IMG/VR virus record: IMGVR_UViG_3300028840_001835
Strand: one strand, 5' to 3'
DNA from: a virus
Taxonomy: Duplodnaviria; Caudoviricetes
DNA length: 64,000 bases
Part shown: piece by piece, positions 1 through 64,000 of the stretch
How positions within the stretch are numbered: position 1 is the stretch's first letter
Layout: every line of letters begins with the position of its first letter
The notes under the pieces: generated by a model
What the model saw: only the letters and a program-made list of their open reading frames with translations
Database searches by the model: none
Told to the model about the DNA's origin: nothing
Position numbers and translations under genes: made by a program

Positions 1-7629: not shown

Positions 7630-7723
7630 TGGTGGGCAGGGAGGGAGTCGAACCCCCGATGTTCACCGCAAAGGGAAGTGGGTTACAGCCACTCACAGCA
7701 CAACCGACAGCTGCCTCCTACCC
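7630..7723 (-). tRNA. tRNA-Tyr(GTA)
   Basis: AGTGG-CTGTAAC-CCACT, long variable arm, CCA end. Confidence 0.88.
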
Positions 7724-8059
7724 AAATAAAAAACACCAAATCCTTCTTACAGTTCCTACAATAAATGTTATCTTCTTAAAATATTTACATTTAAAATTCT
7801 TATTTAATTGTCCTTGTCCTTGAATTCTTTTCTTTGTTTTTATTATGCCACTTATTTTATCTATCCGACTTCCAAACTCCCAACATACTGGATGTTGACA
7901 CATGGGAATCGTTCCTACATCAGAAACCAGATCAAAACTTAAATCTCTAATTCCTGTTGTATATGTAAAGCCGTTAATAAATTCATCCGCTACACTCGAT
8001 TCAGTACCGTAATAATACCAACAGTCTTTACAAAATTTCAATTTCTTTTCAATATTCAT
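7718..8059 (-). CDS. Cys-rich hypothetical protein
   Basis: FCKDCWYY...CQHPVC...CKYF. Confidence 0.55.
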   Translation of the reverse strand: MNIEKKLKFCKDCWYYYGTESSVADEFINGFTYTTGIRDLSFDLVSDVGTIPMCQHPVCWEFGSRIDKISGIIKTKKRIQGQGQLNKNFKCKYFKKITFIVGTVRRIWCFLFG

Positions 8060-8071
8060 TTTTAAATAACT

Positions 8072-8148
8072 TGGTCAGGGAGGTGGGATTTGAACCCACG
8101 ACCTTTTGGTTCCAAACCAAACGACCTACCAGACTGGCCTACACCCTG
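8072..8148 (-). tRNA. tRNA-Pro(TGG)
   Basis: TTTGG-TTTGGAA-CCAAA, CCA end. Confidence 0.9.
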
Positions 8149-8157
8149 TTTCAATTC

Positions 8158-8236
8158 TGGTCTGGGTTGAGGGATTCGAACCCCCACGATATTCTTGGCC
8201 CCAAACCAAGTGGCCTTCCTAATGGCCCTAACCCAG
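8158..8236 (-). tRNA. tRNA-Pro(TGG), second divergent copy
   Basis: CTTGG-TTTGGGG-CCAAG, CCA end. Confidence 0.85.
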
Positions 8237-8248
8237 AAAAACTTTATA

Positions 8249-8360
8249 GATGTGAATGCAGGACTTGAGCCTGCATCTCCCATGTTCTCAGATTCCTGTC
8301 ATCTCGAAGTGACCACCTCCCAGTTGTTCAACTGGGTATGCTACCATTTACACCACAATC
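8249..8360 (-). ncRNA. 112-nt tRNA-like RNA with 8-nt loop and ~40-nt extra region
   Basis: D-arm-like GTGTAAATGGTAGCAT, CCCAG-TTGAACAA-CTGGG, extra hairpin, GCAGG-CTCAAGT-CCTGC T-arm, terminal pairing. Confidence 0.6.
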
Positions 8361-8406
8361 TTCTAGCGAACATTTGCCCCGAAGGCGGGGTGTTCTCCCT
8401 ATTAAA

Positions 8407-8808
8407 CTAATTCACATCTAAAATTCTATGCACCTCATCCTCATGTATTGGTGAGGTTAAAAACTCGTCCAGCTCCTTATTATTTATGTTATCACTAGAG
8501 TACCCAACTATGAACTCGTCCCCAGTGACCTTAAAGGAGTGCATCTGCTTGTACGTTCGGATCATTCCTGACAGGTCTATCTTTAATTCTCTCTCCAGAT
8601 CCAGGGAGAGGAATATGTAATCGTAACCATCGTACCCATTGACCTGCAGGTACATCAAATGTTTAAAGTAACTCAACCAATCCTGCGCCTCTTCGATGTT
8701 CACCTCGTGATCAGCCCAATCGTATCTTTCCAAGGCCGACCTTAGAACCGCCTTATTTTCAGGATTGCTATCAACCAACAATACGTTGATGATATCCCCG
8801 GTTTGCAT
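8407..8808 (-). CDS. Receiver-domain-like protein lacking the phosphoacceptor Asp
   Basis: VLLVDSN...YDYIFLSLDL...IVGYS...DEFLTSPI CheY-like pattern. Confidence 0.6.
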   Translation of the reverse strand: MQTGDIINVLLVDSNPENKAVLRSALERYDWADHEVNIEEAQDWLSYFKHLMYLQVNGYDGYDYIFLSLDLERELKIDLSGMIRTYKQMHSFKVTGDEFIVGYSSDNINNKELDEFLTSPIHEDEVHRILDVN

Positions 8809-8827
8809 GATTCCCCCATGTTATGAT

Positions 8828-8903
8828 TGGCTGGCAGGGAGGGCTTCGAACCCCCATCTTCCCGGTTAACAGCCGAGCGCATTACCAGTTATACTACCTG
8901 CCA
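8828..8903 (-). tRNA. tRNA-Asn(GTT)
   Basis: CTCGG-CTGTTAA-CCGGG, U1:A72, G73, CCA end. Confidence 0.92.
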
Positions 8904-9053
8904 TTTATTATATATATAATTCTAGGAGGTTTTATGTTTGAACACGCTAATGAGATAACCCCTCAGCTTCCAACCCAGAAAAAAACCAACCAGAAGAGCT
9001 ATCAGTAATGGTAGCATTTTTATCCTTTCTGTTTAGTCAAGCATATTTGATTA

Positions 9054-9082
9054 ATTGTACTATACTTTTAAACCGCTGTCAA
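9054..9082 (-). promoter_or_regulatory. Sigma70-type promoter for tRNA array
   Basis: TTGACA-N17-TACAAT. Confidence 0.75.
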
Positions 9083-9121
9083 GTATTTTTTTAAATTTAT
9101 TGGACTTTTATTTTAGAAAAC

Positions 9122-9154
9122 AAAAGAAAAGTCCGGGAATTACCTCCCCGGACT
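9122..9154 (-). terminator. Intrinsic terminator
   Basis: AGTCCGGG/CCCGGACT stem followed by TTTCTTTT. Confidence 0.75.
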
Positions 9155-9467
9155 CATCTCCCAATAAAGATTATTCTTATACAATGGCACCTTAAACCTA
9201 GGAGAACAACTTGGTGAAGGGTGTTTTTAAACCTTTGGTTTATAGCGCCCGTCCTTCTATATCGTATTATTAATTCCCTACCTCCCTGATGCTATCCATC
9301 TATAATTTAGTTCTCAGAGCCCCGACCAACTACATGGCACCGGGGTTGTTCTGAAAGACAGTAAAAAGGATTATCCGGAACCCCTAGATACTATCTACTT
9401 GTTGGGACTGGTGGGAAACCAACACCGTTGTTGACTCCTATTTCACATACGTTAATATATGAAACTC
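9122..9467 (-). ncRNA. Candidate ~340-nt structured late ncRNA of unknown class
   Basis: Bounded by TATAAATA and a terminator, no ORF of 60 aa or more, several nested long-range helices. Confidence 0.6.
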
Positions 9468-9472
9468 TATTT

Positions 9473-9480
9473 TATTTATA
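9473..9480 (-). promoter_or_regulatory. Late promoter TATAAATA
   Basis: Exact match overlapping the stop codon of 9476..9898. Confidence 0.7.
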
Positions 9481-9898
9481 AATCAAATATATGAGGCAGA
9501 TCAGTTCTCATGTAACGCCACCTCTTATATTTCTTTTCGTATTCCTGAAACGTCATCTCCCTAAAGGGTATGGACTTTTCATCGAAAAACCTTTTCTTTA
9601 ATTTTATGAGTGATTCATACTGATACCCAAAATATACCTGAGGAAGTTCATCAGACTCGTTTCTACAATATCTTTTAAACCGATCAAATTCATTTTGATT
9701 TGCCATTGTCCTTGTCCAGAATATGAATGGGTTCTCGGTCGTCCCACCAAAATCCAAAACAAAGAAACAGCGCCATTTTTCCTCGGGCGTATTCCATGTG
9801 TGTTTGTCTGCCTCATCCTTGGTCAGATAGAAATAATTATTACCAGCCATCCAGGCCTTGAGATATGCGACACCGAAAAATCTAACATCTATAATCAT
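9476..9898 (-). CDS. Family B paralog
   Basis: DVRFFG...CFFVLDFGG...PFIFW...KLKKRFF. Confidence 0.7.
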   Translation of the reverse strand: MIIDVRFFGVAYLKAWMAGNNYFYLTKDEADKHTWNTPEEKWRCFFVLDFGGTTENPFIFWTRTMANQNEFDRFKRYCRNESDELPQVYFGYQYESLIKLKKRFFDEKSIPFREMTFQEYEKKYKRWRYMRTDLPHIFDL

Positions 9899-9913
9899 TC
9901 AAAATCCTTTCAC

Positions 9914-10345
9914 TCAAACATGCGGAACCGTGTTTTGACAGAAATCCAATTTCTTATATCTCCTCTCCCATTCTTTAATGGTGAGATTCCTAATCGGTAC
10001 ATCTTTTGTGCCAAACAATTTGAGTTTTAGTTCCATTATCATTTTCTCTACGTTACTAAATTTGCTATAACATTTATGTATCTTATCACGATTGATCAAT
10101 GCAACGCCCGCATTCTTACAGATGTTTCTCATCTTCTTTATAGTACCTGGCGTTCTATATCTCATCGACCAGAACAGATGTGGTTGTGTTGTTCCGGCAC
10201 CAAAATCCATAACAAAATAACAGTACCAATACTTCTTAAAAGCAGGACCTTCTTGCTTGTCAGATACATCCTTGCCAGCCCAGGCATTCTGCGATGCCCA
10301 ACACTCTAGGATTGCCAGACCAAAAAACTCAACATCTATCTTCAT
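9914..10345 (-). CDS. Family B paralog
   Basis: DVEFFG...CYFVMDFG...PHLFW...LKLKLFG. Confidence 0.7.
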   Translation of the reverse strand: MKIDVEFFGLAILECWASQNAWAGKDVSDKQEGPAFKKYWYCYFVMDFGAGTTQPHLFWSMRYRTPGTIKKMRNICKNAGVALINRDKIHKCYSKFSNVEKMIMELKLKLFGTKDVPIRNLTIKEWERRYKKLDFCQNTVPHV

Positions 10346-10361
10346 TTGAAAAACCTTTCAC

Positions 10362-10808
10362 TTAAATTTCATTTGGTATTTTCTGCATTGTATCTCTTAA
10401 ATTTCTATACCTATTTAACCATTCATCCTTGGTCAGATATTTTATAGGTATTGGTTCGTTTCCAAATTTCATCTTTAAGGTCGTCACCATTTTCTCTGCG
10501 ATGGAAAGCTTGCCTTGTGTATTCAATGATCTCTGATTCATTAATGCCAACCCCGGGTTCTCACATATGGCGATTAATTTCCTTACCGGATCTTGATTGG
10601 CGTACTTCTTTGACCAGAACAATATAGGGCTCTTGGTATTCCTTCCAAGATCCAGAACAAAATAACAACGACTAATCACCTGAATCGGACCATAGTAATT
10701 ATGTTTATGCTGTTCAGCACTCTCCTCTGTATCATAAACCTCATAATTACCAAACTGACCATATCCTTTATATATGGCAAACCCAAAAAACTCAACGTCT
10801 AAATTCAT
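10362..10808 (-). CDS. Family B paralog
   Basis: DVEFFG...CYFVLDLG...PILFW...LKMKFG. Confidence 0.7.
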   Translation of the reverse strand: MNLDVEFFGFAIYKGYGQFGNYEVYDTEESAEQHKHNYYGPIQVISRCYFVLDLGRNTKSPILFWSKKYANQDPVRKLIAICENPGLALMNQRSLNTQGKLSIAEKMVTTLKMKFGNEPIPIKYLTKDEWLNRYRNLRDTMQKIPNEI

Positions 10809-11065
10809 GTCTTATCCGCTTTCCTTCTTAACACGATATAATGTCTATGTTTTGAACACCAGAACACCAGATCCCCAATACCCATATATATGATATTGGT
10901 CGAGACCACATATCCATTATCCAACACCAATATTGATAGATCCTTCTCCGTTGGAACAATATGAAACGTGGAAATCCTGCCAATATATTCCTTGCCACAT
11001 TCCTTTTTGATACATCCCATGAACAATAGGGCGGACAACAAAAACATATACATCATTCCTCGCAT
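10805..11065 (-). CDS. Putative lipoprotein
   Basis: Hydrophobic N-terminus + FMGC lipobox-like. Confidence 0.55.
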   Translation of the reverse strand: MRGMMYMFLLSALLFMGCIKKECGKEYIGRISTFHIVPTEKDLSILVLDNGYVVSTNIIYMGIGDLVFWCSKHRHYIVLRRKADKT

Positions 11066-11418
11066 TCAAACACCTTCTTTATCTTGTAATAATCAAATGT
11101 AATCTCTTTAAATTCAAAAGCATCCTGAAGTATCCTCATCACCTGCAACCATTGTTTGAATGTATATATGTGATACCTATAAACATCATTGACTATTATG
11201 AAATCCAGGTTCTTCAGTAAAAACAACTTCCTTGCCTTAATGATCCCCTCAGCCAGTTCCAGAGTTCTATACTCAAACGGGTTCTTCTCAAAGAATGAAA
11301 ATATAATAAAACCCTTATCCTCCCTGGTCTTGGCTATGTCATAACCCCAAGACGAAAAATTTGATTTAGTATCCGCCATGAGCCTATTCTCAATCAACAT
11401 CAGAAATGACTTACTCAT
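11053..11418 (-). CDS. Family A paralog
   Basis: RKLFLLKNL. Confidence 0.65.
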   Translation of the reverse strand: MSKSFLMLIENRLMADTKSNFSSWGYDIAKTREDKGFIIFSFFEKNPFEYRTLELAEGIIKARKLFLLKNLDFIIVNDVYRYHIYTFKQWLQVMRILQDAFEFKEITFDYYKIKKVFECEE

Positions 11419-11642
11419 AATCCGGCATTTTTATTGACTTTCCAATCCTCGGTGATACTCTTGACATTAAACGGAGAGAAATATTCATCTATAAACTGTT
11501 GCTCCCCATAATGTTTATCCCCATGTTCATTGATGAAGGTTGTCTTATCCATGAACTGATATATCTTTCCCTCTTTGGCCTCGATTGTACCATCTGACAT
11601 AACTAGGGTCCTTTTACACATCTTTTTAAACTCTGACGACAT
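11415..11642 (-). CDS. Hypothetical protein
   Basis: 75-aa ORF, translationally coupled. Confidence 0.55.
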   Translation of the reverse strand: MSSEFKKMCKRTLVMSDGTIEAKEGKIYQFMDKTTFINEHGDKHYGEQQFIDEYFSPFNVKSITEDWKVNKNAGL

Positions 11643-11823
11643 CCACTCTCCTCCATCGACCGCCGTTAATCTTTGGATTGGATCTTATCTCCGACGCATG
11701 CTTGTCGCAGTAGTAGAATGTCTTATATCTTCCACTAACTTGTCGAACCTTGTAGTTCTCCCACATGACCCTTGCCACACATCTGCGAGTATGACCAATA
11801 TTACTACACGATCTCCGTCTCAT
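11626..11823 (-). CDS. Small Cys-containing protein
   Basis: CSNIGH...C...YYCDKH. Confidence 0.5.
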   Translation of the reverse strand: MRRRSCSNIGHTRRCVARVMWENYKVRQVSGRYKTFYYCDKHASEIRSNPKINGGRWRRVDVVRV

Positions 11824-12125
11824 CTATTCCTTATATCACTAAGTGCGTGTTTTATATCCTTCTCCCTAAACTTTTCCCCAATCTGATCTTCCACGATCTT
11901 GACAAACCGCTTGAATGTCTTTTTCGATCTGAACTCAATCCTTACATACTGTTTAGTCACCCTATATTTCATGCCCGAGATAAGAATCATCCTTTCAACC
12001 AATTCAAAGAAACTAAGGTTCATATCTATATGTGGAATAATTCTTTTTCCATACAATATATGAAATTGATTCTTTCCAGAATCTGTGTTCACACAGGTTA
12101 TTAACTTTCTATTTTTTAAAAACAT
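11820..12125 (-). CDS. Family A paralog
   Basis: RMILISGM. Confidence 0.65.
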   Translation of the reverse strand: MFLKNRKLITCVNTDSGKNQFHILYGKRIIPHIDMNLSFFELVERMILISGMKYRVTKQYVRIEFRSKKTFKRFVKIVEDQIGEKFREKDIKHALSDIRNR

Positions 12126-12135
12126 AATCTATCTC

Positions 12136-12633
12136 TTAATTCTCATCTCGAAACCATGGATGATCAAGACTTTTAGGCCTACTATTTTTCCTAGCCTCAT
12201 AATCCTCCGAGACAAACTTTTTGTATCCATCGGGATATATTATAATTATCCTCTTTCCTTTCTTAACCGCATATCTTATGGTTGCCCATGTTCCCGATCT
12301 CAATCTATTGGCAATACCATCGGGAGTTGCGATCAGAAGTGATGAACCATCCACTATATCACGATTACGATCAAGATATGGTTTTTCATCAAGTGTTACA
12401 ACCCTTTCATTCTTGGGTTCCTTGAATCTCTTTCTTGCGACAACAGGTGGATGTAATATCACTCTATTGTTCTCATTGATGGCAAGGGTTATTAGATACG
12501 CCTCATGGTCAGCACCAATACATTGACCATTTCTCAAGGTTATATCCTGATTAGCTATCATATCGGAAAAGACCTTTAGTTGCTTTTTAGTCATACCCTT
12601 CTGGGTTCCTGTGAAACCAATAGTAACCATCAC
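12136..12633 (-). CDS. SLOG-superfamily (YspA/DprA-like) protein
   Basis: IGFTGTQ, GQCIGAD, RNRDIVD, SGTWATIRYA. Confidence 0.8.
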   Translation of the reverse strand: MMVTIGFTGTQKGMTKKQLKVFSDMIANQDITLRNGQCIGADHEAYLITLAINENNRVILHPPVVARKRFKEPKNERVVTLDEKPYLDRNRDIVDGSSLLIATPDGIANRLRSGTWATIRYAVKKGKRIIIIYPDGYKKFVSEDYEARKNSRPKSLDHPWFRDEN

Positions 12634-12977
12634 ATATTCTCAAATATTTCCTCGCCGGTATCCTTTCTCCAGACCCGACCAGAGCCATTCATCTTCATGG
12701 TGATTCTATTCTTGGGAAACAAGTTTTCAAGAAAAACGATTCCATGAAGTAGATGACCAAGTATCGGAACCTCACCTGCACGGTCGAGGGTATCCTTTAT
12801 CTTATTCACCTTAAGATAGTCCTCCATGGTGAGAAGGTTGGAGCCACACTTAGGACATTCCATGTTGACCCATTTATAATATTCATCGAGAGGAACCTCC
12901 ATGTTCTCCCAATTACATCCTTTGGCATCACATTGAATACCAGCGACCTTCATAACCTTTTCAGATAACGGTCTCAT
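12630..12977 (-). CDS. Zinc-ribbon protein
   Basis: CDAKGC...CPKCG. Confidence 0.65.
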   Translation of the reverse strand: MRPLSEKVMKVAGIQCDAKGCNWENMEVPLDEYYKWVNMECPKCGSNLLTMEDYLKVNKIKDTLDRAGEVPILGHLLHGIVFLENLFPKNRITMKMNGSGRVWRKDTGEEIFENM

Positions 12978-13012
12978 GATTCATCCTTTCTTTTTTATTT
13001 CCGTTCAACACA

Positions 13013-13041
13013 AATATAGTAAAAAGTTTTCTATCTGTCAA
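13013..13041 (-). promoter_or_regulatory. Sigma70-type early promoter
   Basis: TTGACA-N17-TATATT. Confidence 0.7.
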
Positions 13042-13360
13042 CCATTTCATCTAACCTCTCCTTCACCAAACTAATATCATTTTTGTCAAGAGTACATCTA
13101 TAACCAGGCTCAAAACAATAGATAAATTCATCAAAAGCCTCTGTTGTTGGGAATTGAAAAATATATGTTCCTGGCTCTTTAATATATTTTAAACCTTTAA
13201 GAAATACCAATTTAGAAAAACCAAATTCAGGATCTTCATACCAACTTCTGGCGATTGTAATATAAGGAATCTCCCTATCAAAAGATACATCGAAACAAGG
13301 TCCTGTTGAACCGACCGTTATGTCAGAACGATTCTTCATGTCACCAATCCATAATTTCAA
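13031..13360 (-). CDS. Family A paralog
   Basis: KLVFLKGL. Confidence 0.7.
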   Translation of the reverse strand: MKLWIGDMKNRSDITVGSTGPCFDVSFDREIPYITIARSWYEDPEFGFSKLVFLKGLKYIKEPGTYIFQFPTTEAFDEFIYCFEPGYRCTLDKNDISLVKERLDEMVDR

Positions 13361-13625
13361 TTATTTCATTTTGTGAATCTATTTCAAATTCAATATCCCA
13401 GACCTTTTCCAGTAAATCAACCACAATGACAAACTCTTCCGGAGTCTTGATGAATATACTACAATCTTTACCAAATCGTTTTTCCTCTATCTTTGATAGA
13501 AATATTAGATTATAAAATTTAATATTTCTTCCAATCGACCATTGAAAATTCAAAAGAAGATATCCATCCTCTTTACGAAAAGCAATATGATAATCACCAT
13601 CCGTGGTATGTAACTTTAAATTCAT
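13341..13625 (-). CDS. Family A paralog
   Basis: NLIFLSKI. Confidence 0.65.
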   Translation of the reverse strand: MNLKLHTTDGDYHIAFRKEDGYLLLNFQWSIGRNIKFYNLIFLSKIEEKRFGKDCSIFIKTPEEFVIVVDLLEKVWDIEFEIDSQNEIIEIMDW

Positions 13626-13628
13626 TTA

Positions 13629-13847
13629 TTAGAATGTAAAAGATATACCCTCGGACTGGTCCACCTTACCACGTTCCACGGGTGCGAAACTGGCACCGTT
13701 CCACGTCATCTGCTCATATGTGCCATTCGGTGAGAGTCTTATTATATCGAGCAGTCCATTCTTGACGGCTTTAATATCTCCCTCAGGTATCGCTTGATGT
13801 GAGACCTGTTTAATCGTTCCATCGTCAAAAACATAAATGTATAACAT
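13629..13847 (-). CDS. Hypothetical protein
   Basis: 72-aa ORF, SD GGAGGAAGG. Confidence 0.65.
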   Translation of the reverse strand: MLYIYVFDDGTIKQVSHQAIPEGDIKAVKNGLLDIIRLSPNGTYEQMTWNGASFAPVERGKVDQSEGISFTF

Positions 13848-13859
13848 ACCTTCCTCCTT

Positions 13860-14153
13860 TTACCATGCCATCTCTGTTATCACCTTTTGGATATCTTCCA
13901 CTCTACTTTTATCATTTAGATGTTTGTCTGAGAATTGAATAAACTTTAAAAACTCCTCACGGTTGAAAATGCTAACATACGTCCAACCTTTACGTTTAAA
14001 TAATTTATAATTCGCAAGAAATAACCACTTTATTATTCTATCGTGTGTACCTTGATTCCGTGAAGCAATCCTAATTCTTAATCGTTTACTATTCACCTTT
14101 CGAAATAGTGTACGATTAGTTTTGCCGTGTACATGAAATGTTTTCATCGCCAC
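13860..14153 (-). CDS. Family A paralog
   Basis: KWLFLANY. Confidence 0.6.
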   Translation of the reverse strand: MAMKTFHVHGKTNRTLFRKVNSKRLRIRIASRNQGTHDRIIKWLFLANYKLFKRKGWTYVSIFNREEFLKFIQFSDKHLNDKSRVEDIQKVITEMAW

Positions 14154-14440
14154 CCCATCGCCTGTGACAAGGCCACCACATCATTGGCCATTGTGTTAGT
14201 CTTGAATTCATGATGAAATGAAAATATCTTAAAGAACTTTCTAAGCTCGTTTTCGTTATAGACAAAAAACCTAGTCAACCCCTCCTGCCTGAATGATTCA
14301 ATACCAGATAGAAACAACAACCTCAATAACTGGACATGGATGTTACTTATATCAATGTATATGTAACCCTCCAGATGTCCAGTATAAGAGAAGTCCGTTA
14401 GATGAGGATCTCTTGCATAGAATTTACAAGCGTCCCTCAT
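14144..14440 (-). CDS. Family A paralog
   Basis: RLLFLSGI. Confidence 0.7.
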   Translation of the reverse strand: MRDACKFYARDPHLTDFSYTGHLEGYIYIDISNIHVQLLRLLFLSGIESFRQEGLTRFFVYNENELRKFFKIFSFHHEFKTNTMANDVVALSQAMGWR

Positions 14441-14853
14441 CCGTTCTGTTCTTTCAATGTTGGTTGTAAACCTTGACTATATGCCACATTCAAGAGATAC
14501 ATATACTCTGTCCATATTGTCTTGGGTTTCCATGCATCTGCAGACAACCACGGCGTTCTATTACAACCAACTCTACCAGTGTCCAAACGAATAGGACAAC
14601 CAATACAATGATCTTTATTGGATATATTCTGGTCATGCACAAACACGTTACAATAAGCACAATCCTCACCGCGTTTTGAGAATCCACCATTAACGGTTGA
14701 CCAGAGCTTAACCTCGCAACCCGTCTCCTTCGCCTCTTCGGAGAGAATCACATTTCTTCTCCAATGTTTGAGAACCCTACGGGTAAGAGAACGCATTCTG
14801 CGTTCCCCTACCTTTCGCGGCTTTTTTGTTTTATCCTTCATTCCCATCCCCAT
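14437..14853 (-). CDS. Cys-cluster hypothetical protein
   Basis: CAYC...CIGCPI...GC pattern. Confidence 0.6.
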   Translation of the reverse strand: MGMGMKDKTKKPRKVGERRMRSLTRRVLKHWRRNVILSEEAKETGCEVKLWSTVNGGFSKRGEDCAYCNVFVHDQNISNKDHCIGCPIRLDTGRVGCNRTPWLSADAWKPKTIWTEYMYLLNVAYSQGLQPTLKEQNG

Positions 14854-15134
14854 GCTCTTTGAGCACGCCAGGCGCTATCATTACAATTCGGTTTCAACCT
14901 AATCGGCTCCATGGTCTCAAACCCGAATATGATTACCGGGGCCACTATGGTCTCGACCAGGATGACGCCCCAGACGATGTTACCAATAGATGCCGAATAA
15001 TCGACACAGTCCGATCTGTACTCTCCAGAATCGAACAGGCCATAGGTCTCATACTTGAAACCATCAAGCACCTTTGGATCGGCGCATGCTGTAAGCAGGA
15101 CCACGGCAACCAGAATGGTTAAAATCTTTTTCAT
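14838..15134 (-). CDS. Lipoprotein with extra TM segment
   Basis: LLTAC lipobox; IVWGVILVETIVAPVIIFG. Confidence 0.7.
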   Translation of the reverse strand: MKKILTILVAVVLLTACADPKVLDGFKYETYGLFDSGEYRSDCVDYSASIGNIVWGVILVETIVAPVIIFGFETMEPIRLKPNCNDSAWRAQRAWGWE

Positions 15135-15158
15135 TTCTTTCTCCTTTGTTAAGTGTGG

Positions 15159-15527
15159 TTACCAGTTAATCTTTTTTATGAATGTTTCAATGAGTTTCTT
15201 ATCATATTTTATTTTTTCATTATTAAATCCTACATGGCAAGCGTAACAATATTTCCTAAGATCATCTGCAGTCTTAATGTATACGATTGTCATATCCTCC
15301 GCTTCTTCATGTTCAAGATTTGATAAAAAGAACATTCTTGAAAATGTACAATCCGACTTTACCCATGAACTATTAACATAGGTTTCCCAATGATCCCGCT
15401 TGGGATCAAACCTAAGATCAATAGTGACAGATAGACCGATTGATACCTCCACTGAGAAATCTGGATCAGATCGTTCCTCCGATCTAAGTGCTTCAAAGAA
15501 ACCGTTGGACATTAAACTCCCACTCAA
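15159..15527 (-). CDS. Family A paralog
   Basis: RMFFLSNL. Confidence 0.65.
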   Translation of the reverse strand: MSGSLMSNGFFEALRSEERSDPDFSVEVSIGLSVTIDLRFDPKRDHWETYVNSSWVKSDCTFSRMFFLSNLEHEEAEDMTIVYIKTADDLRKYCYACHVGFNNEKIKYDKKLIETFIKKINW

Positions 15528-15768
15528 AAGGTCCTGTCAAGACCATACCATTATCGGCCATCACATCATATAAGGTCTTTACAATCTTCATATCAAATTC
15601 AAAACAATGTTCATACCAAGACTTTGTAAATTTGTTTGTCGGTCTAATACCAAGAAGAAATAATTGTCGAAACAATCTTGCTCTCATATCAAGATATGTC
15701 ATATGTGCCATAATTCCACCTGGCTGTGGATATGAACATTTACCCAACAGTTTAGACATACCTCTCAT
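15493..15768 (-). CDS. Family A paralog
   Basis: RQLFLLGI. Confidence 0.6.
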   Translation of the reverse strand: MRGMSKLLGKCSYPQPGGIMAHMTYLDMRARLFRQLFLLGIRPTNKFTKSWYEHCFEFDMKIVKTLYDVMADNGMVLTGPFEWEFNVQRFL

Positions 15769-16028
15769 TCTCCTTCATCGTAATACTGGTCACTCTCTGG
15801 AACAAAGCAAAGTTCATCCAACCTTCGTATCATCTTCTTATCTCTTTCGGACTCTTTGTTGTATAGGACGACATATGTGGTGGCCGTTCCCACCCATCCA
15901 TGAAGACCAGTCAGCAAAACAAGACTGACAAATCTCTCCATGTTATATGTTCTATATCTTTTCATCCATCGTTCCATATATCTATCCCAGTTTCGGAGCC
16001 TCACGATCTGAAAAATATATGACATCAA
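15765..16028 (-). CDS. Family A paralog
   Basis: SLVLLTGLHGW; close to the next two ORFs. Confidence 0.7.
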   Translation of the reverse strand: MMSYIFQIVRLRNWDRYMERWMKRYRTYNMERFVSLVLLTGLHGWVGTATTYVVLYNKESERDKKMIRRLDELCFVPESDQYYDEGE

Positions 16029-16230
16029 TCACTGGATATGCATTCTTATTCCACTCCTGAATAGCCAGGTCGTTCAATCTTTTCAACATCCACTTTTCCC
16101 TCTCGGACCTTGAATCATATCTCACAGAGAAAGAGACAGAGTTCTCTTCCCACCCCTTCAATCCGGATAACCAGACCAATCTTCTGAAGGCGGTTATATC
16201 ATAAACTCTAAATGTCCTAATCCTCTTCAT
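15982..16230 (-). CDS. Family A paralog
   Basis: RRLVWLSGLKGW. Confidence 0.7.
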   Translation of the reverse strand: MKRIRTFRVYDITAFRRLVWLSGLKGWEENSVSFSVRYDSRSEREKWMLKRLNDLAIQEWNKNAYPVIDVIYFSDREAPKLG

Positions 16231-16232
16231 AT

Positions 16233-16478
16233 CTAGGGTAACCCGGAGTCCTCATCAACAAAAATGGCAAGGGTATCTAATCTCTCTATCATCTTCGTAT
16301 CCCTTTTAGAATCCTTATCATAACGAACAGCAAATGTATAGTAACTTTCCCTCCATCCCTTCAGCCCAGACAACCAGACCAATCTTCTAAAATTTTCCAT
16401 GTCCGCCGCCAGATCGCCGGTCCTATAGACCCTCACCCGCTTGTTCATGATCCCCCTAGGGCACCCAGATATGATCAT
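16233..16478 (-). CDS. Family A paralog
   Basis: RRLVWLSGLKGW. Confidence 0.7.
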   Translation of the reverse strand: MIISGCPRGIMNKRVRVYRTGDLAADMENFRRLVWLSGLKGWRESYYTFAVRYDKDSKRDTKMIERLDTLAIFVDEDSGLP

Positions 16479-16752
16479 CCCGTGCCCTCATCTCTTCCTT
16501 AAATGATCTCAATCTTCTTAGGGCCCCCAGACAGTTTCGATGTTCGATCTTCCCGTGAACATATCGGATCATAAACCTTCCCTTCCATCCACTCTCCAGA
16601 TGCCGCATACCCGAAAGAAACATATATGCCTTCGCCCTCTTTGAATCAGGACCCATGTTGACTGTGAAAATCATATCCATATCATTTCCTTCTATACAAA
16701 TTTTTGAACCAAAGCCTAGTATCGGGGTGATAACTAAATCTTCTCCTTCCAA
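16456..16752 (-). CDS. Family A paralog
   Basis: AYMFLSGM. Confidence 0.6.
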   Translation of the reverse strand: MEGEDLVITPILGFGSKICIEGNDMDMIFTVNMGPDSKRAKAYMFLSGMRHLESGWKGRFMIRYVHGKIEHRNCLGALRRLRSFKEEMRARDDHIWVP

Positions 16753-17059
16753 TTATCCTTATCTTGATCGTCTTTAAAATAAACTCCAGCTGTTTCCTAT
16801 CAACAAGATAACATGGATCGTCATCCTTATCAATCGCAACCTGTTCAATATTCTTTAGAAAAAGCAAAGTATTCATAGGGCTATCCTGCGGTAGACAGAC
16901 CAAGAACTTATGATGGCTCTTATAGAACGTCAGAATTATAAACCCTCGATGCATTGTCCCTTTCCTTTTCATAAAATGAAGTGCACCAACAAGATTCGCT
17001 GAATCATGCGTATTAAAACTTTCCAAAATTCGTTCTCCTGTTTCTAAGAAGATATCCAA
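16682..17059 (-). CDS. Family A paralog
   Basis: TLLFLKNI...DPCYLVD...W. Confidence 0.7.
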   Translation of the reverse strand: MDIFLETGERILESFNTHDSANLVGALHFMKRKGTMHRGFIILTFYKSHHKFLVCLPQDSPMNTLLFLKNIEQVAIDKDDDPCYLVDRKQLEFILKTIKIRIIGRRRFSYHPDTRLWFKNLYRRK

Positions 17060-17256
17060 TGTACCAGGCTATGCCTTCGCAGGGCATGATGCTTCGCTCG
17101 GTCCTTCTTATCATCAAGATCCAGACCCTCCACCACAAAGACTGAGGGAAGTGTTTCTGGTACCACGAACCATGCTTTCAATTGTGAGAGAAAAAGAACC
17201 TTCTCAAATGCCTCCCGTCGGTCTGGCATGACCCTATAACGAACATCATATTTCAT
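17044..17256 (-). CDS. Family A paralog (minimal)
   Basis: KVLFLSQL. Confidence 0.65.
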   Translation of the reverse strand: MKYDVRYRVMPDRREAFEKVLFLSQLKAWFVVPETLPSVFVVEGLDLDDKKDRAKHHALRRHSLVHWISS

Positions 17257-17319
17257 TTTTCTTGTTCCAGAATCCTAAGTTATCATACCCGTTCCAAGAT
17301 TCTCTCAAAAAACAGGCCA

Positions 17320-17547
17320 TTAAGGCATACCCGTATAAGAATAACAATCCTTGATCAATGACTTTAATAATCTGGTATGGGTTCTATTCCCTGGATCATA
17401 AATGACATGATAAGACCCTCCTCCAGATGCCCGAAACTCTATACCAGAGATGAATAACATCTTTCTCATACCTTCGCCTTTCAGAATATCAATAAATATA
17501 CTAATGTGGAAGGTGGCCTCCTTATATCCGGGTCTTACCTTAATCAT
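17320..17547 (-). CDS. Family A paralog (minimal)
   Basis: KMLFISGI. Confidence 0.65.
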   Translation of the reverse strand: MIKVRPGYKEATFHISIFIDILKGEGMRKMLFISGIEFRASGGGSYHVIYDPGNRTHTRLLKSLIKDCYSYTGMP

Positions 17548-17768
17548 TTATTTTTGTTCCATATTCCAGAATCCTAAGTTATCATATGGACCGGGGTCTG
17601 TCCAGAAAAAAGAGGGTATTAAGACGATGAGGGGGTCTGGGTTTTGGGTCTGGGTCCCTCCTGCAAGGCAAGACGTTTCTGGGTCCGGGTCTGGGTCCCT
17701 CGCAAAGCAAGACCATTTCACGACCGCCGAAGAGAACTCTAAACGGTCCCTCCTTTTTCAAAAACGGC

Positions 17769-17958
17769 TTAATTCAGGGTATCTCTCACGACCACCCCGC
17801 TGTCAGGTTCATAGCATGGACCTATGGACCTCTCAATCCTCATCCGTTCTGTATGCTGTTCGGTGTCGTGTTTTATACATTCGGCGATCACGATCAAACA
17901 GACCACCCCCCAGGACGCCAGCAATCACATAAGACATTACCTCCTCCCAGTCCATCAT
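17769..17958 (-). pseudogene. Small membrane-protein gene frameshifted at a G6 tract
   Basis: Removing one base of C6 (17906-17911) gives a 62-aa ORF with a TM segment. Confidence 0.45.
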
Positions 17959-18113
17959 GGCCCTCCTGTGGTGTCGATGGGGAATGTGCAGTGGCGGAGC
18001 CGCTCCTCGAGCACTTTTATTTGAATCTCGCGGTTGTTACACTCGCTTACGAATATCATCACCACGGCGAACAGGATTACAATCCATGCTATGATTAAAT
18101 CAGATTTAGTCAT
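17955..18113 (-). CDS. Small single-TM protein (52 aa)
   Basis: MTKSDLIIAWIVILFAVVMIFVSEC...; SD AAGGAAGG. Confidence 0.6.
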   Translation of the reverse strand: MTKSDLIIAWIVILFAVVMIFVSECNNREIQIKVLEERLRHCTFPIDTTGGP

Positions 18114-18140
18114 TCCTTCCTTTCATGTTTTGTTCTCAAT

Positions 18141-18172
18141 TGAAAATATACTAAAGTTTTGGACTTTGTCAA
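18141..18172 (-). promoter_or_regulatory. Early promoter driving left arm
   Basis: TTGACA-N16-TATATT; near-identical inverted copy at 22554..22585. Confidence 0.75.
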
Positions 18173-18201
18173 CCACCGGATGCTGGGGCCTTGGCGGGGT
18201 G

Positions 18202-18218
18202 GTGGCCGGGCTCTGGGT
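18202..18218. repeat. 17-bp inverted repeat, left copy
   Basis: Reverse complement is ACCCAGAGCCCGGCCAC, identical to 22452..22468. Confidence 0.75.
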
Positions 18219-18387
18219 TGTGTTTTTGATTAAAAAGAAAGGGACCGGGGTGCCTGAATGTAGGGGGTTGGAGGTGGCAGCCCGGTCCCGGTGGGTGCGG
18301 GTGTCGTTCAGTATATCTCCTAGAACGCTTTCATGCCACCCTTTGGCGGGCACCCGCTGATGTGAGATAGGATCTTCCTCGACCTTC

Positions 18388-18585
18388 TCACCATCCTATC
18401 TTCTTTGAAATTACGGCTTTCATGCCGGGGGGTAATCTGGACCCTTTTTCTTCCATCACTTGGATGAAGTATTCGCCCGTGTCCCCGATGAACATAGAAT
18501 CTCCAGACGGGGCGAAGCGGACGAGCCTAAGCATGACCTCATAGTCCATGTTGTCTATTGCCTTTTTTGTGTCTGGCGCTATCAT
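18388..18585 (-). CDS. Hypothetical protein
   Basis: 65-aa ORF, SD AAGGAG. Confidence 0.7.
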   Translation of the reverse strand: MIAPDTKKAIDNMDYEVMLRLVRFAPSGDSMFIGDTGEYFIQVMEEKGSRLPPGMKAVISKKIGW

Positions 18586-18600
18586 GTGATCTCCTTTTTA

Positions 18601-18640
18601 AAAGAAAAGATAAGGGATGAGGGAGCGACCCTCATCCCTG
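18601..18640 (-). terminator. Intrinsic terminator
   Basis: AGGGATGAGGG/CCCTCATCCCT stem followed by TATCTTTTCTTTT. Confidence 0.7.
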
Positions 18641-18867
18641 AACCATGTTACGTTGGTGGGAGGGACGGATCAATTGACTGCACAGTGCTTAACGATTATC
18701 GAGAGTCTAATGTTACAACGTGTGCACCACCCAGAGTAATCATGGTCACCGCTTTGTGAGCGGCTACTTGGTCGCCTCATCATGAACCCGCGAAAGCGGG
18801 CAGATAATAGGAAGTTTAATTATACCCCCAACTAACGACCAAGATTCCTTAAACAGAGAAAGGCCCC

Positions 18868-19047
18868 CTAGTGGAGGGAGCCATCTCGTCTTTGATACTT
18901 TCCATTACGCCGCAGAACCTCATGATAGGTCCTGGACAGCTTTTTGCCATTCTTGATAGTGGCGGTCTCCAAAACCATCCGCTTGACGGCTACGGGAAAC
19001 CCCTTCTTCATTGTCTTGGAAATAACCTTTGTCTCTATTGTTGCCAT
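18868..19047 (-). CDS. Small basic protein (59 aa)
   Basis: MATIETKVISKTMKKGFPVAVKRMVLE...; SD GGAGG; below track cutoff. Confidence 0.6.
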   Translation of the reverse strand: MATIETKVISKTMKKGFPVAVKRMVLETATIKNGKKLSRTYHEVLRRNGKYQRRDGSLH

Positions 19048-19358
19048 TCACTTAACCTCCGTTGATGTTTAATACCCCTAAAAAGACCGTTCTATATTTA
19101 GCCCACCGAACGGCAGGCGGGCCCTATTTGTCAACCGCGGGGCCGCGGCGTCCCGATTTGTTTTGTCTGGTCAGGGTGCCCAGAATTCTTTTAAATAATT
19201 AACGGCCCCCGTTAAGGTGGGGGCGAAACCTTGTCCACATTCAGGGCGGGACACACCTCTTATAAAGGGCCGTTGCCCCTTCGATGCTCTATCTACCACC
19301 AGTGCCCCGCCGACAAGAGCGATGTCGGCGGGGCGATTTGACTGGGCAGTGGCGTCCG

Positions 19359-19766
19359 CTATTTCAGGTCAGCGGTGCCCAGGTAGTTCAGGTGCTCCTC
19401 GCAGAACCTGATATTCTCACCAGAGAGGCTGGAGGCACGAACCTTGGGAACGTGGGTGAGAACCTTGTAGGCACGCCGGGCCTGGGCGCCAGAAAACTTC
19501 TGGGTCACGCCGTTGGCCGTCAGGCTAATAGTGTAACGAGGATGCTTCAGAGCCTTGGACTCTTCCTGCCGCACCTCGATCACGGCGCCAGTTTTGGTTT
19601 TCTGGGAAACGAACCGCAGTCCGCTAAGGGCATTCCCGTCCTTGTCCTTGCCCGTGACTTTCTGGGCCTTGCCCATCACGATGGTCTTGGCCTTGATGCC
19701 GTCCACGATCATCTTGGCATACTTCTGAGCGGCGGACAGGGGTTTGGGGGTTGACTTGTTGGCCAT
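19359..19766 (-). CDS. Basic early protein, first gene of leftward transcript
   Basis: 135-aa Lys/Ala-rich ORF, SD AAGGAGG, consensus promoter upstream. Confidence 0.75.
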   Translation of the reverse strand: MANKSTPKPLSAAQKYAKMIVDGIKAKTIVMGKAQKVTGKDKDGNALSGLRFVSQKTKTGAVIEVRQEESKALKHPRYTISLTANGVTQKFSGAQARRAYKVLTHVPKVRASSLSGENIRFCEEHLNYLGTADLK

Positions 19767-19828
19767 GTTGGCCTCCTTTCGGATAAAGGGTGGTTGATGA
19801 AAAAACTAATTAACTAACTGTTACTATA

Positions 19829-19857
19829 ATTATAACACGAAAAACCCTTTCCGTCAA
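19829..19857 (-). promoter_or_regulatory. Strong sigma70 promoter (leftward)
   Basis: TTGACG-N17-TATAAT with TG extension. Confidence 0.8.
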
Positions 19858-20055
19858 GAAAAAAATGGACTTTCTCCAAAAATAATTAACCCTTATTCTA
19901 GACCGTAAACCGGGGACCTGTTTCATTCATCATAACCCGTTGATCTATAAGGGCTTAGAAGGATCGGGCTCGGGCCCCGGAAATTAGCGGAATTTCGGGA
20001 CCTTCTAGATTCCTGTTTTTGATTCAAATACCGTGATCTGGGGCAGGTTTTTCCC

Positions 20056-20084
20056 TTGAGGTTTATTCAGAAGGTTGTTATAAT
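20056..20084 (+). promoter_or_regulatory. Sigma70 promoter (rightward)
   Basis: TTGAGG-N17-TATAAT; shares an inverted 14-mer GTTATAATTATAGT with the leftward promoter. Confidence 0.75.
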
Positions 20085-20121
20085 TATAGTATAAACAACA
20101 GGTTAACAAAGGAAGGAAATA

Positions 20122-20484
20122 ATGAAACTTGAACTTAACAGCATCCTCGAATGGACCACCGACTCAGGCGATAGCCAGGGAATCGTTGCCAGCCCCTTGT
20201 TTGAATATGATTTCAATAATTACCCCGATGACGCCTTTATCCCCTGCTACAAACTCAAGAGCCTGCGCAGCACCCGGACCCGTCACTGGATTGAGGTCAA
20301 GGTGATGAAGAAAAATCTCAAATGGGCGGGGTTCTACTCGAAACTTGAAAAGATACTCAATGATAGAATGGAGTATAATCGCCAGCGGGCCGCCCAACGG
20401 AGACAGGCACGGAGACGGGATTTCGACCCCGCTGCTTTCACAAGGGCTCTGAACAACACCATCAAGAAATTCAATCTGGACTAA
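20122..20484 (+). CDS. Hypothetical early protein
   Basis: 120-aa ORF, SD AAGGAAGG. Confidence 0.7.
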   Translation: MKLELNSILEWTTDSGDSQGIVASPLFEYDFNNYPDDAFIPCYKLKSLRSTRTRHWIEVKVMKKNLKWAGFYSKLEKILNDRMEYNRQRAAQRRQARRRDFDPAAFTRALNNTIKKFNLD

Positions 20485-20488
20485 TCAA

Positions 20489-20638
20489 ATGAAAGATTTT
20501 TCAATAACTATGATCGGGTTCGGGGTTGCCGCTTCTATAGGTCTCGCCGTGCCCTTCATGGTTATGTACCACGATGTTTATTTCTGTAAAATGATTTTAA
20601 CTTTAATTCAAATTAAACTCAAAACAAGGAGAGCGTAA
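20489..20638 (+). CDS. Small hydrophobic protein (49 aa)
   Basis: Fills the gap; TAATG coupling to next gene. Confidence 0.4.
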   Translation: MKDFSITMIGFGVAASIGLAVPFMVMYHDVYFCKMILTLIQIKLKTRRA

Positions 20639-20907
20639 TGAAAGAACTGGCTAAAATAGTTTCCAAGAATCTGATCGAGATGGGGGCGGACGGGTTCACC
20701 ATCGTGATCGAAAATGACTCGATTCATGTGACCAAGACCGTGGGGTTGGTGGCTTGGATTCTTATAGTCGTGCCCCAGGCTTATTCGTTAGTCAGGCGAT
20801 ATGACATGAATGTGATTCCCCTTGAACCCGAGACCGTCAAGTGCACTGGTTGTATCAAAGAGGCCATTGCCTACTACACCGGGGCCGTAATGATAGGGGG
20901 TAAATAA
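20638..20907 (+). CDS. Hypothetical protein
   Basis: 89-aa ORF, SD AGGAG. Confidence 0.65.
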   Translation: MKELAKIVSKNLIEMGADGFTIVIENDSIHVTKTVGLVAWILIVVPQAYSLVRRYDMNVIPLEPETVKCTGCIKEAIAYYTGAVMIGGK

Positions 20908-21173
20908 TGGACTTTGAACTTGAGGAAAGAAAAGAGAAGGTCAGGAACGCCCAGCGTAACCCCAACACCCTGGGGCCCAACGGGGGCTTCAAGTTAATCT
21001 GGGGCTGGGTCAAACAGGGGGCCATTGACTTCAAACAGTATTTGGAGCTGATCGATGCGGCAACCCCTACCACGGAGCTTTACGAATACAACTGCCCCGC
21101 CTGTAAATGTACGACCACTTTAAAATGTGACCACTGCGGGGACATTATCTTAATTAAAGGGAGGCAGATATGA
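20907..21173 (+). CDS. Zinc-ribbon-containing protein
   Basis: CPAC...CDHC at C-terminus. Confidence 0.65.
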   Translation: MDFELEERKEKVRNAQRNPNTLGPNGGFKLIWGWVKQGAIDFKQYLELIDAATPTTELYEYNCPACKCTTTLKCDHCGDIILIKGRQI

Positions 21174-21409
21174 GAAAACCAACAATCTATGACATAGCCA
21201 GGGCGACCGAGGAGAAGCAGCCCCATTTCTTCACCCGAAAAACTCTCAAGTTCTTCAACCAGACTATGAGGGATTTCTCAGTCTGGAAGCAGGACGGTCG
21301 GGTGTTCATCACCGCCCCAATGAAAGATGGCCGCGGGCACATAATCGGTTATACTCACCGCGAGTTCACCGGGGATGATCTTATTCATTTTAACCCAGAG
21401 GAGGTATAA
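21170..21409 (+). CDS. Hypothetical protein
   Basis: 79-aa ORF, PHFFTRKTLKFF. Confidence 0.65.
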   Translation: MRKPTIYDIARATEEKQPHFFTRKTLKFFNQTMRDFSVWKQDGRVFITAPMKDGRGHIIGYTHREFTGDDLIHFNPEEV

Positions 21410-21410
21410 C

Positions 21411-21638
21411 ATGAACCTGAAAGTTAAAGCAAAGGTGGGGATCGGTTATGATTACAAAAAGAATGAATATGTGGAGGGGATGAAGGAGGTCGAGGTCCTG
21501 ACCATCCATTTCGAGAAGAACACGATGCGGGTCCGCTATAAGGCAGACTTCTGGGGGGATGGTGTGAGGACCCATGTGGACAACATCCCCGCGGACCCGT
21601 TCTTTGAGCAGTATCAAATAAACAAAAAGGAGGCGTAA
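21411..21638 (+). CDS. Hypothetical protein
   Basis: Start MNLKVK after SD GGAGG. Confidence 0.6.
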   Translation: MNLKVKAKVGIGYDYKKNEYVEGMKEVEVLTIHFEKNTMRVRYKADFWGDGVRTHVDNIPADPFFEQYQINKKEA

Positions 21639-21639
21639 A

Positions 21640-21882
21640 ATGATGACACCAAGAGACCCTGATTTTCTGGACCCCGAAATAACCCCAGACCCCATGCAGC
21701 CCGAGTTCTTATTGAGGGCTGGCATGAGCCCCACCCGGACCCCGAAGCTCTGGAGCCTCTTTACGGGCGAGACCCAGGGGAGCCGGGAGCGCGGTCACAT
21801 CACAAGGGACGACATGACCAACCTCAAGATATCCCTGGGCATCACCGAGTCTGTGGATGATTTTCTCAAACAATTAAACTAA
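21640..21882 (+). CDS. Hypothetical protein
   Basis: 80-aa ORF, SD AGGAGG. Confidence 0.65.
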   Translation: MMTPRDPDFLDPEITPDPMQPEFLLRAGMSPTRTPKLWSLFTGETQGSRERGHITRDDMTNLKISLGITESVDDFLKQLN

Positions 21883-21892
21883 GGGGATCAAA

Positions 21893-22174
21893 ATGGAAAC
21901 AATAATCTGGTATAGTATAAGAAATGGTGGGGATGGTTCTGCATTTCCCATCTTTTTTGAATCAAAAGAACTTGCCGAGATCGACCAGGAATATCTGGAC
22001 GAAGGATGGGGCGAGTCTTGCGTTGGTCCCTTGATGATAACTTCCGATGGTCCCATCTCAATAAAGCCGTTCATGACCCAGGAAGATTACATTAAAGAGA
22101 TCGAGGAAGAACTGGAGTATGCGGAATCAGGAAAACTAAGAGAGAAACTTCAGAAAGTAATCGACCTTTATTAA
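21893..22174 (+). CDS. Acidic hypothetical protein
   Basis: 93-aa ORF, NGGDGSAFP...EGWGE. Confidence 0.7.
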   Translation: METIIWYSIRNGGDGSAFPIFFESKELAEIDQEYLDEGWGESCVGPLMITSDGPISIKPFMTQEDYIKEIEEELEYAESGKLREKLQKVIDLY

Positions 22175-22185
22175 AGGAGAACATC

Positions 22186-22353
22186 ATGACAAAAGAAGAG
22201 GCTATTAATTACTGTTATAATCACAGGGATGAATACATTCGGGACTCCGAAAACATTGATCAGGGGATCCGGCAATTCGATTGTCTTATCGCCTGCCTCG
22301 AGTCCGGGACCATAACCCCAGAACAGCTCCCGGACTACGGAATGGAATACTAA
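22186..22353 (+). CDS. Hypothetical protein (55 aa)
   Basis: MTKEEAINYC...; SD AAGGAG; below track cutoff. Confidence 0.6.
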   Translation: MTKEEAINYCYNHRDEYIRDSENIDQGIRQFDCLIACLESGTITPEQLPDYGMEY

Positions 22354-22451
22354 TCGACCTATAATCTAAAGACCCACACACCGCTGATACGCCTCGTATC
22401 AGCGGCCGGGAGCCCGCGCCCCGACCACCATCATTTAAAGCAAGACTCCCC

Positions 22452-22468
22452 ACCCAGAGCCCGGCCAC
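22452..22468. repeat. 17-bp inverted repeat, right copy
   Basis: ACCCAGAGCCCGGCCAC. Confidence 0.75.
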
Positions 22469-22553
22469 ACCCGCAGTTCTCGCTATGGGGACCCCCTTTA
22501 AAACGACCAGCTTTCAACGATTAGGTCCAAAAGTGAGGTCCAAAGAAACTAGC

Positions 22554-22585
22554 TTGACAAAGTCCAAATCTTTACTATGTTTTCA
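22554..22585 (+). promoter_or_regulatory. Early promoter driving right arm
   Basis: TTGACA-N16-TATGTT; near-identical to 18141..18172. Confidence 0.75.
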
Positions 22586-22605
22586 TTAAGAAAGGAGAAC
22601 CCGTT

Positions 22606-22881
22606 ATGACAAACGAAAAAGATCCATGCAACCCGGGTTGCAGTTCATGCAGAAGCAACGATACTGGTCGCTGTAAAAAAACCGCATTCATTGTACATAG
22701 ACCCCATGGCGATGAAACTGTGATGCACTATTGCAGGGATGCGAACAAGAATCGCCAGTGCAAGGACTGGGAGCCACGGACCGTCATGCAGAAACTCGGG
22801 CCCGTCTTAGGGGCCATTGGTCTCTTTGTCGGCGTCCCCGGTGTAATAGTATTATTCTCAGTTCTTGTGGCAGGGCTCTGA
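22606..22881 (+). CDS. Cys-rich protein with C-terminal TM helix
   Basis: CSSC...C...C...C then a hydrophobic tail; SD AAGGAG. Confidence 0.65.
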   Translation: MTNEKDPCNPGCSSCRSNDTGRCKKTAFIVHRPHGDETVMHYCRDANKNRQCKDWEPRTVMQKLGPVLGAIGLFVGVPGVIVLFSVLVAGL

Positions 22882-23068
22882 GATTCAGGGGTGGTCTCGC
22901 AAAATATGGCCCTCGCCGGAGACACGCCGAAATGGTACCGTGGCCGCAGTCATTTCACCCTGATATCCCGGTCCAGGGCAGCCCAGGGCGGTCCTCCGGG
23001 ATATGGACTGATCGGACAGCCGCCGGACCGGTTATTTGGGGTTTTGAGTTATTGAAAGGAGATTCATC

Positions 23069-23380
23069 TTGATTCCTGATTTAAGATTTAAAGTAGTCAC
23101 GGCCACAAGCTGGTTCTTTTACACGGGTTCTGGTTTATGGAGATTGGAGGCTACTTATGAACTCTCTAAACTCTTGTTCCTTAAGGGTATGGGATCTGGG
23201 AGACCCTCAAAAATATCAACATTTTACATATACAATAATCTTGAGGTTGATATGATGCTTGAGATTATTATTCTTTTTCATGAAACGGGTATTACTATAT
23301 TCTCTGGAGGGGGACATTGGGTTCCTTCTTTTATTTCTGCTTATAAACGGCTGGGTGAATGTGAATATGGCACACTTTGA
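23069..23380 (+). CDS. Family A paralog
   Basis: KLLFLKGM. Confidence 0.65.
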   Translation: MIPDLRFKVVTATSWFFYTGSGLWRLEATYELSKLLFLKGMGSGRPSKISTFYIYNNLEVDMMLEIIILFHETGITIFSGGGHWVPSFISAYKRLGECEYGTL

Positions 23381-23678
23381 TATAAGTTGGGACGATGGAA
23401 GGATTGATGCAACACGGATGCTCTATGTGAGGTCTAATTATGATGGGGGCTTTATGATTATCTGTTTCGATGAGAGGGTGGGGAGATTGGCTTTTCTAAA
23501 GGGGTTCCGGGTTGGTTCAAGGAGACAGCGATGGGCAAGATATGATTTGAATTACGATGAGATGTTAGAGATGGTGGGGTTCTGTCGTCTTGTCTGTCCC
23601 GGGGTCTATCTCGCAGATGGAGAATATGGGACGGGGCTGGGGAGGGCCCTGCGGGCCGCCCTGGGAGGGCGGATCTAG
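23367..23678 (+). CDS. Family A paralog
   Basis: RLAFLKGF; start moved to MAHFD. Confidence 0.7.
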   Translation: MAHFDISWDDGRIDATRMLYVRSNYDGGFMIICFDERVGRLAFLKGFRVGSRRQRWARYDLNYDEMLEMVGFCRLVCPGVYLADGEYGTGLGRALRAALGGRI

Positions 23679-23788
23679 GGGGGGTCTATGCAAGTGGGAG
23701 CGGGAGACTGAGACCTTTATGGAGAAGCGGAAGAGGGAGAAGGCGATTAATAAGAAACTGAAGTATCGGGCGATCTCTGAGAGGAGTT

Positions 23789-24106
23789 GTGAGGGTGCCA
23801 CAGAGACGGGTTCACAAGAATAACGCCGAGATATATTTGGACATATTCGATAGAGAATGGAACTGGGTGGCTACACTGTTCCCGTGGATTGGGGAGCATG
23901 GTGTCATAAGGGTCGGTCATGGTGCGGCTCGGGAACCTCTGAGGCGTATCTGTTTTCTACGAGGTCTGAAGTATGATGATAGAATTGATTACCCGATGGA
24001 CATATACCTGAAGGAGGGGCATGGTATCAAAAAATTTCTTAGTGATGTAAGATGGACTTATAAAGGAGAAAAAAGAATTGATGGAAAGGAGATGAAAAAT
24101 GATTGA
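23789..24106 (+). CDS. Family A paralog
   Basis: RICFLRGL. Confidence 0.65.
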   Translation: MRVPQRRVHKNNAEIYLDIFDREWNWVATLFPWIGEHGVIRVGHGAAREPLRRICFLRGLKYDDRIDYPMDIYLKEGHGIKKFLSDVRWTYKGEKRIDGKEMKND

Positions 24107-24299
24107 TTTTCTATTAGTTATGGGAATTCTCATAGGAGCTCAGTGGTTGATGGTGACCCTCTTTACCTTATTCGATGCGTTAGATGAGTTCGATTCAGCG
24201 ATAAAAACACGGAAGGAATTATTGAGACTATACATTCCGCTTGTCTGGGTCGTCTGGTATGCCATAAAGGTGATTAGATATTATAGGAGCCTAGGCTGA
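24099..24299 (+). CDS. Small two-TM membrane protein
   Basis: IPLVWVV; paralog of 25530..25730. Confidence 0.65.
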   Translation: MIDFLLVMGILIGAQWLMVTLFTLFDALDEFDSAIKTRKELLRLYIPLVWVVWYAIKVIRYYRSLG

Positions 24300-24339
24300 T
24301 GTCACGAGGCATAGAGATAACAGTCGAAAGAGAGAAGTT

Positions 24340-24762
24340 TTGATGAAAAAGAGAAAGAAAGTTAAGGCCTATGGAAATTCATTCACGAAGTTTCTACTCG
24401 GTAATGGATTTACGGATAACATGAAATGGATAATTCGAGCAGAAAGTCCAGTCATAACAGATATAGATATCTTTGGGCTCACTTCAAATGTTGGTCGGCT
24501 ATGGACAAACCGATATGATGAGGCATTAAGTAGAATGTTATTTCTACTTGGGTTTGGAAAGAATAAAGTATTGACTACCAAGATGCATATCTGTTATAGT
24601 ATCAATTGTAAGGATCTTCAAAAGTTTCTCTATTGCTATCTAAAGATGGTGAAGGCCAGAGGTTTTGTACAGTTGACGATATGTTTTAATGATGAAGAAA
24701 GTCATAATTTTAAACAGATACCAGTGTGGTGGGAAGATCGCTGTTTAAAGGAGATTTTATGA
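24340..24762 (+). CDS. Family A paralog
   Basis: RMLFLLGF. Confidence 0.65.
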   Translation: MMKKRKKVKAYGNSFTKFLLGNGFTDNMKWIIRAESPVITDIDIFGLTSNVGRLWTNRYDEALSRMLFLLGFGKNKVLTTKMHICYSINCKDLQKFLYCYLKMVKARGFVQLTICFNDEESHNFKQIPVWWEDRCLKEIL

Positions 24763-25163
24763 GAGCTTTCATAGAGAGATCCGAACTAGGTTATTACAAA
24801 TGTAATGTAGATGAAATTCCAGGAATGTTGGAGAAAAAAGGAACTGATGAGATATTTCTTTCAAGATTTCCATTTCGAACCCTAACTGATGTTTGGGTTC
24901 GAATTGAAAAATCGGTCAACAATAGATATAAGATATTTGTACTGGAAGGAGAACTTTCACGATTACTATTTCTTAAAAATCTCAAACCATTTAGATCAAA
25001 AAACGAAAGTGAAAAAGTAGTTGGATACATGATTGAGGAAAAGGACATACGGACGGTGGTGAAGATGCTTCAGTTAATAATGAGAAAGAAAAATGTTGAA
25101 GTCGGTCTCTTTCAGGCCGATCCAAGAATCGTGTCTTGTGGAGAGGTGGATAATGTCGAGTGA
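24759..25163 (+). CDS. Family A paralog
   Basis: RLLFLKNL; start MRAFIE. Confidence 0.7.
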   Translation: MRAFIERSELGYYKCNVDEIPGMLEKKGTDEIFLSRFPFRTLTDVWVRIEKSVNNRYKIFVLEGELSRLLFLKNLKPFRSKNESEKVVGYMIEEKDIRTVVKMLQLIMRKKNVEVGLFQADPRIVSCGEVDNVE

Positions 25164-25509
25164 ATCATATTTTGAATTATGCGAGGATAAACAAATCGGT
25201 TGTTTCTTGTGTGCCGCCTTTGTTAAAGGTAAATGGAATGTCATCTGTTGCTCTGAGAGAATCGTCAAATACTCTTTTCTAAAAGGAATATATGGAGAAC
25301 TTCCGAACGAAAATGAACGTGGTATACGGAGATATAGATTAAATACAAAACAGGTTTCCCGTATGATAGAGATATCAAAGATTGAGTTTTCTAAACTTTC
25401 CTGGAACGGTTCGTATCTACCATGGGAGGTCAACGAAGCTCTTCAAGGAATAAGGTTCAACAATCGTGATGAATATGACGAGGATGCCGTTGATTGTTAT
25501 GAAAAATAA
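25153..25509 (+). CDS. Family A paralog
   Basis: KYSFLKGI; start MSSESY. Confidence 0.65.
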   Translation: MSSESYFELCEDKQIGCFLCAAFVKGKWNVICCSERIVKYSFLKGIYGELPNENERGIRRYRLNTKQVSRMIEISKIEFSKLSWNGSYLPWEVNEALQGIRFNNRDEYDEDAVDCYEK

Positions 25510-25529
25510 GTCAATTGAAAGGAGATAAG

Positions 25530-25730
25530 ATGAGTGAAGTATTTGGATTTATCATGGCATTATATATTGTACAACTATTTCTTGTATTCATGGCAGTCAT
25601 CATTCAAACTCTTTTGAATGAAGATATATTCAGAAGTATTCGACATATACTATTCTGGTGTATACCTCTCGTATGGGTTGTCCTTATTGTACGTACTATA
25701 ATTAAAAATCTAAAGAAGCTCGGCTGGTAA
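25530..25730 (+). CDS. Small two-TM membrane protein
   Basis: IPLVWVV...KKLGW; paralog of 24099..24299. Confidence 0.65.
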   Translation: MSEVFGFIMALYIVQLFLVFMAVIIQTLLNEDIFRSIRHILFWCIPLVWVVLIVRTIIKNLKKLGW

Positions 25731-25760
25731 GAAACGCTGGAACGATGAACTTGTAAATGG

Positions 25761-26162
25761 ATGGTTACGAGGATTTATGGGTTGCCCGATATGAAAGACG
25801 GAATGACTATAATAAATAGAGAGACTAAATATTTCATTGCGAGCGTAATGTTAAATTCGCCAACAGGTGGCTATCATTCTATTGCATGGATTAGATATTG
25901 GAGAAAGAAGTTTATTGTTTGTGTCAACATTCGTTCTGAGAGAATTTCTAGATTATTATTTCTTAAAGGCATCAAGAAATGGTGTATTGATTATGATGGT
26001 GACTTTTGTTATCTTCTCGATTGGAATAAACTTAGGATGTTTCTTAAACTTATAAAATTGATGGATAAAAATATAGACATTTATGAGTGTAAATATCAAT
26101 GGTTTCTTAGAGAAATTAGAGCGTTAGGTTTTGAGACTAAATGGGATAGCCCTAAGCCATGA
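25761..26162 (+). CDS. Family A paralog
   Basis: RLLFLKGI. Confidence 0.7.
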   Translation: MVTRIYGLPDMKDGMTIINRETKYFIASVMLNSPTGGYHSIAWIRYWRKKFIVCVNIRSERISRLLFLKGIKKWCIDYDGDFCYLLDWNKLRMFLKLIKLMDKNIDIYECKYQWFLREIRALGFETKWDSPKP

Positions 26163-26410
26163 TACTTGATCTGATACTGGCCCTATGTAGCCTAACGTTT
26201 GCTATGTCGATCCTTCCTCAGATAATAAGAGTGTATCGAATGAAGAAGGTTGATCAACTATCCTTCATGTTTCTAATACCCACGACGGTGGCGTTATTTG
26301 TATCGGTGGTTGTGTTATTCATACTCGGTTTATACTTCACAATGGCCATGAACGCATTACAGTTTATTGAATATATCATACTGGTTTCACTAAGGATGTA
26401 TTATGGGTGA
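26159..26410 (+). CDS. PQ-loop/SemiSWEET-like membrane protein
   Basis: ILPQIIRVYRMKKVDQLS, three TM helices, 83 aa. Confidence 0.75.
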   Translation: MILDLILALCSLTFAMSILPQIIRVYRMKKVDQLSFMFLIPTTVALFVSVVVLFILGLYFTMAMNALQFIEYIILVSLRMYYG

Positions 26411-26765
26411 ATACGAATATTGGTCTGATCGTGATTGTACAGATATTCTATTTGGTATCTATTATGAAAGAAGGGAACTCATAGAATATGATTACGGGCA
26501 TGAAATACTTGTCAAGAAATGGAAAGAACAATGGCTAATGTGTATTAATAGGAATTGTGAATCAATGAATAAGATCATGTTTCTAAAGGGGTTTAGGGTG
26601 TTTGATTATGATGAGGATCAGGATCCAAACTACATTGTCACATTTGAACAGATTTTCATGATTCTCAAAGAGTTATTTAGAATAAATCATAATCGTGTAC
26701 CTAATTTTCATGAGGAAGGCAAATGGTGGTTTTTAAAGATACTGGGGTCAATATATGAGTTTTAA
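26403..26765 (+). CDS. Family A paralog
   Basis: KIMFLKGF. Confidence 0.7.
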   Translation: MGEYEYWSDRDCTDILFGIYYERRELIEYDYGHEILVKKWKEQWLMCINRNCESMNKIMFLKGFRVFDYDEDQDPNYIVTFEQIFMILKELFRINHNRVPNFHEEGKWWFLKILGSIYEF

Positions 26766-27153
26766 AATAAGGCCCGTGGACATGGAACAACATCGGGAAG
26801 ATAGAACGTGTAAACTTGTTAGGGGCACAAAAAAGCCAGTTAAGGATATATGGACATTTGGAAACTCCCGTAATCCGACTTTCTTTTTAACGGTTGATGT
26901 GAAGGTAAAAATATACGAACATATTTACATATGTATCTATGAGGAGACATTTGAAAAATTAATCTTTCTAAAGAACATAAGGTTTGAGAACAAAGAATTT
27001 CTACAGAATGGAATATTGTATCGGATAGATACAAAAGCATTATGGGAAATTCTTGAACTTTATCTTGAACATACATGGTCAAAGAAACTTGATGTATATT
27101 GTAGAAGTACAACCAGATTTCCTGGAGCGTTACTGGTGACGGGGATAGAATGA
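26755..27153 (+). CDS. Family A paralog
   Basis: KLIFLKNI. Confidence 0.7.
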   Translation: MSFKIRPVDMEQHREDRTCKLVRGTKKPVKDIWTFGNSRNPTFFLTVDVKVKIYEHIYICIYEETFEKLIFLKNIRFENKEFLQNGILYRIDTKALWEILELYLEHTWSKKLDVYCRSTTRFPGALLVTGIE

Positions 27154-27500
27154 AATTTAAACATTCATTACAATACTATGATCAAACATTTGGTTCAAAA
27201 CGAATCTGGGCTATACATTCTACAGAGTGTGGGGTCTACATTGTACGAATTGGATCTTACTATAATGTATGGCACGATTCTGAGAAACTTCATAAACTAC
27301 TATTTCTAAAGAGATTAGATGATAATTGGGCAAATTTAGAGGATAAGGAAAATGGTCATATTTACTGTCTTAGATACATAACTAAGAAGGATCTTATTAA
27401 TGTTCTCAAAATGTATAAGGCTTCTTATGATACGATGAATATGCATCCTTGTTCAGACACACCAAAATGGATATACAAATTATTGGAGATTGAATATTGA
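27150..27500 (+). CDS. Family A paralog
   Basis: KLLFLKRL...CSDTPKW. Confidence 0.7.
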   Translation: MKFKHSLQYYDQTFGSKRIWAIHSTECGVYIVRIGSYYNVWHDSEKLHKLLFLKRLDDNWANLEDKENGHIYCLRYITKKDLINVLKMYKASYDTMNMHPCSDTPKWIYKLLEIEY

Positions 27501-27865
27501 GTGATTTTTTCAATGGAGATAAGTCTGTTAATGAGATTGGATTTATTCTCGGATTACATTCTAGAAAACACATGAACTTGTTTCGTGACTTCTGTCTATT
27601 GGTTCGAAGATTTAGAAAGAAGTTTTTAATAAGTGTTCCTGAAGAACATGAGAGGGCGAACAGATTGATATTTCTAAAAGGATACAAGATATTTGGTAGG
27701 GGTTCCTATAATGACCCGCTTTACTATGTGGACTGGTGGATGGTGGAACTTCTAATCAAGGACATGATAATGATAGATAAAGGTTTGGCTATGAACAATC
27801 ACACTGCACAATGGATAAAGAGGGATCTACTTGCATTAAACCCACATCTCGTGGATAACATATAA
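27497..27865 (+). CDS. Family A paralog
   Basis: RLIFLKGY. Confidence 0.7.
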   Translation: MSDFFNGDKSVNEIGFILGLHSRKHMNLFRDFCLLVRRFRKKFLISVPEEHERANRLIFLKGYKIFGRGSYNDPLYYVDWWMVELLIKDMIMIDKGLAMNNHTAQWIKRDLLALNPHLVDNI

Positions 27866-28206
27866 TGAGAAAGACATATATATTACATACAAATGATGGA
27901 TTTGTCTGCTTCGATAGGGACACCTTTCTTGGATGGCGGTTGTCATACACATCTGAAAGGATCGACAGGTTGATATTTCTTAGAGGTATACAGAAGATAA
28001 ACAACACAAACGATTACTATACCCCTGGAAAGCATTGCACCCGAAGGTTTCGCACATACAAGGAGTTCAAGAGGATGGTGATACCATGTATTAGAATGGC
28101 ATTTAGGGGTACATATGTAGCACAGCATCAGGACTTCCCGAGGAAACTTAATAGGGATCTTGGTTTTGTGGGGTTTGATTTTGACTATAGAAGGGCGATG
28201 TTATGA
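27865..28206 (+). CDS. Family A paralog
   Basis: RLIFLRGI. Confidence 0.7.
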   Translation: MRKTYILHTNDGFVCFDRDTFLGWRLSYTSERIDRLIFLRGIQKINNTNDYYTPGKHCTRRFRTYKEFKRMVIPCIRMAFRGTYVAQHQDFPRKLNRDLGFVGFDFDYRRAML

Positions 28207-28565
28207 TTAACCCTAATGAAATAAACAGTGATCGAATAATCGCTGACTATATGTTTCTAAGAATGGATCCTCTCAGGGACGCATGTTGGGCAGTGTTCTT
28301 TCAAGAGAATGAAAAGATCAGTTATGTAGCATTTAGAGACATTAATGCAGGAGACTTTATAATGACAGTAAACTCCGAGAAGATAGGTAAGCTGGTTTTA
28401 CTTGGCGGTTTTAAAGAGAGAAAACGAACTAACAAACTCCCTCAGTTCGTGATTTCATTCATTGGTCTTTGCACAGTTGCTGAGTTTGTAAGAAAGCACT
28501 GCGATGATATACATTTTGTTGAGGGCGTTCCGCCCTGGTTTGTGGAGCTGGTAAAATGCGGATGA
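28203..28565 (+). CDS. Family A paralog
   Basis: KLVLLGGF...PPW. Confidence 0.65.
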   Translation: MINPNEINSDRIIADYMFLRMDPLRDACWAVFFQENEKISYVAFRDINAGDFIMTVNSEKIGKLVLLGGFKERKRTNKLPQFVISFIGLCTVAEFVRKHCDDIHFVEGVPPWFVELVKCG

Positions 28566-28921
28566 CGGACACGATGGGGTCGTTGGAATCTAAGGATATC
28601 TGGGAAGTGTCCCTCCATGACAAGGGAATAATTGGAGGACACGTTGCGACAGTGTTTAGGCGACTGGGTGGTTACTATGATCTATGGTTCACGCCCGAGA
28701 TGGCTGGTCTATCGGGAATTCTGCTCCTTAAGGGTCTTCGACCCAGGATGAGGTTGTGCGAGACCACAAAATATGTTGGGGACGACTTGTGGTGGTACAT
28801 GGGACGATTGAGAAAGCATGAGCTGAAGAAGATATTAGGAATGTTGGGGTTCGTTCTCAGGACAAAAAAGATAGCCGTCTGTTCCGACACACCTGAGTGG
28901 ATAAAGGACATTATTACATGA
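28556..28921 (+). CDS. Family A paralog
   Basis: GILLLKGL...CSDTPEW. Confidence 0.65.
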   Translation: MRMTDTMGSLESKDIWEVSLHDKGIIGGHVATVFRRLGGYYDLWFTPEMAGLSGILLLKGLRPRMRLCETTKYVGDDLWWYMGRLRKHELKKILGMLGFVLRTKKIAVCSDTPEWIKDIIT

Positions 28922-29289
28922 TAGGAAATTATCAACTATTGCAAGAAATGCTTAACGATGGAAATATAATACATTTTCATCTAAATCGTACTGAATTTAT
29001 TGATATATTTAGAATCTGCAACGATAGATATAGTGTCTGGTTTAATATAGAAGGTCTTAGTCGTGTATTGTTACTAAAAGGTTATAACATTCAATTTGAT
29101 CAAGATACTAATGCTTGGGTAGTGGAGGGTCTAAGTAATCCTAAAGTACATCAACTTATTAAAGAGGTTGTCTTTCTGTGGAGAAATATTAAAGCAAACA
29201 TAAGTAGATCAACTAACATTCCCGATTGGGGAACTAAGTTTGTGAACACATTTTATAGAGAAATAAAAAAGGTACAGCAATGTTTATGA
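28897..29289 (+). CDS. Family A paralog
   Basis: RVLLLKGY...IPDW. Confidence 0.65.
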   Translation: MDKGHYYMIGNYQLLQEMLNDGNIIHFHLNRTEFIDIFRICNDRYSVWFNIEGLSRVLLLKGYNIQFDQDTNAWVVEGLSNPKVHQLIKEVVFLWRNIKANISRSTNIPDWGTKFVNTFYREIKKVQQCL

Positions 29290-29717
29290 AGGACGAATTA
29301 ATTGGTACGATTGAGGGAACATACATCGGCGGATTCGTTATACATAATCGAATTGAGGGTCTAATTGAGGCGGTACATTATGAGAAGATCATATTCTCTC
29401 GAAATATTCATAATAAATATCTGATGTATTTTGAGTGTGCGGAACTTGGTAAGTTGGTGTTTCTAAAGAACGTGAACTATGATGTGCTGGAACGTGGACC
29501 CCGACCTTTTTTCGTTTCAACATCGGTCGCGCAAACGGCGACTACCTGGACAGACAATAATCTATTCAAGACTAAGCAGATACATACAAAGGAAAAGATT
29601 TATGAACTTATAAAAGTGATATTTCATAAATACAAGGACATGATAATTTATATTGATGAAGATTCTGAATCATGGTTAATAAACAAGTTCGAGAAACTAA
29701 CGAATGAAAATAGGTAA
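29280..29717 (+). CDS. Family A paralog
   Basis: KLVFLKNV. Confidence 0.7.
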   Translation: MFMKDELIGTIEGTYIGGFVIHNRIEGLIEAVHYEKIIFSRNIHNKYLMYFECAELGKLVFLKNVNYDVLERGPRPFFVSTSVAQTATTWTDNNLFKTKQIHTKEKIYELIKVIFHKYKDMIIYIDEDSESWLINKFEKLTNENR

Positions 29718-30048
29718 GATGCCCTGGCTAGGGTTGACGCAGATGGGTATAGGATACGAACATGATGCATCATCGTATCTTGAATGTAAAGATTCTGCCC
29801 AGGGTTCTAAGGAGATCATAATTGGTGGAAAGTGGGGAGACTCCCTTGCAAGGTTATTGTTTTTATCGCCAGGTAAGATCAAATACGAGAAACATGATAA
29901 GTATGGACATGGTCATTACAAATTCTACTTGACAACATGGGAACAATTGAATATATTTTTAAAGTGTATCTTCTTAATTTACAAGGAAAGTAAATCTATA
30001 AGATTGATAGATTATGCTAACAGACAAATATTGTACAGGAGACGATGA
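29704..30048 (+). CDS. Family A paralog
   Basis: RLLFLSPG. Confidence 0.65.
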   Translation: MKIGKMPWLGLTQMGIGYEHDASSYLECKDSAQGSKEIIIGGKWGDSLARLLFLSPGKIKYEKHDKYGHGHYKFYLTTWEQLNIFLKCIFLIYKESKSIRLIDYANRQILYRRR

Positions 30049-30427
30049 AGTGGCTATTTTTCGAGTGTTAAAAGGTTCTGATATACCTCTTATTAGCGGC
30101 AGACTTAAGGTCGAGTATGTACATACCAGTTCTAGTTTTAATGGAAAAGATCATTATAGATATGGAGATGAATATTTTCCTAGAACCGATGTATATCCCT
30201 TAGATAAAGCAGGAGCGGGCGGATTAATATACTTTGGATTCAATAAAGACTCGGCGTTTTATAGAATCGCTTTCCTTCGTGGCATTGCTCTACCAAGCAA
30301 ATATCCCGGCCATTATCTAGTCCATATACATACATCGGAAGATTTTGATAAATTTGTTGAGGTCATATGTATGATCTATAGAGGAACACAAAGATTTCAG
30401 ATAACATATTCTTGTCCGACTAAATGA
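30014..30427 (+). CDS. Family A paralog
   Basis: RIAFLRGI. Confidence 0.65.
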   Translation: MLTDKYCTGDDEVAIFRVLKGSDIPLISGRLKVEYVHTSSSFNGKDHYRYGDEYFPRTDVYPLDKAGAGGLIYFGFNKDSAFYRIAFLRGIALPSKYPGHYLVHIHTSEDFDKFVEVICMIYRGTQRFQITYSCPTK

Positions 30428-30771
30428 TGTTACCAGCGAAAGGAAGAGGAATGTTTGAGATTGGAATGAATCTCAAGGATGATGATTGGACACTTGAGGG
30501 TGTATATTTAACAGATGTAAGGGTCACGGATTATGGACCTTGGATAAATCTAGAATTTAGTGATGATACACTAAAGAGATTGGTATTTCTTAAAGGAATA
30601 AAAACGTTTGAAGATAGGGGAAAGTTTTTGACAAATGTATACATAACAGAGGATCAGATCAAGGACTTTCGTGAGGCCTTGATGTTGGCGTTCAAGGGTA
30701 GACCGATCATATACACAGGGTCTATGTATCTTGGTCAGAAATTTGATTTTGATGTCTATGAAAAGAATTGA
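30424..30771 (+). CDS. Family A paralog
   Basis: RLVFLKGI. Confidence 0.7.
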   Translation: MMLPAKGRGMFEIGMNLKDDDWTLEGVYLTDVRVTDYGPWINLEFSDDTLKRLVFLKGIKTFEDRGKFLTNVYITEDQIKDFREALMLAFKGRPIIYTGSMYLGQKFDFDVYEKN

Positions 30772-31063
30772 ATTTATATTTGTATATGAACGTGGAATAT
30801 TAGGATATTCCAATCATCAGATAGAGACAGCATGGACTCCAGAACTTGGTCTGATCTTCAAACTGCCGCCATACTTAGGTAGACGAACACAGGACCATCT
30901 ATTACTTGCTGGGTTTGATGTTAAGATCGATAGAATATACATACAATCCAGAAGTCAGTTAAAGAAGGCGTGTGATGTATTGGCCGCATCGACACCCAAC
31001 CTTAGACAGATAAGATTTAGACCGGAGAACGCAGTTGATAAAATCTTTCCTAAAAAAACATAG
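30731..31063 (+). CDS. Family A paralog (divergent)
   Basis: HLLLAGF. Confidence 0.55.
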   Translation: MVRNLILMSMKRIEFIFVYERGILGYSNHQIETAWTPELGLIFKLPPYLGRRTQDHLLLAGFDVKIDRIYIQSRSQLKKACDVLAASTPNLRQIRFRPENAVDKIFPKKT

Positions 31064-31394
31064 ACCAAAACGAGGCACTCTCTCGATAAAAATAAATCTA
31101 TATGGTGAAATAATGACTAAGCCTTATTATTTTTTAAATGACAATGAAGCGATAGAAATAGAAAAAAGACGGATTGGAGCAAGAATAAAAATCACCCATC
31201 CGAAATTAGTTGATCTACTATTTCTAAGAAAGAAACAAGAACTATATCAAAACAAAGAGGGAGGTTATTTCATAGTGGCCAAAACCCCCATGGAGATCAA
31301 TCAGTTTCTATACATATGGAATTTGGTATACAAGAATACTCCAAAGGATTTATCAAAAATTAGACAGGCACTTATAAGAGAGATAACATGGTAG
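31035..31394 (+). CDS. Family A paralog
   Basis: DLLFLRK. Confidence 0.6.
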   Translation: MIKSFLKKHRPKRGTLSIKINLYGEIMTKPYYFLNDNEAIEIEKRRIGARIKITHPKLVDLLFLRKKQELYQNKEGGYFIVAKTPMEINQFLYIWNLVYKNTPKDLSKIRQALIREITW

Positions 31395-31717
31395 ATAGAG
31401 TATTCGTAACAATACATTCGCATGATGGTATTTCTGAGGAAAAGTCATTTGAATTTAAAAAGGATCATCTACCAATATATGTATCTGGAGATAAATTAAA
31501 AAAACTCTTATTTCTAAAGGGAGTGAATGTAGAAAACGCACCCGGTTTGTTTAGTACCGATAGAGGTCTTGTGAGATGTAAGACCAAGAAAGATTTTGAT
31601 CTAATTGCGAGTATGGTCAAATTAGTAGGAGATCCCGTGGTTGAAATAACCTATGATCATCAGATGTTCGCCGAAGCATTTAAAGAATTAAACAAAAAGA
31701 AAGGAAAGAAATCATGA
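31388..31717 (+). CDS. Family A paralog
   Basis: KLLFLKGV. Confidence 0.7.
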   Translation: MVDRVFVTIHSHDGISEEKSFEFKKDHLPIYVSGDKLKKLLFLKGVNVENAPGLFSTDRGLVRCKTKKDFDLIASMVKLVGDPVVEITYDHQMFAEAFKELNKKKGKKS

Positions 31718-32739
31718 AACTTATTCAGAATATTACAATGGTGTGCAGAAAACCAGAGAAGGATGGTACCATGCATGCGTATCCTATTGAGAAGGGCAAC
31801 ACAAAGGCATTAAAGAGTGCCAAATGGTGGGCTACTCAATATCGATCAAATAAACCAGGACCCATTGTGGATATACATGGCGTCACCAATAATGTGAAAG
31901 TTATTGACTATAATCATAGAAAATCTAATACTGTGTTTAAGGTATTGGTAAATGATAAGTACATCATGGATCTTCGTGATAGACATCTACTTGAGATTAT
32001 GCAAACCAATGGTATACATAAAGGTGGAATTGTTATGGGCGATCTTGTTTTCTGCATGGATCATAGTATAGGACTAATACCCGATCATGGAACGATGTAT
32101 GAAAAGGCATTGTTAGACTCCAAACGTTCAGTTGCCAAGTTTATCCCATTCACTCAGATGTCACCAGGAAATACATATGTCATGCGATCTGGAAAGGAGG
32201 AATTGTATCTAGGAAACTGGAAGATCCTCCGTGCAAAAGTCGAGAGAATTTGGGATAGAAATATGATGTATACACCAAGCTCAGGAAGAGATGGCGGCTT
32301 CAATCTAAAGGGAGTTGTCAATAGTAAATCTGCCAAGGTGTTTCTTGACAAATGGAGATCCAACTCTGATGTTACAAGATTAAGAAATCTGAAGAGTCCT
32401 ACGTCCGATAACATAGAGGAAATGGTTCTAAAATCAAGTAGTTCATTTATAGAATGTAAAAAAGGTAAAATAAAACCAAATCCAAAGGACATTCGTGAGG
32501 GAGTCTTTAAAAGGTTTCTGGAGAATGCTATTCTTAAAGATAGGGAGTCATATAAAGACTATAAAGGTGTAACAAGAAAGTCATCAGAGATTAGATTATG
32601 GAATATGTATTTTCGTATCATACCTTTCTCAAAGGACGAGGATGTGGCGATTCCTAGAACAGTGTTCGATGAGATGAAAAGACGTTTCCCTCACAACGCC
32701 CAGGAAATTGATAAACATTATAGTAAATATGTGATCTAG
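31714..32739 (+). CDS. Hypothetical protein (341 aa)
   Basis: Long ORF within the family A array, no recognised motif. Confidence 0.7.
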   Translation: MKLIQNITMVCRKPEKDGTMHAYPIEKGNTKALKSAKWWATQYRSNKPGPIVDIHGVTNNVKVIDYNHRKSNTVFKVLVNDKYIMDLRDRHLLEIMQTNGIHKGGIVMGDLVFCMDHSIGLIPDHGTMYEKALLDSKRSVAKFIPFTQMSPGNTYVMRSGKEELYLGNWKILRAKVERIWDRNMMYTPSSGRDGGFNLKGVVNSKSAKVFLDKWRSNSDVTRLRNLKSPTSDNIEEMVLKSSSSFIECKKGKIKPNPKDIREGVFKRFLENAILKDRESYKDYKGVTRKSSEIRLWNMYFRIIPFSKDEDVAIPRTVFDEMKRRFPHNAQEIDKHYSKYVI

Positions 32740-32741
32740 AC

Positions 32742-33044
32742 ATGCTTACATTGTTATTAAAGAATAAGGGTTCGGGTGTGGGCAAGTTCATATTCTCAGG
32801 CGATGGAAAAGGTGCCTGGTTGATTAAGGATGAGAAGGTGCAGAACCTTTTATTTCTAAGAGGATATAAAATAATAAATAATGACGGAGGATATTTCTTT
32901 GTGAGATTTCCAAAAAGTCATCGAGCAGCCTTCGTTAAATTCATTCTAAAAGCATACGGTAAAAGATATACATCAGTTAGGGTAACAAGGGAGATTCAGA
33001 AATCAGACATTGATAGAATGATTCAAAGAATAGGTGAAATTTAA
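32742..33044 (+). CDS. Family A paralog
   Basis: NLLFLRGY. Confidence 0.7.
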   Translation: MLTLLLKNKGSGVGKFIFSGDGKGAWLIKDEKVQNLLFLRGYKIINNDGGYFFVRFPKSHRAAFVKFILKAYGKRYTSVRVTREIQKSDIDRMIQRIGEI

Positions 33045-33362
33045 TTGTTGACAAACAATCAGTTCTTTTCTATATTTAGGAATATGGAAGAAAACAAATA
33101 TCCTATACAGGTCTCGCTGTGGTACGGAATACATTTTGAGAAGGCCTCAAAATTGTTTCTACTGTCGGCCATTGAGCATAACATGAGTCAGGATAGGATA
33201 ACTGTAATACTAAACACAAAGAAACAATTGAATAGGTTTGTGGACATACTAAATATTGATCTAAATAAAGGGATACTTCCATTTGTAGTTCGCCCTACTG
33301 ATGTACTTAACGAGCATTTTATGTTTCCGGTCAATCATGACAGAGAAAAAAGACATAGTTAG
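33045..33362 (+). CDS. Family A paralog
   Basis: KLFLLSAI. Confidence 0.6.
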   Translation: MLTNNQFFSIFRNMEENKYPIQVSLWYGIHFEKASKLFLLSAIEHNMSQDRITVILNTKKQLNRFVDILNIDLNKGILPFVVRPTDVLNEHFMFPVNHDREKRHS

Positions 33363-33672
33363 TATTTCTTCGGTGTGGCCGAACACTAATGAGGTCGTAC
33401 TTCTGGCGCCTCAAGGAAAGATATCTGGTCTATTATTAATCTCCGCAATTGATTTTGAGATTATAGAGATGGGATCAACGAATGAGGTAATTCGTGTGTA
33501 TCTGAAGACCCTCAAAGACTATCAGAGGTTGATATATCTAATAAGGAAGTATGTTAGCACAAAGACATGGGGAACTCTTAGAAACAATCATATAAAGAAA
33601 GAACTAAAGCATATAAAACATCAACTTGAAGCAACGGAGTATTATGGGCAGTGTGAAACTGAAGGCACTTGA
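33301..33672 (+). CDS. Family A paralog
   Basis: GLLLISAI. Confidence 0.55.
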   Translation: MYLTSILCFRSIMTEKKDIVSISSVWPNTNEVVLLAPQGKISGLLLISAIDFEIIEMGSTNEVIRVYLKTLKDYQRLIYLIRKYVSTKTWGTLRNNHIKKELKHIKHQLEATEYYGQCETEGT

Positions 33673-33961
33673 TCCTGAAAAGTTCAAGATGGTAATAGAG
33701 ATCGCTGACGAGGAAGAAGTCGATAAGGTTCTTCGGTTGTTATTTGTTGCCGGTATAAAACACACCAAGCCGAAGGGTTCGTATTCTGTAGAGATAAAAT
33801 GCACTGTGAACACGGAGGAGAAGTACGAAAGGATAATTAGATGTCTTGCGGATTGGCTCGGGACAACGGAAGGTATGATAATGAGTTCACCAATATTCAA
33901 ACGATATCTACGGAGAATACATGAAAAAGCAAATAAATCCAACAGACGTCGCACAAGCTAA
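33626..33961 (+). CDS. Family A paralog
   Basis: RLLFVAGI. Confidence 0.65.
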   Translation: MKQRSIMGSVKLKALDPEKFKMVIEIADEEEVDKVLRLLFVAGIKHTKPKGSYSVEIKCTVNTEEKYERIIRCLADWLGTTEGMIMSSPIFKRYLRRIHEKANKSNRRRTS

Positions 33962-34442
33962 ACTGTTTAAAACTATACATAGTATGCTGAATAGCCGTTT
34001 CGATGAATTGACTAAACCTAAAGAGAAAAAGACCTTCCTTAGTATGTTCATCCAAGCGATAACAAGTAAGGAAAAGTTAAAAGAGTTTAGAAACATAAAG
34101 AGACTTGACAAGGTGGTGAATGGTCTCTATGAGATTGAATGTACATTCAAAGTTAAAATTGGTAGTCAGTGGGTGGATCATGAACTAATCAAAGCACTAA
34201 CTATAGACGGGGATGATACACAAAGAAATTTGGATAACTTTAAGAAGATGTGCTTTATAGCAGGTATCGAATTTGATAGACCACTAACTGATACCGCGGG
34301 AGGATTTGAGAGATTCTCTGTGACCATAAAGTCAAAAAAGCACTTGAAAGTTTTAAGGCATTTAACAGATGGAAATATAAGACTTGAGAAATGGAAGTAC
34401 GGTAAGAGGAAAGTGGACAATGTTTGTGAGCCAGATACTTGA
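33921..34442 (+). CDS. Family A paralog with N-terminal extension
   Basis: KMCFIAGI. Confidence 0.65.
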   Translation: MKKQINPTDVAQAKLFKTIHSMLNSRFDELTKPKEKKTFLSMFIQAITSKEKLKEFRNIKRLDKVVNGLYEIECTFKVKIGSQWVDHELIKALTIDGDDTQRNLDNFKKMCFIAGIEFDRPLTDTAGGFERFSVTIKSKKHLKVLRHLTDGNIRLEKWKYGKRKVDNVCEPDT

Positions 34443-34695
34443 AATAAGGACGTATCAGGTTGATTCAGGCAAGACTGTGTGCAAGTTACATACATTCATA
34501 CCAAATGATCACATTGATAAGTTTAACAAATTATTCTTTCTTCATCAGATGCCATACTTTATTGGAAGTAGATCAACGGATGGTGTGTTTTGTAATTTTG
34601 TTCTTGATAACGAGAAAAGGTATAAGACATTCAGGTCTTTTTTAATAAGAAATAATGTGGCGGGTGCAGAGAATTTGACAAAGGAACTTGAATGA
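34384..34695 (+). CDS. Family A paralog
   Basis: KLFFLHQM. Confidence 0.6.
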   Translation: MRNGSTVRGKWTMFVSQILEIRTYQVDSGKTVCKLHTFIPNDHIDKFNKLFFLHQMPYFIGSRSTDGVFCNFVLDNEKRYKTFRSFLIRNNVAGAENLTKELE

Positions 34696-34886
34696 CCATT
34701 TTACTAATTTACGGATTGTTCATGGGGTCTCTTGGTCTATTAAATTGCCTGATCTTTTTAACAACATTATCAACGCTTAATGCTATAAGTACATTATTCT
34801 GTACTTACATATTCTGGAAGACAGGTGGTATGAATTTTATTCTTGACTGGTACAGGGATATACGAAATAGAATTTACTTATGGTAA
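34692..34886 (+). CDS. Small membrane protein
   Basis: Hydrophobic 64-aa ORF. Confidence 0.55.
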   Translation: MTILLIYGLFMGSLGLLNCLIFLTTLSTLNAISTLFCTYIFWKTGGMNFILDWYRDIRNRIYLW

Positions 34887-34892
34887 CAAGAG

Positions 34893-35114
34893 ATGTGGAA
34901 AGTTAAACCAGGATTAAAAAAGATGAGAGACCCAAATAGAATTCCAGAAATAATTAGTCTGTTATATCAAGTTTGGAAAAAACATCCAGACTCTAGACTT
35001 GGACAACTTTTATGTAATGCCGTCTCATTTAACGGATTCATGTCAGGAACTCACATATTTAGTATTGAAGATAAAGACCTTGTGGAGGGTTTGAAGAAAC
35101 TATTAGAATTATAA
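34893..35114 (+). CDS. YihD/DUF1040-like protein
   Basis: RDPNRI...VWKKHPDSRLGQLL...IED. Confidence 0.65.
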   Translation: MWKVKPGLKKMRDPNRIPEIISLLYQVWKKHPDSRLGQLLCNAVSFNGFMSGTHIFSIEDKDLVEGLKKLLEL

Positions 35115-35248
35115 CTACATATGAGGGTCCCATGCCCACGGACCCATCGGTTACGCCGCCAGGCAACCAAGGGAAGAGATTATACGTCAATACATCCTCA
35201 CTAATAATCCCTTCCCTAAAACAACCATTTAGATGAAAGGAAATTGAA

Positions 35249-35644
35249 ATGTTTTCATTTATAGTTCCGGGGTTCATAGCATGGGTTACTATTATTGCTG
35301 CCTTTTTATTTTTAGTGTCATTCTTGACACGAAACAATAAGTCATTATCTGATGTCTTTTTTGCATTAAGTCTTGTAACAATAGCCTTTTGCACTATCAT
35401 TGGGATAGTATCTAATCATCACAAGATACATAGGGTTTATTATCCAGTAGAGATCGTAAGGTCTCAGACAGCCATAATGCTTAGGGATACGGATGACAAA
35501 TTTGTTAGAACAATCGAGATGAAATTTAAAGACGAACCAGATTCATTGTTATGTATCAAACATCGTAAGGCCTATAGTCCCCTTGGCGTAAATACGATAG
35601 ATGAGAAAACAGTTGTCTTTTGCGATGTATTTGGAGGCGAATAA
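35249..35644 (+). CDS. Membrane protein (2 TM + soluble domain)
   Basis: Same layout as the next two ORFs. Confidence 0.65.
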   Translation: MFSFIVPGFIAWVTIIAAFLFLVSFLTRNNKSLSDVFFALSLVTIAFCTIIGIVSNHHKIHRVYYPVEIVRSQTAIMLRDTDDKFVRTIEMKFKDEPDSLLCIKHRKAYSPLGVNTIDEKTVVFCDVFGGE

Positions 35645-36069
35645 TGTTCGTCGGTGAGTTTTTTGCAATTGGATTCTTTTTTACCTTTGGAGCCATATTT
35701 TGTTTTGAGGGTATTCTATTTATTTTCGGACTTCTATTCGACTCTGACAATCTTTCCTTATTTGTGGTGCTCTCATTTCTTGTTACGCTTGTAATCTTTA
35801 TAGTTTGGTCGACTGAAGATAATAGAAGGGCAACTCGGTTACTGGAGGGTGAGAACGTATGGAGAACCAAACATAATATTTACGTAGAGAAGAAAGGTAT
35901 AGTCGTCGGAACGGTTGACATGGCGTTTGTCGATTTGCATGATAGTTCATTCTGTATTGAAAGTAGTCTTGATTATACATATTGGGGATATACAAATAAA
36001 AAACCAAAGTACAATGTCATTAAATGTCCGGAGGAATGGACGAAAGGAGAACAGGATGTTTGTAGGTGA
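35644..36069 (+). CDS. Membrane protein, paralog of next ORF
   Basis: MFVGEFF start; D..FCI...Y..WGY.N. Confidence 0.7.
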   Translation: MFVGEFFAIGFFFTFGAIFCFEGILFIFGLLFDSDNLSLFVVLSFLVTLVIFIVWSTEDNRRATRLLEGENVWRTKHNIYVEKKGIVVGTVDMAFVDLHDSSFCIESSLDYTYWGYTNKKPKYNVIKCPEEWTKGEQDVCR

Positions 36070-36457
36070 GTATTTCATACTAGGGTACTTCATCGGTTGG
36101 GGACTCGGTATACTTGCGTTTATTGCTCTAGCATTACTTATCTCTATTTTAACTGATGCAGGGGAACCTGTTGCGATAGGTATATTGGTTGGTACATTCT
36201 GGTTTTTTGGAATCACCATGAACGGATTGGTCTCAGAAAAGACAGAGAACTCCAGATTATTGCCAGCACATAATGTGATGAGGTCAGATTTTCAAATTGT
36301 CGTGGAGCATGAAGAGGTATCCGTCTCAACAGATGAGATACGATTTACCATCGAACCTGACTCAAATCTCTGCATAAAACAGTCGGTCTGGTTCAATCAT
36401 TTTGGATATAACAACGAAGAACCTGTAAATGAAGTTCATAAATGCGATTCTTTCTAA
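36056..36457 (+). CDS. Membrane protein, paralog of previous ORF
   Basis: MFVGEYF start; DSNLCI...FGYNN. Confidence 0.7.
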   Translation: MFVGEYFILGYFIGWGLGILAFIALALLISILTDAGEPVAIGILVGTFWFFGITMNGLVSEKTENSRLLPAHNVMRSDFQIVVEHEEVSVSTDEIRFTIEPDSNLCIKQSVWFNHFGYNNEEPVNEVHKCDSF

Positions 36458-36517
36458 CCCGTGTCGGCGGTTTTAAAGGTGGTTTAAGGCCGTCAAATTC
36501 TGGGCGTTTTACGAAAC

Positions 36518-36525
36518 TATAAATA
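36518..36525 (+). promoter_or_regulatory. Late promoter TATAAATA
   Basis: Exact match 40 nt upstream of the 36565 ORF. Confidence 0.6.
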
Positions 36526-36551
36526 GAAAAAAGGGGCGCTACGGCGCCCCA
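36526..36551 (-). terminator. Intrinsic terminator for leftward transcription
   Basis: GGGGCGC-CGTA-GCGCCCC followed by TTTTTT on the minus strand. Confidence 0.65.
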
Positions 36552-36564
36552 TACTGATGAAGAG

Positions 36565-36909
36565 GTGGTTATGAATAACAAGATCATATTTACATTCCTG
36601 AAATGCTCAGGAAATCCCGAAGAGAGTATACTGACCAATGTATCAATTGTCCAAATTCAGGAGAGAGGAATACAGGTCAAAAAGAATTATCCTATTCCAA
36701 AGATACTTCATAAAAAGTTCTACATGAACAAATTTGTAAAGCACCTGGAAGGCCATCTTAATAATCTTTTGATGGATGGTGGACAACTCCTATTGGCCAT
36801 GAAGTCAAAGGACGAGTTCCCTAGGGCCCTCGCCTTGTTCCTCTATAGGATTCAATCTACTTTTAAGGGGAAAATTGATGGTGTTATTTGTGGTGTCGAG
36901 GACGTCTGA
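36565..36909 (+). CDS. Hypothetical late protein
   Basis: 114-aa ORF, SD GAGGTG, own late promoter. Confidence 0.6.
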   Translation: MVMNNKIIFTFLKCSGNPEESILTNVSIVQIQERGIQVKKNYPIPKILHKKFYMNKFVKHLEGHLNNLLMDGGQLLLAMKSKDEFPRALALFLYRIQSTFKGKIDGVICGVEDV

Positions 36910-37365
36910 TTACTTGTTACGCCACGAGTCCTCAAACATATAACACAGTGCTGGTCTATCATTCCAGTGTTGAGCACTAAACCTATCAATCTCTTCCTCA
37001 GTAAGTGCTTTGATAGGTATATCGGCATTACCAAAAAACTTAACTTTGTAATTGGCCAACTCACGTATGGCCTTTATCTGTTTCGGGTCTCTCATAAGAA
37101 CAAGGGCCTTTGCAGGATTGGTCCGAATCTGTTCTATCCTATCCATCGCCCATTTTGCCTTATAGTCACCCGTCCAGAAAATAATAGGTTTCGTTATCTG
37201 CTTGGATAACTGAAGATATAGATAATACCTTCTTTTCTTAATCTCTTTGATTTGGGATGCAACATCCCTCCAACCAAATGGTGTTTTTTGACGTTTGCAT
37301 CCAATGATTTTCTGGCCAATGATTGTATGATAACCCAGACCGAAGAATTCCACCTCACACTTCAT
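36910..37365 (-). CDS. Family B paralog
   Basis: EVEFFG...YYLYL...PIIFW...KVKFFG.ADIPI. Confidence 0.7.
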   Translation of the reverse strand: MKCEVEFFGLGYHTIIGQKIIGCKRQKTPFGWRDVASQIKEIKKRRYYLYLQLSKQITKPIIFWTGDYKAKWAMDRIEQIRTNPAKALVLMRDPKQIKAIRELANYKVKFFGNADIPIKALTEEEIDRFSAQHWNDRPALCYMFEDSWRNK

Positions 37366-37903
37366 TGTTGCCTCCTTTTATAAACTTAAGGAATTCCTTG
37401 AATCTTTCCTTGTTAAAGGCCAACTTCATTTCGGCCACATAGAAAGTCTTTCCATCTGAACCCTTTTGACTATAGGCTCGGGTCCCGGAGTTTAGTCTAA
37501 CATATGATTCAGTAGATGATATCTTTACATGATCAATTTTCATCTCATCTAATAGACCTTGTAGTTCTATTAACAATATATTGTTTACCTTTTCCTCTCT
37601 CTCAGCCTTCTGTTTCTTTAACTGAAGTATCTTTATACTTTCATATATGGCCTTCTTGACAGCCTGTATGTACTGTTCATCTGAGTTGTAGTTATTAGAA
37701 CAGACTATAGTGTTGTTACCAGGACGCCAAACTTTGACCATATCTTCATAGATAACAAACTCGACAGCAGTCTTGGTACCACCAATATAGGGGAGAATGA
37801 TTTCTCCCCTTTTATCGTGCTTCATCTTAACGCCATGGAATCTACTCTTTATAACGTTAATTAATTTCTTCTCCCTATTCTTCATACTTGAATACACCTG
37901 CAT
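37355..37903 (-). CDS. Hypothetical protein
   Basis: 182-aa ORF with central coiled coil. Confidence 0.65.
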   Translation of the reverse strand: MQVYSSMKNREKKLINVIKSRFHGVKMKHDKRGEIILPYIGGTKTAVEFVIYEDMVKVWRPGNNTIVCSNNYNSDEQYIQAVKKAIYESIKILQLKKQKAEREEKVNNILLIELQGLLDEMKIDHVKISSTESYVRLNSGTRAYSQKGSDGKTFYVAEMKLAFNKERFKEFLKFIKGGNNEV

Positions 37904-38633
37904 TGATGAATCCCGTGATAATCTCCTTTAATTGAAATTTATCAAGGGAGAGTTCCAGACCGGAGTATCTAGCCGGAAGCCGGATATAGGTCTCGTATCG
38001 TGTACCCTCTTTAAGATCCCTTGGTGTGATCTTTATAGATAACTGTTTTCGAGAGTCCTTCTTGATGGCGTCCTTAGAACCTTTTATTCTAAGTTCACCC
38101 TCATCGATCTCTACATTGAAACCTATGTCGGCCGAGACCTTTCCTGCGAGAGCCATAAGGGCAAACTCATCTTTCTTCTTTTGGATGGCTGCCTGTTTCT
38201 CCATCTCGGCCTTGGTCTCTGCAAACTTCTCAATAGACTCGATCAACTTACTGACATTCAACCTACCCTTGGTCTTTTTCTTCTCTGAGATCCTGAGATA
38301 TTTATCCTTGTCGGCCGTACCAAAATCATATTCGCTTCGTGCGACCATGACCTTAATCCTCGAGCAAGAACGGTAATAAGAATTTGGTTCACTAACCCTA
38401 TCAAACCTCAAAAACACTGTGGCGTTCTTAACCGTTAGTTTCCCTCTACTCTCATCATACTTGGGACCATACTTACCCTTAAAGAAGGCCTTGACTTTTT
38501 GCTTACGACCGCCGTAACCATCGTCATCAGTAAACTCGATGTAGGTATGCTTATAGGTATGTAATAGTTTTATCACCAACTCTGGTTCTTTTGTTTTGGA
38601 CATTAGAATCTCCTTTCTCTGGATTGCCTTCAT
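37875..38633 (-). CDS. Hypothetical protein
   Basis: 252-aa basic ORF with central coiled coil. Confidence 0.7.
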   Translation of the reverse strand: MKAIQRKEILMSKTKEPELVIKLLHTYKHTYIEFTDDDGYGGRKQKVKAFFKGKYGPKYDESRGKLTVKNATVFLRFDRVSEPNSYYRSCSRIKVMVARSEYDFGTADKDKYLRISEKKKTKGRLNVSKLIESIEKFAETKAEMEKQAAIQKKKDEFALMALAGKVSADIGFNVEIDEGELRIKGSKDAIKKDSRKQLSIKITPRDLKEGTRYETYIRLPARYSGLELSLDKFQLKEIITGFINAGVFKYEE

Positions 38634-38661
38634 TTAAAATTTATAAAAACCCAAAGATTTG

Positions 38662-39114
38662 TCAAACTTTTTTGTTCTCTTTTTCCAAAAAGTCGACCAT
38701 CATATTGAAGGTTCTTGTCCTAAGGAGTACAGTTGAGGAAATCACCAAACCAAAAGGCCATAGAGTTGTTGCCAACATTGAAAACCCTAACAAGGTAAAT
38801 AACCATCTTGATATGGTATCAAAAAATCCGGAGGCGCCCTCTGCGTTTAAATACTTTTCAAATAACTGTTTGGTTTTCTCTATTAACTCCTCAGTTATAT
38901 CTGCAGAGGAGTTTTTGACTCTTATTATTTCCGTTAGACTTCTCCAGACAAATACATGAATAAAGAAAAACACCATACATGATACCGAATGAATTATGAG
39001 TAATGTTAGACAGAGGCCTGTAGCAAAAGGTGATAGTGGAACACTAAACACAATACTAAACACATAGGCCAGCATCAGCAGATTAATAAGTATTATGATC
39101 TTTTTATTTATCAT
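38662..39114 (-). CDS. Multi-pass membrane protein
   Basis: About 4 hydrophobic segments. Confidence 0.65.
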   Translation of the reverse strand: MINKKIIILINLLMLAYVFSIVFSVPLSPFATGLCLTLLIIHSVSCMVFFFIHVFVWRSLTEIIRVKNSSADITEELIEKTKQLFEKYLNAEGASGFFDTISRWLFTLLGFSMLATTLWPFGLVISSTVLLRTRTFNMMVDFLEKENKKV

Positions 39115-39695
39115 TCTTTGTTTAAAACTATGCCAGTTGAATTACTATTGGAGTAGAACTTTGGTTTATTTGCAAACTCCTTCTCCTGGATCGCATCAAA
39201 GAACTTCTGAACGTCATCAATAGACGTTTGTTTCTCCTTCTTCTTTCCGCCGGTTTGCCAGATGGCTTTTTCGGCCTCATGTGCCTTTTCATTAAACTCC
39301 TCAACCTTGTTAAGAAGATCCAGCCAGGTTGAATATTGAGCAAAGTTGGTCTGTGGAACTTCATCCAGAAACATACTCGCCTTGGTCTCAGCAAAACTTC
39401 TAACATCAGGATGAACCTCTCGACCAAGATTGACTGCACAGACTGACTTGTTTCTGGAGGTTTCAAATATTTGTCTGGCAACCTCGGAACTACAACCTTT
39501 TCTATTCCACTTCCAGCTGAACGCCCCTTTCTTGTCAAACTCAATTATAAACTCTATATCACAAGACCCTTTTGTTGTTCCATTCTTTACGGTTGGAAAG
39601 AAATGTAACTTTATACTCTGTGCCGATATCTTTACCTTCTCAATCTGTTTCTTTTTTGCCTTTGGTTTGGGTGTGATGTTTTTTGCCATATACAT
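39111..39695 (-). CDS. Hypothetical protein
   Basis: 194-aa ORF. Confidence 0.65.
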   Translation of the reverse strand: MYMAKNITPKPKAKKKQIEKVKISAQSIKLHFFPTVKNGTTKGSCDIEFIIEFDKKGAFSWKWNRKGCSSEVARQIFETSRNKSVCAVNLGREVHPDVRSFAETKASMFLDEVPQTNFAQYSTWLDLLNKVEEFNEKAHEAEKAIWQTGGKKKEKQTSIDDVQKFFDAIQEKEFANKPKFYSNSNSTGIVLNKE

Positions 39696-39706
39696 ATCTC
39701 CAATTA

Positions 39707-40099
39707 TTATTTTATTTTCTTTTTGAACCTGACAAACTCTTTTTTAAAGTTATCACGAACCTCATTAAACACCCGTGACTCATTAATATATTTAATGATT
39801 ATATTTCCTGGATTCTTTGGTGTCATGTCAGGAAACATATCTATCTTTAATTTTGCGAGAAAGCCTAGTGTTGTATTGTCTTTATTTATCAGGGCGGTAC
39901 CCTTGTCAGATATTATCTTAAAGGCGATCTCCAATTCATTCACATGAATCTTTCTACCAAACAACTGAATATGTTTACCACCAAAATCAGCAAGAAGATA
40001 AAACCCGACAACATCACTATCCTTTGGCGGTCTTACCATATCTATACAGGTGATATCCACCCATAGATTATTACAGAATACCTGTTCTCTGTTGTTCAT
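39707..40099 (-). CDS. Family B paralog (divergent)
   Basis: FYLLADFGG...ALINKD...LAKLKIDMFP. Confidence 0.6.
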   Translation of the reverse strand: MNNREQVFCNNLWVDITCIDMVRPPKDSDVVGFYLLADFGGKHIQLFGRKIHVNELEIAFKIISDKGTALINKDNTTLGFLAKLKIDMFPDMTPKNPGNIIIKYINESRVFNEVRDNFKKEFVRFKKKIK

Positions 40100-40524
40100 A
40101 CCTTTTTCTTGAACATATCAAACTTTTTATTAAATATCTTGATCTCATCTTGCCATTTATCATTAAGCTCCTTGCCCGCCTTAGTAAGATGGATGAGCTC
40201 CTTTATACAGTTGATTGGAATGGAATCTGGAAAATGGTTAACCTTTAATTTTGCCAACTCACCAAGATCCTTATCGTCCTTGAATAACAAGGCCTTCTCC
40301 TTCTTAGTGATGACCTCAAGCACATCACCCAATCTGGATGTAAGAAACTTCTTTTTATACATGATGTTTGGCACCTTATCTATCTTATAACAGACAGCAA
40401 TCTCCGTCATTGAGCTTGACTCCAACTTTAGATCGGTACCTACCAGATCAATGTACATCCGTTTACAGATGATTGTATATTTGGGCATTAGACCTCTCTC
40501 TTTGTGCCATGTATCCATTTGCAA
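40096..40524 (-). CDS. Family B paralog (divergent)
   Basis: ALLFKD...LAKLKVNHFP..IPI. Confidence 0.55.
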   Translation of the reverse strand: MQMDTWHKERGLMPKYTIICKRMYIDLVGTDLKLESSSMTEIAVCYKIDKVPNIMYKKKFLTSRLGDVLEVITKKEKALLFKDDKDLGELAKLKVNHFPDSIPINCIKELIHLTKAGKELNDKWQDEIKIFNKKFDMFKKKV

Positions 40525-41783
40525 GTCGGAAATCTTAGAGAGACCTTACCCTCTTTGTTTCTTGACTCCTCAAAATATTGAACAGTGATCATCTTACCAA
40601 CTATCAGTTTTGGATCGTGATAACAATTCACACGCTGTTCAATTGTGAATCCTGAGCCAACACTAACCCTCTCACCTTTATGCTCTATTATGACATTGGT
40701 CATACATTCGGTGATCTCCTGACCCTGACCCTTGATTGTATGCTGAAAAGGTCCTGTCTCAATGTCAAGCACCTTGTACTCGGCATCATAAAACTTCTTG
40801 ACCTTAAGAAGATCATTAGACCTCTTGCCCTTGTATCCACTATCCTTTCTGAGCATAAGACCCTCCCATCCTTTCTTGGCAGACTCATCCTGTAATCTGG
40901 CAAAGGACTTCTCTGTGAGTTTTTCCTGTTCAAGAAATGATATGGTCTTGAAACTCTTACCCTTAAAGGCAGACTTCAATGTCGCAAGTCTGGCACTAAG
41001 ATTTGTATTGCCTGCCTTGTTATCAAATTCATCTTCAGTGAGAACATCAAATACCTTGAACATTGGGTTCTCGATGGTGTAATCCTTCTTCCTTATCAGC
41101 TTCATGATCGACTGAAAATCCTCATCGCCGTTTTCATCCATTATACAAATCTCTCCGTCAAGGACAAAGTCTCCGCCAATGCGTAACTTCTGAAGTTCTG
41201 GAATCAGGTTATCAAGTGTATAAAAAGGTTTGCCCTTCCTTGAAAAGAACAGGAAGCCGTTACCCTTCTTCATAACTATACATCTGCAACCGTCGAGCTT
41301 TCGGCTAACCAACCAAGAACCATCAAACGTGACATGCTTGGCTGTCTTTTTATCATATGGATAAGCCAGCGCCACATCAAATGTCGGAATGGTATTTGGT
41401 AAGGCCTTGTTTATTGTAGATGAAGAAATGCCAACATTAAGATTCCTTCCAAGTATGTTCTCAATAATCTCCTGAGACTCCTCATCAAAACCGTTTAGTA
41501 AAACCTCGATCTCATTTAAGGCATCATGACCTCTAACAGACCTAGCAGATAGCCTGGATAAAAGATCCTCAACAACCTTAAAATCTTTAGGATTGTCTAT
41601 AGACCTCTTTCCGACCTCTGTGGGTTCTGGAATCTGCTTGGCATAAAAGTTCAGTTGTTTGTTATAAGTCCACTTCAGAATCTTTACAAGAACCTTATTG
41701 GAGGCGTTATCACTAAGGATCTCCTCCTTGTCTAACTTACTGGCCGTATTCTCCAGTTCGTCAAGTATATCAACTATTCTCAT
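40488..41783 (-). CDS. ATP-dependent DNA ligase (T4 gp30-like)
   Basis: SRKLDG (motif I), VLDGEI, EGLMLR, LLKVK, SLRFP. Confidence 0.95.
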   Translation of the reverse strand: MRIVDILDELENTASKLDKEEILSDNASNKVLVKILKWTYNKQLNFYAKQIPEPTEVGKRSIDNPKDFKVVEDLLSRLSARSVRGHDALNEIEVLLNGFDEESQEIIENILGRNLNVGISSSTINKALPNTIPTFDVALAYPYDKKTAKHVTFDGSWLVSRKLDGCRCIVMKKGNGFLFFSRKGKPFYTLDNLIPELQKLRIGGDFVLDGEICIMDENGDEDFQSIMKLIRKKDYTIENPMFKVFDVLTEDEFDNKAGNTNLSARLATLKSAFKGKSFKTISFLEQEKLTEKSFARLQDESAKKGWEGLMLRKDSGYKGKRSNDLLKVKKFYDAEYKVLDIETGPFQHTIKGQGQEITECMTNVIIEHKGERVSVGSGFTIEQRVNCYHDPKLIVGKMITVQYFEESRNKEGKVSLRFPTCKWIHGTKREV

Positions 41784-42322
41784 GCTTTTCTCCCGCTGAG
41801 TGCTGTGGAAAAAGTTTCATCTGTTCCGACCTTGGAGTCTTTTATAACATCGGTCAGGAACTTATCGACAAAATCCTTGGTGAACCGAAACACACTATCA
41901 TCCCCGGCCTTATCTATCTTACCTGAGATGTGCAAGGTCTCGATCTTGTTCTTCTGAATGAAGTCGACCATCATCCTTGGGGAGCTTGGTGACTGGATGG
42001 AGATATTAAATATGGGCTTTCTCGCCCTATCGCACATATCTCTCACAAACTGTTCCGGTTTTGTTATGTCATTCTCAGACCCTATGAACAGTACAGTTCC
42101 CTGGGAGTTCTCAATGTTCTGCGCAACGGCGTGCGGAAACTTCTCGGTCTTCATCTCTGTCAATCCAAAGACCTTCAGCTTGGGCTGATCACCATGCGCA
42201 GTTCTATAATCCTTTGGTATAAAACCGCCCGTCGGACAATCCTTCAAAAAAGCCGCCGCCAGAGCTCCCTGCTCTGCACCTTCCTGTCCACTATTCACAA
42301 TCTTCTTTAAACAAAGGTTCAT
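41780..42322 (-). CDS. SLOG-superfamily 'putative molybdenum carrier'-type protein
   Basis: KIVNSGQEGAEQGALAAA...TGGFIPK...NIENSQGT. Confidence 0.75.
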   Translation of the reverse strand: MNLCLKKIVNSGQEGAEQGALAAAFLKDCPTGGFIPKDYRTAHGDQPKLKVFGLTEMKTEKFPHAVAQNIENSQGTVLFIGSENDITKPEQFVRDMCDRARKPIFNISIQSPSSPRMMVDFIQKNKIETLHISGKIDKAGDDSVFRFTKDFVDKFLTDVIKDSKVGTDETFSTALSGRKA

Positions 42323-42358
42323 GATCTATCCTTTCATTCTGTGGTACTTTTCGATTAA

Positions 42359-42386
42359 AATGTAGTAAATATTTTTACTTTGTCAA
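42359..42386 (-). promoter_or_regulatory. Sigma70-type early promoter
   Basis: TTGACA-N16-TACATT. Confidence 0.65.
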
Positions 42387-42944
42387 GTTGTTTTTTTTGA
42401 CGAATCGGTCCCTGGTCTTTTTATCCCAGGAATGAAAGTAGGTATAAAACCTCTTCTCTGAACATTGATTTGGAGAATGGAATCTCTCCTTCACCCATTC
42501 AAACCTCTCATTATCAATTAGGCCTAAACAGTACGGGTTTATAATATAAATGCAAAGTATATCGGCCAGCTCCTCATCATAGTTATCACTGGACTGTGGT
42601 GTTAGGTAACAATGTTGATTAGAAAATCCTGCCTTCCTGTATTGTTTTATTAGGTCTGTCTTATGATTTATTAGGTGGGCGTACTCATGTATAAGAACAG
42701 AGAAAAGACTATAATCCTCAGGATGCCCAATTCTAACAGGATCGTTCTCATCGAAGTTAAGTGGATTGATGTATATGTTGGTATCTTCTGGATGTTTATC
42801 GACACGGACGAATCCGAGAAACTTTGAATTAAAGTTGAATTTAATTTCAACCTTAAATGAAAGAAGGTTCCTCTTCTGGAACCTTTCTATCAGTCTGTAA
42901 GCTCTCTTATAGACCCCTGGTGTATTAACGAGTTCAATCCTCAT
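42375..42944 (-). CDS. HExxH zincin-like metallopeptidase
   Basis: LIHEYAHL with downstream DEELAD. Confidence 0.7.
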   Translation of the reverse strand: MRIELVNTPGVYKRAYRLIERFQKRNLLSFKVEIKFNFNSKFLGFVRVDKHPEDTNIYINPLNFDENDPVRIGHPEDYSLFSVLIHEYAHLINHKTDLIKQYRKAGFSNQHCYLTPQSSDNYDEELADILCIYIINPYCLGLIDNERFEWVKERFHSPNQCSEKRFYTYFHSWDKKTRDRFVKKNNLTK

Positions 42945-42956
42945 GTAACTCCCGGT

Positions 42957-43493
42957 CTATTTGGTCAGCTTCTGTATCTCCTTCCCAATGTCGATCAAGG
43001 ACTTCTTATCGAATTCCTTTTTTAGTTTCTTTTCATCAAATTTCTTCTTGGCCTTCTTTAACGCCTCTATGTATTTCTTCCAGAGCTTGTCTTTCTGCTT
43101 CGGATTTAGTTTACCAACTGTAGTTGACTCCTCAAGGGGTTCCATGTCCATAGTCATTTCCCCTTCATCTCCACCAAATACATCGGTCGTGAATATACGG
43201 AAACTCTGAGCCTCATGTCCAAACATCTGTCCTGCAGGATCGGGTCCTAAATCAAGATACTCGTCCTGATTGCCAGAGAAGGAAATGGTAATGTGGTCGA
43301 CATTCCATCTATGGTTTGTGATAAACTCAGCAAGTGTTCCCTTGGTGATACCAAGTATTTGAACAAACTCGTCAGTGGTGTATTGAACGCCCCAATCAAG
43401 GAGCTCTGCTTCCACGTTGTTATGTATCGCATCGACTATCTGTTGATGTGTAGGAGTGTTCATCTCCTCATTAAGTAGGTGCTTAAACTTCAT
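42957..43493 (-). CDS. Putative internal head protein
   Basis: MKFKHLLNEE capsid-targeting-like start; internal LEE. Confidence 0.6.
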   Translation of the reverse strand: MKFKHLLNEEMNTPTHQQIVDAIHNNVEAELLDWGVQYTTDEFVQILGITKGTLAEFITNHRWNVDHITISFSGNQDEYLDLGPDPAGQMFGHEAQSFRIFTTDVFGGDEGEMTMDMEPLEESTTVGKLNPKQKDKLWKKYIEALKKAKKKFDEKKLKKEFDKKSLIDIGKEIQKLTK

Positions 43494-43506
43494 GTATCTA
43501 CTCCTT

Positions 43507-43734
43507 TTAGTATTTCAGTAGTGCCTTTTTGAAATTGATAATTCCTTTTTGAATATCATCATAAGCCTTACTAGCTGCTTTAAAATGGCGTACCATTTTT
43601 GAATCTTCCTCTGACGCCATTTCGAATCCTGGAAGTATGTCCTCCATAAAATCAATTAGAGGATCTGCTTTCTTTTGAAAATCCTGAGCCTCTTGTTTGT
43701 TCTCACCTAAAAACTCTTTAAATGTATCTGCCAT
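43507..43734 (-). CDS. Putative internal head protein (helical)
   Basis: MADTFKEFLGE. Confidence 0.65.
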   Translation of the reverse strand: MADTFKEFLGENKQEAQDFQKKADPLIDFMEDILPGFEMASEEDSKMVRHFKAASKAYDDIQKGIINFKKALLKY

Positions 43735-43740
43735 GATATT

Positions 43741-43977
43741 CTACTCCCATTTTATTCTACCAACAACCTTCTTGAATTGAGCAAATTGTTTTTGAAGTTT
43801 CTCCCAGCTATTGTCAACTATTTTATAAATTGATCTTAGATTAGGATCCTCATCCTTATCCAGTTCAAGTTCGCCAACTATTGTATCAGCTTGCTCTGCA
43901 AAAGCAGTCCATGCCTTATCGAGTTTCTTAATATCCTCTTTGTCCTCTTTGACGAAATCTTTAAATGTGTCTGCCAT
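43741..43977 (-). CDS. Putative internal head protein (helical)
   Basis: MADTFKDFVKE; late promoter upstream. Confidence 0.65.
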   Translation of the reverse strand: MADTFKDFVKEDKEDIKKLDKAWTAFAEQADTIVGELELDKDEDPNLRSIYKIVDNSWEKLQKQFAQFKKVVGRIKWE

Positions 43978-44003
43978 AATATTCTCCTTTAGGCCTTTTC
44001 ATA

Positions 44004-44011
44004 TATTTATA
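44004..44011 (-). promoter_or_regulatory. Late promoter TATAAATA
   Basis: Exact match. Confidence 0.7.
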
Positions 44012-44014
44012 TTT

Positions 44015-44530
44015 TCAGGTGATCCCCAAGATCCTGAATATCTCGTCAATATGAATAGGTTTGTAACGGGTATTCTCTATAGAAACATTAAACCCACACC
44101 TCACATCGGGGTCCCCATTATTATGGACATGACCATAGAGCAGAATGTCACCGTGGTAATCTGGAAGGGGGAAATGGGACAGAACTATGTCCTTTTCTCT
44201 GTATCGGACTGTGATATTCTGACGGCAATTTGTCGTCAATACATCCTCACTAAATTTGCCCAATCTCTTATCGTGATTTCCGTGAAGAAAATACTTCTCG
44301 CCGTTTAGGGCTTCCCAAATCTTTTTGGCATTTGTTTTTCTTCCGAAAATAAAATCACCTAGAAAGAATATCACGTCCTCATTAGACACAGTTCTGTTCC
44401 AGTTTGCAAATAGTACGGCGTTCATCTCCTCCACGGACTTGAACGGTCTATCACAATATTCAATAATGTTTCTATGAAAAAGATGAAGATCACTTGTAAC
44501 ATAGAAACCTTTTTCATCGATCTCTACCAT
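44015..44530 (-). CDS. Calcineurin-like metallophosphoesterase
   Basis: SDLH, LGDF, GNHD, HFP, GHVH. Confidence 0.9.
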   Translation of the reverse strand: MVEIDEKGFYVTSDLHLFHRNIIEYCDRPFKSVEEMNAVLFANWNRTVSNEDVIFFLGDFIFGRKTNAKKIWEALNGEKYFLHGNHDKRLGKFSEDVLTTNCRQNITVRYREKDIVLSHFPLPDYHGDILLYGHVHNNGDPDVRCGFNVSIENTRYKPIHIDEIFRILGIT

Positions 44531-44549
44531 AAACTATCTTTCAATTGAA

Positions 44550-45542
44550 TTAGAATTCTTCCAGCATATATAGGTACTCGGCCAGGGAGCTACTCTCCTT
44601 TAGCCTGTCCTTCCTTGCTAATTCTTTTGACTTGGTGAATAGGTCTGTGATGACCTTGAACATCCTACCGTTTGATAGGTTGATTACTATACCTTCCATC
44701 TCGGAGCCCCATTTACCCGTAACGAATGAACCACGGATCTTGTTGGCAACCTTTTTCTGGAACTTTAATATCTCCGCCTTTATCTCTTTCCTCTTCTGAA
44801 CGGCAGGGCGCTTCCTAGACTTATCAAGGAGTACATCCTTGATCTTCTGTTTGTGTTTCTTCTCTATAACGTCAACCGCTTTCTTTATCTGCTTGATCTC
44901 ATTCTTTAATGTAACCTTCTTAAACACCTTTACTATGGTGTCATCAAAAATAATATTCTTATCACTAATAGCTTTTATTTCGGATATTATCTTTTTGGAT
45001 TTAGGATGCTGATGGCCCTCCCCATCCTGTACATCAATCAGTATGAACGATGCCCAGTTACCAAGTAGATCACGTTTATATTGTATTGCCACAAACTTCA
45101 CGTCCTGGGACACTGGTGTTTTAGACTTACCGTTCGGAAGATAGAATGCCTCGCAAATTATCTTTATACCCGTCGGTGTATTATACTTTCTAAGTATATC
45201 AAGTAATTTCTTAAACTTACTTAACCTCTCCAGTATATCATCATAACCTTTACTTATCTCATTGGCCGTGCCGAATTTCTTTTTGGTATAAGCAGCAAAG
45301 GCCCCTACATCAAAGACGGGGCCTGAGTGCGAGGACTCTATGAAAAACTTTCCTTTCTCATCTAGACCAAAACGTAATCCAAAACCGTCGGCCTTCTCGG
45401 TCACCGATGCAATTTCCGGTGTTATACTGGAGTCGTTCTTCTCTATGAAATTTATTATGTCAAGAAAGTCTGTGGTCTTGATCCCCATGACCTCCTTGTC
45501 CAAATGCGGGACCCCTGCCCGTTTTGTCTTTTGAATTGGCAT
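44550..45542 (-). CDS. ATP-dependent ligase-fold nucleotidyltransferase (RNA-ligase-like)
   Basis: TEKADG (KxDG), ICEAF, MEGIVI, FKVI. Confidence 0.65.
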   Translation of the reverse strand: MPIQKTKRAGVPHLDKEVMGIKTTDFLDIINFIEKNDSSITPEIASVTEKADGFGLRFGLDEKGKFFIESSHSGPVFDVGAFAAYTKKKFGTANEISKGYDDILERLSKFKKLLDILRKYNTPTGIKIICEAFYLPNGKSKTPVSQDVKFVAIQYKRDLLGNWASFILIDVQDGEGHQHPKSKKIISEIKAISDKNIIFDDTIVKVFKKVTLKNEIKQIKKAVDVIEKKHKQKIKDVLLDKSRKRPAVQKRKEIKAEILKFQKKVANKIRGSFVTGKWGSEMEGIVINLSNGRMFKVITDLFTKSKELARKDRLKESSSLAEYLYMLEEF

Positions 45543-46687
45543 TAAGTCATCCTATACTTGCTGTAGTATTCCTCGATCATTTTCTTGATCTCTGGCTCAT
45601 GTTTCTTTAGGAAAGGGAACACCTTGAGGAACTCCTTATAGGCGGCCATCTTTATGTTCTTATCCTCGGCCGGGTTGTTTCTCTCTATTCCCTGAGACCC
45701 CTTACTCCATAGTAATCTAATAAAAAGCCAGAAAATCTGCTCGACTTTTTGGACTTTAAATTCTTTCTTCATTATCTTTAAAGTCTTAGCAAATGACTTC
45801 AGGTCTCGCCTCTCTGCTCCCTTTGGCAACCTGCCAAACATGAACTCGAATATCTTTGGTATGTCCGTCACGAACTTTGCACCCTTTGATGGTATCTCTC
45901 TATAGGTAGGCAGCCCGTCGGTCTGAATGATTTTTCCCTTATCATCAAGTACAGGTTCCAGTTTCTTTCTGAAGCCCCTGTCCACACTGAACCCAAAGAA
46001 GGAAACGGTGTCTGGACGTTGGAGGCGTTTACCCTTCTTACCTACTATGGCGACCTCTCCCCGTTGTATAGAGGATGTTATGGCCCTCACAAGATACTTG
46101 ATGAATAGACCTTTAATGCCTTTCTGTATGTCTGTCCATGAGCTGGAGTGACCGAACGTTGCGAACTCTGTTGGCTCATTGTTTGAGAACTCCGTACCCT
46201 CAAAGTCGACCTGTATATACTTTATTATGTCGTGCCATTCTGGTGTAGTCTCAAGTATACCATTAAACTGAAGTCCCGCGGAGGTGAAGCCGCGCCATTT
46301 GAAGTTACCAACCTTCTTACCTTTTAAACCTTCAAGAACACTACGAAGGTCTCCCATATAGGAGACCGGAACCTGGAGATCCATATCTCCAACTTTCTTC
46401 TTAACCTTTGAAAAAGATTTCAATGGTTTGTTAAAGAACAGCCGTGTCGAGCCAGAGAATATCATACCCGAGGAGACCAGTTTCTTGAAGTCGGCCCAGA
46501 GGGGTTTCTTTGCTTTACGATTGAAGGCATCATTAAAACCCTTAAAGGAGCGCATTAGCTCCTCCTTAAGTTTCTTGAACTTAGGTTCATCTAACCTATC
46601 CATGGGTATCTTCTGAGCCTGCTCACCATCAACTATGACGTTGCCGCCCTCATTTAGTGTCATGTAGAAATCTTTAAAACTTCTCAT
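45542..46687 (-). CDS. Pol-beta-superfamily nucleotidyltransferase with capsid-targeting-like N-terminus
   Basis: FSGS...GDMDL, IQVDF; start MRSFKDF...LNE. Confidence 0.65.
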   Translation of the reverse strand: MRSFKDFYMTLNEGGNVIVDGEQAQKIPMDRLDEPKFKKLKEELMRSFKGFNDAFNRKAKKPLWADFKKLVSSGMIFSGSTRLFFNKPLKSFSKVKKKVGDMDLQVPVSYMGDLRSVLEGLKGKKVGNFKWRGFTSAGLQFNGILETTPEWHDIIKYIQVDFEGTEFSNNEPTEFATFGHSSSWTDIQKGIKGLFIKYLVRAITSSIQRGEVAIVGKKGKRLQRPDTVSFFGFSVDRGFRKKLEPVLDDKGKIIQTDGLPTYREIPSKGAKFVTDIPKIFEFMFGRLPKGAERRDLKSFAKTLKIMKKEFKVQKVEQIFWLFIRLLWSKGSQGIERNNPAEDKNIKMAAYKEFLKVFPFLKKHEPEIKKMIEEYYSKYRMT

Positions 46688-47340
46688 AGCCAGGTCTCTG
46701 CCTCCTTAACAACCTTGTTCTTCTTTAGCATGTCTCTCATATATCTCCACATGGATACATCGTAACCAGTCATCTTGATAAATGTATCCATATCATTATC
46801 GACCAGGGCCTTTCTTATCTTGGTGCCAGAGGTCTCGTTTCTCTTGACGACCATCATCTCCCCCATACCGAACTTCTTATTATTTGGATCTCGGACCCCC
46901 TTGTTCTTCTTATTATAGTTGATAAAGACCTTCCCGAACTCCTTCTTCCTGTCGCCCCCAATCAAAAACACCGGTCTGGTGATCCCTTCATTCAGAAGCT
47001 CCGTAAACATGCGCACTGGGATGGTTGCCTTCACATTCAGGAACTTCTCCTTTGTCGCCCTTTTGACTATCTCTCCCCTCTGCTCTGGTGAGAATATGTT
47101 GGCTCCATACTTACCCTTTTTCTCCGTCTTGGTGCGTAACGGGGAGACGACCATCACATTCTTGAATTTCTTCTTTGCTTCAGTAATTAGCCTTCCGTGG
47201 CCATTGGGTCCTGTCCATGGAGAGAACTTACCGAATATGACGGCGGTTGGTTCGGCCTTTTCGTCTATAACGTATCTTTTTAACGTGACCTGTTTGGTAG
47301 GGTCCTTTCTATCTTGAACCTGTATGTCTATGAGTGGCAT
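46684..47340 (-). CDS. HIGH-type cytidylyltransferase-like nucleotidyltransferase
   Basis: IFGKFSPWT..NGHGRL, IGGDR, SGTKIRKA. Confidence 0.75.
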   Translation of the reverse strand: MPLIDIQVQDRKDPTKQVTLKRYVIDEKAEPTAVIFGKFSPWTGPNGHGRLITEAKKKFKNVMVVSPLRTKTEKKGKYGANIFSPEQRGEIVKRATKEKFLNVKATIPVRMFTELLNEGITRPVFLIGGDRKKEFGKVFINYNKKNKGVRDPNNKKFGMGEMMVVKRNETSGTKIRKALVDNDMDTFIKMTGYDVSMWRYMRDMLKKNKVVKEAETWL

Positions 47341-47355
47341 CTATGTATGGGCTCC

Positions 47356-47685
47356 TTAATTCTTTTCCCCGAGCAACCAGGTCTTCTGAATGGTTTCAAA
47401 CTTTCCAGACCTCACATATACATTTGCCTTCTTTCCCCCGACAACATCCTCTGCGAACTTCTTATAGTCTATCTGTCCCATTGTCTTTGGTCTTGAACCC
47501 GGCGTAGCTCCGAGGTCCTCAAGAAATCTCTGCATTGTTGTTATGGCATCCTTTTCACTAACCTTAATGTAATTGAGCTTACCAGTCTCTGTATTTCTAA
47601 ATGACCAGCGGGACTCGTTCTTCTTTATAGTGAACACCATCCAAGGATTTCTACCCTCATAGTATGTATCTATAAATCTTCCCAT
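47356..47685 (-). CDS. Hypothetical late protein
   Basis: 109-aa ORF in late operon. Confidence 0.6.
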   Translation of the reverse strand: MGRFIDTYYEGRNPWMVFTIKKNESRWSFRNTETGKLNYIKVSEKDAITTMQRFLEDLGATPGSRPKTMGQIDYKKFAEDVVGGKKANVYVRSGKFETIQKTWLLGEKN

Positions 47686-47694
47686 GAGGCCCCC

Positions 47695-48198
47695 TTATTT
47701 CTTTAGTCCAAACGTGGCTCTCTTTCTCTTTGAGATTGCCCGTTTGATTCTGGCGGTTGCCTGCTTTGCTTTTCTCTTTATGGCGCCGAGCTTCTGAGAC
47801 TTCTTACGTTTACGAACTTCAGCGGCCTTCATTCTTACCTCTTTGGGTCTACCTGTTGAAGGGTCGAGCACCACCCTATAGCCAGGTCTATCCGATTTGA
47901 ACTTCTTGATTTTCTTCCCGCCCCGAACAACGATCTTTTTGAATAGCCGTTCATTAAGGTCGGCGTCCTCACAATCCTGCTCAGAGAACACCGCAGTTCC
48001 TTCCTCTTCCTCGATTTGATCATCGAGGATATTGGATATCTTACCAAGGGTCTTCTCAGAAAGGTTCTCATACTTCTCAATTAGTTCCTCTTCAGAAAGT
48101 TCATTCTCGACATCCTTTATAATGTTAGCCATAACATCATTAATGATCTCTTCCTCAGCCTTCGTTTCCTGGAGGTAAAATTCTTTGAAATTTCTCAT
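47695..48198 (-). CDS. Prohead core protein, T4 gp68-like
   Basis: Acidic N-half, highly basic C-half (RKRKK...KRAISKRKR...GL), MRNFKEF start. Confidence 0.55.
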   Translation of the reverse strand: MRNFKEFYLQETKAEEEIINDVMANIIKDVENELSEEELIEKYENLSEKTLGKISNILDDQIEEEEGTAVFSEQDCEDADLNERLFKKIVVRGGKKIKKFKSDRPGYRVVLDPSTGRPKEVRMKAAEVRKRKKSQKLGAIKRKAKQATARIKRAISKRKRATFGLKK

Positions 48199-48225
48199 CC
48201 TATTCTCCTTGCTAGCCTTTTTATA

Positions 48226-48233
48226 TATTTATA
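48226..48233 (-). promoter_or_regulatory. Late promoter TATAAATA
   Basis: Exact match upstream of 48198. Confidence 0.7.
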
Positions 48234-48378
48234 AAAAGAACTCTGGATGTGTAAAGTCTAATTCTCTGGGCTCATCGTCATCAGTCTCATCTCCAATCAC
48301 CTGATACTCATCCTCCATAGTCTCAAACTCGCCATCATCCGGAAAGTCCAGAAGTTCTCTATCGTGATAACCTCCCAT
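48229..48378 (-). CDS. Small highly acidic protein (49 aa)
   Basis: MGGYHDRELLDFPDDGEFETMEDEY...; SD AGGAG. Confidence 0.55.
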   Translation of the reverse strand: MGGYHDRELLDFPDDGEFETMEDEYQVIGDETDDDEPRELDFTHPEFFL

Positions 48379-48387
48379 ACATTCCTC

Positions 48388-48789
48388 CTAATCTACGACC
48401 TCAACATCATTTACATTGAATTTATGGGAGATCACCCATTTATACTTCTCCTTAAAGGGAAGAACATACACAAACTTGTCGTGCTTCTCAATGTCATCCT
48501 CATTAACCACGTCAATTAGACCCCAGTTTTTCAAACAAAAAATAATCGAGTTCTTGCGCTCGATATCTTCATCACTTATGTTATTGTAACCATTATCTCG
48601 GGTCAGTATAAACATCTCTTTAAAATGGACAATGTAATACTCCTCAAAATTCTGATAGAGGTAACATGATGGATAAAGTATCTTCTGCCGTTTGTTGGCG
48701 ATACCTATTCGTGTGAGGGTTTCTTTGATGATCTTAATGTCGGTCTTTGGTACAACCTGTACCATATGCTTAATCTCTTTCATAATCAC
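48388..48789 (-). CDS. regA: Translational repressor RegA
   Basis: KETLTRIGIA, YYIVHFKEMF, NWGLI. Confidence 0.9.
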   Translation of the reverse strand: MIMKEIKHMVQVVPKTDIKIIKETLTRIGIANKRQKILYPSCYLYQNFEEYYIVHFKEMFILTRDNGYNNISDEDIERKNSIIFCLKNWGLIDVVNEDDIEKHDKFVYVLPFKEKYKWVISHKFNVNDVEVVD

Positions 48790-48835
48790 TCACGGTTTAA
48801 ATGAACAAACTTTCGATAAAATCTCAATACAAATG

Positions 48836-48843
48836 TATTTATA
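48836..48843 (-). promoter_or_regulatory. Late promoter TATAAATA
   Basis: Exact match upstream of regA. Confidence 0.55.
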
Positions 48844-49317
48844 TTAACGCCTAGTTTTTGGCTTGGTTTTTTTCTTTGGAAGTTTTCCTTCTGCGTATTT
48901 TTTAATGTCATATCGTTTTAGAGGATTGCTAACTGTTCGTGGATATGTTACCCAAAGATGTGTTGCTTTCGGAAATAACTCATAAAATTTCTTGAAAATC
49001 TGTTGAATATTTTTTGACTTCATATTTATTTTATGCGTCCAGATGATCCTGTTATCTCCATCATAACCAAAACCGATATCAAAATCTAACTTTCGTTCCA
49101 TAAAACGATGTTCAATACTGGCGTCCCAAGCATAAAAGATTGGACGTGTTTTATCAACAATCCCGCCGCGAACCGAATCGTACAGATTATCTTTCTCTAA
49201 TTCTCTCACTTCACTTGCTGAAGGATTGACAAAAATTTCAACCGTTTGAGGGGAGCCCCACGTTGCAACCCGGACTGTCTTCATAAACTTTTCATCCAAG
49301 ATATCTCTAAATTTCAT
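48844..49317 (-). CDS. Putative virion/internal protein
   Basis: MKFRDILDE start; EIFVNPS. Confidence 0.55.
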   Translation of the reverse strand: MKFRDILDEKFMKTVRVATWGSPQTVEIFVNPSASEVRELEKDNLYDSVRGGIVDKTRPIFYAWDASIEHRFMERKLDFDIGFGYDGDNRIIWTHKINMKSKNIQQIFKKFYELFPKATHLWVTYPRTVSNPLKRYDIKKYAEGKLPKKKTKPKTRR

Positions 49318-49325
49318 ACAATACC

Positions 49326-49862
49326 TTAATTGTTAAGGACCTTGGTCGTGGACACTATGTTAAAATCATCGAAAGCAAATGTACAACTAAACTGAAGCTC
49401 CTCTGAACTTCCGAATACAAGTGATAACGAACTTAATGAAACAAGAAAACATCTATCAAATGTTAGGGTGTTTGTTTTTCTACTTTGATTGTCCAACATT
49501 ATAACACTTATCACATCAATCACTGTGTCTGATGACGCCCTTCCGTCAGCGTTATTACCGCATCCATATCTAAGTAACTTCATCCAATCAAAGAATGCCT
49601 TATAGTTCGACAAATCCTCGTCGGCGAAAAACTCTATTGTGAGCTGGGAGAGATCGTTGTTATATTTGGAGATTGGATAACGCCTCACTATGTTCATAAA
49701 CTCAGACTGTGTTAATTCTATACTGGAATCTGGTAGTGTTATCGATCTAACAAAGTTATTAAATATCTCCATATCTATCCTGGTCGTCCTGGTGTCGGGC
49801 ATTGGGATATTGGAGAACACCGCCTTAAATCGATCTGAATTTGCCTGGTTTACTGTTGACAT
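49326..49862 (-). CDS. Tail tube terminator, T4 gp3-like
   Basis: FVRSITLP, LTIEFFADEDLSNY...FDWM, FSCTF. Confidence 0.7.
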   Translation of the reverse strand: MSTVNQANSDRFKAVFSNIPMPDTRTTRIDMEIFNNFVRSITLPDSSIELTQSEFMNIVRRYPISKYNNDLSQLTIEFFADEDLSNYKAFFDWMKLLRYGCGNNADGRASSDTVIDVISVIMLDNQSRKTNTLTFDRCFLVSLSSLSLVFGSSEELQFSCTFAFDDFNIVSTTKVLNN

Positions 49863-49881
49863 ATACTTCTCCTATTTGAAG

Positions 49882-49889
49882 TATTTATA
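49882..49889 (-). promoter_or_regulatory. Late promoter TATAAATA
   Basis: Exact match upstream of the gp3-like gene. Confidence 0.7.
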
Positions 49890-50502
49890 CTTCTGTCTCC
49901 ATGTATCCGGGTGTCTTTGTCTTGTTGGAATTGTGCATTCTGTAACGATAAAGTGGCAATCTAAGATGATGAATATTATAAAATCCGCCCAATCTCTTTC
50001 TAAGCTCCTCTTCCTCTCTATGTCTAAAACTCTCATTGTAGCCATTCACCTTGAGTAGAAGATCCTTTCTATACATTATGCCGCAGGATATGTTATCCCT
50101 CTCTGCGTATTTTCTCTCAATCTTATTCTCAAACTCGTCCACCAGAATGTAATCACAGGACACACCGAACGCATCACGATTGTTCTGAAGATAGAAATGA
50201 AGAAAGAAACACAAGTCCTCATTTATGTAATCATCTGCGTCAACCCTCACGACAAACCTACCCTTGGCATTCATTATACCAACATTAGACGCTCCTGCAA
50301 CTCCAACATTCTCAGAGGTCTGAAAGAATGAAATCTCATTCAAGAACGGTCGAATTATCTCTTGGGTGTTGTCGGTGCTACAATCGTCCACAAGTATTAC
50401 CTCATAAGTAATCCGTCTTTGTTTTAGACATGACCTTAAACAACGATCAAGATAACGACCGTAATTATAATTTGTTACTATTATGGATATATCTGGAATC
50501 AT
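49885..50502 (-). CDS. GT2 glycosyltransferase
   Basis: SIIVTNYNY, VDDCSTD, VDADD. Confidence 0.9.
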   Translation of the reverse strand: MIPDISIIVTNYNYGRYLDRCLRSCLKQRRITYEVILVDDCSTDNTQEIIRPFLNEISFFQTSENVGVAGASNVGIMNAKGRFVVRVDADDYINEDLCFFLHFYLQNNRDAFGVSCDYILVDEFENKIERKYAERDNISCGIMYRKDLLLKVNGYNESFRHREEEELRKRLGGFYNIHHLRLPLYRYRMHNSNKTKTPGYMETEV

Positions 50503-51262
50503 ATGTATCTACCTCATAATTCTCATAATCAAAAAACTCATTATTTGTATTCACAGGATCTTTATTTGAGTATATCGTCTTGAATGCCTCGTCTGCATCC
50601 ACACGACTCTTATCCTCGAATTCCTGTAGTCTTAATTCATCACCATGCAGTATTGAGAACTGTCTGGCATCAACCCTATCTGCGGGATTTATTTCCCTAA
50701 GACCCATTAACTTTAAACGATGAAATAGATCATCGTCATCGCCACCATAATGACTCACCTTCTCATCCCATCCGCCGATGGATGCAAAGTCACTATTATA
50801 GACAATAATATTTCCGTAATTAACCTCTGGTGAAATTCTTTTTGATTGATGTGCCATGGACTCTTGGACTCGGGTAACAAAAAACGTCTCCTCATATTTC
50901 ACTCGTTTACACCAGTGACTTAGATAATCCATTGATAGAAATGTATCGGCATCAGAAAAAGCCAACATATAACTACCACTACTTCTCGACACTCTGGCTC
51001 CAAGATTCTTAACCTTTCTTGGATTATATTGTAAATTTTCCTTGATGTTTATCACTCGCACTTCTTGAAGATCACGTGGAGCGATACCAACCATCATGTT
51101 TAGATGTGACTTGAAAACTTCTTCAAAGTTATCTACTGAAAAGAAGTTAACCAAGATTAGTTCATATGGAATGCCAACCTGGGACAACATGAATGGAAGA
51201 GTCCGATCAAGATGTTGTGCCCGATTCTTAACACCAACTATTAATGAAACTTCTGGACGCAT
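50465..51262 (-). CDS. GT-A glycosyltransferase (GT2/GT7 C-terminal type)
   Basis: FSDAD, IGGWDE..HYGGDDDDL. Confidence 0.85.
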   Translation of the reverse strand: MRPEVSLIVGVKNRAQHLDRTLPFMLSQVGIPYELILVNFFSVDNFEEVFKSHLNMMVGIAPRDLQEVRVINIKENLQYNPRKVKNLGARVSRSSGSYMLAFSDADTFLSMDYLSHWCKRVKYEETFFVTRVQESMAHQSKRISPEVNYGNIIVYNSDFASIGGWDEKVSHYGGDDDDLFHRLKLMGLREINPADRVDARQFSILHGDELRLQEFEDKSRVDADEAFKTIYSNKDPVNTNNEFFDYENYEVDTYDSRYIHNSNKL

Positions 51263-51960
51263 ATTCTATCAACCTCTTTTCTCAACATTCTAAGTTCATC
51301 AAAATTCATAGAGCAGGTATGAGCTCCCTCTGTGTCAGACTGTAGTGCATGATCAGTAGTAAAATGTTTTTCTATGTATCTGGCGCCTCGTTTCACAGCC
51401 TCTATACTCGCATCTATCCCGACTGAATGATCACTAAATCCTTCTATCTCATCGAACTTTTCTGGCATTAACTCGATGGCCCTCTCAAAACTATGCGGAT
51501 ATTCTGCAACACAATGAAAGTAGGTAACATTATCGTTGGTAAATGGTAAACCCTTTTTATTAAGATCCCATACTCCCAAAGATATGAATATATTTTCAAA
51601 CATATCCAGACTCTGTTTACATAAATCAAATTTAAATTCCAACATCATACTGGCGATCTTAAATGTATTCGTTCCGATGGAATGAAGATATGAAATTCTA
51701 TTTCTATCAAACGCTGAGGCAAAAAAATCAATATTAAGATTCTCCGAGAACTTCTTTAATCTCAATAACTGTTCATGGGTCATTGATAGATACTCCCACC
51801 TCTCTCTGTTCTCTCCTGGAAGCTGGTAGGTGTCATAAAACTGAACCTTCACCGCATCTGCTCCCGCTATCTTGGACTGAAGTATCATCTGCTCAGCACG
51901 ACTAATAGAACCACCCCATTGACCGCAAAGCTCTGACACTATGTATACACTATCTTCCAT
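51241..51960 (-). CDS. neuB: Nonulosonic acid (N-acetylneuraminate-type) synthase, no C-terminal AFP domain
   Basis: GADAVK, FKIAS, FHCVAEYP, GFSDHS, IEKHFT. Confidence 0.88.
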   Translation of the reverse strand: MEDSVYIVSELCGQWGGSISRAEQMILQSKIAGADAVKVQFYDTYQLPGENRERWEYLSMTHEQLLRLKKFSENLNIDFFASAFDRNRISYLHSIGTNTFKIASMMLEFKFDLCKQSLDMFENIFISLGVWDLNKKGLPFTNDNVTYFHCVAEYPHSFERAIELMPEKFDEIEGFSDHSVGIDASIEAVKRGARYIEKHFTTDHALQSDTEGAHTCSMNFDELRMLRKEVDRICVQKFH

Positions 51961-52504
51961 TTTCTTCTAATCTCCTTACATCGTCAATGTCATGCACGTC
52001 CATTAAGTCGCAAACAACAACCCCGCAGTTGGTACTTAGGTCTTTCTGAAAAACATAGTCACCCCTAAACACACGGAACGCTGCGTTCTGCATGAGATTA
52101 CTGTTGACACTAAACACCTCATCTCTGTCATATTTATTTAACGTATCAATCGCCTGATCAAGGTATCCCCCTTTAATCTCTGGGGAGTTCGGCTGAAGTG
52201 ATATCCAGATACTTGGATTATATCTTAGTGATATGAATTTCGCTGCGTCCCGGATGACGGCCTGCTTCGGTGTGTCATCGTTTGACAATCCAGATCCTCT
52301 ATCTATAGTCTGTATTCCTAGACCAATACAACAATCAATAACCTCAACACTATTGGTGCTCACAAATGTATGTATCTGGAACCTGGAATCCTGGCAGGCC
52401 TTCCACGCCCAGTATAACATCGGCTTACCCCAGATAGGATGAATGTTCTTTTTCGGCAATCTTCTGGATTGTCCCTTTGCGGGTATGATGGCAACAATAT
52501 CCAA
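51950..52504 (-). CDS. neuA: Acylneuraminate cytidylyltransferase
   Basis: AIIPAKGQSRRLPKKNI, LQPNSP. Confidence 0.88.
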   Translation of the reverse strand: MDIVAIIPAKGQSRRLPKKNIHPIWGKPMLYWAWKACQDSRFQIHTFVSTNSVEVIDCCIGLGIQTIDRGSGLSNDDTPKQAVIRDAAKFISLRYNPSIWISLQPNSPEIKGGYLDQAIDTLNKYDRDEVFSVNSNLMQNAAFRVFRGDYVFQKDLSTNCGVVVCDLMDVHDIDDVRRLEENGR

Positions 52505-52505
52505 A

Positions 52506-53063
52506 TCAAAACTCCTTTACAAAATACCAAGAGGCGTCCTCGGGTATGAGAATGTTTAACGTTATTGGTTTACCTATAATGTATTCGTCAATTGCCCTCT
52601 TTACTCCAAACGAACCAAGTTCGTTCTCCATGTTGAAATAATCATGTCCGGCGAACACCCCTCCTTTCTTGACCTTAGGAACCCATGCCTCTATATCCAT
52701 TTTAGCATGTTCGTAACTATGATCACCATCAAGGTATATGAAATCAAACGATCCGTCCTGAAACTTATCAATGGTATCCTCGGAACGTGCTCTTATTATC
52801 TCGACAGAATCATCATTCTCAAAGTATGCTCTGACCCCTTGATGTATCTCCTCAAACTCATCATTTGATTTCTCATTCATGGCATCCCTGTAACCCTCAA
52901 GCTGTCTCCATGGATCGAGAAGATATAACTTCTTATGTATATTCCATGAATGTATAATACGGGAGAATCTTCCACGCCATACACCTATCTCAAGATATGT
53001 ACCATTGTCAAGACCAAGGTTTTTTAATAGCACATCAAAGTCGTTTCTAACAAATATCTTCAT
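52506..53063 (-). CDS. Class I SAM methyltransferase (Methyltransf_24-like)
   Basis: LEIGVWRG, FIYLDGDHSYE, AGHDY. Confidence 0.88.
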   Translation of the reverse strand: MKIFVRNDFDVLLKNLGLDNGTYLEIGVWRGRFSRIIHSWNIHKKLYLLDPWRQLEGYRDAMNEKSNDEFEEIHQGVRAYFENDDSVEIIRARSEDTIDKFQDGSFDFIYLDGDHSYEHAKMDIEAWVPKVKKGGVFAGHDYFNMENELGSFGVKRAIDEYIIGKPITLNILIPEDASWYFVKEF

Positions 53064-54018
53064 AAACTATATTCAATACCTCCTTTGAGATACCTCGACA
53101 AATAGAAAGGCTCTCAGATATGGCCGTCTTAAAATTAAACTTATTTTCAATTAGATACATAATTACTCCACGTATCTGTTCCTTTGTGAAATTGGTCGGC
53201 ATCTTTCTACAAAAATCATATTCATAAAGAAAAGGAAATATTAATCCAAATGGTTTTATGTTAAAATTAATAACAGGTCTTTCGCACATAACTATTTCTT
53301 CAATTGAAGTAGAATTAAAATTAACGGCAAGTCTTGACACCGAAAGTAACTCCATAGTCGTATGTGGAAACACCGTCGAATCATAAAACAATCTATCTCC
53401 TGGATGATTACATACGTCTTTCTTCCTTGATTTGACCAGCACCCTTAATCCGCATCCTTTTAAATGTTCATATAGCATTTTTAAATTAATCTTGTTTTCA
53501 TCCCTGGTTCTTGGATAAAGGATAAGCGCATTATTCTCATCTGGTATGTTGAACTTCTCAAGAACATGCTTTGGGTCAATAGATACATCATACTTGGGTA
53601 GCCCTATGAAATGATTCTTGTCTGAGTCCTTCACCTTCGCCACGTTATTCTCTCTAAACACCTTTTCACTAAGGAAGAACACATGATTCATCGCATCTAT
53701 GTACCGACTATAATGTACAGTAAAATCTGTACAGTTAGAGAATGATACTTTCTTTGTCTTGTATGTAACTTGTTTGAATTCACACCCCTCAACAAAGAAT
53801 GTTACGGATGATGGATATTCATTGACCTTGGAAATGTCCTTGACGTTGAATTTAAATTCATTTTTAAGTTCATTGATTCTATTAATAAATTTGTATGGGC
53901 AACAATACTTTGCATGCTTCTTTAAAAATACCGTTGACGATAATCCTCTTCTATTGCCTTCAATGATTAAGGGTAGAAAATGAAATAAATATTGAAAATT
54001 ACAAACTATGAAATTCAT
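53047..54018 (-). CDS. GT-B-fold transferase, possibly CMP-nonulosonate transferase
   Basis: IGLPKYD, VKSRKK, NSTSIEE; adjacent to neuA/neuB. Confidence 0.55.
   Translation of the reverse strand: MNFIVCNFQYLFHFLPLIIEGNRRGLSSTVFLKKHAKYCCPYKFINRINELKNEFKFNVKDISKVNEYPSSVTFFVEGCEFKQVTYKTKKVSFSNCTDFTVHYSRYIDAMNHVFFLSEKVFRENNVAKVKDSDKNHFIGLPKYDVSIDPKHVLEKFNIPDENNALILYPRTRDENKINLKMLYEHLKGCGLRVLVKSRKKDVCNHPGDRLFYDSTVFPHTTMELLSVSRLAVNFNSTSIEEIVMCERPVINFNIKPFGLIFPFLYEYDFCRKMPTNFTKEQIRGVIMYLIENKFNFKTAISESLSICRGISKEVLNIVYEDIC

Positions 54019-64000: not shown

What the first reader, a model, noticed from the sequence alone, without database searches (positions are those of the whole stretch)
9122..9480. 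Unassigned ~340-nt structured RNA transcribed from its own late promoter
Seen (minus strand): TATAAATA overlapping the upstream stop (the same arrangement as the tmRNA), no ORF, and a terminator at the 3' end. Nested long-range helices include TAGGAG/CTCCTA (9435-9440 with 9199-9204), AACAAC/GTTGTT, GGTG/CACC, then TTCCC-ACC-TCCC with GGGA-GGT-GGGAA, with an AU-rich ~50-nt asymmetric bubble and apical hairpins (TCAGA..CCCCG/CGGGG..TCTGA). I cannot match it to RNase P, SRP or an intron core. Inference: a rod with a central bubble resembles 6S RNA, so it may be a late RNA decoy that sequesters host sigma70 polymerase to shut off early and host transcription.
Basis: partly seen in the sequence, partly recalled or inferred. 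Interest (0 to 1): 0.75.

Follow-up and report, generated by a model that had tools for sequence, protein, structure and literature searches.

The report
Orphan folded RNA gene in phage
A large uncultured T4-like phage carries a gene-sized, protein-free stretch that looks like a separately transcribed, tightly folded RNA of about 340 bases; it matches no known RNA family, no relative was found, and the proposed 6S-like role has no support.

Summary
The described features are present on the minus strand at 9480-9122. They are a TATAAATA box overlapping the upstream stop codon, about 340 non-coding bases, the listed long-range helices and an intrinsic terminator.

The fold is better than chance. 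The MFE z-score is -4.2 (0 of 300 shuffles), the lowest of 143 same-size windows across the 64 kb window, and the ensemble is unusually well defined. The stretch lies in the longest non-coding gap of a compact genome and is G+C-richer than ordinary spacers. No frame opens, even with a reassigned stop codon.

New here: the exact 16-mer TTTGATTTATAAATAA occurs only twice in the window, before this RNA and before the phage tmRNA. It sits in different reading frames of the two upstream genes. This points to a real RNA transcription unit.

Limits:
- No Rfam 15 family matches (6S, RNase P, SRP, introns, GOLLD/ROOL included).
- No homologue turned up in any collection searched.
- The one syntenic relative (L005) lacks the element.
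- No RNA-seq run is available, so there is no covariation or expression evidence.

The fold is branched and about twice 6S length, so the 6S reading is unsupported. The closest analogues are the T4 late stable RNAs RNA C and RNA D, whose function is unknown. The scan had noted this same stretch in an overlapping window (e1-5368955) and a comparable orphan RNA in another phage tRNA operon (e1-3386770).

The parts
9472..9487 (-). Extended promoter box TTTGATTTATAAATAA. It contains the T4-type late box TATAAATA (9480-9473) and overlaps the stop codon (9478-9476) of the upstream gene.
   Evidence: 11 TATAAATA boxes against 4.75 expected, 10 of them on the minus strand; most boxes sit 15-30 nt before an SD+ATG, or 4-16 nt before the tmRNA or a tRNA; the exact 16-mer occurs only at 9472-9487 and at 293-308 (before the tmRNA), in different reading frames of the two upstream genes.
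9441..9467 (-). Inferred transcript start (G at about 9467, six bases after the box by T4 spacing), followed at once by a 10-bp 5' hairpin (9464-9441).
   Evidence: The hairpin has pair probability 0.84. The start site is inferred from T4 late-promoter geometry and was not measured.
9199..9440 (-). Core domain of 242 nt. Closing helices are UAGGAG/CUCCUA and AACAAC/GUUGUU. A 12-bp interrupted helix (9417-9404 with 9286-9274) leads to a junction bearing three hairpins (9395-9357, 9356-9312, 9300-9288).
   Evidence: MFE -75.8 kcal/mol, z -3.35, most helices with pair probability 0.83-0.99. Of 111 pairs in the whole transcript, 14 are G-U, which favours folding of the minus-strand RNA.
9217..9273 (-). 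A/U-rich 3' side of the asymmetric internal loop (about 57-63 nt). It holds a small UAAACC/GGUUUA hairpin and faces only about 9 nt on the 5' side.
   Evidence: the small hairpin has probability 0.97. Pairings on either side of it are weak (0.3-0.8).
9162..9198 (-). Mostly unpaired A/U-rich 3' tail between the core and the terminator.
   Evidence: only low-probability pairs in this segment.
9122..9161 (-). Intrinsic terminator: extended stem with its core at 9155-9129 (11 bp, 6 G-C, 5-nt loop), then a T-run.
   Evidence: terminator scan; pair probability 0.98.
9476..9898 (-). Upstream 140-aa gene, the last of three tandem paralogues (also 9914-10345 and 10362-10808) of unknown function.
   Evidence: The AlphaFold model has pLDDT 83.9 and no convincing fold match.
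9054..9082 (-). Sigma70-type promoter TTGACA-17-TACAAT (11 of 12 matches). It restarts transcription after the terminator, toward a 31-aa ORF (9017..8922) and tRNA-Asn (8903..8828).
   Evidence: A promoter lies at the equivalent place in the syntenic relative L005.

Best explanation
This is a stand-alone gene for a stable, compactly folded non-coding RNA of about 340 nt, belonging to a large uncultured T4-like phage from marine sediment or seawater.

Shown by sequence:
- The unit is non-coding and folds significantly better than chance on the minus strand.
- It begins with a late-type promoter box and ends in an intrinsic terminator.
- The following tRNA array has its own sigma70-type promoter.

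Inferred:
- Transcription starts at about 9467 from the TATAAATA box. This box is an extended 16-nt version that the phage otherwise uses only for its tmRNA gene.
- The RNA ends at the T-run at about 9124.
- It is protected by a 5' hairpin and the 3' terminator hairpin.
- It acts in trans through its shape, as a protein-binding scaffold or decoy in the RNA and translation toolkit this phage group carries (tRNAs, tmRNA, RNA-repair enzymes in relatives). It probably does not act by base pairing.

The target is unknown.
For: - Non-coding in every frame, even with a stop codon reassigned. It is not a decayed copy of the neighbouring paralogues, and its stop-free stretches match no PHROG family.
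- Fold: z -4.2, 0/300 shuffles, the lowest of 143 genomic windows, with a well-defined ensemble. The minus strand folds better than the plus strand, and 14 pairs are G-U.
- Genome context: it lies in the longest non-coding gap of the window (572 nt against a median spacer of 14.5 nt). Its G+C is 0.40-0.44 against 0.20-0.29 for short spacers.
- Transcription signals: a terminator; a strand-consistent, roughly 2.3-fold enriched TATAAATA box; and an exact 16-mer shared only with the tmRNA promoter region, in different coding frames. My estimate for such a match arising by chance among the 55 box pairs is about 1e-3.
- No excess complementarity to the rest of the window: two 12-mers against about 4 expected. 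This argues against an antisense role within these 64 kb.
- Precedent: T4 RNA C and RNA D are late RNAs of unknown function (PMC9697503). That their genes lie in the T4 tRNA cluster is from my own knowledge.
Against: - No homologue was found, so there is no covariation. Searches that returned nothing:
  - GenBank phages;
  - IMG/VR;
  - JGI metagenomes;
  - GTDB genomes;
  - E. coli genomes;
  - a covariance model run over about 186 kb of related contigs.
- The only syntenic relative (L005) goes straight from the paralogue's stop to the sigma70-type promoter, with no such element. The RNA is therefore dispensable in that lineage or a recent acquisition.
- The core alone has a moderate z of about -3, roughly 2 sd from the genomic background.
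- The promoter and the start site are inferred only.
Confidence: 0.5

Rival explanations
1. It is a cis-acting end piece of the upstream operon: a long structured 3' UTR plus terminator. It would stabilise the mRNA of the small-gene array and insulate it from the tRNA array. The TATAAATA box would then be incidental or only weakly used.
For: The element directly follows a long co-directional gene array and ends in a strong terminator. A sigma70-type promoter restarts transcription immediately afterwards. The relative L005 has the same gene-to-promoter-to-tRNA layout without the element, so it is not needed as a separate gene there.
Against: A terminator hairpin alone would do this job, and about 300 extra well-folded bases are unexplained. 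The exact 16-nt box shared only with the tmRNA gene argues for its own initiation. The genome is otherwise very compact.
Confidence: 0.2
2. It is a non-functional remnant, such as the scar of an inserted or decayed element, whose fold is fortuitous.
For: It is an orphan and is absent at the syntenic site of L005. A 13-nt inverted repeat with 12 of 13 matches (9478-9490 with 9043-9055) brackets the unit together with the downstream promoter.
Against: No protein remnant is detectable. It has the best fold score in the window with a well-defined ensemble. Its G+C is above spacer level. Promoter box and terminator are intact. The inverted repeat is A/T-rich and of borderline significance, and its right arm lies immediately downstream of the -10 hexamer of a promoter that L005 also has at the equivalent place.
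Confidence: 0.17
3. It is a 6S-like late decoy. The RNA would mimic an open promoter, sequester host sigma70 holoenzyme and be released by pRNA synthesis.
For: Only a loose resemblance: a closing helix, an internal loop and a further helix, together with a late-type promoter box.
Against: The 6S covariance model gives no match at E<=10. The RNA is nearly twice 6S length. Its apical domain is branched, and the loop is extremely asymmetric, about 9 nt facing about 63 nt. My two literature searches did not surface a phage-encoded 6S RNA.
Confidence: 0.06
4. It is a leader or attenuator: a sensing RNA whose terminator gates read-through from the late promoter into the tRNA array.
For: It combines a promoter box, a long structured leader and a terminator upstream of the tRNA genes. 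A CCCCGG segment (9345-9340) could pair with the 5' arm of the terminator.
Against: No riboswitch or T-box model matches. The terminator helix has pair probability 0.98 with no competing fold. The array has its own strong promoter downstream of the terminator.
Confidence: 0.07

Closest known systems
T4 RNA C and RNA D (rnaC, rnaD; 'species 1 and 2' stable RNAs)
   Same: They are non-coding RNAs of a T4-type phage, classified as late RNAs, with function still unknown (PMC9697503). From my own knowledge, their genes lie in the T4 tRNA cluster, as this element lies at the head of the tRNA array.
   Different: They are about 120-140 nt (my own knowledge) against about 340 nt here. No sequence similarity to any GenBank phage was found. 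This RNA has its own terminator and lies outside the tRNA precursor rather than being processed from it.
6S RNA (Rfam RF00013)
   Same: It is a stable non-coding RNA with long-range closing helices and an internal loop. A late or stationary-type decoy logic is conceivable.
   Different: The model does not match. The fold is branched with three branch points, the loop is very asymmetric, and the length is about 1.8 times that of 6S. Binding and pRNA synthesis are untested.
The phage's own tmRNA gene (window 1 to about 285, minus strand)
   Same: Both have the identical 16-nt promoter box overlapping the upstream gene's stop codon. Both are similar in size and are structured non-coding RNAs.
   Different: This RNA has no tRNA-like domain and no tag reading frame. 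Neither ARAGORN nor the Rfam tmRNA model detects it.
Large ornate phage-associated RNAs (GOLLD, ROOL), which from my own knowledge often sit near tRNA genes
   Same: A large, multi-branched, phage-borne RNA of unknown function next to tRNA genes.
   Different: The Rfam models do not match, and this RNA is much smaller (about 340 nt against about 580-800 nt, from my own knowledge). No family of relatives is available to show conservation.

Membership tests
6S RNA (RF00013) | Match to the 6S covariance model | tested here: not met
   No 6S hit at the gathering score, nor at E<=10 with lax filters on 801 nt and 311 nt.
6S RNA (RF00013) | A single extended rod of about 180-200 nt: closing stem, large central bubble, terminal stem-loop | tested here: not met
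   The transcript is about 346 nt. The MFE, MEA and centroid structures have three branch points and a three-hairpin junction. The loop is about 9 nt facing about 63 nt.
6S RNA (RF00013) | Binds sigma70 holoenzyme and templates pRNA synthesis | not testable with these tools
   Needs EMSA and in vitro transcription.
T4 RNA C / RNA D | Located beside or within the tRNA gene cluster of a T4-type phage | tested here: met
   22 tRNA genes lie at 8903-3010 directly downstream. T4-type late boxes are present.
T4 RNA C / RNA D | Sequence or size similarity to rnaC/rnaD | tested here: not met
   blastn with word size 11 against 50,697 phage records, which I assume include T4, found no match. The size is about 340 nt against about 120-140 nt.
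T4 RNA C / RNA D | Accumulates late in infection as a stable RNA | not testable with these tools
   No RNA run is listed for this DNA. Only a promoter box is seen.
RNase P RNA / SRP RNA / tmRNA / tRNA / group I-II introns / T-box / GOLLD / ROOL / OLE / HEARO | Match to the family's covariance model | tested here: not met
   None of the 4227 Rfam 15 models reaches E<=10 on the RNA body. The weak hits were to the terminator only. ARAGORN finds nothing there.
T4-type late transcription unit | TATAAATA box at the right distance upstream of the product | tested here: met
   The box is at 9480-9473. Boxes are enriched (11 against 4.75 expected), 10 of 11 are on the minus strand, and most sit just upstream of genes or RNAs. 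Use of this particular box is not shown.
Conserved structured RNA (any family) | Homologues with compensatory base changes | tested here: inconclusive
   No homologue was found in any collection, and covariance model R1 finds only itself. Covariation therefore cannot be assessed.

The most novel reading that the evidence does not exclude
This could be the first member of an undescribed class of phage stable RNA: a late-expressed, compactly folded RNA of about 340 nt, co-regulated with the phage's tmRNA through a dedicated 16-nt promoter box. It would act on a host or phage protein machine (translation, RNA repair or RNA polymerase) as a scaffold or decoy.
Probability: 0.3. Interest if true: 0.65.

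Novelty: new variant of a known kind. Interest (0 to 1): 0.4.

Why it matters
Large phages with tRNA arrays, tmRNA and RNA-repair genes are increasingly seen as carrying their own RNA toolkit. The functions of their extra stable RNAs remain unknown, and T4 RNA C and RNA D have stayed unexplained for about 50 years.

A well-folded 340-nt RNA that shares a private promoter box with the tmRNA gene would be a concrete new candidate for that toolkit. It would also be a handle for asking what late stable RNAs do.

As it stands, it is a single-sequence candidate in an uncultured phage. Its value depends on finding relatives or transcripts.

Tried and rejected
Searches for relatives of the RNA, all negative:
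- blastn and megablast against GenBank phages.
- A 21-mer in IMG/VR.
- 20-mers in GTDB genome contigs and JGI metagenome contigs.
- blastn against E. coli genomes, to look for mimicry of a host stable RNA.
- nhmmer and blastn against the window itself and all fetched loci.
- Covariance model R1 of the core, run on about 186 kb of loci. With filters off on L005 and L010, the best hit was 14 bits inside a ligase gene. A larger filters-off run failed internally.

Searches through neighbouring proteins:
- The upstream gene has no relative in phages, IMG/VR or the 5.8-billion-protein set.
- A profile of the three paralogues found 15 relatives. Their contigs are short or lack the RNA.
- The metagenome scan with that profile found nothing.
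- Relatives found through DUF2493 do not have the RNA. These are L007/L010 (a 205-kb phage) and L011.

Other checks:
- The whole-genome handle is not available.
- Expression: no RNA holder was listed for this DNA.
- Hidden ORF under recoding: rejected.
- Decayed paralogue or other protein remnant: rejected.
- Antisense targets within the window: no excess.
- The relative's tmRNA has no TATAAATA box, and the 13-base core of the 16-mer box (TGATTTATAAATA) is absent from all fetched loci, so it could not be used to find analogous RNA genes.
- RNase P idea: from memory, two segments resemble the P4 strands. I rejected this because the order is permuted, one segment is simply the terminator stem, and no RNase P model matches.
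- Fold of the neighbouring 140-aa protein: a confident model, but no significant structural match.

Full report
**Context**

The window is part of a contig of about 202 kb from sediment and seawater metagenomes. It belongs to a T4-like large phage. The window holds:
- 22 tRNA genes;
- a tmRNA gene at its left edge;
- a PurA/PurZ-like gene and a DNA ligase, plus a glycan-synthesis cluster;
- TATAAATA boxes placed like T4 late promoters.

The nearest isolated phages share only about 31-35% protein identity.

**Observation**

On the minus strand, the 140-aa gene 9898..9476 ends in a TAA that lies inside TATAAATA (9480-9473). About 340 bases follow with no ORF of 30 codons or more. All three frames contain TAA, TAG and TGA. 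Stop-codon recoding, which earlier notes on this genome raised because of a suppressor tRNA, therefore cannot rescue a gene.

The stretch ends in an intrinsic terminator at 9155-9129 plus a T-run. A near-consensus sigma70-type promoter (9082-9054) follows. After it come a 31-codon hydrophobic ORF and tRNA-Asn.

The overall shape, however, is branched:
- a 5' hairpin;
- two closing helices;
- a very asymmetric internal loop;
- an interrupted 12-bp helix;
- a junction with three hairpins;
- an A/U-rich tail and the terminator.

**Is it more than chance?**

- The transcript has an MFE z of -4.2 (0/100 and 0/300 shuffles). The 242-nt core alone scores -3.35/-3.05.
- As a genomic control I scored 142 windows of the same length along the same strand. 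Their mean z is -0.58 with sd 1.36. The target is the most negative and beats windows containing tRNAs and the tmRNA.
- The ensemble is unusually well defined: diversity is matched or beaten by 6/300 shuffles, positional entropy by 3/300.
- The opposite strand folds less well. Of 111 pairs, 14 are G-U. Both points favour an RNA-level fold on the minus strand.
- The element lies in the longest non-coding gap of the 64 kb (572 nt against a median of 14.5 nt). Its G+C is 0.40-0.44, while ordinary short spacers have 0.20-0.29.
- It is not a decayed fourth copy of the three tandem paralogues upstream: profile scores are negative. Its stop-free stretches match no PHROG family.

**A new point in favour of a real RNA gene**

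The similarity goes further. The exact 16-mer TTTGATTTATAAATAA occurs only twice in the window, at 9472-9487 and at 293-308, both on the minus strand.

The first copy reads ..TTT GAT TTA TAA in its upstream gene. The second reads ..TTG ATT TAT AAA TAA. The shared bases are therefore not explained by coding. None of the other nine TATAAATA boxes has this extension. I estimate about 1e-3 for such a match arising by chance among the 55 pairs of boxes.

With T4 spacing, initiation would fall on the G at about 9467, two bases before a stable 5' hairpin. For the tmRNA it would fall at about the mature 5' end. These start sites are inferred, not measured.

**What it is not**

No Rfam 15 family matches. 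This holds at gathering thresholds over the whole window and at E<=10 with lax filters on 801 nt and on 311 nt. The only weak hits cover the terminator.

That excludes, at this sensitivity:
- 6S, RNase P, SRP and tmRNA;
- tRNA-like RNAs;
- group I and II introns;
- T-box and riboswitches;
- GOLLD, ROOL, OLE and HEARO.

There are no internal tandem repeats and no paralogue in the window. There is also no excess complementarity to other transcripts of the window.

**Search for relatives**

Nothing similar exists in any collection I could search:
- GenBank phages;
- IMG/VR;
- GTDB genomes;
- JGI metagenomes;
- E. coli genomes.

The upstream gene is itself an orphan in 5.8 billion proteins.

A profile of the three paralogues found 15 distant relatives. 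One of them, contig L005, is syntenic. It runs paralogue, sigma70-type promoter, small ORF, TATAAATA, tRNA-Asn(GTT) twice, tRNA-Pro(TGG). There the paralogue's stop is followed after about 20 nt by the promoter, so the RNA is absent.

A 205-kb relative (L007/L010) has a tRNA array, tmRNA, a PurA-like gene, DUF2493 and Ro60. It has no homologue in the roughly 30 kb I could read.

A covariance model of the core finds only itself in about 186 kb of such loci. No RNA sequencing run is listed. Covariation and expression therefore remain untested.

**Interpretation**

The best-supported reading is a stand-alone, probably late-transcribed, stable structured RNA gene of an undescribed family (confidence about 0.5). 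It would act through its shape rather than by base pairing, on an unknown target.

The alternatives are:
- a structured 3' end or insulator of the upstream operon (0.2);
- a non-functional remnant (0.17);
- an attenuator (0.07);

The 6S reading fails the model match and the architecture, and cannot be tested for binding here.

The closest known analogues are T4 RNA C and RNA D, which are late RNAs of unknown function (PMC9697503). From my own knowledge, their genes lie in the T4 tRNA cluster. This RNA shares their placement and likely timing, but not their sequence or size.

**Verdict**

This is a credible but unproven orphan RNA gene. Interest is moderate, because all the evidence comes from a single sequence.

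Noticed in passing
window 8922-9017 (-), with 8998-9015 (+): Right after the RNA's terminator, a near-consensus sigma70-type promoter drives a 31-codon, strongly hydrophobic ORF. A terminator-like hairpin on the opposite strand lies inside the start of that ORF. This is reminiscent of a type I toxin with an antisense RNA.
   Followed up: no
window 9478-9490 and 9043-9055: A 13-nt inverted repeat (12 of 13 matches) brackets the whole unit, including the downstream promoter. It is A/T-rich and may be chance. It could also mark an old insertion, since the relative L005 lacks the unit.
   Followed up: partly
window 9383-9424 (-): The UAGGAG of the closing helix is followed 9 nt later by GTG and a 13-codon frame ending at TAG. 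The Shine-Dalgarno-like bases are paired in the predicted fold. The frame is too short to explain the interval.
   Followed up: no
L005:6335-6750 and L005:3832-4107: The related phage contig carries tRNA-shaped genes with large insertions, for example a 104-nt Rfam tRNA hit at 6437-6540 and a tRNA-like gene of about 180 nt after it. These lie next to an RtcB RNA ligase gene.
   Followed up: partly
L007:13861-14266 and 14266-15882: The 205-kb relative encodes a Ro60 (TROVE) protein with a vWA domain. A 405-nt gene-free stretch precedes it, which is a likely place for a Y-RNA-like partner.
   Followed up: no
L010:9354-9433: ARAGORN calls a tRNA with anticodon CTA (amber-reading) in the relative's tRNA array. 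This hints at TAG read-through or recoding in this phage group.
   Followed up: no
window 18000-24000: This block has a G+C of 0.48-0.51 (elsewhere mostly 0.34-0.44, up to 0.49 near the left edge) and few long ORFs. A 359-nt window starting at 18451 has the second-lowest fold z (-4.2).
   Followed up: no
window 9476-10808 (-): Three tandem paralogues (31-33% identical) belong to a small family found only in related metagenomic phages. In several of those phages the gene sits next to a PNKP-type RNA-repair gene and a sigma factor gene. The confident AlphaFold model has no significant structural match, only faint RNase H-fold-like rows.
   Followed up: partly

Follow-up and report, generated by a model that had tools for sequence, protein, structure and literature searches.

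Do the two nucleotidyltransferases, the ligase-fold protein and the phosphoesterase encoded side by side in this phage form one functional unit, and what would such a unit do? In the 64-kb stretch of DNA that was analyzed (the window), six tightly packed genes, A to F, lie on the minus strand downstream of a T4-type late promoter motif, TATAAATA (48226..48233, minus strand), which is 27 nt upstream of the gene A ATG. The window has 11 copies of this motif where 4.75 are expected, a count reached by 0/100 shuffles, and 10/11 copies are on the coding minus strand. C and D overlap by 4 nt, D and E overlap by 1 nt, and the remaining gaps between genes are 9–19 nt. No terminator-like sites were found on the minus strand within the module. 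The next late promoter motif (44004..44011, minus strand) marks the downstream end of the module; the genes behind it are two small paralogues that begin with CTS-like sequences. The promoter, the genes and the enzymes all lie where the original prediction had placed them.

The four enzyme assignments (HIGH nucleotidyltransferase, Pol-beta nucleotidyltransferase, KxDG ligase fold and phosphoesterase) were confirmed by matches to PF01467 and PF00149, by the folds of AF2 models and by motifs. Gene C (46684..47340, minus strand) encodes a 218-aa HIGH-superfamily (cytidylyltransferase-like) nucleotidyltransferase with the motifs FGKFSPWTGPNGH and SGTKIR. It matches PF01467 CTP_transf_like (29.2 bits, cut-off 21; E 1.2e-6), phrog_395 and, weakly, phrog_3462 NMNAT. 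Since its profile matches PPAT (4e-6) and NMNAT (4e-5) about equally and both weakly, with NMNAT, NadM and NadR spanning E 4e-5 to 1e-3, the suggestion that the module restores NAD+ finds no specific support.

Gene F (44015..44530, minus strand) encodes a 171-aa calcineurin-like metallophosphoesterase with SDLH, GDF, GNHD and GHVH motifs. It matches PF00149 Metallophos (34.2 bits, cut-off 21.5) and phrog_547. Its nearest solved relative is aq_1665 (1xm7), and its likeness to the ligase-associated PdeM is weak and sub-threshold. Gene E (44550..45542, minus strand; 330 aa) has no match in Pfam; its AF2 model and motifs place it in the fold of ATP-dependent polynucleotide ligases, nearest the RNA ligases. 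Motifs I (K50-x-D-G), III (E131), IV (E283-G284) and V (K296) are present, and K50, D52 and G53 are invariant. The model (pLDDT 88.6) matches RNA ligases with Z up to 10.9; the top structural matches are Rnl5, Rnl2, REL1 and Rnl1, with Z 10.0 for T4 Rnl2, 9.2 for Rnl1 and 7.0 for Pnkp-C. An OB domain is absent. PF09414 RNA_ligase is carried by the E homologue P0046 and by ligase-HIGH fusions.

Gene D (45542..46687, minus strand) encodes a 381-aa nucleotidyltransferase of the Pol-beta superfamily, in which a family-X-like palm and thumb are joined by a C-terminal helical domain. Its catalytic residues G79-S80, D101, D103 and D161/E163 are invariant. It matches phrog_19290 and no Pfam family, family X included, and its family comprises 747 clusters at 50% identity. 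The AF2 model (pLDDT 90) finds its structural matches among family X polymerases and other nucleotidyltransferases of the Pol-beta type; alignments with Pol beta, lambda and mu, TdT and ASFV Pol X, the last over its whole length, span 166–182 residues (Z 7.0–7.5). RNA-specific transferases score no better than template-dependent family X DNA polymerases (Z 7–8 for both), a level that can reflect a common arrangement alone. ESM Atlas structural neighbours include the PF14791/PF14792 palm and thumb families. The CCA-type identity proposed for D was not upheld, as there is no PolyA_pol or CCA family match. Synthesis of a decoy dinucleotide fared no better, because the cGAS-like matches (Z 5–8 for cGAS-like receptors and CD-NTases, with rmsd >8 A in the cGAS-like alignments) do not surpass those to family X or TUTases. 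D was also considered as a PF10127 RlaP and rejected, since PF10127 does not match it; in related phage genomes PF10127 matches other genes, never the D gene. The window contains 22 tRNA genes, and a CCA-adding enzyme is encoded close to the Va1 homologue.

Linkage was surveyed at 72 viral loci with distinct D proteins, with partners sought within 5 kb. C, E, F or a CthPnkp-like polynucleotide kinase was found at 49/72 loci, and all but one of the partners at these 49 are on D's strand. Together with multiple fusions, this bears out co-conservation of the module and supports the view that the four enzymes work together. Four different fusion pairings were seen: C-D (about 610 aa), C-ligase (C-E), D-E and D-kinase. 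Because relatives of C occur as fusions with D, with RNA ligase or with kinase, C would be an obligatory partner in the proposed unit. RNA_ligase plus CTP_transf_like fusions adjoin D in relatives, and the commonest partner and fusion mate is a ligase with all of the covalent nucleotidyltransferase motifs. In ESM Atlas clusters, C-type domains are fused to Zeta/AAA_33 kinases and NTP_transf_2, and also to NT5C and PAP2 phosphatases. The kinase profile of the related loci has the CthPnkp kinase domain as its best solved match (4GP6/4GP7, E 4e-9), while the next family scores 2e-3 and NRK1 0.6. This kinase completes the trio of kinase, metallophosphoesterase and ligase in relatives and fits the predicted RNA-repair-type chemistry. 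No CthPnkp-like kinase is encoded in the 64-kb window, which means that the module on its own would be unable to heal 5'-OH ends. In Campylobacter phages there is no C, E or F near D, suggesting that D may have an independent role.

Codons 1–13 of D, MRSFKDFYMTLNE (46649..46687, minus strand), are predicted to encode a capsid-targeting propeptide whose L-x-E cleavage site immediately precedes an invariant GGN. The start resembles the T4 CTS MKTYQEFIAE; the T4 CTS and the L/I-x-E cleavage motif of gp21 have been described (PMC9026906, PMC8442874). CTS-like starts were found in 7/130 window ORFs against 1/315 internal Met positions. Among 38 distinct D homologues, 26 have a propeptide ending L/I-x-E before GGN, 12 start exactly at M-GGN and none does otherwise. 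This pattern gives real support to head targeting of D, whose predicted propeptide here ends L-N-E. The propeptide is disordered in the AF2 model. Fusion proteins retain internal L/I-x-E|GGN junctions, and the dichotomy is also seen in E, in the kinase and in the ligase-HIGH fusions; E in this phage starts at the exact point where its relatives' propeptides end. Gene 1-56 of Campylobacter phage IBB_35 is a D homologue (E 7e-41), and its product is listed among the virion proteins by mass spectrometry (17% coverage). Virion packaging of D is plausible given the propeptide dichotomy and this homologue. The original prediction had placed the whole kit in the virion, but in the window a targeting peptide is absent from C, E and F, so a kit in the capsid may apply to D alone. 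No prohead protease was seen in the 64-kb window.

Other CTS-like starts surround the enzymes. Gene A (47695..48198, minus strand; 167 aa) begins MRNFKEFYLQE and has an acidic N-terminal half and a very basic C-terminal tail. It had been called gp68-like, a label with weak support: pairwise BLASTP against T4 gp68 gave E 6e-4 over 40 residues and hhalign gave 59% probability, confined to the basic C-terminal tail, but A has no match in Pfam, PHROG or tblastn. Its product may be a prohead-core or internal protein that weakly resembles gp68. Gene B (47356..47685, minus strand; 109 aa) has no assigned function, and the closest relative, L006, is the only other place where it was found. Neither A nor B is conserved together with the module, A being linked to D at only 6 loci. 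Three small minus-strand ORFs adjoin the module (42957..43977) and start MADTFKDFVKE (43741-43977), MADTFKEFLGE (43507-43734) and MKFKHLLNE (42957-43493). These CTS-like N-termini make them candidate internal or ejection proteins.

With a probability of roughly 0.55, we propose that genes C to F are transcribed late as a single functional unit whose task is to heal and seal the ends of broken polynucleotides. The substrate would most likely be RNA, for example tRNAs that host defence nucleases have cleaved. We infer the enzyme roles from families and linkage; substrate, order of steps, cleavage, injection and purpose belong to the same proposal. F would strip 2',3'-cyclic or 3'-phosphates, D would restore missing nucleotides at the 3'-OH, and E would close the break via a lysyl-AMP intermediate. 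In many relatives the 5'-phosphate would be supplied by the CthPnkp-like kinase. For C, the simplest guess is that it nucleotidylylates a phosphate end (5'-P to App-) or catalyzes a step involving a nucleotide cofactor. D would probably enter the prohead by means of its T4-type propeptide, lose that peptide when the prohead protease cuts after L-N-E, and be injected along with the DNA. RNA is preferred to DNA as the substrate because the top matches of E are RNA ligases, E has no OB domain and its relatives carry PF09414. The tRNA genes, the CCA-adding enzyme and a separate T4-type canonical DNA ligase (40488-41783, 3 kb from the module) argue likewise. T4 RNA repair genes are early genes, and by this analogy the late expression of the module is unusual for an RNA-repair role and counts against it.

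We wondered whether the module might instead mend single-strand breaks or nicks in the phage's own genome. D would fill short gaps, F (with the relatives' kinase) would clean 3'-P and 5'-OH ends, and the ligase would seal, much as PNKP, Pol beta and ligase III do in eukaryotes. PNK-type kinases and metallophosphoesterases such as T4 Pnkp and CthPnkp act on both DNA and RNA, which leaves room for this explanation, as do the alignments of D with family X polymerases, its PF14791/PF14792 neighbours and the PdeM likeness of F. Head-internal proteins accompany DNA (PMC9026906), and a kit delivered from the capsid would repair damage that builds up in the virion or is suffered on entry. However, the RNA-ligase likeness of E and its relatives, the missing OB domain of DNA ligases and the canonical DNA ligase already nearby point away from DNA, and D has neither an 8-kDa/HhH DNA-binding domain nor a Pfam family X match. 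Genome repair is therefore possible but unlikely.

We consider it distinctly improbable that the enzymes serve a nucleotide or cofactor pathway, in which C (with the relatives' kinase) would rebuild NAD+ or another dinucleotide, D would synthesize or cap a nucleotide signal and F would degrade host immune signals. NadR joins a HIGH enzyme to a P-loop kinase (PMC7824862 section 3.4.8), and this pairing recurs in relatives; the NMNAT-type matches of C, including phrog_3462, the cGAS-like-receptor and CD-NTase matches of D and the NT5C and PAP2 fusions agree with such a pathway. Conversely, the commonest partner is a fully equipped ligase, the kinase is nearest polynucleotide kinase rather than ribosylnicotinamide kinase, the cGAS-like alignments have high rmsd, and no Nampt or PRTase partner was seen. 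That the four genes are unrelated neighbours, with the T4 CTS likeness of D coincidental or a structural part of D, is highly improbable. The motif is kept inside C-D fusions and so could be a domain element, and A and B do not travel with the module. Nevertheless, this explanation is largely refuted by the linkage, the fusions and the strict propeptide dichotomy; the disorder of the propeptide and the virion homologue of D also oppose it.

The proposed end-healing and sealing unit can be set beside known systems. CthPnkp combines kinase, metallophosphoesterase and ligase in one protein (PMC2190708). Like the bacterial Pnkp/Hen1 RNA repair system (Clostridium thermocellum Pnkp), the module and its relatives bring together a P-loop polynucleotide kinase, a dinuclear metallophosphoesterase and ligase-type adenylyltransferase chemistry; F shares a Pfam family with the Pnkp phosphatase domain and E resembles Pnkp-C. 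In contrast, the activities of the module are separate genes or other fusions, Hen1 methyltransferase and kinase are absent from the window, and HIGH and Pol-beta nucleotidyltransferases are added. The module is also phage-encoded, transcribed late and, by prediction, partly capsid-targeted. Cooperation of Pol-beta nucleotidyltransferases with RNA ligases is already well established (RlaP: PMC7824862 section 3.4.9, PMC12776372). RlaP (PF10127, including T4 NrdC.11) is coupled genetically to phage RNA ligases and adds 1–2 NMP to RNA 3'-OH ends ahead of ligation (PMC12776372), the role proposed for D. D, by comparison, is the longer protein and has a family-X-like thumb, an additional helical domain and a predicted head-targeting propeptide. 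From the family X polymerases D has the palm/thumb topology and the GS...DxD...D signature, and 166/176 residues of ASFV Pol X align with it (Z 7.0), but identity is 10–15% and the C-terminal helical domain is an addition.

T4 Pnkp with Rnl1 and Rnl2 offers a parallel in a T4-like phage, with an RNA-ligase-fold sealing enzyme and end-healing then sealing against anticodon nucleases, as proposed for the module. The T4 healing phosphatase, however, is a HAD enzyme fused to the kinase, and the T4 system has no HIGH or family-X-like partner. The T4 RNA repair enzymes are not known to be virion proteins. D resembles the T4 internal proteins and Alt in its N-terminal 10–13-residue peptide with aromatics at positions 4 and 7, its L/I-x-E site, its late promoter and its clustering with other small CTS-like genes. 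Alt is a precedent for an enzyme delivered from the T4 head (PMC9026906), although the cargo here is a repair-type enzyme rather than an ADP-ribosyltransferase or restriction inhibitor, and cleavage and injection of D are predictions. The kit is best read as resembling the bacterial Pnkp and RlaP-RNA ligase systems, but with a different Pol-beta family and an added HIGH enzyme. If D is injected, repair capacity would be present before any phage protein is made.

Taken from the 202-kb contig of an uncultured T4-like phage, the window encodes RegA, a T4-type DNA ligase and 22 tRNAs and also contains a large glycan cluster. Six minus-strand genes, A through F, run from 48198 to 44015: A (47695-48198, 167 aa), B (47356-47685, 109 aa), C (46684-47340, 218 aa), D (45542-46687, 381 aa), E (44550-45542, 330 aa) and F (44015-44530, 171 aa). 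C and D overlap by 4 nt and D and E by 1 nt, while the remaining gaps are 9–19 nt. At 48226-48233, 27 nt upstream of A, is a late promoter motif of T4 type, TATAAATA. This motif occurs 11 times in the window versus 4.75 expected, a count reached in 0/100 shuffles, and 10/11 copies are on the coding minus strand. The next copy (44004-44011) directly follows F. Terminator-like or convincing sigma-70-like sites were sought on the minus strand inside the module and none were seen. Because the motif is found ahead of A and again after F with no such internal site, the layout of A–F fits one late transcription unit. The module DNA has no similarity match among 50,697 phage records.

Several neighboring minus-strand genes are recognizable. 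A homologue of the RegA translational repressor (48388-48789; PF01818, E 1.5e-25) has TATAAATA approximately 47 nt upstream of its start, and RegA is likewise found just upstream of the module in two relatives (L004 and L006). Between the glycan cluster and the module, a 178-aa ORF (49326-49862) with a late promoter motif ahead of it at 49882 carries a precomputed Pfam match to the tail-tube-like family Phage_TTP_2 (PF23849). On the other side, the T4-type ATP-dependent DNA ligase gene (40488-41783) is directly preceded by a circularly permuted YpsA/SLOG-family gene (41780-42322; PF12694, E 4e-19), and the same pair occurs in L006. A 189-aa ORF (42375-42944) has no family match and a HEYAH motif (HExxH, zincin-like); it may be a small metallopeptidase, and its neighbors are candidate head-internal genes.

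Judged by its sequence matches, C is a member of the HIGH superfamily of cytidylyltransferase-like nucleotidyltransferases. It matches PF01467 (29.2 bits, cut-off 21) and phrog_395 and, weakly, the NMNAT family phrog_3462 (E 0.0018). Among its homologues H48 of the (H/T)xGH region is invariant and T43, G47 and G49 are nearly so; in the SxTxxR motif S171 is invariant and T173 and R176 nearly so. The TxxxGH motif of the homologues is PPAT-like and was aligned to the TxGH of PPAT. A profile built from them matched PPAT (4e-6) and NadM/NadR-type NMNAT (4e-5 to 1e-3) in the PDB about equally, with the alignments restricted to the N-terminal half. F belongs to the calcineurin-like metallophosphoesterases, matching PF00149 (34.2 bits, cut-off 21.5) and phrog_547. 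All four metal-binding motifs are readable as SDLH, GDF, GNHD and GHVH (DxH, GD, GNH[DE] and GHxH in the family). Among solved structures its nearest relative is 1xm7, from an uncharacterised Aquifex protein (E 3.7e-13).

When profiles of D and E were run against the sequences in the PDB, matches were at chance level only, so the folds of these two proteins had to be predicted. D matched phrog_19290, a family of unknown function, and nothing in Pfam (E ≤ 0.1) or NCBIfam. All of the top 50 Foldseek matches to its AF2 model (pLDDT 90.3) are family X polymerases, the best at E 4.5e-4. Exhaustive structural comparison gave Z 7–8 to the TUTase catalytic core over about 100 residues (TUT7, 7.9) and also to the palm and thumb of Pol beta (7.5), lambda, mu and TdT and to the whole of ASFV Pol X, with the family X alignments spanning 166–182 residues at 12–15% identity. 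Structural neighbors in the ESM Atlas concur, PF01909 being present in 33% of members. Residues F77-S78-G79-S80, G100-D101-M-D103 and D161-F-E163 are invariant in alignments of 18 and 4 sequences, and this signature follows the Pol-beta superfamily pattern hG[GS]...[DE]h[DE]h...third carboxylate. Alone the Z scores would be weak; with the invariant GS...GDxD...DxE motif added, D can be assigned firmly to the Pol-beta superfamily, and its shape is family-X-like.

Membership in three named groups was considered for D. The likeness to family X DNA polymerases is structural only, as the palm and thumb HMMs PF14792 and PF14791 give no match, and the N-terminal HhH domains are absent from the model. 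RlaP was rejected because PF10127 does not match D at E ≤ 0.1 and at E ≤ 10 finds other genes in 2/4 related phage genomes, never the D gene. A CCA-adding enzyme or poly(A) polymerase was also rejected, there being no family match and a structural Z of 5.6–6.3, no better than for other Pol-beta enzymes. At 50% identity the D family forms 747 clusters (E ≤ 1e-3) in a set of 1.84 billion representatives. The neighbors of D in the ESM Atlas and in BFVD are viral and unnamed, including every close match of the BFVD fold search. In two cultured phages, Campylobacter phage CP220 and Xanthomonas phage BUDD, the D homologue lies beside radical-SAM/QueE-like, queuine-tRNA-ribosyltransferase-like (7-deazaguanine pathway) and tail-fibre genes.

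In E, motif I (KxDG) is invariant across 16 homologues at K50, the nucleophile, D52 and G53. Motifs III, IV and V follow in the right order with E131, E283-G284 and F295-K296 invariant, and motifs IV and V align to RNA ligase 9c6l. The AF2 model (pLDDT 88.6) matched ATP-dependent ligases only (Foldseek E 2.8e-4). Its highest Z scores are to NgrRnl (10.9 over 195 residues, rmsd 3.8), T4 Rnl2 (10.0), TbREL1 (9.8) and T4 Rnl1 (9.2), versus 8.6 or below for DNA ligases. The OB domain is absent. No Pfam match, including PF09414 (RNA_ligase), was found for E at E ≤ 0.1 and NCBIfam gave nothing specific, whereas PF09414 is carried, partly below cut-off, by the E homologue P0046 and by fusions of a ligase to a HIGH domain. 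By predicted fold and motifs, E is thus a putative ATP-dependent RNA ligase on a divergent branch outside the named Rnl families. The families and motifs of C and F and the models and motifs of D and E bear out the original prediction of four enzymes: a HIGH and a Pol-beta nucleotidyltransferase, a KxDG ligase-fold protein and a calcineurin-like phosphoesterase. In a relative with a C–D fusion (L004:9860-12359, also L010 and L042), a homing-endonuclease-like 372-aa DUF723 ORF splits the E-type gene shortly behind the KxDG region into an 82-aa N-terminal and a 270-aa C-terminal piece. The repair gene may here have acquired an intron or a mobile insertion.

Linkage was examined in 80 IMG/VR loci encoding D, whose ORFs in all six frames were searched with an iterated profile for each gene; counts refer to the 72 loci with distinct D proteins. 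C accompanies D in 27/72, E in 27/72, F in 22/72 and a P-loop kinase of the relatives, K, in 10/72. At least one partner is present in 49/72, and with a single exception the partners share the strand of D and lie no more than 5 kb from it. A was found in six loci and B in two, and the linkage is not common to them. Fusions are frequent in kind: the C domain is fused ahead of D in proteins of about 610 aa, and the pairings C–D, C–E, D–E (906–1922 aa) and D–K were all seen. In many loci a protein of about 500–580 aa combining RNA_ligase (PF09414) with CTP_transf_like directly adjoins D, and ESM Atlas clusters contain C-type domains fused to Zeta/AAA_33 kinases and NTP_transf_2. C, D, E and F are one system. 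The enzymes that had been grouped as a kit are co-conserved, both in the neighborhood survey and through four fusion pairings.

In giant proteins of 1,400–2,100 aa (L037:1808-7564, L047:1161-6026; P0094, P0098, P0151) the first domain is D, in many cases preceded only by a short propeptide that ends in L-x-E before GGN. These proteins continue with a ligase, HD_4, Amidoligase_2, DUF6934 or second NTP_transf_2 domain. They resemble the 'polyvalent proteins', which phages are believed to inject. A Pfam search of six D-containing giants returned only scattered extra domains (Amidoligase_2, DUF6934, HD_4, a second NTP_transf_2) and no decisive clue.

Among solved structures, the profile of K best matches the Clostridium thermocellum Pnkp kinase domain (4GP6/4GP7, E 4e-9), six orders of magnitude ahead; NCBIfam gave nothing specific for K. 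CthPnkp joins a kinase, a metallophosphoesterase and a ligase-type adenylyltransferase and heals broken RNA ends (PMC2190708). K, F and E are the same trio as separate pieces. Pol-beta enzymes beside RNA ligases are an established theme, exemplified by RlaP (PMC7824862, PMC12776372); D shares this genetic niche though it is not itself RlaP. Because of the Pnkp-like trio and this theme, we read the module as a putative end-healing, nucleotide-restoring and sealing kit. No polynucleotide 5'-kinase homologue was found among the window ORFs, K being present in 10/72 related loci. HIGH enzymes join an NMP to a phosphate. Activation in two steps, a kinase and then a HIGH transferase, is the standard logic of NadR, CoA synthase and PAPS synthase, which makes it an attractive idea that C would adenylylate a polynucleotide phosphate end.

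The substrate of such a kit could be RNA or DNA. Repair of DNA nicks and gaps, in the manner of PNKP, Pol beta and a ligase, is a serious rival because of the family-X-like thumb of D. RNA is favoured since RNA ligases are the structural neighbors of E, E has no OB domain and PF09414 occurs in its relatives. The phage also encodes a separate DNA ligase 3 kb away, the surroundings are rich in tRNA genes, and a CCA-adding enzyme is encoded near the homologue in Vibrio phage Va1, all of which likewise argue for RNA.

The T4 capsid-targeting sequence (CTS) is the first 10 residues of IPIII, MKTYQEFIAE, in which residues 4 and 7 serve targeting and 8 and 10 processing, and the gp21 protease cleaves after L/I-x-E (PMC9026906, PMC8442874). 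D begins with MRSFKDFYMTLNE (codons 1–13) followed by an invariant GGN, and these 13 residues are disordered in the model. Among 38 distinct D homologues with GGN, 26 have an extension ending in L/I-x-E at GGN, 12 have Met directly at GGN, and none has any other arrangement. The same choice between a propeptide and none is seen in homologues of E, in kinase homologues and in ligase–HIGH fusions, and never in F homologues. L/I-x-E before GGN also occurs between the domains of C–D and E–D fusions, which suggests that these may be polyproteins cut in the prohead. With both a predicted targeting peptide and an L/I-x-E site at its start, D is probably a head protein of the T4 type that is CTS-targeted and gp21-processed. 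The CP220 homologue starts with MKLSELMFILE followed by GGN. In Campylobacter phage vB_CcoM-IBB_35 the homologue is gene 1-56 (44.4 kDa; 31% identity over 96% of D, E 7e-41), whose product was among 38 proteins detected in purified virions by ESI-MS/MS, with 17% coverage (PMC3322345 Table S2).

CTS-like peptides begin 7/130 window ORFs versus 1/315 internal Met positions. Since 6/7 lie within 42957-49317 and three are directly behind TATAAATA, this region looks like an internal-protein locus. A has a CTS-like start and its own late promoter. The original prediction called A gp68-like, a head core protein, and this label has weak backing. Pairwise BLASTP to T4 gp68 gave E 6e-4 across 40 residues, hhalign gave 59% probability over the basic tail only, Pfam and PHROG gave no match, and tblastn against phages found nothing. 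The two proteins are alike in overall build, with an acidic front and a basic tail with GL at its end. Five further small minus-strand ORFs with CTS-like starts (MADTFKDFVKE, MADTFKEFLGE, MKFKHLLNE, MKFRDILDE and MDFKEYLNE) lie in 42957-43977, 48844-49317 and 6450-6722. Two are directly behind TATAAATA, those at 43741-43977 and 43507-43734 are paralogues, and all five are candidate internal or ejection proteins.

The proposal that the enzymes are packaged in the virion thus holds up in part. The propeptide pattern of D speaks for it, and so, as separate experimental evidence, does the virion homologue in IBB_35. C, E and F of the window have no propeptide, E starting exactly where the propeptides of its relatives end, and complex prediction for D with E scored 0.00, which says nothing either way on binding. 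For this phage, packaging of all four enzymes is therefore a hypothesis. In the fullest reading, the whole kit and not just D would be loaded into the prohead by its own propeptides or as polyproteins, cut at L/I-x-E and injected, and would mend broken host or phage tRNAs or the entering genome before phage expression. As a new step, C would directly nucleotidylylate a polynucleotide phosphate end after the kinase (5'-OH to 5'-P to App-), and so supply the ligase or make it dispensable. We consider this combination unlikely, at a probability of roughly 0.12.

The RNA repair known from phages has to be expressed first: T4 relies on Pnkp and Rnl1, and jumbo phages on sets of ligase, kinase, phosphatase and RlaP. 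Such expression can itself be blocked when host defences cleave tRNAs, a block that repair enzymes brought along in the capsid, if true, would sidestep. Two Aravind-group surveys later than that of Burroughs and Aravind (2016) and the polyvalent-protein paper do not describe this Pol-beta family, the ligase–HIGH pairing or capsid delivery of repair enzymes; the surveys do cover phage RNA ligases, PNK, calcineurin-like phosphatases, RlaP and CCA enzymes. The uncharacterised Pol-beta family defined by D, family-X-like in shape and about 750 clusters in size, appears to be confined to viruses, and the analysis also brings out a recurrent pairing of RNA ligase with HIGH nucleotidyltransferase. The occurrence of L/I-x-E right before a conserved mature N-terminus, versus homologues that start there, could serve as a rule to flag head-packaged proteins in uncultured T4-like phages. 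If true, capsid delivery would add a new class of cargo beside the few injected phage enzymes, namely Alt, virion RNA polymerases and anti-restriction proteins.
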